A DNA stretch of 64,000 nt, taken from Trichosphaerium sp. ATCC 40318. Lineage: Eukaryota; Protista; Tubulinea. Shown piece after piece: positions 1 to 64,000 of the stretch; within the stretch, counting starts at the first letter, position 1, and each line of letters opens with the position of its first letter. The stretch spans positions 1-64,000 of the forward strand of contig JALMLS010000377.1 in the NCBI GenBank assembly GCA_038496445.1, read 5' to 3'. A program made the position numbers and the translations under genes. Under the pieces are notes generated by a model, which worked only from the letters and a program-made list of their open reading frames with translations, had not been told where the DNA came from and did no database searches.

Positions 1-3
1 AAA

Positions 4-144
4 AAGTGGTATATACCACTTCCATATACCACTTTTTTATTCACTTAATTTCTAAAAAAAGTGGTATTTCAAAATGGTATATACCAGTTCATATACCATT
101 TGTTGAAAAAAGTGGTATATACCATAAAAAAACTGGTATATACA
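4..144. repeat. Cluster of TGGTATATACCA palindromes and half-sites
   Basis: Perfect 18-bp palindrome AAGTGGTATATACCACTT at 4-21; TGGTATATACCA at 75-86 and 113-124; near-copy at 134-144; half-sites at ~24-34, ~58-67 and ~91-99. Confidence 0.9.
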
Positions 145-145
145 C

Positions 146-2707
146 TTTAATTTTTAGACCTGAAGGCTGTGGTTTATCAGAATCTAAATAACATCAACTG
201 GTACATTGGTTTATGAAGAAAAAAAAAAAAAAATGAAAAAAAAAGGAAGGGAAAAACCAACACATCGCGATCGTGTTCGTACCGAGTACGATCGGTCTGT
301 GAGTTACTACACTTTCAAACCAAGGCTCACTTGATTTTTTGAACAACCCATGTGCTCTGCTGCTTCTTCTTGGTCTTTTTTGCAGCTGGATTTCTTCTGA
401 AACCTCATCCTCAACCTCATCCTCAACCTCATCCTCATTCTCATCTTCTTTTTCTTCAAAATCTTCTTCTTCATCTGATGTAGGAGGAGTTGTTTTAACC
501 ATAGGCTTCTTTTTCTTGCCTTTGCCTTTACCTTTTTTTTTATGCCTGTTTATGGCACTGCCTTCACTTGCCCTTGCATTGGCAGTGTTCTTGGCCCTTG
601 TATCTCTAAAAGGTAAGTAGGCATTCTCCAACATGGCTTCTAACTGAGGAGCTACAAAGGACATTAGTTTAAAAGTAAACTAGGGGAGAGAAAAAAAAAA
701 AAAAGAAAAAGAAAAGAGTACGACCGCTACGTTCGACGAACAGGCGATTCGCGTGTAGCGCCGAGCGCGACATTGGATGTGTAGTGTAAAAAAAAAAAAA
801 AATGACACTTACTTGCTTCCTCCACCTCAGGCAAATCCAAGCACTGCATAGACAACAGGGCAGTGTGAGAGAAGGAGAGCACCGTTGCTGCTTGCTTGTA
901 CTTCATCTCTTCTATAACCATCTTGGGCAATTTTTGGCCATCTTCTGTGGTGCCGGTCCAAAGCAAGTGCAGGTCGTACATCAGAAGCTGGCGAAATATA
1001 CACGGACGCAGGCTGTTCGCGAAATTCACGTGCTCCTCCTCGGTGCTCGTGTCCCACGAGAGCTCGTACCAACCGAGCTCGTTCAGCTGTCTCAAGGCCT
1101 CGAGTTAAAGTTAGATGAGGGTGGAGGGAGAAGAAAAAAAAAAAAAACAACAAAAAAAAACAACAAAAAAAAACTGACCGATTGGTTTTTTTTTTTTTTG
1201 TACCTGTGTGATATATTGGCTGCAGTTCTTGTACCTCTGCAAATAATAAGATTGATTGGTCTCATGATACACCCTGCAGGTCAGTGCCTTGACAAACTAA
1301 ATGTACAAGTTAGGCACAAACCCTTTTTTCAAAAAAAAATATAAAAGGTACTTGACTTACTGCTATTCTGGCATGGAGAGGTAACTCTGCCCATGCAGCA
1401 TGAGCCAATATTCTAGTCCTGTAGCCCACTGGATGTTTGGTGTGCTATGATGAGAGTGTGAGTGAACGGCCGAAACTTTGTATGACCACACAAAATGCGT
1501 GTTCGAATAAAGACGAAAGCCTACGTACCACATTTTCAGCAGATGCAACCAATTCTGCTATCAGAGCACTGTCCAATGGCTCAAAAAACATGCCAGCCTT
1601 AACAAACTGCTTGCTTTCTTTCCAGTTGGTCACATATGGAAAGTATAGATTCATCTTAACCAAAAACTAAACAAAACAATCAGTTATAACATACAAATAA
1701 AAAAAAAATACAAACTAAAAATCGTCGGTTTTACAACAGAGTATTTTAGTGTTCGCACGCGACCGCGAGCTCGCGGTGCGATTTACGACACGCGAAACCT
1801 CTGTTTAAAAATACTTGCGAAAAAAAAAAAAAAAGATTAAAAAAAGATTAAAAAAAAACAACCCTCACCTCTTTCCATTGAGCAGGACTGAGCTGAGGTT
1901 TGACTCTGCTGGCTCCCCATATCGCAAAATTCACCTTACCTATATCTCCCGCCTCCGCTTGGTAATCGAAGACCTGGCCCGCGTCGTCGCACCACATCTT
2001 GAACAGGTGGCGGTAGCGATCCACCTTGGAGTCTGGAGTGGTCAGACTTTGCAGAAAGTTGATCTTGGTGCAGTAGATCGCTATCGCTTGCATCTTGGCG
2101 AAAGGATTTATCCACTCCACATTTTTGATTGCAAATTTGCAGGTTTTAGCTGCATTTTGTCTAAGGCAAACAAGTAAGAAACAATTGAACAATAAGGTAA
2201 GGAAAAGTAAAAAACCAGAAAAACAAAAAAAAGGTTCGTCGTTCGAGGTTTTTTTACGACAGGAAAATCTCGTGTTCGAACGTGACCGCGAGCTCGCGGT
2301 CGGTCAACCGACACGTAAAATACGTGTTCGAAAATATTCGCGAACGTACGCCAACTCTGTCAAAAGACAGTGTGCTCCATCTCCAACTCCAAAGCCAACA
2401 ATAGGGTCTGTATTGTATTCATCACACCAAACAATAGGCATAGGGCAAAGCACAAACCTTTTGGTGAAAGTTTCATAAATAGGCATCTTTTGTATAATGT
2501 TCCTGGGGTTGACTCCTCTGACATTCAAAAAACAAGCTATGTGTGACATGTCCAAGGGGCCTTTGTAAAATGAGGGCTTCTTCACTCTCAGATACTTCTT
2601 GTTGATAGAGTTGGCAGCAATCCCTCTTAGCAAGGCCTTTTTTATTGATGACTTTATGATGCAGCCATTCAATTTATTGGTGCCTGACTTCATGTAGCTA
2701 CATAAAA

Positions 2708-2756
<49 letters not shown>

Positions 2757-4768
2757 GACGACGTTCGTTTTCGAACACGTAAAACGCGTGTTAAATAAAT
2801 ATCGCGAAAATTGTTACTTACTCCACAAAGAGATGGAAATCTGAATCATTGCCAAAGCTCAAGGAATCTCTAAAATGGACCAAAAGAAGGGCAATGTAGT
2901 ACCAAGAATCTGTGACATGAAGTCCCATGGCTGTGTAGAATATGCCAGTCCAGAGTAGCACCTGCCAATACAACTGTCTCCACTTGCAGCTTATAATCCA
3001 TCCATTCCTCTCCTTCTCCTCTACCTTCGATTCCTCATCTCCGTGTTCTCTCGGCATGGGTTCGTGCTCCTTGTAATCTCTGGTGTAGTTGCCTTCGAAG
3101 TGCATCGGCTTCCACCACTTTTCTTCATCCGAGGAGTAGATTTTTTTGACATCTTCTATAAACTTCTGCAGTTGGTCTACTCCTTCAACAAATGGAAATC
3201 TCTCCTAAAGAAACAAATTAATTAATTTAAAAAAAAAACAAAAAAAAAAAAACTAAAAGCCGACGATTTTACAACAGGATATTTAAGTGTTCGTACACGA
3301 CCGCGAGCTCGCGGTCACACGTTCGACACATGAAAACTGTGTTATGAATACTTTAGGAAAAAAAATCAAAAAATAATCAAAAAAAAAAACAGAAAAAAAA
3401 AAAAAACAAAAAAAAAAAAACGAAATAAAACGAACACGGCCCGCGCGTGTATGTATCGGAAAACGTACCTTGAATGCTGCCTTCAGCTTGTTGTTAGGAG
3501 TTATTTGGGACTCCAACACATTATCAAAGCTGGCAGCAAAAAACCCATTTAGGCATCTCTTCATCCTCTTGATGGGCATGGTTTTAGCATAAACCAACTG
3601 GTTGGCTATGATAACACCTCTACATAGATAAATTAGTTGAAATGAATTAAAAATAAAAAAAAAAACAAAAAATAAAAAAAAAATATAAATGGCAGCTACG
3701 TTTATGAACATGTGCCGCGCGTGTTGCGTCGAACGCGAACTTTAATGGGTAAAAAAAAAAAAAATGGACAAAACAAAAAAAAAAACAAAAAAACAAAACA
3801 ACCAACTTACTCAAAACCAAAGATAACATCTCTGTGTTCTCCAATAAGGGTACCCACAATTTTTGTTTCAGTATTGTGGTTTCCATGACTGCTCACAATC
3901 ATCCAACCAGGGCTTGTTGGAGCTAAAAAGAGTATTAGAAGATGGCACATTAAATAAAAATACAAACACGTTTTTTTCGTGTGGAAAATATGACCTCGAG
4001 CTCGCGGTCGGAAACAAACACATTAAATACGTGTTATGTACACAACGACAAGCTTGCAGTCAGTTATAAAGCAAGACTTTTAAAAAAAACGGTTTTTTTA
4101 AAAAGTACACACTTTTTATGTGTACGAAAACCGACCGCGAGCTCGCAGTCATATACGAACACGTAAAAAACGTGTTATAAATCGTACAGCGAGCTTGTGG
4201 TCTGTAAAAAAAGCAAAACAACAAAAAAATAATTAAAAAAAAAGTACACAATTAAATTGTGTACAAAACCAACCGCCAACTAGCGCGACATGCGAACACG
4301 CTATATACGTGTTCTAATACCGCGATGGGCTCGCTGTTGAAAATTGAAGCAAAATAAAACAGTGTGAACCAAAACCAAACGAAAAACAACGCACACGCGT
4401 TCTGCGTGTTACGAAACCCCGTTTGAGTTTGGTTCTACCATGAGAAAAAAACCGCATGGTAACGGAAAAACCGTACACATGAAAACCGTGTACAAAACCG
4501 TCGGTTTTTTTCGAAAAATTTACTTGAAAAATTAACAAATTTAGGCTTTTAAAAAAACCATCTAAAAGCAAAAAAAACCCCTTTATTAGTCTTTAAAAAT
4601 TAAAATAAGACTAATAAAGGGGGTTTTAAAAAAAAAAGAGTAAAAAAAGAGGTTAGTACCTAGTTTTTTCTTCCTCCTGAGCTTAAGCTTGCCATCAGCT
4701 TCTTTGGAGGGCTCATCCTCATCAGAAAACTCAATGTTTATTAGAGAGAGGTCTTCATCTGAGCTCAT
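146..4768 (-). CDS. Gene A: multi-exon unknown protein with degenerate ParB/Srx-like motif and acidic/basic tail; paralogue of gene B; probably continues beyond the left edge
   Basis: ATG 4768 (MSSDEDLS). GT-AG introns at about 3923-4659, 3620-3810, 3206-3468, 2698-2821, 2161-2349, 1667-1868, 1445-1528, 1296-1360, 1100-1203, 652-812 and 184-282 splice into one open frame. Exons align with gene B, e.g. MSHIACFLNVRGVN vs MSDLVCFLPVRGFN and GFGVGDGAHCLL vs GFCLGDGSHGLL. Confidence 0.8.
1762..4338. repeat. Intronic A-type palindrome family GACCGCGAGCTCGCGGTC with companion ACACG-n-CGTGT
   Basis: Copies at 1762-1777 (16-bp core), 2284-2301, 3299-3316, 3992-4009 (1 mismatch) and 4133-4150 (1 mismatch); degenerate copies centred ~4052, 4193, 4279 and 4329. 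All lie in gene A introns. Intron 1 has a ~140-bp unit repeated three times (~3965-4340). Confidence 0.92.
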
Positions 4769-5423
4769 CCTTGATTTATGAAAAGTCAAAAAAGTAAAAT
4801 GAGGCTTTTTTTCCCCCAATAATCGCGTTGAGAAATAGACAGGAAAATTTCGTGTTTCGAAATGTGAATCGAAAATTTCGCCTGTTTAAAAAAAGTAAGA
4901 AAAAATGAGAATTTGACAGTTTGCAAGATTGTTGATGAGGTTCTGGGTTTGTAAAAAACCCTATCTTGCTGTAACCCTACAGGGAGATTGTATGTGCAAA
5001 AAACATAAAAAAAAAGCCAAAAAATCCAAAAAATTTTACAACAGGGTAGAGTAGTGTACAAAAAAATGTATTTTGTTCGGGTAAAAGTGGAATGTCTTTG
5101 TATATGAGTGTGTAACAAGCATGTGCATTGGTACAGTCATGGAAAGTCAAGGAACAAAGTTAGGATTTGTGAAAAAATCAGTTTTTTTCCTTATAATATA
5201 GTTTTGTATGTTTATAATTAATTACTAAACAAACAAATTTCTATGATATAAGTTTTTCTCTCCAATTCATTATATTTTTTGTACATTATTTTTTTAATAA
5301 AAGTTCAATATTCAAAAAAAACCAAAAAAAATGCCTAAGTCGAATCATAGTAACTTCATAACATAGTATTCTCTGTTATGAAAATATCGCGGACGACGAA
5401 CTTATTTTGACTTTGATTAATTG

Positions 5424-8400
5424 ATGAGAAGCACAGCAAGGCACATACAGCTAGCCTTGAAGACATCACACACTCAGGAAGCCTCAGGGAACAAAATGGC
5501 AGCTAAAGAGCTAAAAGATAAAATAGGTACTCAAATAAATTTAAAACCTTTAAAATTAAGCTTTTAAAATTAATTTAAGGCTAATAAGCCTAAAAGAAAT
5601 CAATTTGAAGAGTTTTTTGATTTTGAGAAATTTTATAGAATTCATTGAATGTTTACTTTTGCTGACTTAAGTTTTTATGTTATATATAACATATAATATT
5701 ATATTTTGACAACGGATCGGACCGATCCGTTAGTAAAACAAAATTTTTTTTGTTTTATATTTGGATCGGACCGATCCATCACCAAAATATTCTTTTTAAA
5801 TATATTTATATTTTATATATAAATTATAAAAATAATTTTTGATAGTTGGATCGGTCCGATCCGTTATCGAAATATATTTATTTTTGTTTCGTAAACGGAT
5901 CGGACCGATCCATTATCGAAATATATTTATTTTTGTTTCGTAAACGGATCGGACCGATCCATTTTCGAAATATATATTTGTTTGTTTCGTAAACGGATCG
6001 GTCCGATCCATTATCATAATATTATTTATTTTTTTTATATTTGATTTAATATCTTTATTAGGAGAGGGTTGGCTTTGTATTGCAAAAGAAGATCATTATG
6101 ACACTTCCAGAAAGCTACAAGAATATATAACTCAATATGGTGCTGTAGTGGATGGTAATGGTGAAAGATATGGGTTTATGTAAGTCAATACATTATAATA
6201 TATATACTCACTCATTTATAGTGAATATCACAAAGGTGCTACAGGTCTTTTTGCAAAATTGATGCCATGGAGTGTATTCGAGACCTTATTATGTAAATGT
6301 TTTGGTGAGACATTAGAGGAATTAGAGGTTAAAATTAAAGAGGACAAAAACTTTATTAATGATATAAGAGTAAGTATTACCATATCAGGCTATACTAATT
6401 GAGTTAGGCACACTTACCATTTCTTACAAATAACAAACAACCAATTGAATTTATAGATGCCATACAATCAGATTATAAAGCATCTCCAAAAAGGTGGTTT
6501 AACCCTGTTAAAAGAAAAGCAGCTGAGACAGATGAAGCCTTTTTTACACGATTTTCCAGAAGAAAGCACATTTGGAGTCTTCTAATCAAACTTGAACTAT
6601 TTCCAAAAGCTGTTGGTCTACAACTTGCTAATGGTAACCACTATAAAGGGTTTTTAATGAAATACTACAGAAAGTCTTTGATGATATCAACTATGAAAGA
6701 GACAGATAATTATCAAAAGTATGTATTAGTTTATTACAATTAGTTAATCTACTATAGGTATTTGATGACAACTGGCCCAAGTTGTTTTACATTACCTGAT
6801 AATTACCAAGAATTATTTGACGAAGATGATCATTTTATTGATATCAGTAATAAAACATACACACCGGCAGAAAAAGCAAAAAGTTTGACAGTTCCATCAA
6901 TGTCAGACCTTGTGTGCTTTTTACCAGTCAGAGGTTTTAATTTAGAGAACTTTTTATTACAAATGGCAGCAGCTACAGAAGCAAGTCCACCACACAATAG
7001 AAAAATATTATTGGTCGAAAGTGGCACTTTATATGTACCAGGTGGAAGGAAAGGAAAACCTCAAGTTCATCCTGGTTTTTGTCTTGGTGATGGCTCTCAT
7101 GGTTTACTAGCATCTTTATGGTACAAATACTCATACACAATAACTAATATTTATTTTAGTATTTTGAAAAAGGATTTTCAATTAAAAACTGTGGGTTGGT
7201 TGTCTGTGCGTGTGAGATTAAATAGCATTATATCCTTTTGTGCAGCATGGAACAAATTGGGACAGGCCACAAAAGATAGTCATCTTTTAGATAAAATGAT
7301 ATTTTGTTATGATAAATTTTGTGAACAGTATGGATTAGAAAAAGTACGATATCAATATAAATCATATCATTTAACTAAATGTAGAATGGCGATTTTTCTG
7401 TGACAAGAAAGTCTCCTAAAAAACCTGGTGTAACTTTTCAATCAGTAAGATTATTTTTATTTTCTATTGTACTAATAGTTTAGGTGTATAACTTTTGTGA
7501 TCTTGGAGTGTCAAACCTAGTAAGAACTCCCAGAGAGTTTAAATTGATTGTAAGAGGAGGGGCTTTTTTGCATGGTATAGATAAAGATCTTATTGAATTG
7601 ATGGGTTTACAAGCAACCTCAGTACAAATAGTTGCACATGCACATAACTACTAACTATCTCTATAGTTAAATAGACTGCCTACAGGCTTTAATCAAAGAT
7701 GGTTTGGAGATATATTTTGGGCTAAAGCTCCTAAAAGGATGAGAATAGCAGTACGTACAAAGTTCAAACATTAGCAAAACTAAATTTGTAATAAAATACG
7801 TGCTGTTTTATCAACGGATCGGACCGATCCGTTTACGTAATATATCTTATAATGTTTCGTCAACGGATCGGACCGATCCGTATACGTAATATATCTTATA
7901 ATGTTTCGCCAACGGATCGAACCGATCCGTTTACGTAATATATCTTTCTATGTTTTATTAACATGTCAAACTGATTTGTAGAAAAAAGTTAATATGTTGT
8001 ACTTATTAATATGTTTAGTTTTTAAAAGCTGTTGGAAATAGACAGTATACATGTGATCCCAAAGCTAAACAGAAGTTTAAACAATACATAAATGCAAAAA
8101 ACACACTAGAAGCTGTACAATTTTTTTCAATAACACAATATTAACATATATTTGTAGTTATGGGACTTTGTTAAAACACACTTGAAACAAGACCCTTTAA
8201 CACACAGAGATATCATGGCTTTAGATGATACAAATCACCTAAAAAGGCTATACACATTTGACCCCACCCTATTATTTCCTCCTGCAGAAGGTTGGCCACC
8301 AGCAAAAGATAAAGACCATCCTTTGGCTCAACAAAGAAAAAGCACAGAGGAATTAAACTATTCAAATGATTCAGTAACAGTGGCAATGGGTTATAATTGC

Positions 8401-9449
8401 TTACAAGCATATGACAGCTATTATTCTGAGCACAAGCATATTAGTATACACTTTCAATTTATAATATTAATACTAAATATATACTAGGAAAAACACTTCA
8501 TAGCAGAGTTATTGAAAATATGAAGAAATACAAGGAAAAAAAGCAGAAACAAACAAAGTCAGCTAGACAAAGCAGAAAACCATTAACTGACCATGAAAAA
8601 GCTGCTACATCTCATTGGAGCAAACATTATGGTAAAGACAAGACAACATTGGCAGGTAAAACATCATTTTATACATTTAAATACATAACTATTTGTAGCC
8701 AAAGTAAAAGTATATGATAATTACTTAAAAGACAAAAAAGATTCTCATCAATCTAATAAATCCAGCGAAAATGCTGATATTGTTGTTGATGATGATGATG
8801 ATGTGGATATGCAAGATGTAAACACTTCAAGTTCAACAAAAAGAACCTCTACAAAGGCACAAAAAACATCAAGTAGAAAAACAAAACAGAAAGAGGAAGA
8901 AGATGAGTCATCTTCATCATCAACAGAACATGACAGAGAAGATAATGAATTTAATCCTTCAGATTCTGAACAAAACATTGATGATGTTTCAAAAAAAAAT
9001 ACAGATTCTATGTTTGAGCCATCTCAATCTAAAAATGTTGAAGAACAAATGACAATGGTTATAGATAAAATATTGGAAATTGGAGAATTTGTTTCTTATT
9101 CAAAACCAGAAGATTCAAATGTTGTGCAAATCACAATTGATGTACATCCTAGCAATGTTGCATATCAAAAACTTATTTCTAGTAAGTAATACAAAATATA
9201 TCCATATTTATAATATTAGGTACTCCTTTTATACAATCACAAAGGCAAATAGAACATACACCAAGTTATGATGAAAGTGAAAATGACAGTGAAAATGAAG
9301 ATGATGAAGAAGAAGAAGAAAAAGATGTGCAAAAAGGACCTGATATACAGCGAATATCTCCAAGGAAAACACAAAAAAAGAGAAAGCCTGGAAAACCACC
9401 AAAAGGCCAACCAACAAAGAAAAAAAGAAAAAGAATTGCAAAAAAATGA
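5424..9449 (+). CDS. Gene B: multi-exon unknown protein with degenerate ParB/Srx-like motif and acidic then basic C-terminal tail; transposon accessory gene
   Basis: ATG 5424. Introns at about 5527-6061, 6180-6221, 6370-6408, 6719-6757, 7121-7159, 7344-7385, 7445-7483, 7622-7666, 7751-8018, 8115-8157, 8444-8487, 8656-8698 and 9185-9219 give a continuous frame to TGA 9447-9449 (…KKKRKRIAKK*). Confidence 0.82.
5711..6010. repeat. B-type palindrome array 1 (6 x GGATCGGWCCGATCC) in gene B intron 1
   Basis: Cores start at 5714, 5763, 5848, 5897, 5946 and 5995, giving spacings 49, 85, 49, 49, 49. Confidence 0.95.
7813..7931. repeat. B-type palindrome array 2 (3 copies, 49-bp period) in the gene B intron at 7751-8018
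   Basis: Cores start at 7816, 7865 and 7914 (the last has one mismatch). The spacer differs from array 1 but the period is again 49. Confidence 0.95.
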
Positions 9450-9515
9450 ACACAGTATATGAAGATGTGATATATTTTGTTAGTTAGAAAAATTAAAATA
9501 AAATTTATTTACTTT

Positions 9516-12474
9516 TTACACATGATGTACTCTGTTTTCTATATCTGGTCCTCCAATAAATGCTGTTTGATCATCATTTGTATTTTCCATTTCTCTAATA
9601 ATAGCATCTTCATCTACATCCATGTTGGAATTGTGCTTTAGAATATCACTTATTGTAGGTTGTTCTTCATATCCATCAATTGTGTATTGTTCTCTATGAA
9701 ACAAATTCCATAAATCATTCTCTGGTGGTGGAGTATAGACTGTATCTGTTCTACCTTTAGGTGGACGACTGGCAGGCTTAGGATACAATGTAGTGGGACT
9801 TGTTGTATCTAGTTGAAATTGGCGTGCAAGACTGTATATATCCCAAGCTTTGTTTGGTTTAAGTACTCGTTTGTTTACAACCATTTGTTTTGTATCTTCA
9901 TCAAATGTAGAATAAGTGCAAGGCAAGTTGCTGAAAAAAACCAATGGTGTATTTTTTGCTCTACTGTTGTGCATATCAAAGATATGTTTTTTTGCTCCTA
10001 TTGCTATTTCTGATGTAGCTACCATGTGCACCTTGCCATTGGTTCCTTTTAAAATCCTATGGGGAAAAAACATGTAAGTTATACACTTTAACAGAATGCA
10101 TACATTATTTCTGCCATTCCTCTTAAGTGTAGTGCTTTTTTATTGCCTTCAGTATCTTTACTTGGTGTTCTCCATCTTTTAATGAAAGGTTTGATATTTT
10201 TAAATTCAGGTTGTTTCATTTCTACTCCACTCACATTTTCAGGTGCATTATATAAATCATGTATGTGTTGCATAGTAGTAAGCTCCCTGTACATGAAGTT
10301 AATCTTTTTTAACAATACAATTGTATGTAAAAATATACCTTGTGGATGATGCTAGCCTGACAGTGGCAAAAGCACGATCATTAGGCAAAAATGTATGGCC
10401 AATTCGTAAATACCTCAAAGTTACAGATAGAAACATATTTCTATCAACAAGCTCGCAATAAAACTTTATCAGCTCCCAACATTTGTTTTGAGCTGTGCAA
10501 TTATCAGACCACATCACCAAGTGCCTTTTTTTATTCTTTATGGACATAAGATGCTTGTAAATCACAGAAATAGTTTGATGCGCCTTTTTTTCTCCTATAT
10601 ATTCAGACCAATAATAGATTGTAGTTTGTTTTGTGCTAGCATCATAGATGCCAAGTGGATTTATTGATAGTGACCTAAGCTCTCAAAATTAGTCTTATGA
10701 TTGTAACTTTATAATACTTTTTTGTACCTCAAATAAAATTGTATCTGTGGTTGGTCTTTAAACTTTGGCATGCTTGTCATTTGCATATAATCTATTGACA
10801 ACACTGTGGATGTGGCTCTTTTCCAAGTCTCATACAAATGCCAAGTATCATAGTAACGTGGATTAAAAAGGCCAATATTTTTTGTTGTGTGAAATGAAGG
10901 CTCACTTTCATATCCCTCCCAACTTACTAAATATCGAACATCTGTAATTTTACGCTTTTTTCTTCTTTTTCTTAGTGGAGGGGCCTTTCGTTTTTTAGTA
11001 TTACTTTGTGGTAAAATTGAGTGTTGATCAATCTCTGTTCTGGTGTGCACAGTCATACCCAATATGCCATTTATGAAATACTCTTTGTTTTCATCTTCTA
11101 TTGTACCATATTGCCAGCCTACTGGATTGTTATACCAATCTGCATGTCCATTTGTTTTAATTGCACTTTTCCAATAACTTTCTAACTCTATAATATCTTT
11201 CACATTTTGTTTCATATATAACAGTGCAGGTAGTTTTAATTTAGTTTGAGTTTCTTCATCAGTGTGTTTTAATTCTTCTCCCATATCAAAACGCATAAAT
11301 TCAGTACGTCTTGTTGCTATTGCATGGTGTATAAACTGTCGTTCTTTTAAAGCTTTTCTTTGTTGGATAGTTATTGTTCTGTCTGCATATTTGCATTTAT
11401 ACCAAAAACAAATGTTACATGCATCTTCTCGAGGTTTTTTGAATTTAAACACACCTTTTGTATATTCCATAAAATATCTACAATAAAAATAAACTTTACA
11501 ACAATCATCAATAAATACCTGTGAAATGTACTATATGAAAGTACATTATTGTTTGGATCAATGTTTGGATAATTTTCCATATCTTCTTCAGCAGGCATTG
11601 CTTTGTGCCAGTTATTTTCCTTGATTAAATTTTTGTACATAATTGTTTCAGTAAGACCTACTGAAAAATACCAGTATGTTTTATAATTTGCCAAAGCATA
11701 ATGACTTTTTTGTACTCTGTGTTTTTTTATGAAGGTATGTATTGTTTTTATCATAGTAGCACTTTTTCTAAATATTTTATAAGTTTAGACAACAAAAAAC
11801 AGAATGTTATATAGACGGATCGGTCCGATCCGTTAACGAAACATACAATATATTGTTATGACAAATATTTATTGTAAGCTTATAAGTGATGGATCGGTCC
11901 GATCCGTATACATAACAGATGATGCGTAGTTACTTCAATCAAACGAGTACCTATTTGATTTATTATTGTGATAGCCTCTTTTATCTTCAACAAATCCTAG
12001 TTTTTCTGTTCTAAACTTATTGATTGAATGCAATGGCCCATGACTTATGCCATATACACTTTTAAAAAAAGAACAACATACTTTTTGTTTAGTGCCATTT
12101 CCATAAAATATATAATAATTATTTGATGTTTTTCCCTCTTTTTGATATATCCCTCTGTTCAAAATACCAATTTTATCCTTATAACTACCAGCAAAGTAAT
12201 AAATAGCTTTTAAAGCATATAAGTAATCTTTGTCAAATTTGCTCCAACATTGTCCATTACATTTACATCTATGTATCTTTTTTTCCATGAATTTTTCCCA
12301 ATTTTCATCAGTACATTTTTCTGGTTTAATCACTTCTTTGAAATCTACACACAATGTTTCATTTTCTGCTTGTTTTGAAATTAATTGACTTTCATTGAAT
12401 ATTCCTGGATTTGTCCCCCACTCTTTAATGCTCTCAATAGCTTCTTCAGCTAAAGGAAAGTCTTTTAAATACAT
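9516..12474 (-). CDS. Gene C: Sola-like DDD cut-and-paste transposase with an internal chromodomain
   Basis: Spliced frame (introns about 11768-11950, 11478-11518, 10675-10727, 10304-10360, 10058-10103) gives KVCCSFFKSVYGIS, DKRGYH, KSHY, KFKKPREDACNIC, SIDYMQ, WSDNCTAQNK and YLRIGHTFLPNDRAF. I recall this motif series from Sola1-type transposases. No stops or frameshifts seen. Confidence 0.85.
11815..11908. repeat. B-type palindrome pair in transposase intron 1
   Basis: GGATCGGTCCGATCC starts at 11817 and 11891. Confidence 0.95.
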
Positions 12475-12687
12475 TTCAATGGTAAGATGCTGTCATGCTG
12501 GTTGTTGAAAAGTATGTTATTAAGTTTGACATTACTTAATTGCCTCAAATTTTCGAAAATACCAAAACAGTTTATATTGTGTTATACTAGTAATACATAT
12601 GCTCAAAAAAATTTTATTTCATTTTTACCCGAAAGTTTCTCAAATACGGTTGGTACATACTCCTAAACTCTAAATCCTAATTGGCTT

Positions 12688-12933
12688 CTAGGGTATAAAC
12701 CCTAATCATTATTTTAATCTATTAGGGCTAGGGTTTTGTGCTCTATTGAATCTTAAATTAGGGTTAGGGTTATAACCCTAATGATTAGACAGATTAGTTT
12801 GGATTAGGGCTAGGGTTAGGTTTACAACCCTAACTATTGTTAAAAGTTAGACGATGATTAGGGCTAGGGTTAGGGCAAGGTTCAGTAATCAGCAAACCCT
12901 AATTTACATTAGGGCTAGGGTTATGCTTTAGGG
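12688..12933. repeat. Interrupted telomere-like (T/C)TAGGG repeats mixed with inverted AACCCTA
   Basis: ATTAGGGCTAGGGTT-type blocks at ~12721, 12757, 12803, 12857 and 12908, alternating with AACCCTA(A) at ~12698, 12774, 12826 and 12895. Confidence 0.85.
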
Positions 12934-13250
12934 ATAGGAATAGTTCTGAGATATCTTGTACTATGTTTTTGAACCTTACTTTCTTTCATGTCTACTTAGA
13001 TATTTTTACTGTATTTATGTACTATTATTTCAACATTGATGATTGTACAATAAATGGTTTACATATTATCACTTTAACTAAATGTTTGTATTTCACTATG
13101 GTATACATTTATGTACTTTATCTATTACATGTTATGCAAACCACAGCGTTATGTACATATTAAATTTTACTATTTACTTGTATTTACACAGCATACACGA
13201 TACAAAACAGCCACCAATAAATATTAATTAAACATAGCACTTATGAGCTT

Positions 13251-16200
13251 TTAAACAAATGACACACTGAGTAATCTGCCTTGATTACTAATGGAAACGC
13301 TTGTTTGCCTTGATGCACGCAGTCTTTTTTTTGTTCTTCCATGACCTGGGAAACCAAGTGCCTGTACAGGACTGAGTATTTTTATAATAACCAACAACAA
13401 AAACCCATACCACAGGATTTCATAATCTGCTAGACTTATGTTATTCTCTTTGAAAAACGCAACAACTTTATGTTGCTCAGCAGTGCCGTTAGCCTTCGTA
13501 CATTATCAGAACAAGAACACCATTTGAAATTAAACAACTGCAAAGCTTACCTGTAGCGTGGATGTACCATTATACAAATTTTTGGACAATCCATGCACTG
13601 GCAGTGAGCTTTCAGACTTGACACGTGTAAATCTAATGCGCCTAGGCAAAGAACTACTTGGCATGTGTGAAAATTTGGTTGTAGGTTGTGGGCTACGGAA
13701 AGGTTGTGCAAGCTAAGTAACCATAAGTAAGCCAAGTAAACAAAAAAAAAAAAAAGAAGGGTGCCATGGTAAACGCACTAAAGTTTGTTGTAGGTGGCTA
13801 GTGGCAGAGTCACTGTAGTGTCCAGTATCTGAGGCATCGCTCCTATCACTCATTGTGCCATCGCTGCTTTCACTATCCACGTCATCTTCATAATTTTGCT
13901 CGATCAACACAGCATGGTAAAACAAGTAAACCACCATAGAGAATGCAAAAAGTGTTGTGTGTATAAATGCAAGAAATGTTTCGTCAGATTGCCAAAGACC
14001 TTTATAAGTAGTTACGACATTGTGCTCACTGTGCCAAACCCCGCTTTGCATACCTTTTCGCTTTTGAGCTAACACACAACACAGCGCCAATGGACCACTG
14101 CCTCCGTACTCTGGCGCAAAGAGTGTTCCATTATCCAGATTAAGAATGCTGCATAGTGATTGTATTCGCACAGAAGAGCTGGGTTCAGTATCGGAGGGAT
14201 AGCCAATAATTTTATACTTTGCTATCTCAAGTACTCTATTTAAACAAAAGACGATCACTAAAAGGCAAAGTAGTGGCAATATACACGCACGTGGGTTTGT
14301 ACTTTATCCACGGTACACACACCGAATTTCCGCTCACAAGAAGCGACAATCCACGCACAGCATCAATCACTTGCCTAGGTTACTGTAAACGCGACAGCCG
14401 CAACCCAAAAAGAAAAAAAAAAAAGATAAAGCGGTAAATCTGTCAGCGTACTGGTTTGGTTCACTGTCGTGCATAGCACCCTTCACTACAAGCACACGTC
14501 CTTTGAGCACAGTGTATAAAATATGTTTTGTAAAACTAGGAGGGTACTGTGCAAGTAGCGCCATCAAGCATGCCGCTTTACTTTTCCCATAAAGTGTCTC
14601 TTCTGCATCTGTACTTGCTGCTGATAACCCATCTTGAGTGAACAGGGAATCACATAAGGAACTTGGATGCTTGTTGTCCAAGAAATATCGCGGATTGGCA
14701 GCAAAATTCAAAAATGCAGAATGGTGCTCTACGCGAGTATTGAAGTTAATGACACCAACATCGCCCATTACCATCAAACTAGATCTGGGTACTGAACAGT
14801 TTCGTTAAGAAAACTTACGCCATCTACTGAAGAAAGAAAAAAAAAAAGCCGAGTGGGTTAAGAGGCAAAAAAGCAAGTTAGCAGTTAGGGTTAGGGGGCA
14901 GGATACTAAGTTGAATCCTATCCAACGTTAAGGCACGTAAATGATCAATGTGCTTAGAAAAATGCGTAGTGAGTTGCTCCAGCTGGCTCATCGCCAATTC
15001 CCAAGTATTATCACCCATCAGTTGTACTACTGAGCGTAATGTACGCTCATAAATACTGCGTTTTTGTAGTGAGTGAATAGGCCTCGGCTATTGGAAAGTT
15101 AAATGTAAACACCTAAGCATTGCCGACAGGTACAGAAAATAATTTAATTGAAAAAAAAAAAAATAATGATAATGTTCAAAGATAGCAAGCAGTACCTTGT
15201 AATGATTTAACTCAGGGAACATTTGAAACACTGTATATTTTATCTCTTGTAACTCTTCAGCAATGGTGCGTACTGATTTAGGGCGCCGAGATAATCGTTT
15301 GTGGTGGTGAAGATAATAAAGCACGAGCTTATATAGTTCAATGTAATCCCTTGCCTTTTCATTAAGTTGTTCTACCGTGACAACAGGCAGTTGTGTTGGA
15401 TTCTGAGATGGTGAACCACAAAAAGGACTGTGCGTTGACAGTGTCCCTTCATCATCAGATTGGTCAAGTTCGCCAAAGTGTTCCAAGCTATACTGCAAAT
15501 CCAACAGCGCTTTTACAATGTCTTTCGCAAAATGATCAAGGTTCGCCTTCTTAATAACATCAGATACCCATAAGAATGATTTGTTCATCGCCAGGTAAGT
15601 GTCCATGAGCTTGGTTTCGCTTCTAGTGACAAACGCAAATGCGACAGGTCGTACATAACCACGTGCTATTTTCAAAAAAAAAGCATTAATAATAAAAGGT
15701 GATTAACATTTCGAAAATAAAATTAATTCAAGAAATTTCGTGGCTGCCGCACGCCTACACGCATACACTGCTTGGCGCTCAGCCGAAAAATTATTCAAAT
15801 TCAAGTGGTGGCTCCTCGTAATCCCGACAAAAAAAAAAAGGGTGACGTGTACCTTGAACATCGTACAAGTTAATGTGGTGAGTATAAGTGTACGCCGTAA
15901 AGTCTAGACTGAGCGTTAGTCCACTTTATTTCCGGGTCCACAGAATTTAAATCAAAAATTGGCTTACTCTTTTGAGGAACGGCCATCACAGCACTCCAAT
16001 CCTTGCTGGGGATGGGGTCTTCAGGATTGGCATCAACCGACATAATTCTGAACAATGGTAAGGATGACACTTAGCTGTAGAAAAAGAGCCAAAAAAAAAA
16101 AAAAAAAAATAGGTACTTTAACGCAAATCGGTCTATGGGGAATGTACCCGCAGCATCCTTGTTTGGTATTACCTACTGCCACAATTAACATTTAAAAAAA

Positions 16201-16379
16201 AAAAAAAAGGTGTTACACGTAACACACAAACAAACACAAAGCAAACGCACTCGCTGTACCACGGGGCCCTCTATTTCTGAAAATTCCGCTACAATCAAGA
16301 AGTCTGCTTCAAATTGGTCGGTTTTCTTCGCTCCCTCGACTGGCTTGGGCGGCAATCGGTTGGGACCATATTGCGCCAT
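13251..16379 (-). CDS. SMCR8: SMCR8-like longin/DENN (folliculin-family) protein
   Basis: DFLIVAEFSEIEGP, IMSVD and HLTLYDVQARGYVRPVAFAFVT match the SMCR8 N-terminal longin region; multi-exon. Confidence 0.8.
14792..14906 (-). other. U12-type GT-AG intron in SMCR8
   Basis: Donor GTATCCTG; branch TTCTTAAC about 12 nt before the AG. This splice restores the frame (RIQL-I-PRSSL). Confidence 0.7.
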
Positions 16380-16502
16380 TGAAAATCTCGCTTGTTCAAC
16401 TCGACATTTTGCGCAAAGATAAAAAAAAAAGAGGCAGAAAAAAAAAAAGGTCAAACGCCAGTCATTTTAGAACGAAAACAAAATTATTGTTACTCAAACC
16501 AA

Positions 16503-17713
16503 ATGACATCGAAGAGTACGTTTTTGATACTAAATAACGGTAAACGTTCGAATTAATCCCCTTTGTAGACATCGTATGGTTTAACGGCCCCGCAGCCGAA
16601 GAACATGAATTTCTAGAGCATTTGCAGTCCGCAACGAGCCTCGAAACGATACAAATAATGGTATTAGAGATTAATTAGATTTTTTTTATTTTTTGCATTT
16701 TGTTGAATATTTGTTTTACGCGTAGGCGAGAGCACGTCAAGACAAATTAAAGGGCAGAAACGAATTCGACTACAGCAGGTGCATTGCTACCTGTCTCGGT
16801 GTAGGCTTCGGAATTGGTCTGGGACTATTTTTGTTTACTTCATCGCTTTGGGATCTCGGTTTATACTTGATGGCGCTCTGTTACTTCCATAGCTGGGAGT
16901 ACTTCTACGTAGCAGTTTTCCACCCAACAGAATTGGATGCCGATTGTACGCTATTCTTTTTTTTTTGTTGCTTTTCTTTGTTTGTACTCAGTTGATGCTC
17001 TACGCGCGTAGTGTACCATTTTGATTTGTCTTTCACTCTTCCTTCTGAAATTAGTTGTTTTTGATAAAGCGTCACAACCCTCATCAATCTTTAGCGTTCC
17101 TACTAAACCACAGTAAAGAGTACAGTATCGCTATGGGAGCGTCGTTTGTCGAGTACTTCCTTGAGTGGTTGCTATTCCCTTGGCTAAAAACAAATTGGTT
17201 TTTCGGCTTTGTAGGCGCTGTAATGGTACGACTTTTCATCAAGCCATGCGTGTTTTAGTTACCAGCAGTAAATAGTACTTATTAGCCACTAGGTCATCGC
17301 TGGCCTAGCAATTCGTTCAATGGCTATGTGGAAGGCAGGCAGCAATTTCCACCACCAAGTTCGTGAGACGAAGGAAACCAACCACAAACTCGTCGCTGAT
17401 GGCATATACAGGTACAAAGCCCTCGGTCTCTTTTTTTTTTTTTTTTTTTTTGTTTTGTTTGTCTTCTTGTTCTTCTAACATCACTTTTAATAGTGTTTTA
17501 CGCCATCCATCGTACTTTGGTTGGTTTTGGTTCTCTGTTGGCACTCAAATTATGATAATGAATCCACTTATATTTGGCCCTTGGGTTTACTTTGCTTGGC
17601 AATTCTTTGCTGACCGCATTCCATTCGAAGAGAAAAACCTAATCAAGATCTTTGGGAAAGACTACGAAGAGTACCGCCAGCGTGTACCAGTTGGCATCCC
17701 AATGATCTCTTAA
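16503..17713 (+). CDS. ICMT: Isoprenylcysteine carboxyl methyltransferase (Ste14/ICMT)
   Basis: FLLNHSKEY, RHPSYFGWF, NPL and FFADRIPFEE motifs; multi-exon; start approximate. Confidence 0.9.
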
Positions 17714-18238
17714 ACTTGCAACGAGTTGCCACCTGTAGACAATAAATCTAAGCATTCAAATACCTAACACAACTACAGTTGCTACGAGGCACATACAAAG
17801 GCGATCGCAAATAAACAGAGTGGTAACGAGTTGTGAACACCGTACTAATAATAATTCTACAAAAGCTTGAACCCAGCTCCAATACTATACATGCCTACCC
17901 ATACAATAGAAACTGTGTTGTAATGCGGGTAAGCTTGTTATCGGATCCTGTGACGCACGTGAAGCTCAATTTTAAAGTGTAGCAATTTGTTTTTGGTGCT
18001 TGGTCTTAATGTACGTGATTCCATTAGTGATCTATAAGCCTGTTTGATTGTCAGTTAAAAAAAATCAAACCGTAAACGTTTTTTTACCCGTTTTTTTTTT
18101 CTTAACTAACACAAAACGACTACTATGTATCTAAAACGCTAATTTACATATTATACAGCGAGGTATTTTTACAAATGTACATTTTTGCTTTGACAGACAA
18201 AACAAAAAAAAAAAAGGTTGTCGGCCTGTTTTTTTTTC

Positions 18239-18487
18239 TTACAGGGCCATTTCTGCTAGCATCTGCGCCATGACCGTCGTCATGGTTCCATAAGGGTTTA
18301 TCGAATCTTTAAAAGGAGATGAAAAGGTCAGGTCTTGTTTCGTAGTGGCAGAGTGTAGCTCCATCAGTGCGGACGTCGTATTCAATGGCGTACGAGGGCA
18401 AGGGCGATGTCGTTGGGTTTTTCGAGAAGTAGGTACGATTGTGTCGTTGGTGCGTAGTTCTGATGATTTAGACCGTCTTCTGGGCAT
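18239..18487 (-). CDS. Small basic hypothetical protein (82 aa)
   Basis: ATG-initiated single ORF in an otherwise intergenic gap; no recognisable domain. Confidence 0.4.
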   Translation of the reverse strand: MPRRRSKSSELRTNDTIVPTSRKTQRHRPCPRTPLNTTSALMELHSATTKQDLTFSSPFKDSINPYGTMTTVMAQMLAEMAL

Positions 18488-18921
18488 TTTGTTCTTTTGG
18501 ATAGAATTGCAGTTGGTTTCTTTATTTGTTTTGTGACTAACTTTTCTACCGAACTGTTAGTACGCGTAGCGTAACGTTAAGCAAATTTTTTTGTCGTACG
18601 TGTTGAATTACTCGTTCAACTTTTGTTTTGTTTTGTTCGGTTTGGTCTGACTGACTAAATAGTATTTTGCAACGAAAACCCCGAGTTAAGGCAACTCACA
18701 CGCCACTACAGGGAAGACCGATAGCGTTTTTGACAACTACAAGTTCTGTTTGTGTTTTTTCCTGTTTTGGTTCTTAAAAAATGTCGCTAGCAAGTTTGCT
18801 ACAATGGCGCCATGGAGTGTACTTTCGCTTTCGTTTTTTTAATTCTACAATGATGGTACGTTTTGTTTGGTTTTTTTTTTTGATTGTTTGTTTACAACAA
18901 CCGCTTTTTCAACTCCCACGC

Positions 18922-20305
18922 TTAGGCATACGCGCTCTTGGTAGCCTTGACTGCTGGTTGCCGGTTTTGTCTCTTTCGTTCTTTTTCTTCATCCTTTGTC
19001 TTTCTCCTCTGTGTCAGTTTCTCAGCTATAATCGCGTTCTCATCGACGCCAGGTACAATTGGTCCAAAAACATCCCATCGCGTTACTCTTTCTGCATGAG
19101 ATCGCTGTGTCAACACGTTTGTTTTGGCGTGCTTAGGTCTCTTCAATACGACACTTGTTACTTCGCGTGCGGTTTTGAGAAGCGTTGCCGTGTCTTTATC
19201 CAGATCGACTTCATCTTCATCGCGTCCGTACGTAGTGAGTAAACTAGTGGGATTAGCCACCAAAACAACAACAAAAAAAAAACGGTTGGGCAATTTTCAT
19301 TTTGCATTTAATACCTTGCTATGGTCATTGTTTTGCGTGGCTCTCCCTTCCGTCGCGGCCTTGATGGATACATGGGGTCCAAATAAATTATATCTGGCTT
19401 CTTTTGCAGAGACCTTATGTACGGCACTGCATCAGCATGTGTTACAGACATACGTCCAATGGTTTGTACAAGATCTGGGTGTTCTTTGCATCTCTCATGA
19501 GCAAACTGCAATTGAAGAATAAAACGTTAACCATGCTCTATCGAAATGATGACTGCGTACTCGTTGCAAAATATACATGACAGGATTTCGCTCTAGCACA
19601 TCAACTTTTGTGCCAAACATAGCGATTGTGAATGCATCAATGCCAAGCCCACCAGTGCCATCCAAAACGTGCAAGTTTGCTAATTTCTTATCTTTTACTT
19701 GCAGAGCACGCAAAAAAGGAGACTTTTTAGAAAAACTTCCGAGCCTAGCAGAGTGTAAGTTGCCAATGCATTGTACAATAAAACGCACTAAGTGCATCAT
19801 GTTTTTTTACCTGTCATTATATAGTTTTGTGAGATCATGAGTGAGCGCCATTTGTTGATGTTCAACAATGTCGGGATTGCCTGATAAAAATTGTAAAAAA
19901 AAAAAAAGATTGGTCGACAAAATGAAACAAAACTAATCGTGTTCGTACCAAGGAATGTTAGGCACAAGTCAGGGGCTGTCACTAGCGCAAACAGACACCC
20001 AGAATTTTTGCAGTCTTCCTCGTTTTTAAAGAATCTTAGCCCTGAGTCATCTGCGAGCTTCCTTTTTTTTTGCAACAAAATTAGTGACAAGTGTCATCAT
20101 TTTGGCAAGCGCGTACTTGGCCATATCCAAGTATGGTTGCTCACCATATTTACCAGGTATAATGCCAGTCACGCGCTTATCTTCTTTAGTTACGAGGGTT
20201 TTATCTATGCCTGGAACTTCGAGCACTTCCGGTAGTTTGTAGTCCTTCGCGCGAATTCTTTTGGTCTTAGGGCTTACAAACCTAAATGTAGATTCCTACA
20301 AGCAT
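18922..20305 (-). CDS. RsmJ (YhiQ)-like SAM-dependent methyltransferase
   Basis: VLDGTGGLGIDAF, VLERNP, DIIYLDPMYP, VLKRP and TRWDVF resemble the bacterial 16S m2G1516 methyltransferase family; intron-containing. Confidence 0.8.
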
Positions 20306-20717
20306 TTTAACGCGTAGGAGCGCAATATTTGGCTTTTTTTGTGCCCGTGGGATGCAACGCGAAATAATTTCCTTTAACAAAAGCTAAATTATGGTGGTGG
20401 AACCGTACTGTGAGCGTGTTGGCGTTTTGCCCCTTTGTGACGCGTAATGTGTGCACAGTTCGTTCGCCGTCATTTCTGTACAAATCTTTTGGTTTTGCAG
20501 TGTGTCGGAGTCGACAAAACTGTATTGGTGTACATTTATTAGTATAACGCACAGAACGTTTCAGCGTGAGCTCACACGCTAACATATAACGTAAAGAGCA
20601 CGTGAAGTGGGGAAGCTGATGCTGTGGCAGATAAAAACAAGCTAAGTATTTTGTTTTCAAAGTTTTTCTTTTATTTGCGTTTGCCTCCATCTGAGAGCAT
20701 ACACAACGCCACAACGA

Positions 20718-21115
20718 ATGACGTCAGCCCGTGAGTACTTCTTCAAGGACGACGTAGTAGAAAAAGGCGTGCCAATAAAAGAAGACGACTTTTGGGAACT
20801 CATACGCGAAGTGAAGAGAATACAAGCCAAAGGGAGCAAACAATGGGTTCGAGATGAATGTTTGGCTGCTAAAGCGCTGTTAAAGCAGTGTATAAGCGAA
20901 AGGGGCGTACTGCGGTGTATGGGCGAAACAGAGAACCTATTTGATTGTTCTCACGTTAAAAATGTACGCGTCTTTTTTTTTTTGTAATTTGATTTTCCGT
21001 GTCGTGCAAGTATTAATGAATTGCTACTTAGGCAGAATACGAGTACCTACAACACGAGTGGATGCAAAGACAACTCAGTATATTTGAGGAAACTCGCATT
21101 GCTCAAGATGATTGA
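20718..21115 (+). CDS. Twin CX9C mitochondrial intermembrane-space protein (CMC-like)
   Basis: CLAAKALLKQC and CMGETENLFDC; one intron at about 20964-21031. Confidence 0.7.
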
Positions 21116-21318
21116 CACGGCCACCATCTCTCACTGTATTTCTAAATGTACCATGTGCTTTTTTTTTGTAGTCCATACCTGCTGTCATTAAAATCTACAT
21201 GGTATCCAACAAATCTATTATTTTTTTTTTTGGCTATGCACCTATGGAGTAGCTTGTTTTTTACAACTACAACTATTTTATTTTCTACTATGTACATTTT
21301 TTTTTCAAAACTGTTTGG

Positions 21319-22678
21319 TCACCCGTCTAAGCATGCCTCCAAGAGCGCGCACTCTCGTTCAGCTACAGCCACAATCGATTTCACTTGTTCTTGTGATATG
21401 CGAACATTGGCAGAGTTGACAACTATAGCAGGAATAGACCCTCTTAAATCTGTCAAGTTACAGTGCACAAGTCGCACTTTGCCATTGTCCAACTGCTCTA
21501 TCATTCGCAATTGAAATAAAACCGTGCAACGTATGAAGTCTTTTTGCCTTTGCATCAGGCTATCAAAAGTGTCAAAAAAAACGCAATTGAAGTTTAAAAT
21601 GACAATTAGCGTACCCGCTTTTGACTGACTTGTCAAGTATGTAGTGCTTGCCCATAGAATCTTGCCATACACGTCGCACAATGAGAAAGTCTCTATCTGA
21701 CACGGTACTTGTCTTGACAGTAAATTTCCAATGTTGCAAGGTAACATTCTCGTTTACTGTTTGTACAATTTCTCCAGATATAAAATCTGAATTCCATTCT
21801 TTTTGATTCAAAGTAAATAAAAAGCGCAACAGTACAAGTGTCCTTGGAGGTACCTTTGTGATATTCGAATAATTGAGTATGCAGTACTTGCATCAGGGAC
21901 TCGGCTGATGCTGTTGTAACAGTCTCGACTCTGATGGCACGAATTGGGATATTATTCAACGAGCACGTGCAAACTTTTACTTCGCCGTCACGTTCAAGTT
22001 CCCAAGTAGGGTTCAGAGGGTCGTTGTTTTGTACAATGTTCATTATTTTTTTGGCCCACGCATCACTTATCTAGCCGTGCGATCAACACAAAGTACCAAA
22101 ACAATTTATGTAAAAAAAAAGAGCTTTACCTCACCAAGTAATTCCTCATTGGTTGGTACTTTAGTAAACGCATAGAAAGCTGTCGAACTGTTTTCAAATG
22201 GCCCGCCCCTAGTCTTAATATTGCAAAAGAAGCCTGCCTGCATGAGCTCGGTAGCATGTTCAGTCGCATCAGATTCTGAAAGTTTGAGTATTTCTCGCAG
22301 GTGTGCTACTGCGTCACTTCCTAGAGCGCGTCAATTTTGTGACAGGATCATTTTTCAAAAAACGCGGAAAATAATTCCCTCGAGAGCTAAAAATGATTTG
22401 TTTATTGCCCCTTTTGTCCTTTTGGGGTTTTACGTACCTGTGAAACATTTGTTGTATTTTTTAAAGCGTATAGATCTATCTTTGATTTGTATTACGCCTA
22501 TGCGTTTTTTAGACCATTGAACATGCGATAGGGGCAAATAGAGGCAATGTGCAATTTCTCCGATGTGGAGAAACAATACAAAATACTGCGTACGTTTCAG
22601 CTTGCGCATAGTTGAGCGTTTTTCTTGTACTTTTGTGAGAGGTACTTCAACCCACCCGTCTGCTTCTTTGTTTTCCAT
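21319..22678 (-). CDS. DEP domain plus START lipid-binding domain protein
   Basis: IKDRSIRFKKYNKCFTGSDAV…LMQAGFF…FYAF (DEP-like); VSDRDFL, FIRC and DLRGSIPAIVVN (START). Confidence 0.75.
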
Positions 22679-22918
22679 TCTACGCCAACTTAATGAAGGT
22701 CTTTGTACGAGCATACGTTGCTACACTTATTAAAGTGGAATAATCTTCGGAAGTATGAAAAAGCTAAAGTTGACTTTTTTTTCACTGAAACACACAGTCC
22801 AAGAGAGTGACTAAAACTTGATTGACAATTGCGTTGCCACTTTTGCGCCACTACAAATAACTACACAGTGTATGAACCAAAGAGCTTTTAATTTTTTTTC
22901 TTTTTCAAGTTGCGCTTT

Positions 22919-25671
22919 TTATGCCCAAACGTCAAGCATGTAGCGATTTGCTTGTTGCCATTTTAGTAGTTGCACTCGAGCATCTTTGGTGCTTAATTTT
23001 CCTTCCTCTTCCAAACACTTTGTCATAGCGGCATAAACTCCAGGAGCCATTCCTTTAGCATCACTACAGCAGATCATTAGCTACAATAAAAACAAATTTT
23101 GCGATTTTGCTTCTTATTAGCGATGGCACATACCCACAAATATAAAAGTAAGCGCCCTTTTCCAACATTTGTTCTGTGACTAGTGCTTTGTTCTCTAAGA
23201 TCTTATCTTGAACATACACAACATCTTTTGTTTCTCTTGAATATGCAACAAAGTAGTCTGTGAGTATGCCACTCTCTTTGAAAGCTATAAAAGCGTTAAT
23301 CAAAGTGATTGTTCTTCTTGATTCTGCTCTGAGAGCGTACCTTCCATATCTTCTTTGTACAAATGGTCTGTGTCTTTATTTCGACAACCGAAAAATAACC
23401 AAGCCGGACCTATTTCTTTCTTCTCAACATCACTATACATTTCTATAAGTAAATACAGTACGAGATGATATTTAAAATACCGTAAGTGTTTTCTTTGTTG
23501 TAAAAACGCCCGAAATGGGGCTACTCCAGTTCCTGGACCAACCATAATCAGTGGTATTGTTGGATCATCTGGTAATCCGAATTTGGACATTGTTTTTCTT
23601 GGGAATATTTGAACAGTTTGTGGCGCTACAGCATCTGTACTGTCACTTGTTTCGCTTTCTTTTGTTGGTTTGTATACGTGCGTAACTTTTCCAGTCGCGA
23701 TAGCTTTGTCTCGTAGGAAGTGGGAACAGATACCTTTGAATAACTTTTTGGATGTCTTGCGCTCGAATTCTACAATTGTAAAAGCAGTCTGCATACGATT
23801 CTCGTTGGGTGGGACATTGGCATTACAAATAGAATAATACCGTGGTTTTAAACTGCTCAGCGTATCTACAAGATGGTCCAATGGAGGATTGCAAGTTTTA
23901 AATGTTTGAAGGATGTCATAAAAAGTTGGTTGTACAGCTTCGATTGCAGCTTTGTATTGTTTCCTCCCTTAATTAGATGTCAGGTCTCCAATTTCGATGC
24001 ATTTAATATGTAGTAAAGTTGCTTACCTTTGATAGATGCCAGACACTCAAGTTGCAATTTTTCTTGCTTGTCTGTTGTGTAATTGGATAATGTCATTAAA
24101 AAATTCTTTCGTGGTACAGATGTGAGGTCAACGCAATGTTTAAATATGTGTCGTATTGTGCAAGGTGATTCAATGTGTTCAGCATTTTTCCCTTCATGTT
24201 GACTCCTCAGTGAAATAGTTACCCACCTTTTAATAAGAAACAAATTCATCAGATACCAAGTATAATTACTTATAAAAAGCTCACCTGTCACCTTCCAAGT
24301 TGAGACGTTTTAGTGTATTATCAACAAGCTCATTAGTGTTTTCACAAATGACCCCTAAGGCGCTTTAGTCAAACAGCAAGCGTAGTATAAATTTAAACGA
24401 ACCAAAAGCGCCACCAGGTGTTAGTGAGATGTCTGAACCGGTTGTGTCAAGTGTCAACTCATAAACTTGCTTCACAGCATCATCTCTTGTGAGACAGCGG
24501 GCATCAAGAATAGTTGCCTCAAACGGATTATCACTAGACAATAGTTGGTATACTAAACATCATTTAAAAAAGGTAAACTTACAGTGTGTAGTCTTTACTC
24601 TCTACTGGTTTAGAAGGTTTAGCAGCAGGTTTAAATCCCTGACAATATTTGAGTTAGATTCGAAGATATTACAACGCACATACCTCTTCAAGAAACGTGA
24701 TTTTTGATACTAAGTCTGGGATTTTAGGGTAACCTTTGCGTTTAGAAAATTTCCTTCTCAGTCAGTAAGCTTTGGTACTTGGTAAGTTCTCCTATCGTAC
24801 ACTGGTTTAATAACTTCAAGCTCTTCGGTTTGACTATCCTCCTCATCTACATCTGCCACTGCCGGTGCTGCAAGTGCTGATGAAGTGGTTGAGGAGAAAA
24901 AGTGTTCAGTTTCTTTCCACAAGTTTTCTATCCACGGTTCAACAACTTCAGTGAGACTAAAAACGAGCAGTTAATAAAACTTTTGTGTTTTTAATGTGTT
25001 GTCCGTACTCAGTCGCGTCATCCGCTTCGCCAAGCGTATAATAAACATTGGCACCAAAGTACTCAAGAGCTTTATGAAGTGCACGTGGAAATCCCTAAAG
25101 GCAAAATCAATAGTTAGAGAGGTTCTTGGGTGCAGTTGTAGTGGTTTTACCTGATAAGTTGAGTAGTTTGTATCGCCTAATCCCAATATTGTGTAATTTA
25201 CATATTGTAACCATTTTCCTTTGTCCACTGGGTTTTTCTTATCTTTGAACATGCGTCGACGCATAAATCGGAAGAATCTACGAGTTGATAAGAAATATTG
25301 TTCGTCAACACACGTTTTGTACTTGTCTACACTTTGAGGAGGGTCTCCGTCGCCTGTGCTAGAAGTTACAATTATAAGTGGGTCCATTGGCCATTCGGTT
25401 GTCAAGTTTAGCTTACAATTGAGATTAGAACGCGGAAAACGCGGTTAAAGGGCGTATTATTGTCAAATTGAAGTGTTAAAACACATACCTTTTCATAATC
25501 CTTCAAGTTGTGTCTGTAGGCTACAAAACCTTTTGAACTAGCTTCCTCGTATATTCTTTTAGATATTTCTTCCGAATTACCAGTTTCCGAGCCATACAAC
25601 ACTAGTATTTTTCGCACGCGTTTCCCAACGTTTGGTATATGTGAGCATCCTCCAGAGGTGTGGTCGCACAT
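22919..25671 (-). CDS. MTRR: Methionine synthase reductase-like diflavin oxidoreductase
   Basis: Flavodoxin motifs YGSETGN, SSTGDGDPP and LGLGDTNY; DDATG-EVVEPW; PRYYSI; GPGTGVAPF; LFFGCR; terminal DVWA. Confidence 0.8.
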
Positions 25672-26141
25672 AGTACTTGATGCTGTGATGTATAAAAAGA
25701 CGTTTGGTATTTGATAAGCTAAATCCGAAAAGTGTGATAAGTGCAAAAAGTGACTTTTCAGTTTTTTTTTCTAATTCTTATGTGTTTCCACATCTTCAGC
25801 ATTGAATAACGGGAAACCTGAAAACGCTTATGTGCATTTCTTCATGTTTATCAGTTGCAACGTAATATTGTTGTTCACTAATACAATCTTGTCTTTTATT
25901 GGTTTTTTGAAGAATAACAGCACACCTGTATATTGGTATATTAATAGTTACATGTAGTTTAATCACTAAGTAAAAACAAAAAGAAACTGTAGCTGGTTTA
26001 TTGAAGTGGTGCAAACACAACGAACAAATCTATTGACTGTTAATACCAATTCACTCGAGATTTAAGTGAAATTCCACGTAAAACTAAGAATAATACAATA
26101 TTTTATACGTAACTTACCAAAAGCAATACCAATACAGTATA

Positions 26142-27101
26142 ATGAACGTTTTACAACTTATTGATGTCATCAAGTACGTTGCAGCACGTTACCTAACCTT
26201 TTACAGCGAGCTCACCATAATTTTTTACAGTCGTTCCAGCTCTGCGTTTGAGATTCTGGGCGTGCCAAGGTGGGCAAGTGAGGAAGATATAAAGAAGAGT
26301 TACCGCCGTTTGAGCTTTATGCTTCATCCAGATAAAAATCAAGCGGATCCATACGCGTCACTAAAAGAAGAAGCGTTTAAACGTGTAACGACGGCCTACG
26401 TACGTGGTAAATTAAAAAAAAAGTGCTAAATTTGTTTTAGAACCTCGTTTGTAATACAAAACGAGAAGCCCCACCCACACTGCACTCCGTAAAAAGGGTA
26501 CGAAAACTCACAGCTTGAAGTTAAAACAATGACTGGATTTTGGCAACAAAACCCGAAAAAATAGCTATTTACAACGGTAGCGCTTACGTGTATTTACTAG
26601 GTAGCTAAGCCAAATGTGTATGCGAACACTGACACTGTAGAATATAAACTATATCACCTAATGTGTAAAAATTTACTGGACAACTTTGAACGTGGTCAGC
26701 AAGGTCAGAAACGCGGACCAGCTATAATGATGAATGAACATTTACATGTTAACAAACGACCACGAACGACAATGTCAAGTACAACTATTACACAAAGTCA
26801 CAACACATATAATCATGGAGGCGCACGCGTACAGACAACGTTACAAATGACACAATCACATACAAATACACAACATGGACAAACTTTTGAACAAACTATA
26901 AGTATAGAAAGTAGACCATTTGGATCAAACCCCTCTCTTCTGGCAAGGGTTAATAGATTTTTGAACGATAAACTTGAGCAAGTTGATGGTATGATGGAAC
27001 ACAACCAAAACGATTCTAACATAGGCACACTCACAAAAAAAAGAGAAACATTTTTAAATCTACAACATAAGTTTGTGGAAAACAATAACGACTGTAAATA
27101 A
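26142..27101 (+). CDS. DnaJ-domain protein
   Basis: FEILGV…[18 protein letters not shown]…EAFKRV. Confidence 0.8.
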
Positions 27102-27241
27102 ACACCTGTACAATAGCACATCAAAAAATCAAACCAGTAATTTGACGTACTTGACTTATCGCAAACTTTTGCGGCTTGTAAGTAATTTAACACGCATAAA
27201 CTACATATACTCGTAGACCATAATACAAAGAAAGCGCACAC

Positions 27242-30200
27242 ATGCGCCGAGGGTTGAATTTAACAATTGTACTGTTTACTTTAATCACGTGTACAATCAG
27301 CCGTCTTATATACGTTTCAACGCAAGGTATTAGTTTTTCCTTGCGTCCAGAGCCGTATGCAGTTCCTTTATTCCACTATAGGTTCCCATGATCCGAATTG
27401 CGGCACTATAGAAAACACGTGCGCTAAAATATCTGTGGCTGTCACTGTGTCGAATACTGGTTCGTACACGAGTTCGTCAACTTATATACAGTGACGTTTC
27501 TTTAGGTGACGAAATCGTTGTATACCCTGGCCTATACGACGATCACACTGTATTTTATCACAGTGTGACAATAAGGTCGCTCTCCACAACCGCCCCCGCA
27601 GTGATACAAGGAGAAGTAGAGGCAGTAAGTTTGAAAACAAATGTTACATTTTCTAACTTTGCAACCAGGACTTTATACTTCATGCTGTATTTCCACATAA
27701 CGGAACAGGTTTGATGAATTTTCGCACCTACTTTCATAGTACCAACGAAAGCTCATAGGAACCTTAAATATTTCAGATATGATATTCAGAGGCTCTGGCT
27801 CGATGACGAGATTAATGACTGGTTTGAAGGTCGACTTGGGAAACCAAGTCAACCTTTCAAATGTCACATTCTCAGATTTTTACTACACAGGGGTATTTAC
27901 AAACACGATGTTCCAAATACTAATCTTAAGATGAGATGGGCGCAGCGGCAAGTTTTTATAATACACGAACAATAGAAGTGTCAGGATGTCACTTTGAAAA
28001 CAATACAGCACAAAATTATGTAAGGCTTCAAAAGTTTGTTATACAGCGTGAGTAAACATGTTTTAGGGTGGAGGTATTTCTGTTGTTTCGACTGGATTGG
28101 CGCTAGATGGTCTACAATACTTGAAGGTAATCAATAGTAGTTTTGTTGACAACGACGCATTTTACGGGGGAGGCTTATCTGTACACTACGAGAACAATCA
28201 CAATGGTACCCCTTTGAGCACCAATTTTTGTAACCTATTGTAGGAATTTGCAGCCAATGCGGCATCCATGTGATAGACAACAGATTTGAAAACAATCATG
28301 CAATGTATGTACTTAGTTTCGTACTATACAAGCTTAATAGCACAGGTTCACAGGAGGAGGATTGGACATCTTTTCAGATAGGGACATACCAATACAGAGT
28401 ACTTAGCTCATTTCAGCTACAAAATACTTACCTGTCAGAGCTCAATATTGAGGGTAATCTGTTTCTCTCCAATAATGCTTCGGAAAATGGTGGCGGTGTC
28501 AGGATACTACATGCGGAAGGAGATGGATTAGAGTTACGGTTTTATTCTTATAATTTGTTATTGATTGCCTGTTTTAGAGTGTATATTAAAAATTGTAATT
28601 TTACATTGAATACTGCAGGGATAGACGGTACAGTTCGCATACATATGTATTTGTGCTCATGAGTATTTAGGTGGTGGATTGTATTATCCGGGTATAAACA
28701 CTATTGATAAGGAAACTAATTCCTTTGTAGGTAGGAACTACGACACACTAATGGTGTCCTCATCTACGTTTTTACAGAATAGGTACAGTAAACGAAATGT
28801 TGTACCTCACAAAATCTAGCTGCTCGAAGACTGGCGGTGCCATCAGCGCAAGAATTAGCGAGCCAGGTAGAGTTGGAATAGACAATGTCACGATGGTACG
28901 TTTTCTTTTTCTTCAGGCGCTCACACTACCAAGGCACAAAACACAGCCGGTTATTTTGGAGGAGGTTTGTACCTAGAAGGCAGCTTAAACTTTACAATGA
29001 CCTCTTGCACATTAATTGAAAATGACGCTGTTCGAGGTGGTACAGTACGTTGTATGTTGAACTTCTTGACATGATTTTTGTATGATAGCTCTACTCAGAG
29101 GCATTTGGCGCTCTCATTATAAGCGATGACTCCATCTTACTGTTTCCAAATTCTTCCTCAGAAGCGTTAACAAACGGATTCGAATCCTTCAGAGCATCAG
29201 TTGAAATAGGTGCTAAGATAATGTGTCCTAAAGGTGCAAAAATGATACGTCTTACATATGAGACCAATATAAGGTACACTATCACGTGGTATAAATTTGA
29301 CATAATCTAATATTTCATGTAGAACATACACCTCATATTCTTGCGAAGCATGTCCTCATGGTAGGAACGCCAAGCACGTGGCAAGCACTAAATATTTGTA
29401 GGAACATATAGTCTGTCTACTGGTGAACAAAATGGTGACATCCAATGCTTGGAGTGCCCCCATGGAGCAACTTGCTCTGGGGCAGCCAACGTTACAGCAC
29501 TTGCTCATTATTGGGGTATAGTGGGTACCGATGACACACTTAAATTCTACTCTTGTCCAAACGGGTTCGATACTCTTACATTAATTTGTCTGAAAGCTAA
29601 TCATCGTCACTTACAAAAGCACAGGTATTGTTGTAGTAACATAGAGCACCGTTGCAAATATAACTATTGTGCTTCACGAAGAACAGGCATACTTTGTGGA
29701 ACATGTGAAGGTGCGCAAATACTTATCTCGTTCACATGTCAATTTAAATTAAGATGGAACATCCGCCGGTTTTGGCGCTCATGGTTGTGTATCAAACGAA
29801 AATTGCAATTCTCATCTAGTTTTGGGGCTAGTCATAGCGTTTGCTCTTCTATACGCACTACTACTACTAGTAGTTCCTCATGGGAAATCAGGTATGTAGC
29901 CTTGGTCTCTTCACATACGGAACTATCTAATGTGGTCTAGGCGACTTCAAAGTACTGCTATATTTTTACCAAGTTGTAAGCGATATCCAATATTGTTACT
30001 TGTGATTAATCTTGTACAAGGTATTTGCTGTTACGCCCAAATTGCGAGACGTGTGGCAGGATTATCTTATACTTATTACAACATCTGCTTCTGATGTGGC
30101 AAATCTCACAATTCCGGGTTTTTTCAGCGGTATTTGCCTTTTTCCGGACCTAAAGACCTTTCATCAAATGTTACTACATTACTTATTTCCAATCATACTT

Positions 30201-31589
30201 ATAACGGCCCTATTGTACTATTTTCTTGCCGTGAAAGTAGCATTCAGAATAAAGCGTTGGTGGAACCTGAAAAAGAAAGAAAAAGAGGAAACAACTGAGA
30301 AAACAAGACTTACACAGACTGTAAATGATACCAATAGTGTACGCGACTGGACTGAGATGGTAAGAGCCTTATTTGTTTGCTTACTAGTTTACGAAGCTGC
30401 AGGTCTCAACTGCTGATACAGAACCAGAACACGAAGCCACCCCGTTGATTGTACCTGAGACCAAGGACATACATGGAGTGATGGTAAACGATCGATTCGC
30501 GTCAGCAGGAATTACCATGGTAATACTGTCGTACTCAGGATTTACATACACATCCCTAAAAATGCTGCACTGCGTTGACATACAAGCAAGTTACAATAAG
30601 GTAGCAAACAATCTAAAAAGTAATTAGGGTCAAGCTAGGTTATTCGCAGCAGCAGATGAAGTAAAATGTTATCAAGTACGCATATTACGGAGGGTTTTTT
30701 CTAACCTTATTTTAGTGGTGGCAGGCACGTGATTAATTTATCTCGAAAATTTCTTACTCGAATGTCAAAAGGGTTTCATAATCGCTTTTGTGTGTTTAGT
30801 TCTAGCACCTCTACCAATTTTATTGCTCTTCTTTCGCAGGTAGTAACATTGCCCAAATAAATGGCTCACTTCTTTAGGTTTGGACGAAAATATAAATTAT
30901 TTAGAAGTGCACTTGCTGTAATTGAAGTACATTGTGTTTAACGGTTCTTCATGAGCGCTTATCTCTACTAGGACCCATACAAACAAGGAACTAAATGGTG
31001 CATCTACAGGGTTGATGAAGTGATCTAAGAAATTTGTAGGTGGGAGACAGTCAGACTATTCAGACGCTTTGTAATCATCTTGTTCTTTGCATTTATAATA
31101 GACCCTTACCTACGTACAACCATCGACTACATTGCACCAACCATTTACTTTCTTTAAAGGTACAATGTGCATAGCGCTATCTTGCTTTATAATCCTCATG
31201 TCTCACATATACTTTGAACCTTTCGTGTCAAAATTTACCCAATGGTACGTCTTTCGTTAGAACGCTAAAAAAATCCACTCTGAACAATCTGTTATCAGGT
31301 CTGAAACAGGCTCACTCGTCATTTTGTTCCTACTATCAATGCTCAACGTAAGGGATGGAGTACTTCAGACAGCAGGTGCCATATTAATCCCCTGTTCTGT
31401 ATTGCTGTTAATCTCCCCAAAGGTGCTAACGGTATCTCCGGTAAAATGCAAGAAGCAACCACAACTGGCATTGACATCCTGGTAATAGCGTGCACTATTA
31501 TGCCTCTAATATGGGCGCTAGCAGCGCTCATTCGGGGTTTTAGATCTTGTATAAATGGGTGCGGCGGCATAGCATTGTGTGCGTTGTAA
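27242..31589 (+). CDS. Large signal-peptide membrane protein: beta-helix (FxxN/GG) repeats, Cys-rich region, multi-TM C-terminus
   Basis: Signal-like MRRGLNLTIVLFTL; repeated FxxNxAxxGGG; CPHGATC, YCCS and RTGILCGTC; hydrophobic C-terminal exons. Confidence 0.7.
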
Positions 31590-31652
31590 TATTGGCAAAC
31601 GTGCCAAGGAATGAAACAAAGAACAGTACAAAAAAAATGACGTTTTAATTAT

Positions 31653-32290
31653 CTAGAAATGTCTAAGTACTTTGCTGTAATTTGGGTTCCTTATAGGTTT
31701 GTGTGGGTCATAGCCCAATTGTTTCCTAAACGCCAGCTTAGCCTATCGACTAGCAAGAAAGTAAAAATGGTCTAGTACCTAGTTAAGTGCATGTGTCTTG
31801 CATAATCATCTGGGTCAAGCCTGTTGCAATTTGGTTATCCTAAAGTGTCAAAAAATACCCCCTTACTGTGTTGGATCTTTGTATGCTCTGTTTTCTTCAA
31901 CTACTTCATGGGACTCACGCAAAGAACCGTCCTTGATCTACAGACATGACATTTAGGAAACTTGTAAAGTGAATTTAACGCTAAATGGCTCATTACCCTA
32001 TAGCGACCGCCTTGTATGCGTGTGGCGTTTGGTGTGATCATTTTAAGAAAGTCAAGGCGTGATTGCGTCTGTCAAGGCAGTAAACTCAAGAGTAACACCG
32101 AAATACACTTGCTGAAGCAAATACGTACCTTTGCAGCAAATTTTTCAATTGCTTCTTCATCTACAACGCCTCTCATGGCTTCAAAATGCTTTCTTGTTTC
32201 AACAAGCATCTTTCTGCCTCTATCAGCGTCAGCTTCTTGTAGCGCCTTCACTGCGCGTAAATTTGTACGGTACAGAGATAATACGCGCAT
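31653..32290 (-). CDS. LYR-motif (Complex1_LYR-like) mitochondrial protein
   Basis: VLSLYRTNLR…ETRKHF; spliced C-terminus. Confidence 0.65.
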
Positions 32291-32374
32291 TGCGTGTCAC
32301 TTCTGTTGGAATAGTAGCGAATTTCACATTAGACCAATTAAGTTACAGTTTTGTTAAAGCATGAGCGTACATAC

Positions 32375-34571
32375 ATGAGTAAGGACAGAGAGCAGGAATC
32401 TTTATTGGGTCAAAGGTACCCGTTAACACTTGGTGTTAAATTAGCCTATGGCGTCGGAGAAGCAGGTGTTTTGTGCGTATTTCCATCGTTTTTGAGTACG
32501 CTAAAGCTTGTAGTATCCAAGGCGCATTAGTAGGTTTTTTCTTACAAGCGTTTCTACTCGAGGTACAGTTGAGCTCCATCGCCCGCACCATTGCGTGTAA
32601 AGCTCGTTCACGTCATTTGTACAGGAAAATTCGACTGACATACGCTTAGGTTGCAAAAATCCCTCCGTTCCTTGTACGTCCTCTATCCTGTCTTTCCCGA
32701 AGTCCATTATGACATTTCTAAAAAGGCAGGAAATGTCCTTCTGTTCTCTAATTTGTGGGATGGCTTGACGGCTCCAATTATAGGCCGACTTACGGATGCT
32801 ACTAAAACTAGATGGGGCCGACGGCGTGTACGCTTTCTAAATTACTCCAAATAGTACAATTAACATCACGTGATAACAGCCTTGGCTTTTTCTTAATGCA
32901 CTACCGTTTGCCCTTAGCTATTATGCACTATGGATAACACTCAGCGAGGACAGTGTATCTGTAGGCGGTCGATTCGTATGTGTTCATGATACATTCTTTG
33001 AGCTAGCTTGGGCACAGCTAACTGGGCTAGGCTTACTACATGTTCATTGCCTCTGCTCTTTCACTCTTTGGAAATTGTATCGCAGTACCATACACGGCTC
33101 TCACCGCTGATCTTGCTAACGATTATGATGAAGCTACGTCACTCACTATGTATCGGTATACATATACACGTTAAATAGTAAATCATTTTATTGACCCATC
33201 CACAGCATGTTGTCAAATATTTTGGGTGGCGTAATAATGACATTTGTTCAATCCACTATCATTGAGGTTAAATCCACTCGTCACCCTTTCTCACAACTAC
33301 TAAGCAATGCTAGATGTTTCACACCAGTGATGGCGAGGTAGACTATGAAAAAGGATATCACATTGCTGGCATTCTATTTGCTGTTATATCTATAATTTTC
33401 CCTCTAACAACAGTTTTTGTTATCAAAGGTATGTTATTTTTTAACCCGGCAAGTATCTGATACGTTTGTTAGAACCTAAGCTATACAAGAACAAGAAGGA
33501 GAAGCTAAGCATTTGGCAGGTGTTCAAGGACATCTTCAAAGGTGTTATATACGCAGCAAAATTCACTCCTTTCTGTATTCTACTCATTATTTACCTCATT
33601 GGGTACTCTATCAATTACGGCCACGTTTGACATTACTAGGTGGATGTGCGTAAACTTTGTTCAAAACAACCTGTACTTGTTTGTCAAATATACACATGAC
33701 AAAGAGGAACAGTTCCAATGGGTTATTCTGGCAATACAGCTAGCAATTAGTGCCGGTATCTTGGCAAGCATCCACTTTTTATCTTAATCTGATAGTTCCC
33801 ACTAGCTGTGGCAAAGAGTCAGTGTTTTAATTGGTAAGAAAAAAGCATACTACATTGGCACTGGACTGATGGTACCATATTACACTCTGATTTCGTTAAA
33901 CTGTTTAGGTTGTTGTGGAATTTGTAATATTCTTTCTACCAAAGAACACTCCCTTGTGGGGTATTCTATTGATCGGTATATGGGCCGGATTTGGTGTAGC
34001 TCCAAGTACTCATACATTGCACCTTAAACATAATAATAACAAATAAGGTATGCTTATCCCTTGGGCAATGGTACCCGATTGCATAGAACTTGACGAACTC
34101 CTCACTGGACAACGACGCGAGGGTTTATTCTATTCGCTATTTCAACTGTTTCAGAAAATTGCCTTGGCATTTGTACGCAATGACAGTTGATAAAAAAGCA
34201 ACTAACATGTCCTTACAGGCACTGGCTATTTCTTCGTATGTGTTGGGATTCGCTGGATATGATGGAGACAATGAAGTTCAACCCGAAAGTGTATCCAAAG
34301 TATTAGCACTAATGGTAGGACCAGTCCCAGGTACTAACATGTTTAGCTTCTCTTGTTTGTTTTACGAAAGTAATTAGGATTATTCTTTTTTATTGCAATG
34401 ATTTTAATGGTCTTCTATCCTATTACAAAGGAGCGAGCGTTTGAAATCCGCGAGCAACTAGCCCAAAAAAGGTTGGATCGAGCTGACGAAGAGATTGAAT
34501 CAACTCTACAATCAGTCGATGGTGCTATGATAGAAACAAGTGACTCAAAACACGTGTCACTCGCCAAGTGA
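32375..34571 (+). CDS. MFS GPH-family transporter (MFSD2/MelB-like)
   Basis: KLAYGVGE, WDGLTAPIIGRLTD-TKTRWGRRRPW and PWAMVPDCIE…RREGLFYS. Confidence 0.88.
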
Positions 34572-34769
34572 ACTGATGATAAATACTGTAATTGTACAAC
34601 TACTTTTCATAAAATACTTAAAGTGAAATCTATCCAACAGACGCTAAACAATGAAAAAACTAACACCGAACAAAACAACAAAAAAAGTTTAAGTCAGATC
34701 ACGTGGTTTAGCGTACTAAAGTGTTAAAATTATGACAGAAGCACACGTAACCCCATTAGAACAAGAATA

Positions 34770-37650
34770 ATGGCGTTGCTTAAGAGTATTTTGAAAGCAT
34801 TAGTGCCGATATTAGTGTTGTTAGTTATTCTTGGATGCGTCACTGGACTACGATACATTATACCTCATTCAACGCGTAAGGCTTACTAACAACTGTATTT
34901 CGTTCTTAATTTTGTAGATCACGTGCAGAAGGGCCTAGACGCAACAGCAAACATCAAGAGTGGTAATGGCGAGGATTGCCACAAGTACAATATCAAAAAA
35001 CAGAAAAGTCCTAAGTTTTTTCCAGTTGGCGCTAATGGTGGGATAGGCCAGGAGATCAAGAAGATGTTTGCGTGTACCTTGAAACCCATTGTAGTAGAGC
35101 AGATGGAGGTGTCATAAATTACTACAAGTACTTTTATTGCTTGGCGTTCCCTTATTGGTTGCGCTTTGCATCCGCAGTATCCACCTACACGTGAAAATGA
35201 GCTTTGCTTTCCCTAAACTTTTTACTCTCACTTTTCTTTAACTCTCACTGATTCTCTGGCTTTTACTACTTTTCTATCTACTTGGATTCGCTGCAGATAA
35301 CTACTTTGTACCTTCGCTGCGTATTATTGCTGCCAAACTGAGAATGTCACCTGCAGTAGCAGGTATCACTATTCTCGCTCTAGGGAATGGTGCACCTGAC
35401 GTCTCAGGCGTTTTCGCTTCTGTAGATGCCGGTGCTATAGGCCTAGCAATTGGAGAACTGTGGGGTACGGAGAAATGAAAAACTATCCTTTCCTAAATTA
35501 GTAACATCGTTTGATCCCACGTGTTAGGAGCGGGTGCTTTCGTTACAATGGTGGTAGTAGGATTAGTAGCCATTTTGTCTCCAGTACGAGATTAGGTTAA
35601 CTAACTGTTACTGACCTTTTTATTCCATAGCCTTTTGAAGTGGAAGCGTTCAACTTTTTCAAGGACATTGGATTTTTTATTGTTGGTGTGGTAATGTTTG
35701 TTGTCGCAATAACAGATGGTAAAATTTATTTTTGGGAAGCCATTCTATTTGTTTTGTTTTATCTTGCGTATCCTTTTGAAAAACACTGGCAATTCTACTG
35801 TGTATTTTAAATTCACTTTGTCTCCTTAACTATGAAGATACGCTGGCGCATCAGTTGTTATCCACTACGTGCAGCTCTGGCGTTTTCACAGAAGATTGAA
35901 ATCTATAAAAGAAGAAAACAACAAAGATTCTCTACAGGCAGGAGAGTATAACCCTGACACTGGCTGTTACGTACTGCTCATAAGATTGTAACTAAATCAT
36001 AGTAGTGAATCTACCTAAAACCAAGGAAGAACGAAGTGAGGTTTATTCTCTATTACTCACAGGAGAAAGTGAGAACGGTATTGAAGAGCCTGTACTGGTT
36101 AGAGATCACTCAGACTTAGAAGAAGCTTTCTCATTCAAACAGTACTAAGTTTTCACAGTGGTAGCGCATTACTAACTTTTCGACAATAGGTGGTACATAG
36201 ACTTTGAAGAAATGTCATTTTTCTCAAAAATGTTTTATACTGTGTCATTCTTGTTCGTGCTACCTCTACGCCTAAGTATCCCTGAAACCCACCGCTGGAA
36301 CAAGTACTTGAACATAATCACATAACTCCATTGATACTCATCAAGATCTTTCCTAGGCTATCCGCTATTGTAGCACCTGTCTTCGCCGGGTGGGCACTAT
36401 TGTTTGCGTTTGTACCAAAACAATTAGCAGAAGATATAATCATTAAAGGTATTTCTACTCTTATTTAAGTAAATTTAACGATTCTAATAGATGTGCACAT
36501 ACCAATCGCCGTTATACCTCCAATAGTTGGTATTATTTTCTCCACTTTAATCTTTTTCACAAGCAAACGCGAAAAAAAACCAGTTTACAACTTGGTACGT
36601 TATTATCCATGGATAATTCTCCACAAAAAAATGTTAATTTTTTGAAATGTGACATTTGACATGTGAAATGACATGTCAAAAAGGTATTTGTTATAATGGC
36701 ATTTTTGGTTACAATATCATGGATATACGCCATTGCTAAAGAGGTAGTAGAAGAGCTAGTAGTACGTGCTTACATTAATGTTAGCAAACAAGAAAGTAAT
36801 CTGTGTATTTTTGTTTAGATGTTCGGCAAGGCGTTTGACATTAGTGAAATGTTTTTGGGCGCTACCGTCATGGCAGGAGGGAACTCTGTTGCAGGTAACA
36901 AGTTGACATAATAAAACAGTTAAAAATACTAACAAACTCACGACAGATCTTGTTGCAGACGTTGCACTCGCCAAGAAGGGTTTGGGGCCTATGGCCGTTG
37001 CTGCGGCTTTTGCTACACCAGCATTTAGTATCCTTTTTACTTGACCTAACTGTTACCTGTTTATTTTGTTCTTAACGCGGCAAGATGTTATTTTTGGTTT
37101 GGGTGTATCTTTTGCGTACGTAACCGGCAAAACGTTGCCTGACTCATTGCCCATATCAATTGATATGCACACGTTCGTATGTGTAACTGTAGTGTTACTT
37201 TTGAGGTATGATTCTCCGCTTTTTACCTAAAAAAGAGCTTGCGTATTTTTGTTTTCTACAGATTTTCCGAGCACTGTGCGAGTTTTCTTCTCATCAAAAA
37301 CATAAATTTTGCTTCTCGTTATAAAGAGCGTCAGTAAGCAAACCACAGTTTGGGAAAAAATACTGTTTCGCTGGAATTGAAGTTTGTTAATGAAAAAAAT
37401 CGCTTGGGTTGTTTTGGCTCGCTGTAATTTGTTACCAAACGGCAAAGAAAAGCTTTTGTGAACGTATGACGTGATACAAAAATACTAACTGTACACTAGT
37501 CTTGTGTTGAGCTTGATAATTATTCCTGTGGCCGGTTTCCGCGTTCCAAAATACCTTGGTATAGTACTGTGGGTAATATACCCCATCTTCTTTGTGGTAA
37601 TGGTGATTTTGGAAGTGTATTGGCCCGACAATCCAGACGATAACCAATAA
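34770..37650 (+). CDS. CaCA-superfamily cation/Ca2+ exchanger (CCX/NCLX-like)
   Basis: Alpha-1 repeat AGITILALGNGAPD; alpha-2 repeat LGATVMAGGNSVAD…PAFN. Confidence 0.88.
35768..35837 (+). other. U12-type GT-AG intron
   Basis: Donor GTATCCTTTT; branch TCCTTAAC just before the AG; frame preserved (FYLA-YAG). Confidence 0.88.
37028..37084 (+). other. U12-type GT-AG intron
   Basis: Donor GTATCCTTTT; branch TTCTTAAC; frame preserved (PAF-N-VIFGLG). Confidence 0.85.
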
Positions 37651-38012
37651 CCCACCTTTTTTTAATAAAAGACGTAAAGCCGTAAAGGCGTAAGCATGTA
37701 AAATACACTTCTTTGAAGTTGTAGAAAAAAAATACAAAAAAGATCGACAATTACCAAAATGAACGATTGTGTGCGAATATTTTCGTACCGTATTTTCTGG
37801 AAAGCAATAGACGTTGTATTTATTGCGCGTGGATGTGTTTTTGAGCTTGAGAAAAATAAAAAATGGATCAAGGTACTCTTAATTGCAGGAAATCTCCTTT
37901 GTTGTGGGGGGTGTGGTGTTTATTTACATTGGCGGGAAGAGGGCTTTTCGTTTCTCGTGGTGAGGGAATAAATAGGTTGTGTACAAAAAAAAACGAAATT
38001 AACGAAAGTTCG

Positions 38013-38342
38013 TTAGCGTGGAGTGCGGTTCAAATCGGCGTTTGATTCGGCCAGCAAGCGCATGGACTCCTCTCGTGAGCTTTCGGAGTCTTCCTCTTCC
38101 ATCTCTTTTTGCGCGCGTGCGAACGCCTCCTCAGGTGTGCAGTCCAATTCGCTGGCTCTGTACTTGTCTAGAGCCTTACTTTTTCTACATTTTTTCGTTT
38201 TGGTGAGAGGTTTTCCGTTGTCATCTGCCCACTGTACGCGACCGGTTGAAGGTTGTCTGCAATAAACCACCGCATGGGCCTTTTCTTTTTGAACCTTTTG
38301 TTTTACTTCCAAGTACTTGCGCAACGCCTTTAGTAGGTTCAT
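38013..38342 (-). CDS. Small protein with an RVxW PP1-docking-like motif; 5' end uncertain
   Basis: 109-aa ORF containing GRVQWADDNGKPL. Confidence 0.5.
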   Translation of the reverse strand: MNLLKALRKYLEVKQKVQKEKAHAVVYCRQPSTGRVQWADDNGKPLTKTKKCRKSKALDKYRASELDCTPEEAFARAQKEMEEEDSESSREESMRLLAESNADLNRTPR

Positions 38343-38665
38343 GATGCCTGGAGAGATGCTATCGCATGCGAATATTGATTACCTAAATGAATTAAGTGAG
38401 TAGAAACTTCGCGTTTGTTTCAAACAAACTAGCGTCATCTCCACGGAGAACAAGTGCAACACCTGCTTTTCACTTCATTGAGGCGCGTTGTTTGAATGAA
38501 AGTGTTGTGTCAGCAGTTGCAAATGATAAAAAGATTTTTTTTTGGTCAGAGACTGAAAATGTTTTTTTTGGCTTCCCGTTCATTCAACCCTCTTTGTTTT
38601 TTCCACTGATATTCTCAGACGCCACGTATCGGTGACATATTGGTATCACATAACTCATATTCATA

Positions 38666-40594
38666 ATGGCAATGTTAAAAGTAGATAAAACGCCTCTCGG
38701 CGATTTGTGTCAAATAGTTGCTGCGTACAGTGGCGCTCAGTTGGAGTCTATAACAAAAGACGTACGTAAACACAATAAGTCGTCTTTTTACCCCTATTTT
38801 TTTTAAATACAACCCCATTGCACATTGGAGAGCCAATGCTGCGTTTATTATGCACGAGGGCTAATTATTGTCAGAGCGCAGCTATCCAACTCGATGATGG
38901 TGCCACTACGCTTACTGACGTCTATAAAGTTTGTTCTCACCTAGCTGGCGATAAAAGAGATCAATTATTCGGTACAGACGCTGCGGTACAGACAGGCGAG
39001 ACAACAAGTGTCCAGGTACAAAATACGTTGTTGTGAGCTCAAATATGCACTACGCAATCAATTTTATCAACTATTAACGCTGTTCTGATTTTTCTCATTC
39101 GTAATTAGATTAAAAATTGGTGGGACAAAGCTGTGCTACCAGAGAAAGGTTTCTTGGCCGCGTTAGCTTCAGGCGAGAAAAAACAGATGTTTCCTGCCTT
39201 GTCGTTATTGAAAAAGGCCCTCATCCGCTCTGTATACCTTGTTAACAACAGACTCTCTGTAGCAGATTTGCTATATTTTTCTGCTGTACACCGCGTGTTG
39301 GTACGCTAAAGGAGACATCACTGATCCTCATAAAAACAATAGTTTTCGTTGTGATAAACAAACAACGACTCGTGATTTATAGTCCATTCTAATACATAAT
39401 CCATAGCCTACTCTAGACGATGCTGATAGATTCAACAGATTCCCAGAGGTATTGCGATGGTATGACAATATTCAACATTTGCCAGCTTTCACACATGCTC
39501 CAAAATCCTTCTATGTATTCATTGAGAGAAATGTTCCAGAGAAGTTCCAAAAGGTATTTGACACTCGTCATTTTGGGTCTTTTTTTTCGCGTTTTACATT
39601 GGCAAAGGCTTTGTGATTAACATGGTTTTGTATTAGGGCGCTAAAACAGTAAAGAGTGATTCACGAACTGTACCTGGACAAAAGGGTGGAAAAGGCCAAC
39701 AACAGCAAGGAAACAAAAAACAAAAGCAGAAAAATCAAAACCAACCTAAAGGAGGCAACGGTGGTAAAAAAGGAAACAAAGCACCAGGTACTGAATGACA
39801 AACATTCTAAAACGATAGATATCAAACAAAGAAAATAAGGATCATTTCTAAGACATCTTTTTTAGCGCCTGTGGACATCTCAAGATGCGATATCCGCGTT
39901 GGACAAATCACAGCTATCCACGTTCATCCAGAGAAGGATGGTTTATACGTAGAGACTGTAGACATGGTATGTGTCTCTAAAAGATTTTATGTCTCTTCTT
40001 TAGTTTACTTTTTGGGTTTTTTTCTTTCATTTATCGTTGTAACGTTGAGTTAGGGCGAGGAAAACCCACGTACTATTGTAAGCGGGCTTGCTAAATACAT
40101 TAAAATTGAAGACATGAAAAACAGAAAGGTTATTGTTTTAGCCAACACCAAACCAAGTAAACTTGGCGGCGTTGTGTCACAAGGCATGGTTATTGCAGGT
40201 GCGAGTGTTAATAACTTTATGCAACGAGTGTGCTAACTTTACACCTCCTTTAGCGTCAAGCGAGGACCACAGCACCGTTGAGCTCGTTGATCCACCTGCT
40301 GATTCAAAACCTGGTGATAAAATCAAGGTAGAAGGTTATGATGGAGAGCCAGACAAAAGATTAAACCCAAAAAGAAAAGTATTCCAGAAACTCCAACCGG
40401 TACAAATTTTTTTCGTTCAACAACAGTTGCAACAAAACACAGTTTTTGTTTCTTTCAGGTTATTTTCATACTTACAATAACATTAGGACCTCAAGACAAC
40501 TGATGAATGCGTAGCAACATACAAAGGACTACCACTCATGGCACCTACAGGCCCTTGTAAAACTGCAACAATGAAAAACTGCCATCTCGGTTAG
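38666..40594 (+). CDS. AIMP1/Arc1p-like aminoacyl-tRNA synthetase cofactor (GST-like N-terminus plus EMAP-II tRNA-binding OB fold)
   Basis: LSVADLL…RWY; DIRVGQI…[10 protein letters not shown]; RTIVSGL; SQGMV; RLNPKRKVF. Confidence 0.85.
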
Positions 40595-41980
40595 TAAAAA
40601 ACATTCGCTAAGCAATCACAATTTTTATGTTTTCTTTTTTGTTTTTCCTCTTTTTTGCATTCATTACAAGTCCACAATCACCACCACAGTATTGGGTCAA
40701 CAAGCAAAAATTGTCTAGGCGCAAGCTGTCAGGCTTGTCCTGCGACCAAGGAGGTATGTACTCAATCCCAGTCTCCAAGGAGGTGACTCCCATTGTCGCC
40801 CCGCACACATTGAGGGTTAATCAAACGTTTGGGTGCCGAGTGTGTTTGTCCTTCGGAACCAGTACTTTGACGTTACCTCTAATTAACTTAATAATCAAAG
40901 GCGCACAGGTTCCGTCCCCGCCAGTCCGTGTGCATAACTACTCTGGGAATATTACATAGCAATTTTTTCCAGCACCGGCAGCTATCTTGTGGTTTATTGA
41001 TCATCTCCTCTACGTACCTGAATAGGGGATTTTCTGGACGCACACCTCTGGTGTTGGAAGAACTTATGTTGCTTTTATCTTGCATTGATCTACAAGCAAA
41101 TGAATTGTGGGATACACTTCAGTGAAATATCCTTTGAAAATACTCAAATATGGATAATGCACATTTCCAAACGCCGTAGATATTACAGATTTAGATTAAA
41201 TTAACACCATACTACGCTATTTGGGCGTACGAACAACGTTTAATGATTTATTGAAGCGACAGATGAGATGTATTTTTTTTTGATTAAAAATTCGACTATT
41301 TTGGTTTGCTATACCGCTATTTCTTTATCTTCGTTGCATTTAAAGGAATGTGCGACCTAATACAACGTATGATAAAAGTTCCCAGAAGTTCCAGAAGCTA
41401 TGCGAGACGAAAGTTCACAAGGCACTGATTTTCTGAGAATTTCGTTTTTAGGAGTATGATCAGAAAATCTGATCAAATAGCGCTGATTACGTGCAATATG
41501 TATACATTACCACCAAAGGAAAACTCCCACGATGGCAATGTTGGCACTGGAATTTGGACGCTACTACAGTTTTTAAGTTCATCAGCAGTATCGAAGAGGG
41601 TTAATCACAAGCTCGAATTCACGATAGTAGCCAGTAGTGTGTACACTTGGTGCAAGTAGTGAAGTATCAAACTGATGGTTAAGTGATTATCTCAGTTCTT
41701 TTCTTGGTTTGTTCGATTATAGGTGGTTTGGGATCACTATCGAAGTTAATAAAGAGTGGAAATGCGAACTAGGCACTAATCACGGTAAAGCTGGTCCACA
41801 AGCCTAACGGATGAGCATTTAATTAAAATGATGCATACTTTGGGGTCTCACCTCCTGTCAATGTGTACATAGCATGGAGAGCACAATTTCGAGTTAATAC
41901 AACAAAGAGTGTACTTAACAAATACAATACGGATTTTTTTTGTGATCATTTTTACTTTACATAGTTTTTTTTTTGTACAT

Positions 41981-43457
41981 TTACTTTTTTTTATCTGGTG
42001 ATACTTGATATAATTTTACATTTACGAGCTTATAACTACTCGAACAGTCAATAATCCAATTAGTGGCAATAGGTTTAACACCAAATAGAGACACAACCTT
42101 AGCAGCAGCCGCTAAACAAAGCATAAGCCTAAAGAAAACGAATACCTCAAAAAAAAAGAAAATACTGCTAAGAAGATTGGCGTACTTGATGATGTTGATG
42201 GATCTACTAGAACACAAAGGTTTTCTACAGAGTGTGCATCAGATACCTTGTTTATTATAGTGCCACCACCAAGCCTTATAAGACATTTCAAATCTGTCTT
42301 TGTGATTTGTTTGAATTTCCCTCGAAAGAGGAATGAGTGACCTTGAAAAATAGGCGCAAGCTAACAACATACCATTAGACATATTCAATAGTTTTACAAA
42401 GAAAAAAAGATAAACACATACGCCCTTGTTGAGGCGTTCGCGTCCTCTTTGAGGTCCTCCTTTAAAGCTAGTATCGGCTGATACAATATGCTCTAACTCG
42501 CTGACCCACTCTTTCTTCTTTTTACAAGCAACAATCCCTTTAAATAATATTTAATTGACAATGTCAATAGGGTAAGTTCAAACGTACAAGAATATTTCAC
42601 AATCCATATACCGCGAAGAACAGCTTCCAAGTACTTCATTGTACGCTTAGCTTCGCCTGCCCTACAAGAACACTCGCATAAGAATACGTACACAGAAGAA
42701 ACTATGTGAGCGCGTACTTGTTGCAGTCGGTTACAAGATGAGTCACATCGTCTGTAAACTGTAAGGATAGAGTTCCTCCTAGGCTATCCGCGATCTTGTT
42801 TGTATTTTTCAAGTGTTTTTCGCTCAAACCAGTACCAATTATAACAGGTATTACTCCAGAAGGATCACCGCTTTTGTCTTGAGATGAGATTATTGCATCC
42901 TCGTCAGAGTGTTCTTCAATAAACTGACTCTGTTGAGAAGGAGGAAATTGCGTAGAGTTCATGCGTGGGCGCTTTGTATGCTTTTTAGCGAACTTGACAC
43001 GCTTTTTAGGTCTCTTTGAAGTGTCATCTTCGGCGTTTGGGCTTTTTTCTTCCTCGTCGGTATTTTTGCGTTTTCTTTTGAGGCTTAGAGCGGGTGTATT
43101 AAGAGGGGACGCGCTGGTTGGAGTGTCTTTTAATTGTTGAGAAGTGTCATTTACAACCTGTTGATTTTGCTCAGGAGTGCTAGTGGGTGTGTACGCAGGC
43201 ATAGATGATAGTGCAATCACTTGTGACAACCGTTAATATTCATTACTGGAACAAGTTTAGTACCTTCGTTGATGTATTGGTCATAAATCATAAGCTTCTC
43301 GCGTAATTGGGCTTCCTATCAGAAAAATAAGCTAAATGACAGCTGTTTATAATTTTTTTTTTTTTGATAGTACATCTTCCTCACTCCTCGGTGACTCTTC
43401 ATGAGGAGATACAGCGTTATTTACTTCGTTGTTGCTGTTTTCAATCGACTCGTCCAT
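41981..43457 (-). CDS. Tandem-BRCT protein (BARD1/BRCA1-like C-terminus)
   Basis: IIGTGLS…VTHLV…KRTMKYLEAV-RGIWIV; second BRCT IFQGHSF…LIRLGGG…ATNWIIDC. Confidence 0.8.
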
Positions 43458-43672
43458 ATTAGCATTTCCACATCGATTTATAACTAAGCCGAAGAGTGCT
43501 TTGCTCGTGTGAGTGCTTTTCTACTAAATTTTATAACTGATTTTGACCAATTTAGACTTGTTGTTGCTTGTGTTTTATTGCTTGCTCTGTACATGATCAC
43601 AACAAGTTCTGTGCGCATAGGAAATGCGTATTCCCGCCAATCGTAACATTATACAGTCAATATAAGGCAGGA

Positions 43673-44322
43673 ATGAACTTTAACAACGCGTATAACAGGT
43701 ACATCAACAAGCATGATGATTCTAAGAGCGAAGGAGCACCAAGCTCGGCTGGATTAATCACTCCACGGCGAACCTTCTCTGTTACACCGAAAAAAGAACC
43801 ACAAGAGGTCGAGTATGTACCATACAAACGCAAGCGCAAAAATGTCAAGGAAAAAGCAAATTCCACTGCGAAATCACTTAAACTTGGTACATAAACTACA
43901 CCTTTGGCTCGATCGTTAAAACTCAGTTTAGGCACACCACTACTAAGCAGCACAGCGAATGTAGATGAACGCAAGAACCCTGTGTTGCAAGAAAAGGAGG
44001 TGCCAGAATCTTACAAATTACAAAAACTCAAAGAGAAGCTTAGAGGTACGCTCCTATATTTAACCCTTTTCACCGGCTAAATATGACAGGCATAAAGAAG
44101 AATACATCCAAGCAACATAAATCTCGTGTAGTGGAAAACTGTCGGCTGCCTACATTTGTGTCACACCGTTCAGGTAGTGGCTTGAGTAAAGAAGACATTA
44201 CCAAAGCGCAACTGGAATACCACAGGAAGATGTCTGGTAGAGTACGTGCGCAAAAGAGACGCGCACAAGCAGCTGGAATGACAGGTTTCACGACATCGAA
44301 ACGCACGCAGGGCAGGCGGTGA
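43673..44322 (+). CDS. Basic low-complexity hypothetical protein
   Basis: ORF segments joined by two short GT-AG introns; no domain recognised. Confidence 0.5.
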
Positions 44323-44603
44323 TACCATTTTAAAAATAAAGGTGACTTCGCGCAGTAGTATGTGTCTTCGTGCTTTCCACCACAGCGACAGCGCATCACT
44401 ACCCCAAAATATAGAGCTGTAATTGTTAATAGAACTACAAAAAAAAAAAAATAAAAAATAAACCATTTCAAGTTTAACAGTGAAAAAACACGTTTATATG
44501 CTGGTAATACAGTGGTACTTGTTGTAAATACAAGCTGTAAAAACCTCGGTGCCAAAAACGCACGCGAGAAATGTTAGTTTACAAGTTGCGCGTTGCGTTC
44601 ATT

Positions 44604-45107
44604 CTACTTCCCTTGCCCTGCCAAAGTTCCACTCTTTGGACCGCTTTTAACTCCAGCAGAGTTTTTAGCTCCCCAGTCAGCGCTATCAAATACTTGTTTC
44701 TACAGAGTATGTATTAGCAACACTATCCGCTTTCACCAATAAACGGGCGATATTTACCTTCTGGGTTGGTTTTGGTTTTGGGAGTCTACCGTACTTGCGG
44801 AAGTGCTCTTTTTGTTCCTCTGTGAGGTTTTTTGGAAGCTTCTACATTGGTTTTAGTGTATACATGAAAAAAAATACTTCAGAAATCGGCAAAATTGCAC
44901 TGCATTACAGTGCCGCGCGCAAACCGCGTAATTATAACAACAAAGCCAGATCAGTTAATCTGTTTTAGTTGGACAAAAACGCGTCTGGTTGTTTCGGGCG
45001 CGGCACTGTAGGACTGCAATGCCATTCTGCTACAATGAGGCAATTTTGAACACCGCATTGGTTTCAATAAAACGGGCGAAAGAAATCCGTACCTGTTCAG
45101 TTGACAT
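44604..45107 (-). CDS. ENSA: Endosulfine/ARPP19/Igo1-family PP2A-B55 inhibitor
   Basis: Three exons give MSTEQ…RKYGRLPKPKPTQK-KQVFDSADWG, with the KYGxLP and FDSADW signature. Confidence 0.8.
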
Positions 45108-45548
45108 GGTGTTTATTATAGATATGACTAATTGTGTATTTGCGGTTGGTGGGCTTAAATTGTCGCCCTTAAGTTAAAAAAGCTACAACTGTTTTTGTTT
45201 TTTTTTTTTTGTACTCAGTACGTGACGCTTGGTAGAATGTACAGTACGTTTGTCGTAGATTGCGCGCCCCGACCCATCGCCCAAACGAGTAAGTAGATTG
45301 ACGCACTACAAAATTAAAACAAGCAAAAAAAGCAGTAGTAGAAGTTATTAGATTCGTTTCATTTCCGATTATGGTACACGTATTTTACAAATAAATTAGA
45401 GGTTGCACAACGCAGTGAAGGAAGTTTAAAAAAAAAATGACCATCCTAAAAACAATTTGTGGTAAGCAACTTCATTGCTCGCGAACGAAAAAAATCGAAG
45501 GGCGTACTTTTCCTGCACGGAGCATATTGATGCGTTGTTTTATACTTG

Positions 45549-46717
45549 TTAGAAATGTTGTGGTTGCAAGAGTTGTAGTTCTTCCTGCTGCCTTCTTTTT
45601 TCTTCCTCCTCGATCTCCCGTTGCTGCAACAAATGCTCTTTAAATGCATACTCTATTTTATCACGCTTATCGGCTACGGTTGCTAGACGAGAGGCAACAA
45701 CATCTTTGACAGACTCCAACAAGTTACAAATATCCTCCAATTTTTCTAGCTCTGCTTGCTTTTCGCTTATAGTGGGCGGCATATCGTATGGGTAGTCATC
45801 GTCAATGTGCGATTGCACAACCTTGCGCAACAAGGTATCAACCTTGGACTGCAGCACCGTACTTAAATGTTTGATGTCTTGTTTTAAAATGGCTGGTGAT
45901 TGAGCTTGGGATTGCAGTTCGCGTGCGAAGGTGGTGTCGTCCTCTGCGTCAGTATCGGCACGAGTTAACATACCAACCGGCGTAGTTGAGTGTCTGGAAG
46001 TGGCGGTATTGTATGGCGAGCGGTCAGGTGTTACTGTCAAGTCGCCGTGTGTGTTTGTCCTACCACGCATGGCAGTGCTCGTAGACGAAAAATTGTTGTA
46101 TGAGCCAGTGTTGTTTGCGGTGAGACGACGTTGGAAACTGCTCTTGTGTCTAGGTTTAGCGTTTTTTGCTATTTGGCTTTTCATTGGTGGTGTAGGAGGA
46201 TAGTATTCGCGAAGATCGCTATCGGTGTGTTTGGACCTGGGAGACTTTGTTTTTAGCTTATTCTTCTTTCCAGACGATATCTTTTGATTACCCAATATCG
46301 CATCCGCGGTTTGTAGCCGTCGTAGTCTTCCTGGTGACGACATTTTTTTTGACGAGGTACCATTGCTGGTCTTGTGGCTGCTGGACGGTGCATCGCTGCT
46401 ACGTGAATTCATGGTGTCGTTGTCAAGTGGTTTTGGAAACGGTGAGGCCGAATACTCGGAGCGGAGTGAGTCCGTTCTATCTGTAGACAGCGAAGCATTT
46501 TGATTGCTGCCAGCCGTTGCTTTTGAGTTTGTTTTTTTATTTCGGGAGGCTGAGCTTTGTAGTGCTTCAGACTTGCTAAGATTTGATCCAGATGATATCT
46601 TTATCCTTCCTTTACGCTTTCTGCTGCGTTTGCGGCTACTTTCTACAAGCCGCTAAGTTAGCACCTAATACATTCTAAAACACACCAAAATAACTTACCA
46701 GTCGAATTAGACGCCAT
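45549..46717 (-). CDS. Ser/basic-rich protein with C-terminal coiled coil
   Basis: Long ORF plus a short first exon (MASNST); no domain recognised. Confidence 0.65.
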
Positions 46718-48433
46718 CCTTCTTACTGTGCATGCATAAACGGCGCCTCTGGAAATAGACCAAATATTGACTTTGCTCGCTTTCCATTCGCTTTTTAAGT
46801 ACGGAACAAGTATTCCCGTACAAAACTGATAGAACCAAGTGCAAAACGCAAGCAATAACAAAGGTGCAAACGTGTTATGCGTAATAAAAATCTTTATTAC
46901 CTCGCTCACGTGCTATTGTTTTTTTTTTTGTACGCTCAGTTGGCGTTACAATAACGCAGTTGCAATTGACATTTGGGCCTTGCAAACGCCATATAACGCC
47001 GACTGTTAGTTGGGTGTAGTTTTTGTTCAACGGCAGCTGACACCGATCAAGGGTACTCACAAGTATCAAAGATACCTTTGTAGCTTTGGCTTTGTTATTG
47101 TACAACCTTATTTAGCGTTTCAAACAAAAAGAAGTCCAATTGGCACGCCCAAAACTTGCGTACACATTCTGGCGCGAAGTGTGGTCGCATAGAAACACTC
47201 AAGATGTTAGTGAGAGCTCTGAGAATTTGTTTACAAGTGTTGTGTACGGTATAACCTGTCATACAAGTAGTTGACACTAGTGGTAAACCTTGGCGAGTGT
47301 AAAGAAGGATTGTAATCTTGCGCCACAAAAAAAAAAAAAAAGGAACATAAAAAATCTTGCAATAGTCTTTTCCAAACAAAAAAACCCACTTGGTTTCATA
47401 CGCAAGCACAACAATACGCAACGTAAGTGACCGTGGTTGTTATTACATGGGTTTGTGAAGCACAGAAGCCTAATAAAACCGGTGCTCGTCTCTATTGAGC
47501 TTCCAACAACAAACAAACACGTACGCTACATTTTCTTGCCAAAAGAAACAAACATCAAACTCAATTTACCGAATTTTATCCATCGGGCCACCATTTCAAC
47601 TACTTCCTCCAGCTAAAAGCGTAACTCCACTCTGTACCATAAGGTACAGCGCTGCGGTTTTTTTTTTTTGTTTTTTTTTTTTTTGCTGTTGCTGTTTGGG
47701 TGTTTTCTCGCACACACCATTTGTACAAATTCCGATAGGCACAGAGGGTGTGTGGACAAACTAGCCATTTGAAAGCAACATTTTGTTGTGCTTGGCTTAT
47801 CCTCAAAACGCGCTTCGTTTATTTACGCTCAACAGCACAAAACACCTTTTTCTTTTTGCCAAGCCGCGTCCTTCCAAGTTCGACGCAAATGGGACATCTC
47901 AGCAACTTAAAGCACCGACGACAGGCTTGCTTTCATGGCGCACTACACCACCTTAAATTTTGCAGTTAAAACTACATTCTATCTAAAGTTTTGAACCGCC
48001 TTCTTCAACAATACTCCCTAAAATGCGTGTCAACGATGCTTGTGGCGTGTGGCATGTACGTGCCATTAGCACCGTTGAATTCCGTTCCTTTCGAGAAGTA
48101 TTTTTGGTGTTACGCGCTTGCGCATTCAATGATAATCACCATTTTTTTTTCTGTATTCTCAGCAAATGCTAAGCTTTTGTATACACCACAAAATTCGCTC
48201 TCAAACCGCTTCTTTGACAAGCAAAACTATTCATAATGTGAGTTTTACTACCACATTGTTTTGCCCGTTAGAACGTTGTCACTGCTGAGTAGCAAAATTG
48301 ACGTGAAATTTCTAACAAATTAACCCAAAAGTATTTTTGTTTTATCTTTTTTTCAAATTGTTTTTGTCTTCGCTGAAATAAGCAGTCTTGGTAATCAAAA
48401 TGTAATACTAACACCCCATTTATCAGGTAACCT

Positions 48434-50781
48434 ATGAGTGTACATAAACAGCCTATTGGCAAAGCATCATCACAATACTCTTCTCAAGGGATACTTGACG
48501 CATCTCTGGTTCCTGGTTCTCCACTCGGTGATGAGCCATTGTATTATATAGAACAGATTGTAGACCACAAAATTAAGGTAATGGTTTCACTGTAGACACT
48601 TTGGCGAAAAAAAAAATCTCTTGGCAATCCGTTTGTTCAAAAAAAAAAAGATTTTTTGGCTAACTATCGGTGTACCTGCAGAATGCGAAGAGGGAATTTT
48701 TGGTAAAGTGGTGGCGGTCTTCCTGTAAAGAGTGGGTTGTAGAGGATAATTTCCATGGCAAAATACCAGATGTTTCGTTTCTATCAAAGGTACGTTTCCT
48801 TTTTCTTTCGGTTACGTGCGTTACTTTGATTGGCTCCTATTAACGTATATAACAGTCAACAAAGCGGAAAAGCACGGACGCGCCAGAAGCTACACGGCGG
48901 TCCAAACGACAGCGGCGAATAGCTGCACCAATACACAGAGAAGACGAATATAACGGTAATTACTTTGGGTTTTTAAAGCGTGACGCGAAATCACAAAACA
49001 AATGGAAACACAAGAATTTTTTCTTATTTTCATTTTTGATCAAAAAAAAAAAAACATGACACTCACACTTCACTTTCTTACTGATTGAATAGATCCAATG
49101 GATCTAGAACCAACATATACACGAAGATCGTACAATCGCCGTTTTACCTTCTACAAGACGTTTACTTTGTTATAGACAACGTAGCAAGACATTAAATCGA
49201 TCAGTGGACTATGGTGACGATAGTGACGAGGATTCTAGTTCAGGTCTGCCTCTTTGACATCTACAATCTATTCACTCCTATTCCCAGATTTTGCCAAGAA
49301 TGAAGCGCGGTTATCAAAGTCTAAAAGTACAACGAGGAGGAAACCTAAAAAGCGAACTGTATCTAAGAAAAGTCCTACTGGTTATACAATGATTGAAGCA
49401 GCGTTACTATGCCTTGAGGGAGAGGTAAGCACTCATTAAACATTCTTTTGTTTCTCCGCAACTCCTCAGTCGCACACACGTTATTAACGACAATGCGATA
49501 TCCTTATAAAAACGTCTCTGTCCTTTCTAGATGGTCTATGAGATTGTATTTTAAAGGAATTTTTTTTGCAAAGAGTACAACACCCTTTTGTACCGTATAG
49601 CTGTACTTGCTCTTTGTTTTTACCATTAATTCCAAAACAAGGGAAGAGAAATGCATGCAAGAGAAATAGCAAAGGTTTGTATTCAAGAAGGATGGATTAA
49701 CAAAACTAAAACACCACACAATTCAATCACAGCTGCTCTGAATGGACACATCAAAAAACATGGCCAAAAATCGTCCTTTATAAAAGCAGGACCAAACATT
49801 TTTGCTCTTTCTCCGCTGCATAAGCGCAAGATGAAAAGTAAGCAGTTGAAGACTGCTAAAACAGGGAAAGGCGGTTCAAGTACAAAAGGATCTAAAAAGA
49901 AGGCTACTGTACTGGATGATGATGGCGAATTCTCTGTTCCTGGTGTAAAACCAGATAAAAAAAGTGCGGCTAAGGCCACAAGAAAACACTCAAGGCGAAA
50001 AGTGGCGTCTCCTATTACAAACAAAAAATCAAATTCTAGAGTTGGGTTAAAGGATACAAAGACTGATTCGACGTTTCCAGGCTTCAAAATATCAAGTAAT
50101 GGTGTTTCACCTAGGACGACAAGGTCTTCGCGCATTCAGTCGCGCACTACGCGCTCTACTGTAGCTAATAGTGCGATGGCAAAGGCTAAAGTTTCTAATA
50201 ATATGCTTCCTACGCATTCCCTGACAAATGGTACAAATGGTGGTATTTCTTCTCAACGCGCTCCGTATTCGAGTTCTCTGTCATCTTCTTTTTATCGAGA
50301 CGCTGCAGATACAAATTTTCCATCACATCCGCCGGTAGGAGCGGAAATTAAGATAACTGAACCGCCTCCCGAGTTAGGCTTTAATAATTTTAATGGATCC
50401 TTTTTGGACCAACCCTTTGATCAACAAATGGCTCAAGAAATAGGAGACCTTAGTTACGCAGCAGGTATAGGATCTATGTTCTCCATACAACCGATTTACT
50501 AGTTTTTTTTAGATATACCAACTTTTAAACGTGAAATATGCCTTGGTCTTGGCTGTGGCGTCTTGGTTGAATATCCATGTGAAGCTCAATTAATTCAGGT
50601 ATTTGTTTTAACTTGTAAACAAATGAGCATGAAGCTGATGTGTTTTCTTTTTTTTTAGTGTCGTCAGTGCGGCACAGTCATGGAGATTGATACTGCATCT
50701 GGGAGCCTAGTAATGACTAGTCCAAATCATAATACTCACAAACACTCGATGATAGATATGCATCCGTCGCTGGGAATATAG
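48434..50781 (+). CDS. Chromatin protein: chromo-like domain, HARE-HTH (ASXL-type winged helix) and C-terminal Cys4 zinc ribbon
   Basis: YYIEQIVDHK…EFLVKW; TMIEAALLCL…MHAREI…KTPHNSITAALNGHI…FIKAGPNIFAL; CLGLGC…CRQC. Confidence 0.75.
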
Positions 50782-51080
50782 TGCAGGGCAAAGCAATTTC
50801 AAAAAAAAAATAAGAAACGAAAAGATAACAATAGTTCCACGAGGTAGCCTGGCTGGTGTCCCATTTGTAGATTGTTGCTGGCCTTCTATCCTGCGTTAAC
50901 GTTCATCGCCAATTTGATTGTTAAAAACAATGTTAATAAGATTGTATTACTGCAACTTTCGTTTGTTCAAACTGCATAAAAAAAATTCGTCCTGCCAATT
51001 TACCTGAATGGTCAGTAAAGTTAAAACAACGTTAAAGCACTAAAGCACATACAAGCATTCTACTAGATCGCAGTTAAAGC

Positions 51081-52688
51081 ATGGCGAACGCATCGGCACG
51101 GTTTTCTACGCTTCCTTTGCCCGTAACTGTTTAGTTAGGACCCTAGTCCTTTTGATGATTATGACTATGGCATAGAATCCTTCCAGAATGAAGATTGGGG
51201 GTAGGGGAAATTTTCTATCGTTTATTTACGTATTTTAGATTTGGTGACGCTAATGGACAAGTAAAACCAAGCAGTAAGCCTATTTTGCTTTTTATTTTAA
51301 TCAATTATGTTATACAACGACTGACAGATACAAAAGGTAGACAGGACGCTCCAACTATAATTCTAGCGGGCCAACCTAGGTAATTACACGCGAAATGGCT
51401 TGAAATAATACTATTACATTTTTGTATAAATGCTCGGCGTAATTCTTCTCTCAGGGCAGGTAAATCATCAATACAACGCGTTGTATTTCAAAAAATGTCC
51501 CCAAACGAGACATTATTCCTTCAATCCACGCACAAAGTAGTAAGACATGGTACGTAATAACGAATGTAATCCAGTGAAACAAAAAAAAACCGTTATGATC
51601 AGATATCTCACTTTCTTTTGTTAATTAGCTCTCTGCCTTGGCTCTTTTATTAATTTTAACATACTGGATACTCCTGGTGATACAGACTTTGAAGATCCTC
51701 AACATGAATCTGTATTTCAAACCTGTGGTGCATTGATATACGTCATAAATGCACAAGAATTGGATTTACAAGAGTCTCTTACTAAACTTATTAATCTCAT
51801 TAATCGTGCTTACGATGTAAATCCGCGTATTATATTTAAAGTATTCATTCATAAAGTCGATGGACTTGCAGAGGACCAACAGATTGAAGTACAACGTGGG
51901 ATCCAACAACAAATCACAGAGGAATTAAGGGTGCGTTGTCATACTGACCTTGTCCTTATATTGGATGTCAAAGCTACGCGTTACAGCTCTAAAATGCGTT
52001 TAGGAAGCTCAACTTGAGGATGTACACCCTACTCTATATCTCACCTCTATATATGATCACTCAATCTTCGAAGCTTTCTCAAAAGTTGTACAAACTCTCA
52101 TACCTGAATTACCAACACTTGAGCGTATTCTTGATTTGCTCACTGTTCATTGCCGTATGGAAAAAGCCTACCTTGTTGACAGTGTATCACGTATCTACAT
52201 TTGCACTGATTCATCTCCTACTGATATGAAAACATATGAGCTATGTTCCGACATGATCGATGTTGTTGTTGATGTGTCATGCATCTATGGGTGTGTATTC
52301 AATTACTTATTTTCAAATGGCTAACACTTCACCAAAGTGAAGGAGATGAACCTCATGAAGTTCCTGAAACTCAGGAAGCCCAAAGTTCAGATGCTGATTG
52401 CACGCATTCTATAATCAAGCTAGCAAACGGAAGCTCGCTCTATTTACAGCAAATCAACAAGTATTTGGCGCTTGTTTGCTTCTTTGGCAAGCGTGATAAG
52501 CTTGACAAGCAAGGTACTGTCATAAATGAGCTCTTTACACAAATTCAAGTGTCAATGTTAACGTTGTTTTTTTTCCTACAGGGCTCATAGCATATAATGT
52601 TTCTTGCTTCAAAAAGGCTATACAAAAAGTATTCAATGTGGCTGAAGACACACGAAAGCAACAAAAAATGCGTAAAGGCTTACTGTAA
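51081..52688 (+). CDS. RRAGC: Rag GTPase, RagC/D (Gtr2) type
   Basis: [30 protein letters not shown] and [19 protein letters not shown]. Confidence 0.92.
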
Positions 52689-52989
52689 TGTCACCTTTTA
52701 TTCACTATTTTTTTCTCAACTCTGCCTGTTCACTTGGAACAAATAGTTTCCTTGTGGTGGTAATAAACTAACAACTTATGTCTTGTTGCTTTGTCACGTG
52801 CGTTTCAGTGAATGCTAAAGAAAAGTCTTAAGTTTTAATGTGAAATGTCATTTACTCGAGAGATCGTGATAGAAAGTAAGTAGGCGCTGTGAGTCTACTG
52901 CTCTGGCATTAGTATGTCAATTGGAAATGCGTGTAATCAATCTTGAAGTATTCAACATTTTTCTTTATTTATTTAATGTAAGTTTACAA

Positions 52990-55900
52990 ATGCAGAGCAC
53001 TCCAGAGGTTGACGCACGCGCTTCAATACGAAAGAGTACTACAAAAAGAAAAACAATCAAGGTACAAACTGGAGAAACGCTTTAATTTATTTTATACGTA
53101 GATACGGAAGCCAAAGCGCAAGAAAACGGACGCTGAATTTTCCGACACGTTAAAACATAAAAGATGTAAAGTTACAGACTCAATCAATGCGCCGCCAAAT
53201 GCCTCGCAGAGCCATCAGAAACCCTCAAGGAAGAGAAAAAGCATCACCATCAAACGTAAATCACACAAGCGCGCCAAGCCACGTAAGAAACAACTCACTA
53301 CCGCGAATATGATAGAAACGTCACCATATCTGCCAAATGAGGTCTTGTTCGAAATATTTGGGCATCTGCCTGTTATACGTTATATCGCAAATAGCGGTAG
53401 TGTTTGCGTACGTATAGGTCTTCCATATAGCTTATTAGCTACATTTATGCTAATTTTTCAAAGCGTCAATGGCAATGTGTCGCAACAGAAATGGTTCGCG
53501 ATTGGCTGCACTTTGACACCCTGTATTTTGATACAATCTTAAAAAGTGAAATTGATTTTGATGTTACCTCTGCACCAAAACTCGCTCAGTATGTTATTTA
53601 TCCTTTTTTTTTTACTGTGTTTTCTTACATCTTTTGCAGCGTTATTAGGGGTATTGTGCGTAGACTACATCTCGAGGTATATCTCTATACGCAACACAAT
53701 GACATTAACTATTTATTAAAGTTGGGAGAGAAAGATGGAGAGAAGGTTTACGCTCAGTATACAAAATGCAATTACTCGTTGTGCAACAATTTTTATAATA
53801 GTTTTGATATCTCTACATTGCACGTGAAAAAACTATGGAGATGCGAGTCTTCTCTAAATGTTACTGAGACCAAGGTTGTAAGATTTTCTCCTCTGAATAG
53901 TGACAGTAGAGGATATACCATAAAGCTATACCTGAACACAAGGGAGTAAGTCCGCTTTTTTTTGGATTCGTTGTTGTTGAAACTCACTTTTTTTTTCTAG
54001 GCTGTCTAGAATGGCGTACAAAGGAGTACCTATCCCAAACAGTAAATTTATATTCCATTGCTTTAGTACTAGATTATATGGTCGTATTTCTAAGCTAGAT
54101 TTAACACACTTGAAAAGTCATGATTTCGATAAAGCCATTACAAAAGTATGTTAAGCATAACCAGTTTTTTGTCTTGTTTTTTTTACTTATTTTTTGTATT
54201 GTCGGCGGATTCGCTCACTATAGTCCCTCAACCAGATTCTCTAAAGTTAAAGCTTTACACCTATCAACTACAGTGCCTTAGTTGGATGATTGGTATTGAG
54301 AGACAAGTAGATCACAAAGGTAAGTATTAATACTGTTTCCCATCATTGAATGAAGTAACCTCTTTTGAGTAGACTTCAAGTACGAACCTTATTTGCCTTG
54401 GGCAATAAAGGACTCCACAATTTACGTAGACTTAAAAAACGAGAAATTGGTGGCAGAGCATAAGGAACATACAGCGAATATGCCATTCCTAGGAGGCGTT
54501 TTGGCGGATGAGATGGGTTTAGGTACCATAAAATTGTGATACATCTTAGCTATCTTCTTACTAAATCTCTTTTGTAGGCAAAACAATTGAAGGTAGTGAA
54601 CTCCTGACATACATATACCTTTGATAGTTACTCTTACTTTAGTACTGGCTTTGGCACTCTCCAACGTCGCCCCACAAGTGGTGGAGCCTTTTGTTAAACT
54701 AGAGAAGCGACCTATAATAGAAGATGCCGCTGTTGTAGCTCTAGACGGTTTTGACCATACAGTAGAACGGCATTGGGTTAGTAGAGCTAATCTGGGTACC
54801 ATTGAATCCTTCTATTGTTTGTTCTTACTGTAAGCCTATTTCAGTTTGTTGCCCTAGTCACCTAGCTAAGCAATGGAAAGACGAGATTGACAAGCATATT
54901 ACAACATCTGTAATAGTCATTAAAATCACAACAATTTCGGAGCTGAAAAAGGTCTCAATAGCAGATCTTGTTAGCGCAGGTAAGTGTAGTATGTTAGAAT
55001 GAATCAAGTTGACAAATTGCTTTATAGACTTTGTGATTGTGTCTCATCAGTTCTTCAAAAATGTAAACTACAGAAAAAGAAAGAAATACCATGTTAGTAC
55101 ATCTTGTTCTGCACCCTTTTTACTTCGAAGAGTTGTGACCTTTTGTTTGTTGTAGAATGATGGAGAGCCTAAAGAATTGATAACTCCGGCTTTGGATAGC
55201 ATTTATTGGCATAGATTGATACTGGATGAGGGTCATGAACTTATCAGTAAACCGACGTGGCAACGTAAGGGTCAACTTTTTATTACAATCAACTAACTTT
55301 ATTTCTTTTTTCAGTGATTTTTGCGCAATTACGAGCTCGATACAAGTGGTTTGTAACAGGAACACCTTTCCCAAATGAGTACGAAACACGTGACATCATC
55401 TATTCACAATCATTGTAGGCGTACAGCATGTGGTGCAGTAGCTTTCCTAGCTGATAAGGCTATACCTTGGCGAATTCGCAAACTTCGAAATCCTTTAGAG
55501 TACGTACAATTGTATTCATCTTTGTTGTGCTTAATGTACATATTTAGGATATGTAAGGATACCTGGAATACACTAGATGATATGGATAGGTACTTTGGTA
55601 CCGAGCAGGCACACGTCGGTTACACCAGGTAATAGTTTGTAATCATTACAAAAGTATTTATTAACTATTGTAGGTGGATGTATTTGGAGGTTCTATTCAG
55701 TACACTTGTTTGGCGTAATACCAAAGATAGTGCGAAGTCAGAGTGGTCGATTCCACCTTACGTAGAAAGACTGGTATGTCATCATCAACAGATTCCGTTC
55801 TGTATTCTTTTGGTTGACTTTTGTTCTTAGAAACTTATTGACTTTGATCCAATACAGCGACTTCACTACGACACTGCTGTTTTGGTAGGTTATAGATCAA

Positions 55901-57556
55901 GAGGTATGTGTTCATTTAATTAATACACTAAAGTCACGTGATAGAATTACGACCGTTATGTTCGTTGAATGGTGGCTACAGTGACGATGATGCAGGATTT
56001 TTACTTCGACTGTATCATGATGTTCCTAAGCTACTTGACGTACGCATATGTTATAAAATACTCATGTTCTCACTCTATGGAATTTAGACTAAAGAGAATG
56101 AAGAGCGATTAATGCAACAAAACCTTGATTTAAGAATGCAGTATAACGAAAGCGCTGAGCATTGTAAGGAACTAAAAAAAGCTTCATTAGCACTTTGTGC
56201 ACGCTTGGACGAAATGAGAAGAAAATGGCAATTATTGGTACCTACATTCATGCTTATCTAACTCTTCAACTTACACGTGATTTAACAGCAACCGTTGCGT
56301 GTTATTGAGCGTCTAATGTCAAAACGACGAGCGCTTGGTATGGCTGCTTTATTTACAGACGATCAAGACAAGCTAAAGGAAGCTATGAGACTTAGGTGTA
56401 TCAAAGTATTACCCAACCAGACTGTAGCAAGTATGAAAGCAAAACTAAGACCAAGATTGGTTCGTGAAGAAGCACGCATTAAAGTACGTTTTAAAACTCT
56501 TTTGTTCAAGATGTTATGCTGATAGGTTTTCGCTTTAGAAAGGATTTCCTCCGTATAGGTATACTGGGTTGACGTCAAAAGAGCGAGAGCAATTGTATGG
56601 ATCTAAGGTTGGTAAACTGATGGACTACTTGGACGAGATATGGAAAGTAGGACGAACAGATAAAGTTATACTATTTTCAAGTGCACGTGTTTTGTTTGTG
56701 TTGCTTTGTTTTGCGTTTATATTAATTGTGTCAATTAGTATTCCTTTGTGCTTAGTAGAGTGGCTGGTATTTTATTTCAGAATGGTATACACAGCATGTC
56801 CATCGAAGGGTACAAAATGGAATTAAAAAATATTGAGATTTCTGATTTTGTTTGTTTTCAGAAATGTATTCAAGAGAGAAAAAGCAATTTCCGCTTTTAG
56901 TGGAGAAGGAGAGGAGATTAAGGTGTTATTACTGAGTACTAAAAAATCTGCCTCTGGGACAAATCTCGTTAACGCCAAACACGTCATTTTACTTGGTAAG
57001 ACAACTACTTAACAAAAAAAAAACCCACAAACGGTAACTAACACTTTTGTGTTCTAGACCCACCATTTGGAAAGACAGAAGAAATAGCCGCTCAAGACGG
57101 ACAAGCGATTGGAAGAGCTTATAGGTACGCTTGAATACATCTGTAAAACATTATTTTTGGATTTGTTTTTGACTTAATATTGTAGGCTTGGTCAAGAGGA
57201 GCCTGTACAAGTTACTAGGTTTGTTGTAAAGAATACTGTAGAACAAGATAGTTACACCAAATACCTGAAAGAAAAAGCTAGTACGTCTACGCCTTCTCTG
57301 TATTTGAACGAAAATCAATCAATTTTTCACTTATTTTGCGTGTTTGAGCTAAAGATATTGTGCTTTGTCTGACGTCTTGTTTTTTTTTGTAGGATCAAGT
57401 ACAAATACTGAACGCAATACTATGCTTAGCTTTAATAACGAATTGCAACTTGTAAGACAAACTGAATCAGGCGTATTCTCCTTGAAGAATCCTTTACTAA
57501 CCTTTAAAAATGTGAGTGCAGCTCACAATGACTGCTTGAGAAAGGCCCTGACTTAA
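52990..57556 (+). CDS. F-box-containing SNF2-family (Rad5/16/SHPRH-like) helicase
   Basis: F-box LPNEVLFEIFGHL; YQLQCLSWM, GGVLADEMGLGKT, CPSHLAKQW, WHRLILDEGHE, TGTP, GSKV, ASGTNL and QAIGRAYRLGQ. Confidence 0.85.
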
Positions 57557-57741
57557 AATGTACAATAGTGAATAAATTGTGAACATTCGTGGTACCACCT
57601 ACCACATACGTCTAGATAATAAAACGTAATAATGTTCATAGCAATTGTTAGTGCCTAAACTTTAGGAAAAAATTGTACCAAAATGGAACAAACATTTGAC
57701 ACTTTTAGTTCTAATGTACATTATTTATTTGTTTACAGTTG

Positions 57742-58999
57742 CTACCCTTTTGATGGCATGCTATCTTGATCGTTTTGCAAGTATAAATAACAACGATCAA
57801 GATTTACCTGCTCTGAAAATAATAAATGCACCATTTTCTCTCTCAACTCATTTTGCGTAGCAACCATATGTGCCAACGCCATACGCGCTCCCCAAACCTC
57901 TCTCTGAGCTGTTTCAAGCCGTTTTTCCATTAACTACAATAAAATTACTCTTCCAAAAACAACTAATTCCATCACATACCCGACGTTGTATAGAAGCTTC
58001 ATATGCTGCTTTAGACGTTGTAGCATACTTAGTCTTCAATTCGCCTAACTCTTTTGCCCATGCTGCTTCCTAAGGGCCAAAGTAAGCTTACTGATCGATC
58101 AAATGGTCTTGTGGGGAAAAAGAGTATTCACGTACACGTAATTTTCTATTTTGCTTTACGTTCTCCATCCTGACGGCTTGTTTATTGATGCCTTCGTTTG
58201 TTTTCTCAAATGACAACTTGACGCCAGCTGATAGCGATCCTTCCATTTGTGTTAGTGCGTTAGCACCTGCACCAGTCGATTGAGGGTTGTTGTTCTTTTG
58301 TAATTGAAGCTGCTCTCTTACAAGGGCTACTTTACACATTCTAAGGCTGTGTATACGTTTCAGTGCTAACTGACGCAGTTCATCGTCTGTTGGCTCTTTT
58401 GGAGGCTCGCAAGTTTGTAGAATTACTTTTTGGCTGTGGTTCCATTTAACTCTTGATTTTCTTTTTTCGGTTAGTTTTGTTTATTTTGCAATAACATTAT
58501 TAAAAATACTTTGCCTTACCTCTTGTTATGCCTGTGAGCGCGTCGTTCATGTTTTTCGCCAACTTGCTTTTTTTAAAAGTTAGAAGTGGCCAATTAATTG
58601 TTTGTGCATACGTCGCGACCTGGTTTTGGCGCTTCAGATGAGGATCGTGGGTGTTGTTTAGAACGAAGCGTAGAACGCGAATTCTTGCCAGAAACTGACC
58701 TTGATGGCGTCGCTCTAACACCAGATCTAGTGCCTTTACTGCGCTACGGAGTAGGTGAGGTTTTATAGCCAAAATTGTTTCGGCGTTATAAGTAACGCTT
58801 ATGCTACTGCGCGACGCCGTTTAGCTCGCTAGTTTCGCGTTTTGCGTACTTTACTCCCACTACTTGTCTCTGATCTCTTAGATTGCTTATGTCCATCGCT
58901 CCCTTTCGTGTGTTGCCCATCCTCGTGGTCTCCCTCTGCTTTCGACTCGCCACGCCTCCTTCGCGACTTCTCTCTCTTTTTCTTTACTGGTTGGGACAT
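57742..58999 (-). CDS. Hypothetical coiled-coil protein
   Basis: Several ORF segments with GT-AG junctions; basic N-terminus. Confidence 0.55.
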
Positions 59000-59210
59000 G
59001 GCGCAACGTTACTGCCTAATGCGTTGCAATATAATAAGATTGCTCAAAGAAATGAGAAGTAAAACGCGAATAAGTCACAATTGATTAACGAACAAAACAA
59101 ATTGAACCTTTGACACCAATAAAACAAACTTTATTTTGTAGATACAAAAAAATTATATTGGCTTCTTTGGCAAAAAAGCCCTTTTACAGAAAAGGTAAAA
59201 ACCAAAAAAT

Positions 59211-60868
59211 TTAATTTGGCGTCCATACATTTTCAACTGCCCACATTGTATCAGTAACTTCTTTAGACGATGAATTATACCCACCAAATACAAAGGCGCT
59301 GTTCAAGAAAGGTACAAACACTGGACATATTTGTGAAGTACCACCTTTAGAACAAAAAAACATAAGTACTAACATTGACGAAAAAAAGAAGAAACGCATA
59401 CCTCCCCAAGGCACATCATTTATAGTTTTAGTCATCGACAAGGTCTTTAAATTTACACTCCAAACGTCATTATAAAATACGTTCATAGCTCTGTTCCATC
59501 CACCCATGACTACGAGCCAAAACGGTTAATACAAATTAGGCATAATATAGCTGCTGTGTACCTGTGAGTGTATCTTGAGTTACTGAAACGCCGATTCTTA
59601 CTCTAGGTGGAGGCTTTTTAACTCCCTCAGGGAGTACGAGTTCTACTGGTTTCAACCACTTCTGTTTCTTCATGTCAAAGCGATAGAGTTTTGTAATGTC
59701 CACATCGATAGTTCCAGTGTACCCACCCACGATATACATGATACCATTCCATGCGCCTGCACCGTGAGTGCGCAGAGGAGGAGGTTGAGAGGTCGAAGCG
59801 TACTACAAGTCGCAATTACGGGATTTTTCTGTTGACCTTGGAATCGTACCATGTTGATGAAGCCCTTTTTGGAGTCGAACTTTGTCCAAGAAGAATGGGT
59901 AGTATCAAAGATAAACAGGTCACTTAGAGTCTTTCTACCTACATTACAAAACTGTGAGTAGCGGTAGATTTGTACTCAGGGTTTTTAATTGTGGTACACA
60001 CCATTGTAGCCGCCATATACCTAAAGGTAGCGTAAATATAGAGATAAAAAAAAATCCCAATTTGTTGAACAAATAAAAAAATTGAGCGTTAACGGCTTAC
60101 GTATATTTTATCCTTGTACGCTATAGCAGTATGGGCTGCGCGTGATGGTAATGTAACATTTGTATACAGTTTAACCTTTTCAATCTTTGCTTTCTTCTTC
60201 CACTGATCACTACTGGTGATTTTGTAAACATCGTTTACGTAGCCTCTACCATTTTGACCTATCTTTTATTAATTCTTATGGCCCGTTAACGTTCTCTACC
60301 TGCTACTAGATAAGCTGCTTGGTTTACTTCAACCAGTGTTCCTTCAGTGATACCCGGTGCTCCACCATCAAGCTTTAGCTTAGACCATCGTCCAGTGGCT
60401 ACAGATTGAATTAGCAAATGCCCAAAATGATCAAATAGCCTACGCACAGAAATCATACACGTGAAGTGAATTTTGGACGTGGTCGATGTCTATACATCCT
60501 CTGGTAGGTGCATCGCCTTAAATGAGCGCAATTAATATTAAATTCACAAGGTTTTACTCTGTACCTCCATACTTGATCATTTTATTGCCTACCATGCATG
60601 ATGCATAACACAGAGTTGGTGCTACAAAATATTAGAGACAAATTTTATTCTGTGCTTACGTGGTGGGGATTTGTTTGGAGCCAGTTTTACAGTACGTTTC
60701 CATATAAAAGGATCTATAAGGAAAGGTTAACGTTTTTAATTGTTGTGTTTTTAGTATACCATAAGAGGCCATGTGCCATGCTTTACATGACTGGCCCGCA
60801 CGTAATTTGTCGCTGGCTTGGAGGTATTTTAATACCATCACTAGTATTTCAGCTGGTAGGTGACTCAT
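59211..60868 (-). CDS. F-box/Kelch-repeat protein
   Basis: LPAEILVMVLKYL F-box; repeated GG..W Kelch motifs (YGGYNG, VGGYTG, MGGWN, FGGYN). Confidence 0.85.
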
Positions 60869-61003
60869 TGTTGTTGTTTTATGTCTTTATTGAACCAACA
60901 GCCCACGTTGTAGCGTGTGGATGAGTGTCAAGTGGTGTGACGTCGCTGTGATAAGCAACAGGCCACTTAATTACTATTCCTTCGCCCAAACTACGCGGGA
61001 AAC

Positions 61004-61490
61004 ATGAATGCAGCAGAGGAGAACTTTGATTTGCCAAAAGCGATAATTAACCGCTTAATCAAACAATCTGTATGAATTTGAAAGTTTTTTTTTGTTTCTC
61101 ATCCGATTAGATACCTGACGATAACATACAAGTTGCAAAGGACGCGAAATTAGCAATTGCAAAGGCTGCTAAATATTTTATTTACTATGCATCTTCATGG
61201 TTTGTCTTTAGCCTCTTTCGCGTTTAATCTCACTTTACAATAGCGCTAACGACTTTTGCCGGTCATGTAACCGTACAACTATTGGAGTAAATCACGTTTA
61301 TGGAGCCTTGGAGGAACTAGAGTTCGCCAAATTCAACCCCGAGCTCAAGCAGTTCTTAGATAGTGCGTTTATAATCTTTTTTTTGAGTTGAAAGTGTCAT
61401 TAAAATGTCACTAACACATTCTGTATAGCCTATAAAAGTGAGCAAGTTGCTAAGAAAAATAAGAAAAAAATCAACAAAGCTGTAAAATAA
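61004..61490 (+). CDS. POLE3: Histone-fold protein POLE3/DPB4/CHRAC17-like
   Basis: LPKAIINRLIK, VAKDAKLAIAKAAKIFI and RTTI…VYGALEELEF. Confidence 0.8.
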
Positions 61491-61750
61491 ATGTAATTAG
61501 TCCTGAACTATCGTAACGTTAAAACAGTGAATTTGTTGAATGGAACCAACGGATGTATATCAGCTTGCGCCATGAAAACTAGGTACATAAAAGCTTGTTG
61601 TGTCTCTTACCTTTAACTCACAACAGCTTTTGCTAGTACCATAATGACGTTCGTAATCAAGGTGTAAAAACAACAAAATCCGTACAGAAATTTGATTGCT
61701 TTCAAATGCCAAAATGACAATTGCTGACCAAGTCTTAAGCTTTAGCCGAA

Positions 61751-62570
61751 ATGGATAGTACATCAGCTAAATCATTAGTGGAACGTGGCTATGTGCTACT
61801 AAACATGCCACAATCGCTGAAACAGGCATATTTAGAAACGCTAACGTCAATGAAGGCGTTTTTTGGGTTGAGCGATATAGAGAAGGCGAAATTCAACGGT
61901 GTAGGCACAATTCAGGATTTAGGTTACCAAATAGCACCAAATCGAAAAGAACATTTTATGGTACGTCCAGCATCTCAAACAAACGCTCACGACGCTCTAG
62001 ATGCGTTTGAGCGGCACAAACAAGCACATGCCATTCCCAACAATAGACAAAGTTGATGTTGGCAATCAACTATCAGAACTATTCTCGCTATTCGATGCTT
62101 TTGGCCGTGACGTATTGCAAGAGGTTACACATTACCTTGAATTACCAAGCAGCGAAGTAAGTGAACAGATGAAGCACGTACTAGATCCTACAACAGACAA
62201 ATTACCGCCAAAATATGTTAGTAGTTCGATGCTAGATGTATTTCATTACTTTAACAATGACAGTAACACTGTAATAAGTGTCAATACTGGTCCTCACAGT
62301 GATTCAAGTATCATTACTATAATACCCATCGCTGAACAAGAAGGTCTAGAAATCTATGACGTACCAACTCGCACGTGGGTGTCTATCGAGAAAGACGGAA
62401 TCCATGGCGAGCAGCTTGTTGTGCTTATAGGAGATTCCGCTGACTCACTTACAAAGGGCGTGCTGAAGACTACTCTTCATCGTGTTTCCAAATCAACAAA
62501 GCCTCGCTTCTCCATCACGTACAAATTGCGCGCTAGGCCTGCAGGTGAAAGCTCCCTCCCTTGTAGTTGA
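61751..62570 (+). CDS. 2OG-Fe(II) oxygenase (IPNS/DIOX-like)
   Basis: HSD…GLEI…IGDS…HRV…RFS; one intron at about 61961-62000. Confidence 0.88.
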
Positions 62571-62936
62571 CACTCTTATATCCTCTTTAGTTGTTGGACC
62601 TCGCTACCATTCGGACTACGATTTGCTGAAATCCCAAACGTGACAAGTAATAAAAGAACACCGCTTCTTGCCACGCTAGTTTCTTCAACAGGAATAACCA
62701 CCCGAAAAAGTCAGCATCACTGAATCAATTAAAACAGACAAAAATAGGTAATATCACGTGGCCTGTGTTTATACACTCAGAAAAGGACCTCCAAGCGTCG
62801 CGTAAATCTGCTCGGGTTCGAGCAAATATTCTCAAAAACACAAGAGTTCAATAAAGAAAGAGGCACATAACGGAGCATAAATCGCTGTTTTTGACTTCCT
62901 GTGACAACCTATAATAATTTTTTGTAAACTAAGCGT

Positions 62937-64000
62937 ATGGCGGATGACTTAGGAGAGTTCACGCTAATTCAGAAGAACGCAATGCTAGAAGAAGACGATT
63001 TCCACTCTGTTAGCCCTATCAGTACGCAACGCGGCTGTGGTAGTTAATTAACAGCGACTAGAAAAGAAATCTACTACAGCAAGCGAATATTCGTTAAAAG
63101 ATGTAGGAAGCTACAAAGCAACCAATGAAATATCATTTGAGTGCGTAACAGAAGCGCGTGGATAAGTTTTAACTAAAAGTATAGCGACAATTCCTACACA
63201 ACGGATGAGTACTCTGATACGCTAAAACTAGTACCAGAAACAACAAAACGCCACCAAAAACATAATTGGGAAAATATTGACATTCCAAATGACCAAGAAA
63301 CCTTTAGTGACTCGTACAAATATCTAATTCGTAAAGGCCTACCAGATTCAATAAGAAAAAAGGTAAACTGAAATGCTCGAAACAACTTGAACTGTAATTT
63401 GACACAGCTCAAAGGCATGGCCTATTTTATTAGATGTAGTAGAGAACGCGTCAGCACAGGATCCATACACAGTACGTAAATTAAGTAAAACACGCGTTAA
63501 CGGTTGTAAAAAGGATCGCATTCAAAATGTTTTTGATGATAAAATTCCTAGCTGGTACGGTTATACAATAGATAACTAAACCCTTAACTTCTTTAATAGC
63601 ATTCATAAGTACCCTCTTTTTGGTGGTAATGATAAATTTGATGATTACTGTCTACAAGCGGAAGCAAAAGAGAGATTCAAGCGAATTTTATGTGTCCTTG
63701 GAACAGACAATCCTTCTCTAAACTATTGTCCTACTTTATCAAACCTAGGTTTGTCTACCAACCTCTGATCATTCGCATTATAACGCTTACGTAGTTTGTA
63801 TCCTACTGCACTTCTTTTCAGAGGCAGAAACTCATAGTATTCTTCACATGTTGCTCAAAAACACATTCAACAACAAAACACCTCATAATTACTTCCCGTT
63901 ACAAAAGAAGCAATACAGCTTACAGATTCTGACATTCCAGAATCTTGTAAAGAGGTATATACCAAAACTATGGGATAGGATTGAAAAGCTCAATGTTGAC
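62937..64000 (+). CDS. TBC (Rab-GAP) domain protein, truncated by window end
   Basis: YLIRKGLPDSIRKK…; YCPTLSNL…LLFFSEAE. Confidence 0.7.

Follow-up and report, generated by a model that had tools for sequence, protein, structure and literature searches.

Gene organization and encoded proteins

The analysed window, i.e. the whole stretch of 64 kb, contains three neighbouring genes here called A, B and C, the models of which were built by hand from the continuity of open frames and from GT-AG introns, all introns being predicted from the sequence. Gene A (157-4768, minus strand) comprises 12 exons and encodes 789 amino acids. It is arranged head-to-head with gene B (5496-9449, plus strand), an intact gene with 14 exons for 899 amino acids, which in turn converges with the likewise intact gene C (9516-12474, minus strand; 860 amino acids, 6 exons), leaving a spacer of 66 nt between them. 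Together, B and C probably form a compact and intact two-gene DNA transposon. The introns of gene A vary between 64 and 737 nt, show T-runs and appear host-like, and most of them harbour CpG-dense modules. Among the introns of B and C only three are long, and every one of them carries an array of palindromes, while the remaining 15 measure 38-53 nt. Hence, the long introns of B and C (3/3) appear to exist because of the palindrome arrays.

The proteins A and B share 23-24% identical residues (BLASTP: 23% over 526 amino acids, E 1e-24), and 10 of the 11 introns of A coincide with B introns, in each case with identical phase. In both genes the largest array is situated in the first intron, and this intron position is homologous. 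Judged from these sequence features, A and B are true distant paralogues, as the initial annotation had claimed for the head-to-head pair. Gene A would then go back to an old duplication of the accessory gene and have since turned host-like in composition and intron style; it may either belong to an older second element with its partner outside the window or represent a retained or domesticated copy.

The 195-amino-acid core of B was compared by phmmer with 1.84 billion representative proteins, which revealed no relatives; the single match was a repeat protein and was discarded as spurious. Likewise, no match was obtained in a word-index search with exon 5 of A, in a scan of metagenomes with an A/B profile, or for A and B in Pfam, NCBIfam, PDB sequences and the ESM Atlas, so that neither a DNA-binding nor any other domain was found in these collections. 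Two AlphaFold models for A/B reached pLDDT values of 39 and 37, which are too low to use. Hence, A and B look, in the parts covered by these searches, like an orphan family that has no detectable relatives or known domain. The C-terminal tail of B is acidic/basic and includes NLS-like runs, and we tentatively regard B as a nuclear-looking accessory protein of this orphan family.

Gene C is better connected. Its exon 4 matches the Pfam family PF25273 (DUF7869) with E 7e-13 and 49 bits (cut-off 26), which is the sole above-threshold Pfam match of C, and its neighbours in the ESM Atlas are eukaryotic DUF7869 clusters. Because of this domain, the predicted protein is read as a DDE/D-type transposase. 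A viral scan with exon 4 and word-index searches with exons 3 and 4 gave no match. By eye, we noted SIDYMQ, WSDNC and LPNDRAF as candidates for acidic motifs, which follow each other in the order expected of a DDD core.

Two palindromes confined to introns

Two different CpG-rich palindromes were found at the locus. The A palindrome GACCGCGAGCTCGCGGTC comprises 18 nt and is present in five good copies and one decayed copy. When up to two mismatches are allowed, it is found five times in the 64-kb window (at 1761, 2284, 3299, 3992 and 4133), where 0 matches are expected. The copies at 2284..2301 (A intron 5, in the centre of an approximately 80-nt foldback module) and at 3299..3316 (A intron 3) are perfect, the copy at 1761..1778 (A intron 6) has one mismatch, and tandem modules extend over 3992..4202 in A intron 1, in which the copies at 3992 and 4133 (one mismatch each) are accompanied by the decayed sixth copy at 4185. 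The changes in this sixth copy are CpG-to-TpG changes, which indicates that unprotected copies do decay.

The B palindrome GGATCGGWCCGATCC comprises 15 nt and has 11 matches in the same window compared to 0.01 expected. Six copies, mostly spaced with a 49-nt period, form a first array at 5714..6009 that fills B intron 1 (5527-6061, 535 nt); three copies with the 49-nt period form a second array at 7816..7928 in B intron 9 (7751-8018, 268 nt); and two copies (11817 and 11891, 74 nt apart, spanning 11817..11905) lie in C intron 1 (11768-11950, 183 nt). Within one array the repeat units are 89-93% alike.

On the present gene models all palindromes are intronic, i.e. they occur in A introns 1, 3, 5 and 6, B introns 1 and 9 and C intron 1. 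The chance of finding seven independent locations all in introns, in a region that consists of approximately 30% intron, is estimated at roughly 2e-4. Neither palindrome, nor an isolated half-site of either, was found elsewhere in the 64-kb window, including the 51 kb of host DNA around the locus. The initial annotation had assigned a separate, intron-confined palindrome to each of the paralogues and the B palindrome to the partner of B, and both statements hold: all 5 A and 11 B matches are intronic, and C contains two copies of the B palindrome in its intron 1 and none of the A palindrome. Since C shares its motif with B and not with A, the motif is a label of the whole element and not of a single gene, in agreement with the proposed element specificity of the palindromes.

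Outside the window, three metagenome contigs carry two B palindromes 30-60 nt apart; they are GC-rich, contain the motif inside coding-like tandem repeats and show no similarity to the window, and were therefore rejected as chance matches. The A palindrome was detected in viral contigs as six single occurrences, one per contig, which were set aside as probable chance matches too.

Conservation and CpG landscape of the arrays

The comparison between arrays revealed a sharp contrast between the palindrome cores and their surroundings. For the B palindrome, the core is 95% identical between arrays and the flanks 54%; for the A palindrome, the core is 93% identical and the flanks approximately 40% when compared ungapped (65% mean column identity when aligned). 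A similar contrast exists for CpG dinucleotides. The observed/expected (o/e) ratio of CpG is 0.31, 0.12 and 0.23 in the exons of A, B and C, respectively, and 0.94 in host DNA. The short introns have ratios of 0-0.2 and the transposon exons show an excess of TpG/CpA, whereas the palindrome-bearing introns reach 2.1-3.0 (A introns 2.27). Across the 11 B copies, 21 of the 22 core CpGs are intact. Thus, the palindrome introns represent CpG islands within CpG-decayed genes, which fits a methylation-related role. CpG ratios above 1 reflect selection for CpG; they do not tell which process uses the CpG. We consider it highly probable that the palindromes are selected cis sites under constraint.

One could argue that the arrays are neutral minisatellites or foldback/MITE-like repeats, which expanded by chance in these introns. 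The similarity of 89-93% among units of one array is indeed typical for young tandem expansions, selfish repeats often take the shape of palindromic foldbacks, and the B 15-mer is also present in unrelated metagenome contigs. However, the conserved cores amid diverged flanks, the retention of core CpGs while the CpGs in the rest of the element have dropped to o/e ratios of 0.1-0.2, the 0 copies in the 51 kb of host DNA that complete the window and the recurrence of one motif in three different introns, distributed over two genes of a single element, make such neutral expansion very unlikely.

A role at the RNA level must also be weighed, in which the excised introns fold into hairpins that give rise to element-specific small RNAs or control splicing and expression; such hairpins could serve self-limiting copy-number control or act as trigger or decoy for host RNA silencing. 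The arrays offer suitable structures. The B palindromes extend to 19-35 nt and neighbouring ones pair as perfect stems of 19-24 bp (fold z -7 to -8), the pair in C intron 1 folds as single strands into a hairpin of approximately 105 nt (z -7), and the A palindrome extends to an approximately 80-nt foldback with nested stems. All A modules have the same orientation relative to the gene, and Rfam returned only miRNA-precursor-like matches, all of them below threshold and of the kind that any hairpin would give. Nevertheless, net covariation does not support the stems (term +0.84), the mutated copies show single, uncompensated changes, conservation peaks at a short core instead of the whole stems, and a hairpin function alone leaves the CpG enrichment unexplained. 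An RNA-level role therefore appears quite improbable. The foldback extension and the stems of 19-24 bp would serve an RNA structure or a cruciform just as well as a site for a protein.

Furthermore, a host protein, such as one sensitive to CpG or to methylation, might recognize the arrays as intronic enhancers or CpG islands, by which the transposon would secure its expression. Their promoter-proximal, first-intron and CpG-island-like character is what such an explanation would predict. Yet the motifs of A and of B/C are unrelated to each other and each is absent from the host genes in the window, and we give recognition by a host factor a very low probability. A tie to CACGTG, a palindrome abundant throughout the host, was rejected, since it occurs 0 times in B/C and once in gene A, outside the palindrome introns; this scarcity implies that the elements do not use the host-favoured motif.

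Candidate ends of the element

The transposon had been described as Sola-like. This label has the DUF7869 match in C as its only basis, and neither a terminal inverted repeat (TIR) nor a target-site duplication was established. The best candidate for a left TIR, a weak one, is the sequence at 5076..5093 (plus strand), which agrees in 16 of 18 bases with the reverse complement of 12616-12633; no target-site duplication was seen at this inverted pair (5076/12633). The motif TAGGGTT, which may represent a subterminal repeat of the B/C element, is found twice at 4957..4979 (minus strand) to the left of gene B and ten times, in both orientations (TAGGGTT/AACCCTA), at 12698..12922 upstream of gene C. 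Hence, 12 of the 14 TAGGGTT sites in the window flank the B/C unit.

Many transposases bind repeated subterminal motifs. Accordingly, the arrays could be sites of the transposases, i.e. of C and of the unseen counterpart belonging to A, and promote, like those of Ac, P and En/Spm, the assembly of the transpososome from a subterminal position, with the accessory protein being otherwise employed. In fact, the array of B intron 1 and that of C intron 1 are placed like mirror images, approximately 640-930 and 730-820 nt from the candidate ends 5076 and 12633, and the N-terminal exon of C is, by eye, cysteine-rich and HTH-like. However, the third array lies in the middle of the element (B intron 9), the A copies are spread over four introns and 2.4 kb, the candidate termini bear neither palindrome copies nor half-sites, and the places where subterminal repeats are expected, outside both genes, are occupied by clusters of another motif, TAGGGTT. 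We thus regard sites for the transposase as an unlikely explanation of the arrays.

A proposed role for the palindrome arrays

Our favoured reading is that the palindromes are selected, element-specific cis sites to which an element-encoded protein binds, VANC-like in logic, and we rate it as a whole at somewhat less than an even chance. The palindromes would be cis-acting sites under selection that are specific to each element and that sit in introns because a compact element has no other non-coding room, with the largest arrays in first introns, near the promoters. The CpG decay in the other parts of the genes would be the footprint of cytosine methylation directed at transposons. The arrays would be occupied by a dimeric DNA-binding protein that the element itself encodes, for which a protein of the accessory A/B type is a likelier candidate than the transposase. 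The occupied promoter-proximal DNA would stay unmethylated and the element would remain expressed or mobile, as proposed by analogy to the action of VANC on VANDAL.

The steps of this proposal differ in strength. The chances that the sites are bound by an element-encoded protein appear balanced; that A and B are the binding proteins is possible and is put forward tentatively; and an anti-silencing role is rather doubtful at present. The proposed co-divergence of protein and site refers to two pairs only. In its most far-reaching form, the proposal says that an orphan A/B family on DUF7869/Sola-like transposons reads element-private CpG palindromes and thereby keeps its own intronic CpG islands unmethylated, a system that would be independent of VANC, convergent with it and co-diversifying; we consider this complete version unlikely.

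So far, the good evidence for transposon-encoded, sequence-specific counter-silencing comes mainly from VANDAL/VANC of Arabidopsis. If the proposal is true, VANC logic would exist in an unrelated type of transposon and host, which would point to a strategy that has arisen repeatedly; an accessory protein of orphan descent would be combined with private CpG palindromes stored in the introns of its own element, and the locus would offer a compact, testable protein-DNA recognition pair. Whatever the mechanism, CpG islands limited to the introns of CpG-decayed transposon genes are a measurable signature that can be searched in other genomes. A literature search for this layout of genes and palindromes found no paper describing it; new are the link between intron length and arrays, the core/flank contrast and the CpG-island introns in CpG-depleted genes.

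Comparison with known systems

The pairing of a protein with a multi-copy palindromic site of 15-18 bp resembles ParB-parS. Here, however, the system is a chromosomal eukaryotic transposon; searches of A/B for a ParB/Srx domain gave no match in Pfam (E<=5), NCBIfam (E<=1) or PDB sequences (E<=10), the unit consists of B and C only and has no ParA-type partner, and the scanned exons yielded no match to a P-loop ATPase family. In the course of this comparison, a GDGxH-like motif was noted by eye only.

The Sola superfamily of DNA transposons reportedly includes Sola1-3 (Bao et al. 2009). We know of no Sola element that comes with an accessory gene or with palindrome arrays in its introns, although a literature search cannot exclude one. 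A possible likeness of C to this superfamily would consist of its DUF7869 domain, which occurs in eukaryotic proteins, and the three acidic motif candidates in DDD order that were recognized by eye. As of 2017, Pfam included no model for Sola (PMC5751038).

CACTA/En-Spm elements and PIF/Harbinger elements are two-protein DNA transposons, as B and C would be. Their TnpA and Myb-like proteins, respectively, are non-catalytic and bind sequence-specifically to repeated motifs near the element ends, and TnpA also counters methylation of its element. Unlike these subterminal, non-intronic motifs, the arrays described here are intronic and lie 0.6-0.9 kb from the candidate ends, with one in the middle of the element. 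Moreover, in contrast to PIF/Harbinger, A and B yielded neither a Myb/SANT domain nor a DNA-binding domain of another known type.

VANDAL elements of Arabidopsis are Mutator-like transposons that come with anti-silencing proteins, the VANC proteins (Hosaka et al. 2017, PMC5735166; Sasaki et al. 2023, PMC10398659). The searches revealed no homology of A, B or C to VANC or to a Mutator-type transposase: neither A nor B matched a Pfam family, the searched region of B has no relatives, and DUF7869 takes the place of the Mutator-like type. The present system would therefore be an analogue and not a member of this group. Its host is a microbial eukaryote. The link to cytosine methylation was directly shown for VANC, whereas here it consists only of the pattern of CpG islands in CpG-depleted genes. 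The motifs differ as well: the VANC motifs quoted from PMC5735166 are 8-9 nt long, all point the same way and lack CpG, compared to perfect CpG palindromes of 15-18 nt inside longer foldbacks at the present locus. Nevertheless, the architecture claimed in the initial annotation is recognizable. An accessory gene adjoins a transposase gene, here B beside C and both intact; the motifs differ between related elements, as do the A and B palindromes; and short family-specific motifs are arrayed in tandem in non-coding DNA including the element's own introns, just as VANC-binding motifs form tandem repeats in introns of VANC21 and VANB21 (PMC5735166).

Gene models and paralogy

Gene models were built from open-frame continuity and GT-AG introns, so the introns are inferred from sequence. 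The orphan gene A (157-4768, minus strand) comprises 12 exons encoding 789 aa and introns of 64-737 nt, its paralogue gene B (5496-9449, plus strand), read as encoding a transposon accessory protein, 14 exons and 899 aa, and gene C (9516-12474, minus strand), the putative transposase gene convergent with B, 6 exons and 860 aa. The reading frame is intact in all three. Proteins A and B align with 23% identity across 526 residues (E 1e-24), and in the global alignment 10 of the 11 A introns lie at most 4 columns from a B intron of the same phase. The similarity together with the common intron positions and phases indicates that A and B are old paralogues, which inherited one gene structure; they stand head-to-head, as the initial annotation had proposed, with 727 nt between them.

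Most introns of B and C are very short (15 introns of 38-53 nt). Only three are long, and exactly these three hold palindromes: introns 1 and 9 of B, with 535 and 268 nt, and intron 1 of C, with 183 nt. The palindromes of A are located in its introns 1, 3, 5 and 6; hence, the claim of a separate palindrome for each gene, confined to introns, holds. Intron 1 is the only palindrome intron common to A and B and holds the largest array in each gene. In addition, A intron 1 contains a CpG-free inverted repeat of some 20 bp (4570-4628; CCCCTTTATTAGTCTT ... AAGACTAATAAAGGGG), which has no relation to the CpG palindromes.

Distribution of the palindromes

The 18-nt A palindrome GACCGCGAGCTCGCGGTC occurs five times at up to 2 mismatches, starting at 1761, 2284, 3299, 3992 and 4133 (0 expected), and a sixth copy at 4185 is decayed with CpG-to-TpG changes. 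The 15-nt B palindrome GGATCGGWCCGATCC was found 11 times versus 0.01 expected; B intron 1 holds six copies (5714-6009), B intron 9 three (7816-7928) and C intron 1 two (11817 and 11891). These motif counts confirm the palindrome positions reported initially, including the observation that C carries the B palindrome and not that of A, which is restricted to gene A. In a scan for perfect palindromes with arms of at least 7 nt, the first 12.8 kb held 18 of the 29 G+C-containing ones in the window, and neither family recurred in the other 51 kb; isolated half-sites of either palindrome are absent from the window. A third palindrome family without CpG was noticed at the window edge (1-150), just downstream of gene A, with three exact copies of GGTATATACC and one further copy with a mismatch of the AAGTGGTATATACCACTT type. 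It may be part of the 3' end of A's element.

Outside the locus, three GC-rich contigs (Ga0126327_10064958, Ga0126325_10132796 and Ga0126325_10193695) came up when metagenomes were scanned for paired B palindromes; in them, GGATCGGWCCGATCC lies within tandem repeats reading as coding (LLDRTDPLL...); they were dismissed as unrelated to the locus. The A palindrome was found in six viral contigs, once in each.

Repeat anatomy and conservation

The repeat unit of B measures 49 nt and is arranged in tandem; its 15-nt core can be extended to a palindrome of 19-21 nt (ACGGATCGGWCCGATCCGT) and, less strictly, to one of about 33 nt. The A modules, approximately 80-140 nt long, are centred on the 18-nt palindrome, which is flanked on either side by ACACG...CGTGT hairpins, and all of them share one orientation. 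All seven ACACG-N(2-10)-CGTGT hairpins of the window lie inside A introns (2311-4409) and represent a second A-private motif beside the main palindrome. Comparison between arrays gave 95% identity for the B core against 54% for its flanks. For A, the core reached 93%, and the flanks about 40% without gaps or 65% mean column identity once aligned. This contrast between core and flank, the survival of CpG in a decaying background and the sharing of a single motif by three introns from two genes argue for functional sites. The palindromes are thus probably functional, element-private cis sites, and neutral minisatellites are improbable.

It is also rather unlikely that the arrays act at the RNA level, via hairpins or small RNAs. 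Single-stranded folding predicts that adjacent B palindromes form stems of 19-24 bp with z-scores of -7 to -8, and RNAalifold returned a nested foldback, but found no net covariation support. Mutated palindrome copies carry single, uncompensated changes, and a search of Rfam gave only miRNA-like matches, all sub-threshold.

CpG landscape

Beyond the initial annotation, our analysis uncovered a peculiar CpG landscape. The CpG observed/expected ratio is 0.31 in the exons of A, 0.12 in those of B and 0.23 in those of C, and 0-0.2 in the short introns of B and C, compared to 0.94 in host DNA (the remaining window) and 0.91 in host ORFs, while the palindrome-bearing introns reach 2.1-3.0. The exons of A, B and C are enriched in TpG and CpA (1.3-1.45 versus 1.12-1.19 in host DNA). 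Loss of CpG with an excess of TpG/CpA is what deamination typically leaves behind where cytosine methylation has targeted transposons. Against the decayed background of the three genes, the palindrome arrays are CpG islands, and across the 11 B copies all but one of the 22 core CpGs are intact; this pattern fits a methylation-related role. Depletion (0.26-0.62 at 12500-14000) also reaches about 1 kb past gene C into the adjoining DNA, which, judged from base composition, looks like a halo of spreading methylation.

A host factor could likewise read such CpG-rich arrays. The palindrome CACGTG, abundant in the host (0.55 per kb), is missing from the B/C unit and occurs once in gene A, outside the palindrome introns; hence, the A and B motifs are not part of a genome-wide CACGTG phenomenon, and we give a host reader little credence.

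Element boundaries and host setting

The B/C unit lies in an AT-rich, CpG-poor block from about 4900 to about 13250, with 31-33% G+C and introns of 38-53 nt, whereas host genes of the window have 38-42% G+C and longer introns with A/T runs. Gene A is host-like in both G+C and its T-run introns, yet its exons are CpG-depleted. B/C could therefore be a recent arrival, possibly via horizontal transfer, and A a long resident; a possible transposon partner of A would lie left of the window. The best inverted pair for candidate B/C ends, at 5076 and 12633, agrees in 16 of 18 positions and lacks a visible target duplication. Twelve of the 14 TAGGGTT motifs of the window flank the unit, two on the left (4957-4979) and ten on the right (12698-12922); these TAGGGTT/AACCCTA motifs are telomere-like and partly palindromic, e.g. 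TTAGGGTTATAACCCTAA. Binding of the intronic arrays by the putative transposase, whose own gene carries two B copies, is a minor possibility, since the TAGGGTT clusters make more plausible subterminal repeats than the palindromes in the introns.

In the host region, the ORF at 49651-50502 encodes a HARE-HTH domain (E 1e-8), and that at 62001-62570 a 2OG-Fe(II) oxygenase domain (E 1e-11). Both domains are frequently linked to DNA modification.

Proteins A, B and C

Proteins A and B had no match in Pfam, NCBIfam, PDB sequences or the ESM Atlas, and nothing was found with an A/B profile in the metagenome scan or with word-index searches. For the best-conserved 195 residues of B, no true relative was found among 1.84 billion representative proteins; the single match, a low-complexity repeat protein, was not accepted. 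Two AlphaFold models of the A/B proteins reached pLDDT values of 39 and 37. A GDGxH-like motif visible by eye is the sole hint toward ParB/Srx. Both proteins have a C-terminal tail of low complexity that combines acidic and basic residues with NLS-like runs.

Exon 4 of gene C matches Pfam DUF7869 (E 7e-13, 49 bits, cut-off 26), and its ESM Atlas neighbours are eukaryotic DUF7869 clusters. Three acidic motifs, recognised by eye, follow the order expected of a DDD core, and the name 'Sola-like' is plausible for the element; Sola had no Pfam model in 2017 (PMC5751038). Ahead of the first catalytic motif, exon 3 (10870-11083) encodes a stretch resembling a chromodomain by eye (VRYLVSWEGYESEP...), with no Pfam chromodomain match at E up to 1.

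Comparison with known systems

Among the candidate readers of the palindromes, we favour the accessory protein, in analogy to VANC, TnpA and the Harbinger Myb-like proteins. The initial annotation had interpreted the locus as an element-specific recognition system in which protein and site co-diverged. Its element-private cis sites are supported by the core/flank contrast and CpG survival, while the interpretation as a whole is unproven; co-divergence would be read from two protein-site pairs. The closest documented system is VANDAL/VANC of Arabidopsis, Mutator-like transposons with an anti-silencing protein that binds family-specific motifs, which occur as tandem repeats within introns of genes carried by the element itself (PMC5735166). 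Intronic tandem-repeat motifs are thus common to VANDAL and the B/C arrays, and the A/B system would be analogous, not homologous, to VANC.

Follow-up and report, generated by a model that had tools for sequence, protein, structure and literature searches.

A conserved two-exon core in an orphan transposon-borne gene family of Trichosphaerium and its element-specific palindromes

Genes A and B of Trichosphaerium sp. ATCC 40318 share a protein block that is a real coding domain under purifying selection, and each paralogue type of their family strictly co-occurs with its own palindrome. Both genes lie in the window, namely the whole 64-kb stretch at the start of contig JALMLS010000377.1 that was analyzed here. 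We propose that selection maintains the block as the globular core of a transposon accessory protein confined to this lineage, with about 135 residues encoded by two exons. The preferred role of the protein would be that of a dimeric element-specific DNA-binding factor; we put the probability of this reading at about one half. We describe the family as a new accessory-protein family of a DUF7869 (Sola-like) transposon lineage, orphan as far as our searches reach. A sequence-only reading of the same DNA had taken the block for a diverged ParB-like domain of the ParB/sulfiredoxin (Srx) fold within a spliced eukaryotic transposon gene. The transposon part of this claim was borne out by a target-site duplication, a DUF7869 gene and copies on four contigs, while the ParB/Srx part gained no support from profile and fold tests of low power.

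Results

The translated exons of the 64-kb window contain one common collinear block, which extends over 6900-7343 on the plus strand in gene B and over 1935-2555 on the minus strand in gene A. The motif coordinates (Table 1) agree with the places where the conserved block had been reported in both genes. Its first part reads MS.I.CF..VRG.N..N ... GF..GDG(A/S)H.LL..L and runs into a phase-2 intron, after which the second part reads F..K.V.W.N.F...I..(Y/F)C...N...T.D..D(K/R). The position of this intron, two bases past LL..L, is identical in the two genes, with the donor GTACAA at 7121 in gene B and GTACGT at 2349-2344 in gene A (both phase 2). In gene B, exon 1 starts upstream of its conserved part, near 6744-6758, and the intron is in frame and free of stop codons, the ORF 6762-7403 continuing through it. 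The two parts of the block are closer to each other than the sequence-only reading had assumed: the gene B intron takes up just 39 nt, and the stretch F.(I/L)K.V.W(I/L)N.F in front of I..(Y/F)C is coding and conserved. The gene A intron holds one A-type palindrome, CCGCGAGCTCGCGG, at 2286-2299. Both genes have acidic and lysine-rich tails at the protein ends, the window DNA is AT-rich, and the introns are short. The splice structures of genes A and B are predictions from the sequence.

It is evident that the likeness between genes A and B goes beyond chance, because both exons are matched by BLASTP (exon 1, 31% identity over 91 aa, E 5e-7; exon 2, E 0.017), the exons are collinear and interrupted by the same intron, and three further paralogue types exist.

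Table 1. Features of the window (window positions) and paralogue types of the family with their palindromes (contigs). Exon and intron limits are predicted.
Feature	Position or contig	Strand	Description
Element A, left part	162..5067		repeat, at least 15 copies; resumes at 12642 and ends about 12874
Gene A core exon 2	1935..2160	-	(A)QNAAKTCKFAIKNVEWINPFAKMQAIAIYCTKINFLQSLTTPDSKVDRYRHLFKMW...
Gene A N...D(K/R) block	2016-2063	-	INFLQSLTTPDSKVDR
Gene A intron	2161..2349	-	189 nt, phase 2; same position as the gene B intron
Gene A core exon 1	2350..2693	-	...DMSHIACFLNVRGVNPRNIIQKM...KRFVLCP...VGFGVGDGAHCLLTEL
Gene A GDGAH	2370-2384	-	GDG(S/A)H motif
Gene A VRG	2514-2522	-	
Element B	5068..12641		7.57-kb cut-and-paste transposon nested in element A
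B-type palindrome array	5714..6009		six GGATCGG(A/T)CCGATCC, mostly 49 bp apart
Gene B core exon 1, conserved part	6900..7120	+	MSDLVCFLPVRGFN..N...K.LL...GFCLGDGSHGLLASL; MSDLVCFLPVRGFN opens at 6900
Gene B VRG	6927-6935	+	
Gene B GDGSH	7086-7100	+	GDG(S/A)H motif
Gene B intron	7121..7159	+	39 nt, phase 2; from GT..AG sites, frame and paralogue alignment
Gene B core exon 2	7160..7343	+	(C)ILKKDFQLKTVGWLSVRVRLNSIISFCAAWNKLGQATKDSHLLDKMIFCYDKFCEQYGLEK; donor GT at 7344
Gene B N...D(K/R) block	7248-7295	+	WNKLGQATKDSHLLDK
Transposase exon	10299..10565	-	Pfam DUF7869 (PF25273), E 6.4e-11, above the curated cut-off
Paralogue type A			at least 15 copies, 90-100% identical; palindrome GACCGCGAGCTCGCGGTC
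Paralogue type B			5 copies; palindrome ACGGATCGGWCCGATCCGT, with variable centre ACGGATCGG(A/T)CCGATCCGT
Paralogue type A'	C52		48% identical to A; palindrome GGTCGCGAGCTCGCGACC
Paralogue type C	C574, C57, C627, C609, C28, C63, C629		about 40% identical to A; palindrome TACGTTCCGAGCTCGGAACGTA
Paralogue type D	C475, C529		in-frame TAA; palindrome AAAACGATATCGTTTT

Six-frame searches of the 70-Mb assembly revealed five paralogue types in the genome, namely A and B and three more that we call A', C and D. The latter three bridge A and B, and the family profile recovers all types in the genome with E 1e-23 to 1e-48. The gene of type D is probably a dead copy, because it has a TAA codon in frame. 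The family signature opens with MS.I.CF..VR(G/S).N..N, followed after about 20 residues by K..(L/V)L and a loop of variable length; it continues with G(F/Y)...DG(A/S/T)H.LL..L before the intron and with F.(I/L)..... W(I/L/F)N.F...(M/L)..I..(Y/F)C...N......T.D..(V/L)D(K/R) after it. The residues M47, S48, C52, F53, V56, R57, N60 and N63 of exon 1 are invariant across the paralogue types, as are L84, G105, D110, G111, H113, L115, L116 and L119 further on, and exon 2 has a W, a C and a D that are invariant in all five types. Conservation of Cys, His, Asp, Arg and Asn is also what one would see in an enzyme or at a metal site.

Purifying selection on this block is evident from the low variation of exons relative to the intron and from the excess of synonymous changes. 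Among 14 copies of type A, variable sites make up 4.8% of the exons versus 14.7% of the intron, and the coding changes are 17 synonymous versus 7 non-synonymous, only one of the latter falling inside the conserved core of exon 1.

Gene B belongs to a two-gene element whose ends are defined, whose target site is duplicated and which also encodes a transposase. In seven uninterrupted copies of element A, a genome DNA search found position 5067 joined to 12642 with a 4-bp overlap; since the two positions are adjacent in these other copies, 5068-12641 is an insertion. This element B is flanked by the 4-bp duplication AAAT (5064-5067 and 12642-12645) and has the subterminal inverted repeat TTCGGGTAAAA.TG. 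Its boundaries are sharp, and near-identical copies occur on four other contigs (C411, C578, C610 and C602). It carries gene B on the plus strand and a convergent, spliced transposase gene on the minus strand. Six-frame searches matched DUF7869 in all copies of element B as well as beside the D-type gene; at both D-type loci the DUF7869 gene is about 3.5 kb from the paralogue, in the same convergent two-gene layout. The contigs that carry A' and C are short, and a linked transposase is possible there. On the other hand, element A, which carries gene A and five A-type palindromes (at 1763, 2286, 3301, 3994 and 4135), had no transposase gene in the six-frame DUF7869 search, yet it retains the accessory gene and the palindromes. 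With regard to the features of Sola transposases, the 4-bp target-site duplication was seen, and the family match of the linked transposase is to DUF7869 alone, a family of which we found no mention in the literature. The family of genes A and B is best described as belonging to a DUF7869 (Sola-like) transposon lineage. The description of the genes as spliced eukaryotic transposon genes is thus supported, with the splicing as a prediction.

Each paralogue type has its own perfect palindrome, and the palindrome arrays are situated inside the element, often in introns. In addition to the array in Table 1, element B contains three B-type palindromes at 7816-7928 and two at 11817-11905. Genome-wide, the B palindrome occurs at 36 sites, all of them on contigs with element B, and the C palindrome at 50 sites, nearly all on contigs with a C-type gene, while the reversed-pattern control gave 0 sites in both cases.

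As far as our search tools reach, the family appears to be an orphan restricted to its lineage. The queries for searches and folds were single exons or natural ORFs in which stop-free introns are translated as well (window 6762-7343; L008 1501-2250). A Pfam search with 18 exon pieces gave DUF7869 on the transposase, low-complexity noise on the acidic tail and nothing else. In the 16 exon pieces that belong to genes A and B, Pfam recognized no family and neither a methyltransferase nor any other partner domain. The sequence-only reading had suggested a search for a helix-turn-helix (HTH) in the helical exons that follow the block; no DNA-binding domain was recognizable by Pfam in any exon piece of the two genes. 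Likewise, PHROGs and NCBIfam at permissive thresholds assigned no family to these exons. A HMMER search that covered 1.84 billion representatives gave no match at an E cut-off of 0.001, and a word-indexed search with the exon-1 profile, which covers proteins of 65-208 aa, found none either. The ESM Atlas gave no usable match, relatives were absent from scans of metagenome and viral contigs, and nothing significant was found among PDB sequences. The protein collections searched contained no transcript-derived protein of the family. An OTU-like reading of GDG.HCLL was dropped, since its Cys is G in type B and T in type D. A human or contaminant origin was also set aside, as the contig has short introns and comes from an amoeba-like protist.

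For comparison with the ParB/Srx fold, we used a ParB-N profile built from 23 chromosomal ParB genes that adjoin parS sites, together with sets of DndB, GmrSD-N and mixed ParB_N sequences. A six-frame search of the whole genome with the ParB_N model gave no match even at an E cut-off of 10. With hhalign, both exons scored probabilities of 0.1-0.6% (P 0.1-0.74) against ParB-N, DndB and GmrSD-N, with profiles that are thin (the family of genes A and B amounts to about 4-5 effective sequences) and positive controls that were also weak: ParB-N versus DndB gave 0.1%, ParB-N versus GmrSD-N 11-69% and DndB versus GmrSD-N 82%. The order of motifs had been said to match that of ParB/Srx domains. The sole stretch that hhalign aligned with DndB or GmrSD-N is the DG.H strand and helix, f.v.DGaH against flinDGQHR or vIDGQQR, at a score of chance level. 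The family does have a conserved VR(G/S).N..N upstream and N...T.D..DK downstream, at candidate Box I and Box III positions, but with these thin profiles hhalign paired neither of them with the Box I, QR or Box III motifs of ParB, DndB and GmrSD. The residue after His, at the arginine position of DG.HR (the P motif, or GxxR of Box II), is C in the three types A, A' and C; type B has G at this place and type D has T. The replacement of this arginine by G in gene B and C in gene A, as had been noticed from the window, therefore extends to all five paralogue types.

Structure prediction and profile searches had been proposed to decide the matter, and they returned no ParB/Srx match and neither another family nor a confident other topology. 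AlphaFold2 reached a pLDDT of 38.8 for the read-through ORF of gene B with paralogue rows and 46.7 for the compact C-type exon, and a fold search with the latter model retrieved no ParB or Srx chain. These low-confidence models have the order strand, helix, strand, strand(s), helix.

Discussion

We consider that genes A and B encode an accessory protein of their transposons, with the conserved block as the putative structural core of a palindrome-binding factor. The accessory protein would be a nuclear dimeric factor that recognizes its own element by binding the palindrome arrays specific to its element subfamily, and the bound protein may mark or organize the element copies for the transposase, or may protect them. 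A dimeric element-specific DNA-binding role is preferred because every type of paralogue is accompanied by a palindrome array of its own. DNA binding, dimer formation and any role in transposition are putative activities of this protein, and its nuclear location is suggested by the acidic and lysine-rich tails. As an alternative for the B and D elements, the palindromes could be read by the transposase. The palindrome-binding accessory protein is favored over it because this is the one subfamily-specific protein that is present in every element type.

A different possibility is that the core belongs to the ParB/Srx fold as a highly divergent member of the DG.HR type, to which DndB, GmrSD-N and ParB-like nucleases belong. 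It would have lost the P-motif arginine and hence bind and hydrolyze no nucleotide, and it would still be the N-terminal module in a protein whose DNA targets are parS-like palindromes. The hydrophobic strand, DG.H and helix (GFGVGDGAHCLLTEL; type D, AVIDGTHTSLSSL) resemble flINDGQHR and vIDGQQRLTTL, a conserved Arg loop is found 42-53 residues upstream of DG.H, and the order of strands and helices in the low-confidence models would be compatible. The palindrome arrays of the paralogues also suit this view, and the accessory protein of the Ectocarpus Sola1 transposon is a precedent for it; the prior for a ParB-like reading is raised because ParB-like accessory proteins are already known in eukaryotic DNA transposons. 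These points are countered by the failure of ParB_N, Pfam, PHROGs and NCBIfam to match, by hhalign probabilities of at most 0.6% with the upstream Arg motif unpaired with Box I or the QR motif, by the missing methyltransferase or other partner domain and by the lack of a ParB/Srx chain in the fold search with a low-confidence model. Moreover, NTP binding is lost when the GxxR arginine is mutated to A in those ParB-fold proteins that were tested (PMC12704722), and our family has C, G or T there throughout. We regard a ParB/Srx fold of the core as unlikely, and as things stand genes A and B should not be called ParB. The loss of the P-motif arginine from all paralogues also makes it seem unlikely, from the sequences, that the protein works as a ParB-type clamp or nuclease driven by nucleotide. 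A more specific version holds that the family is a degenerate ParB-like protein without nucleotide switch that diversified alongside its parS-like palindrome arrays. The genome would then contain five protein-and-site pairs, a eukaryotic transposon-borne counterpart of the bacterial ParB-parS specificity systems; this version we think quite improbable.

Some other DNA transposons encode accessory nucleases or proteases. It is conceivable that the core represents a novel domain with an enzymatic or metal-binding function, for instance a nuclease or peptidase that aids transposition, in which the Cys of CF, the Asp and His of DG.H and the Cys of exon 2 form a catalytic or zinc site. The invariance of C52, R57, N60, N63, D110 and H113 and of the W, C and D of exon 2 across diverged paralogues would fit such a site, and so would the avoidance of the core by non-synonymous changes. 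Nevertheless, no catalytic family was matched in Pfam, PHROGs, NCBIfam or PDB sequences, the Cys beside His in GDG.HCLL is not kept in types B and D, and the paralogue-specific palindromes would be left unexplained, so that we judge this alternative to be quite unlikely. Finally, it is very unlikely that the genes are a host multigene family, rather than transposon genes, in repeat-rich and possibly subtelomeric blocks copied by recombination: many A copies are at contig ends and the window itself is a contig start, telomere-like TTAGGG/CCCTAA hairpins close element A at 12660-12940, and element A is without a transposase gene, but gene B is part of an inserted element that has a 4-bp target duplication and encodes a transposase of its own, type D shares the two-gene layout, and any repeat is expected to give contig ends.

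If the core of the accessory protein reads the element-specific palindromes, the genome would hold five natural pairs of diverged protein and site from one family. This would be a compact system for studies of the co-evolution of an accessory protein with its binding site and of how non-autonomous copies stay recognizable. The family also exemplifies an orphan domain that selection has kept, from a part of the eukaryotes that is poorly sampled. Should a link to ParB be proven, the ParB-like accessory proteins of algal transposons would be extended to a form without the nucleotide-binding arginine.

With regard to known systems, the ParB/Srx superfamily (DndB and GmrSD-N, that is DUF262) resembles genes A and B in the hydrophobic strand with DG.H at its end and a helix behind it, in a conserved Arg loop about 45-55 residues upstream, in an order of secondary structure that would be compatible in the low-confidence models and in the association with mobile elements and palindromic DNA. 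It differs in that neither sequence nor profile comparison links it significantly to genes A and B, that the arginine is replaced and that no HTH or partner domain is recognizable in our family. In Ectocarpus, the transposon Sola1-1_Ec32 has an accessory gene for a ParB-like and DNA-methyltransferase protein on the strand opposite to the transposase (PMC12477816), and related ParB-HTH-Dam fusions are known in chlorophytes and chytrids (PMC4738411). The Ectocarpus element shares with ours the accessory gene on the opposite strand, the setting in a eukaryotic DNA transposon and the proposed binding of the protein to its own transposon DNA. On the other hand, ParB and methyltransferase domains are detectable by standard profiles in the Ectocarpus, chlorophyte and chytrid proteins while genes A and B have neither. 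The transposase here matches DUF7869.

Two-gene DNA transposons of other kinds are also informative, since TnpA of En/Spm and the Myb-like protein of PIF/Harbinger are DNA-binding accessory proteins of such elements. There, as in our elements, the transposon encodes a second protein that goes together with short motifs repeated within the element, and non-autonomous derivatives retain the motifs, although these proteins have no sequence relationship to genes A and B. The elements of genes A and B are distinct from En/Spm and PIF/Harbinger in their arrays of perfect palindromes of 15-22 bp, many of them intronic, and in that the non-autonomous element A retains the accessory gene itself.

Nested elements and associated repeats

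Element B (7.57 kb), which carries gene B and a convergent DUF7869 transposase gene, is nested inside element A, the repeat carrying gene A, and the target AAAT was duplicated. The empty site is visible in seven uninterrupted copies of element A elsewhere in the genome.

Many of the element A copies sit at the end of a contig; the window, too, begins where its contig begins. At the end of element A, telomere-like TTAGGG/CTAGGG runs stand opposite CCCTAA runs, forming short hairpin-like units. The window opens with a repeat of about 163 bp that contains inverted repeats (AAGTGGTATATACCACTT...) and has numerous near-identical copies genome-wide, several of which adjoin copies of element A or B.

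Coordinates of the features (C, contigs of the genome assembly G000; L, loci extracted from the genome)
Feature	Window	Elsewhere
Target duplication AAAT	5064-5067 and 12642-12645	
Telomere-like runs, end of element A	12660-12940	
Repeat of ~163 bp	1-162	C578:6702-6865; C411:24847-25010 (adjoining A or B copies)
Stop-free intron (window) and read-through ORFs (elsewhere)	7121-7159	L008 1501-2436; L012 1501-2394
Palindrome sites	1763-4148 and 5714-11905	L027, L032, L046, L060
D-type core exon with TAA		L060 2583-2939 (G000:C475:13594-13851); also C529

Variation among the accessory genes

In gene B the intron 3' of the exon encoding the DG.H core is in frame and lacks stop codons, as it likewise does in some A copies, and thus ORFs of 213-311 aa run through it. 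The D-type accessory gene is probably decaying because its core exon contains an in-frame TAA, though the adjoining DUF7869 transposase exon is free of stops. Contigs C450, C483, C495 and C624 hold additional DUF7869 transposase remnants that are interrupted by stop codons, and no accessory-family copy was detectable on these four contigs.

Each of the five paralogue types (A, A', B, C and D) has its own perfect palindrome, which recurs within the respective element, frequently in introns and frequently at a spacing of 49 bp. At the centre of the palindrome, types A, A' and C all have GAGCTC; the palindrome of type B includes two GATC sites and that of type D includes GATATC. Genome-wide, nearly all B and C palindromes lie on contigs carrying the matching gene type.
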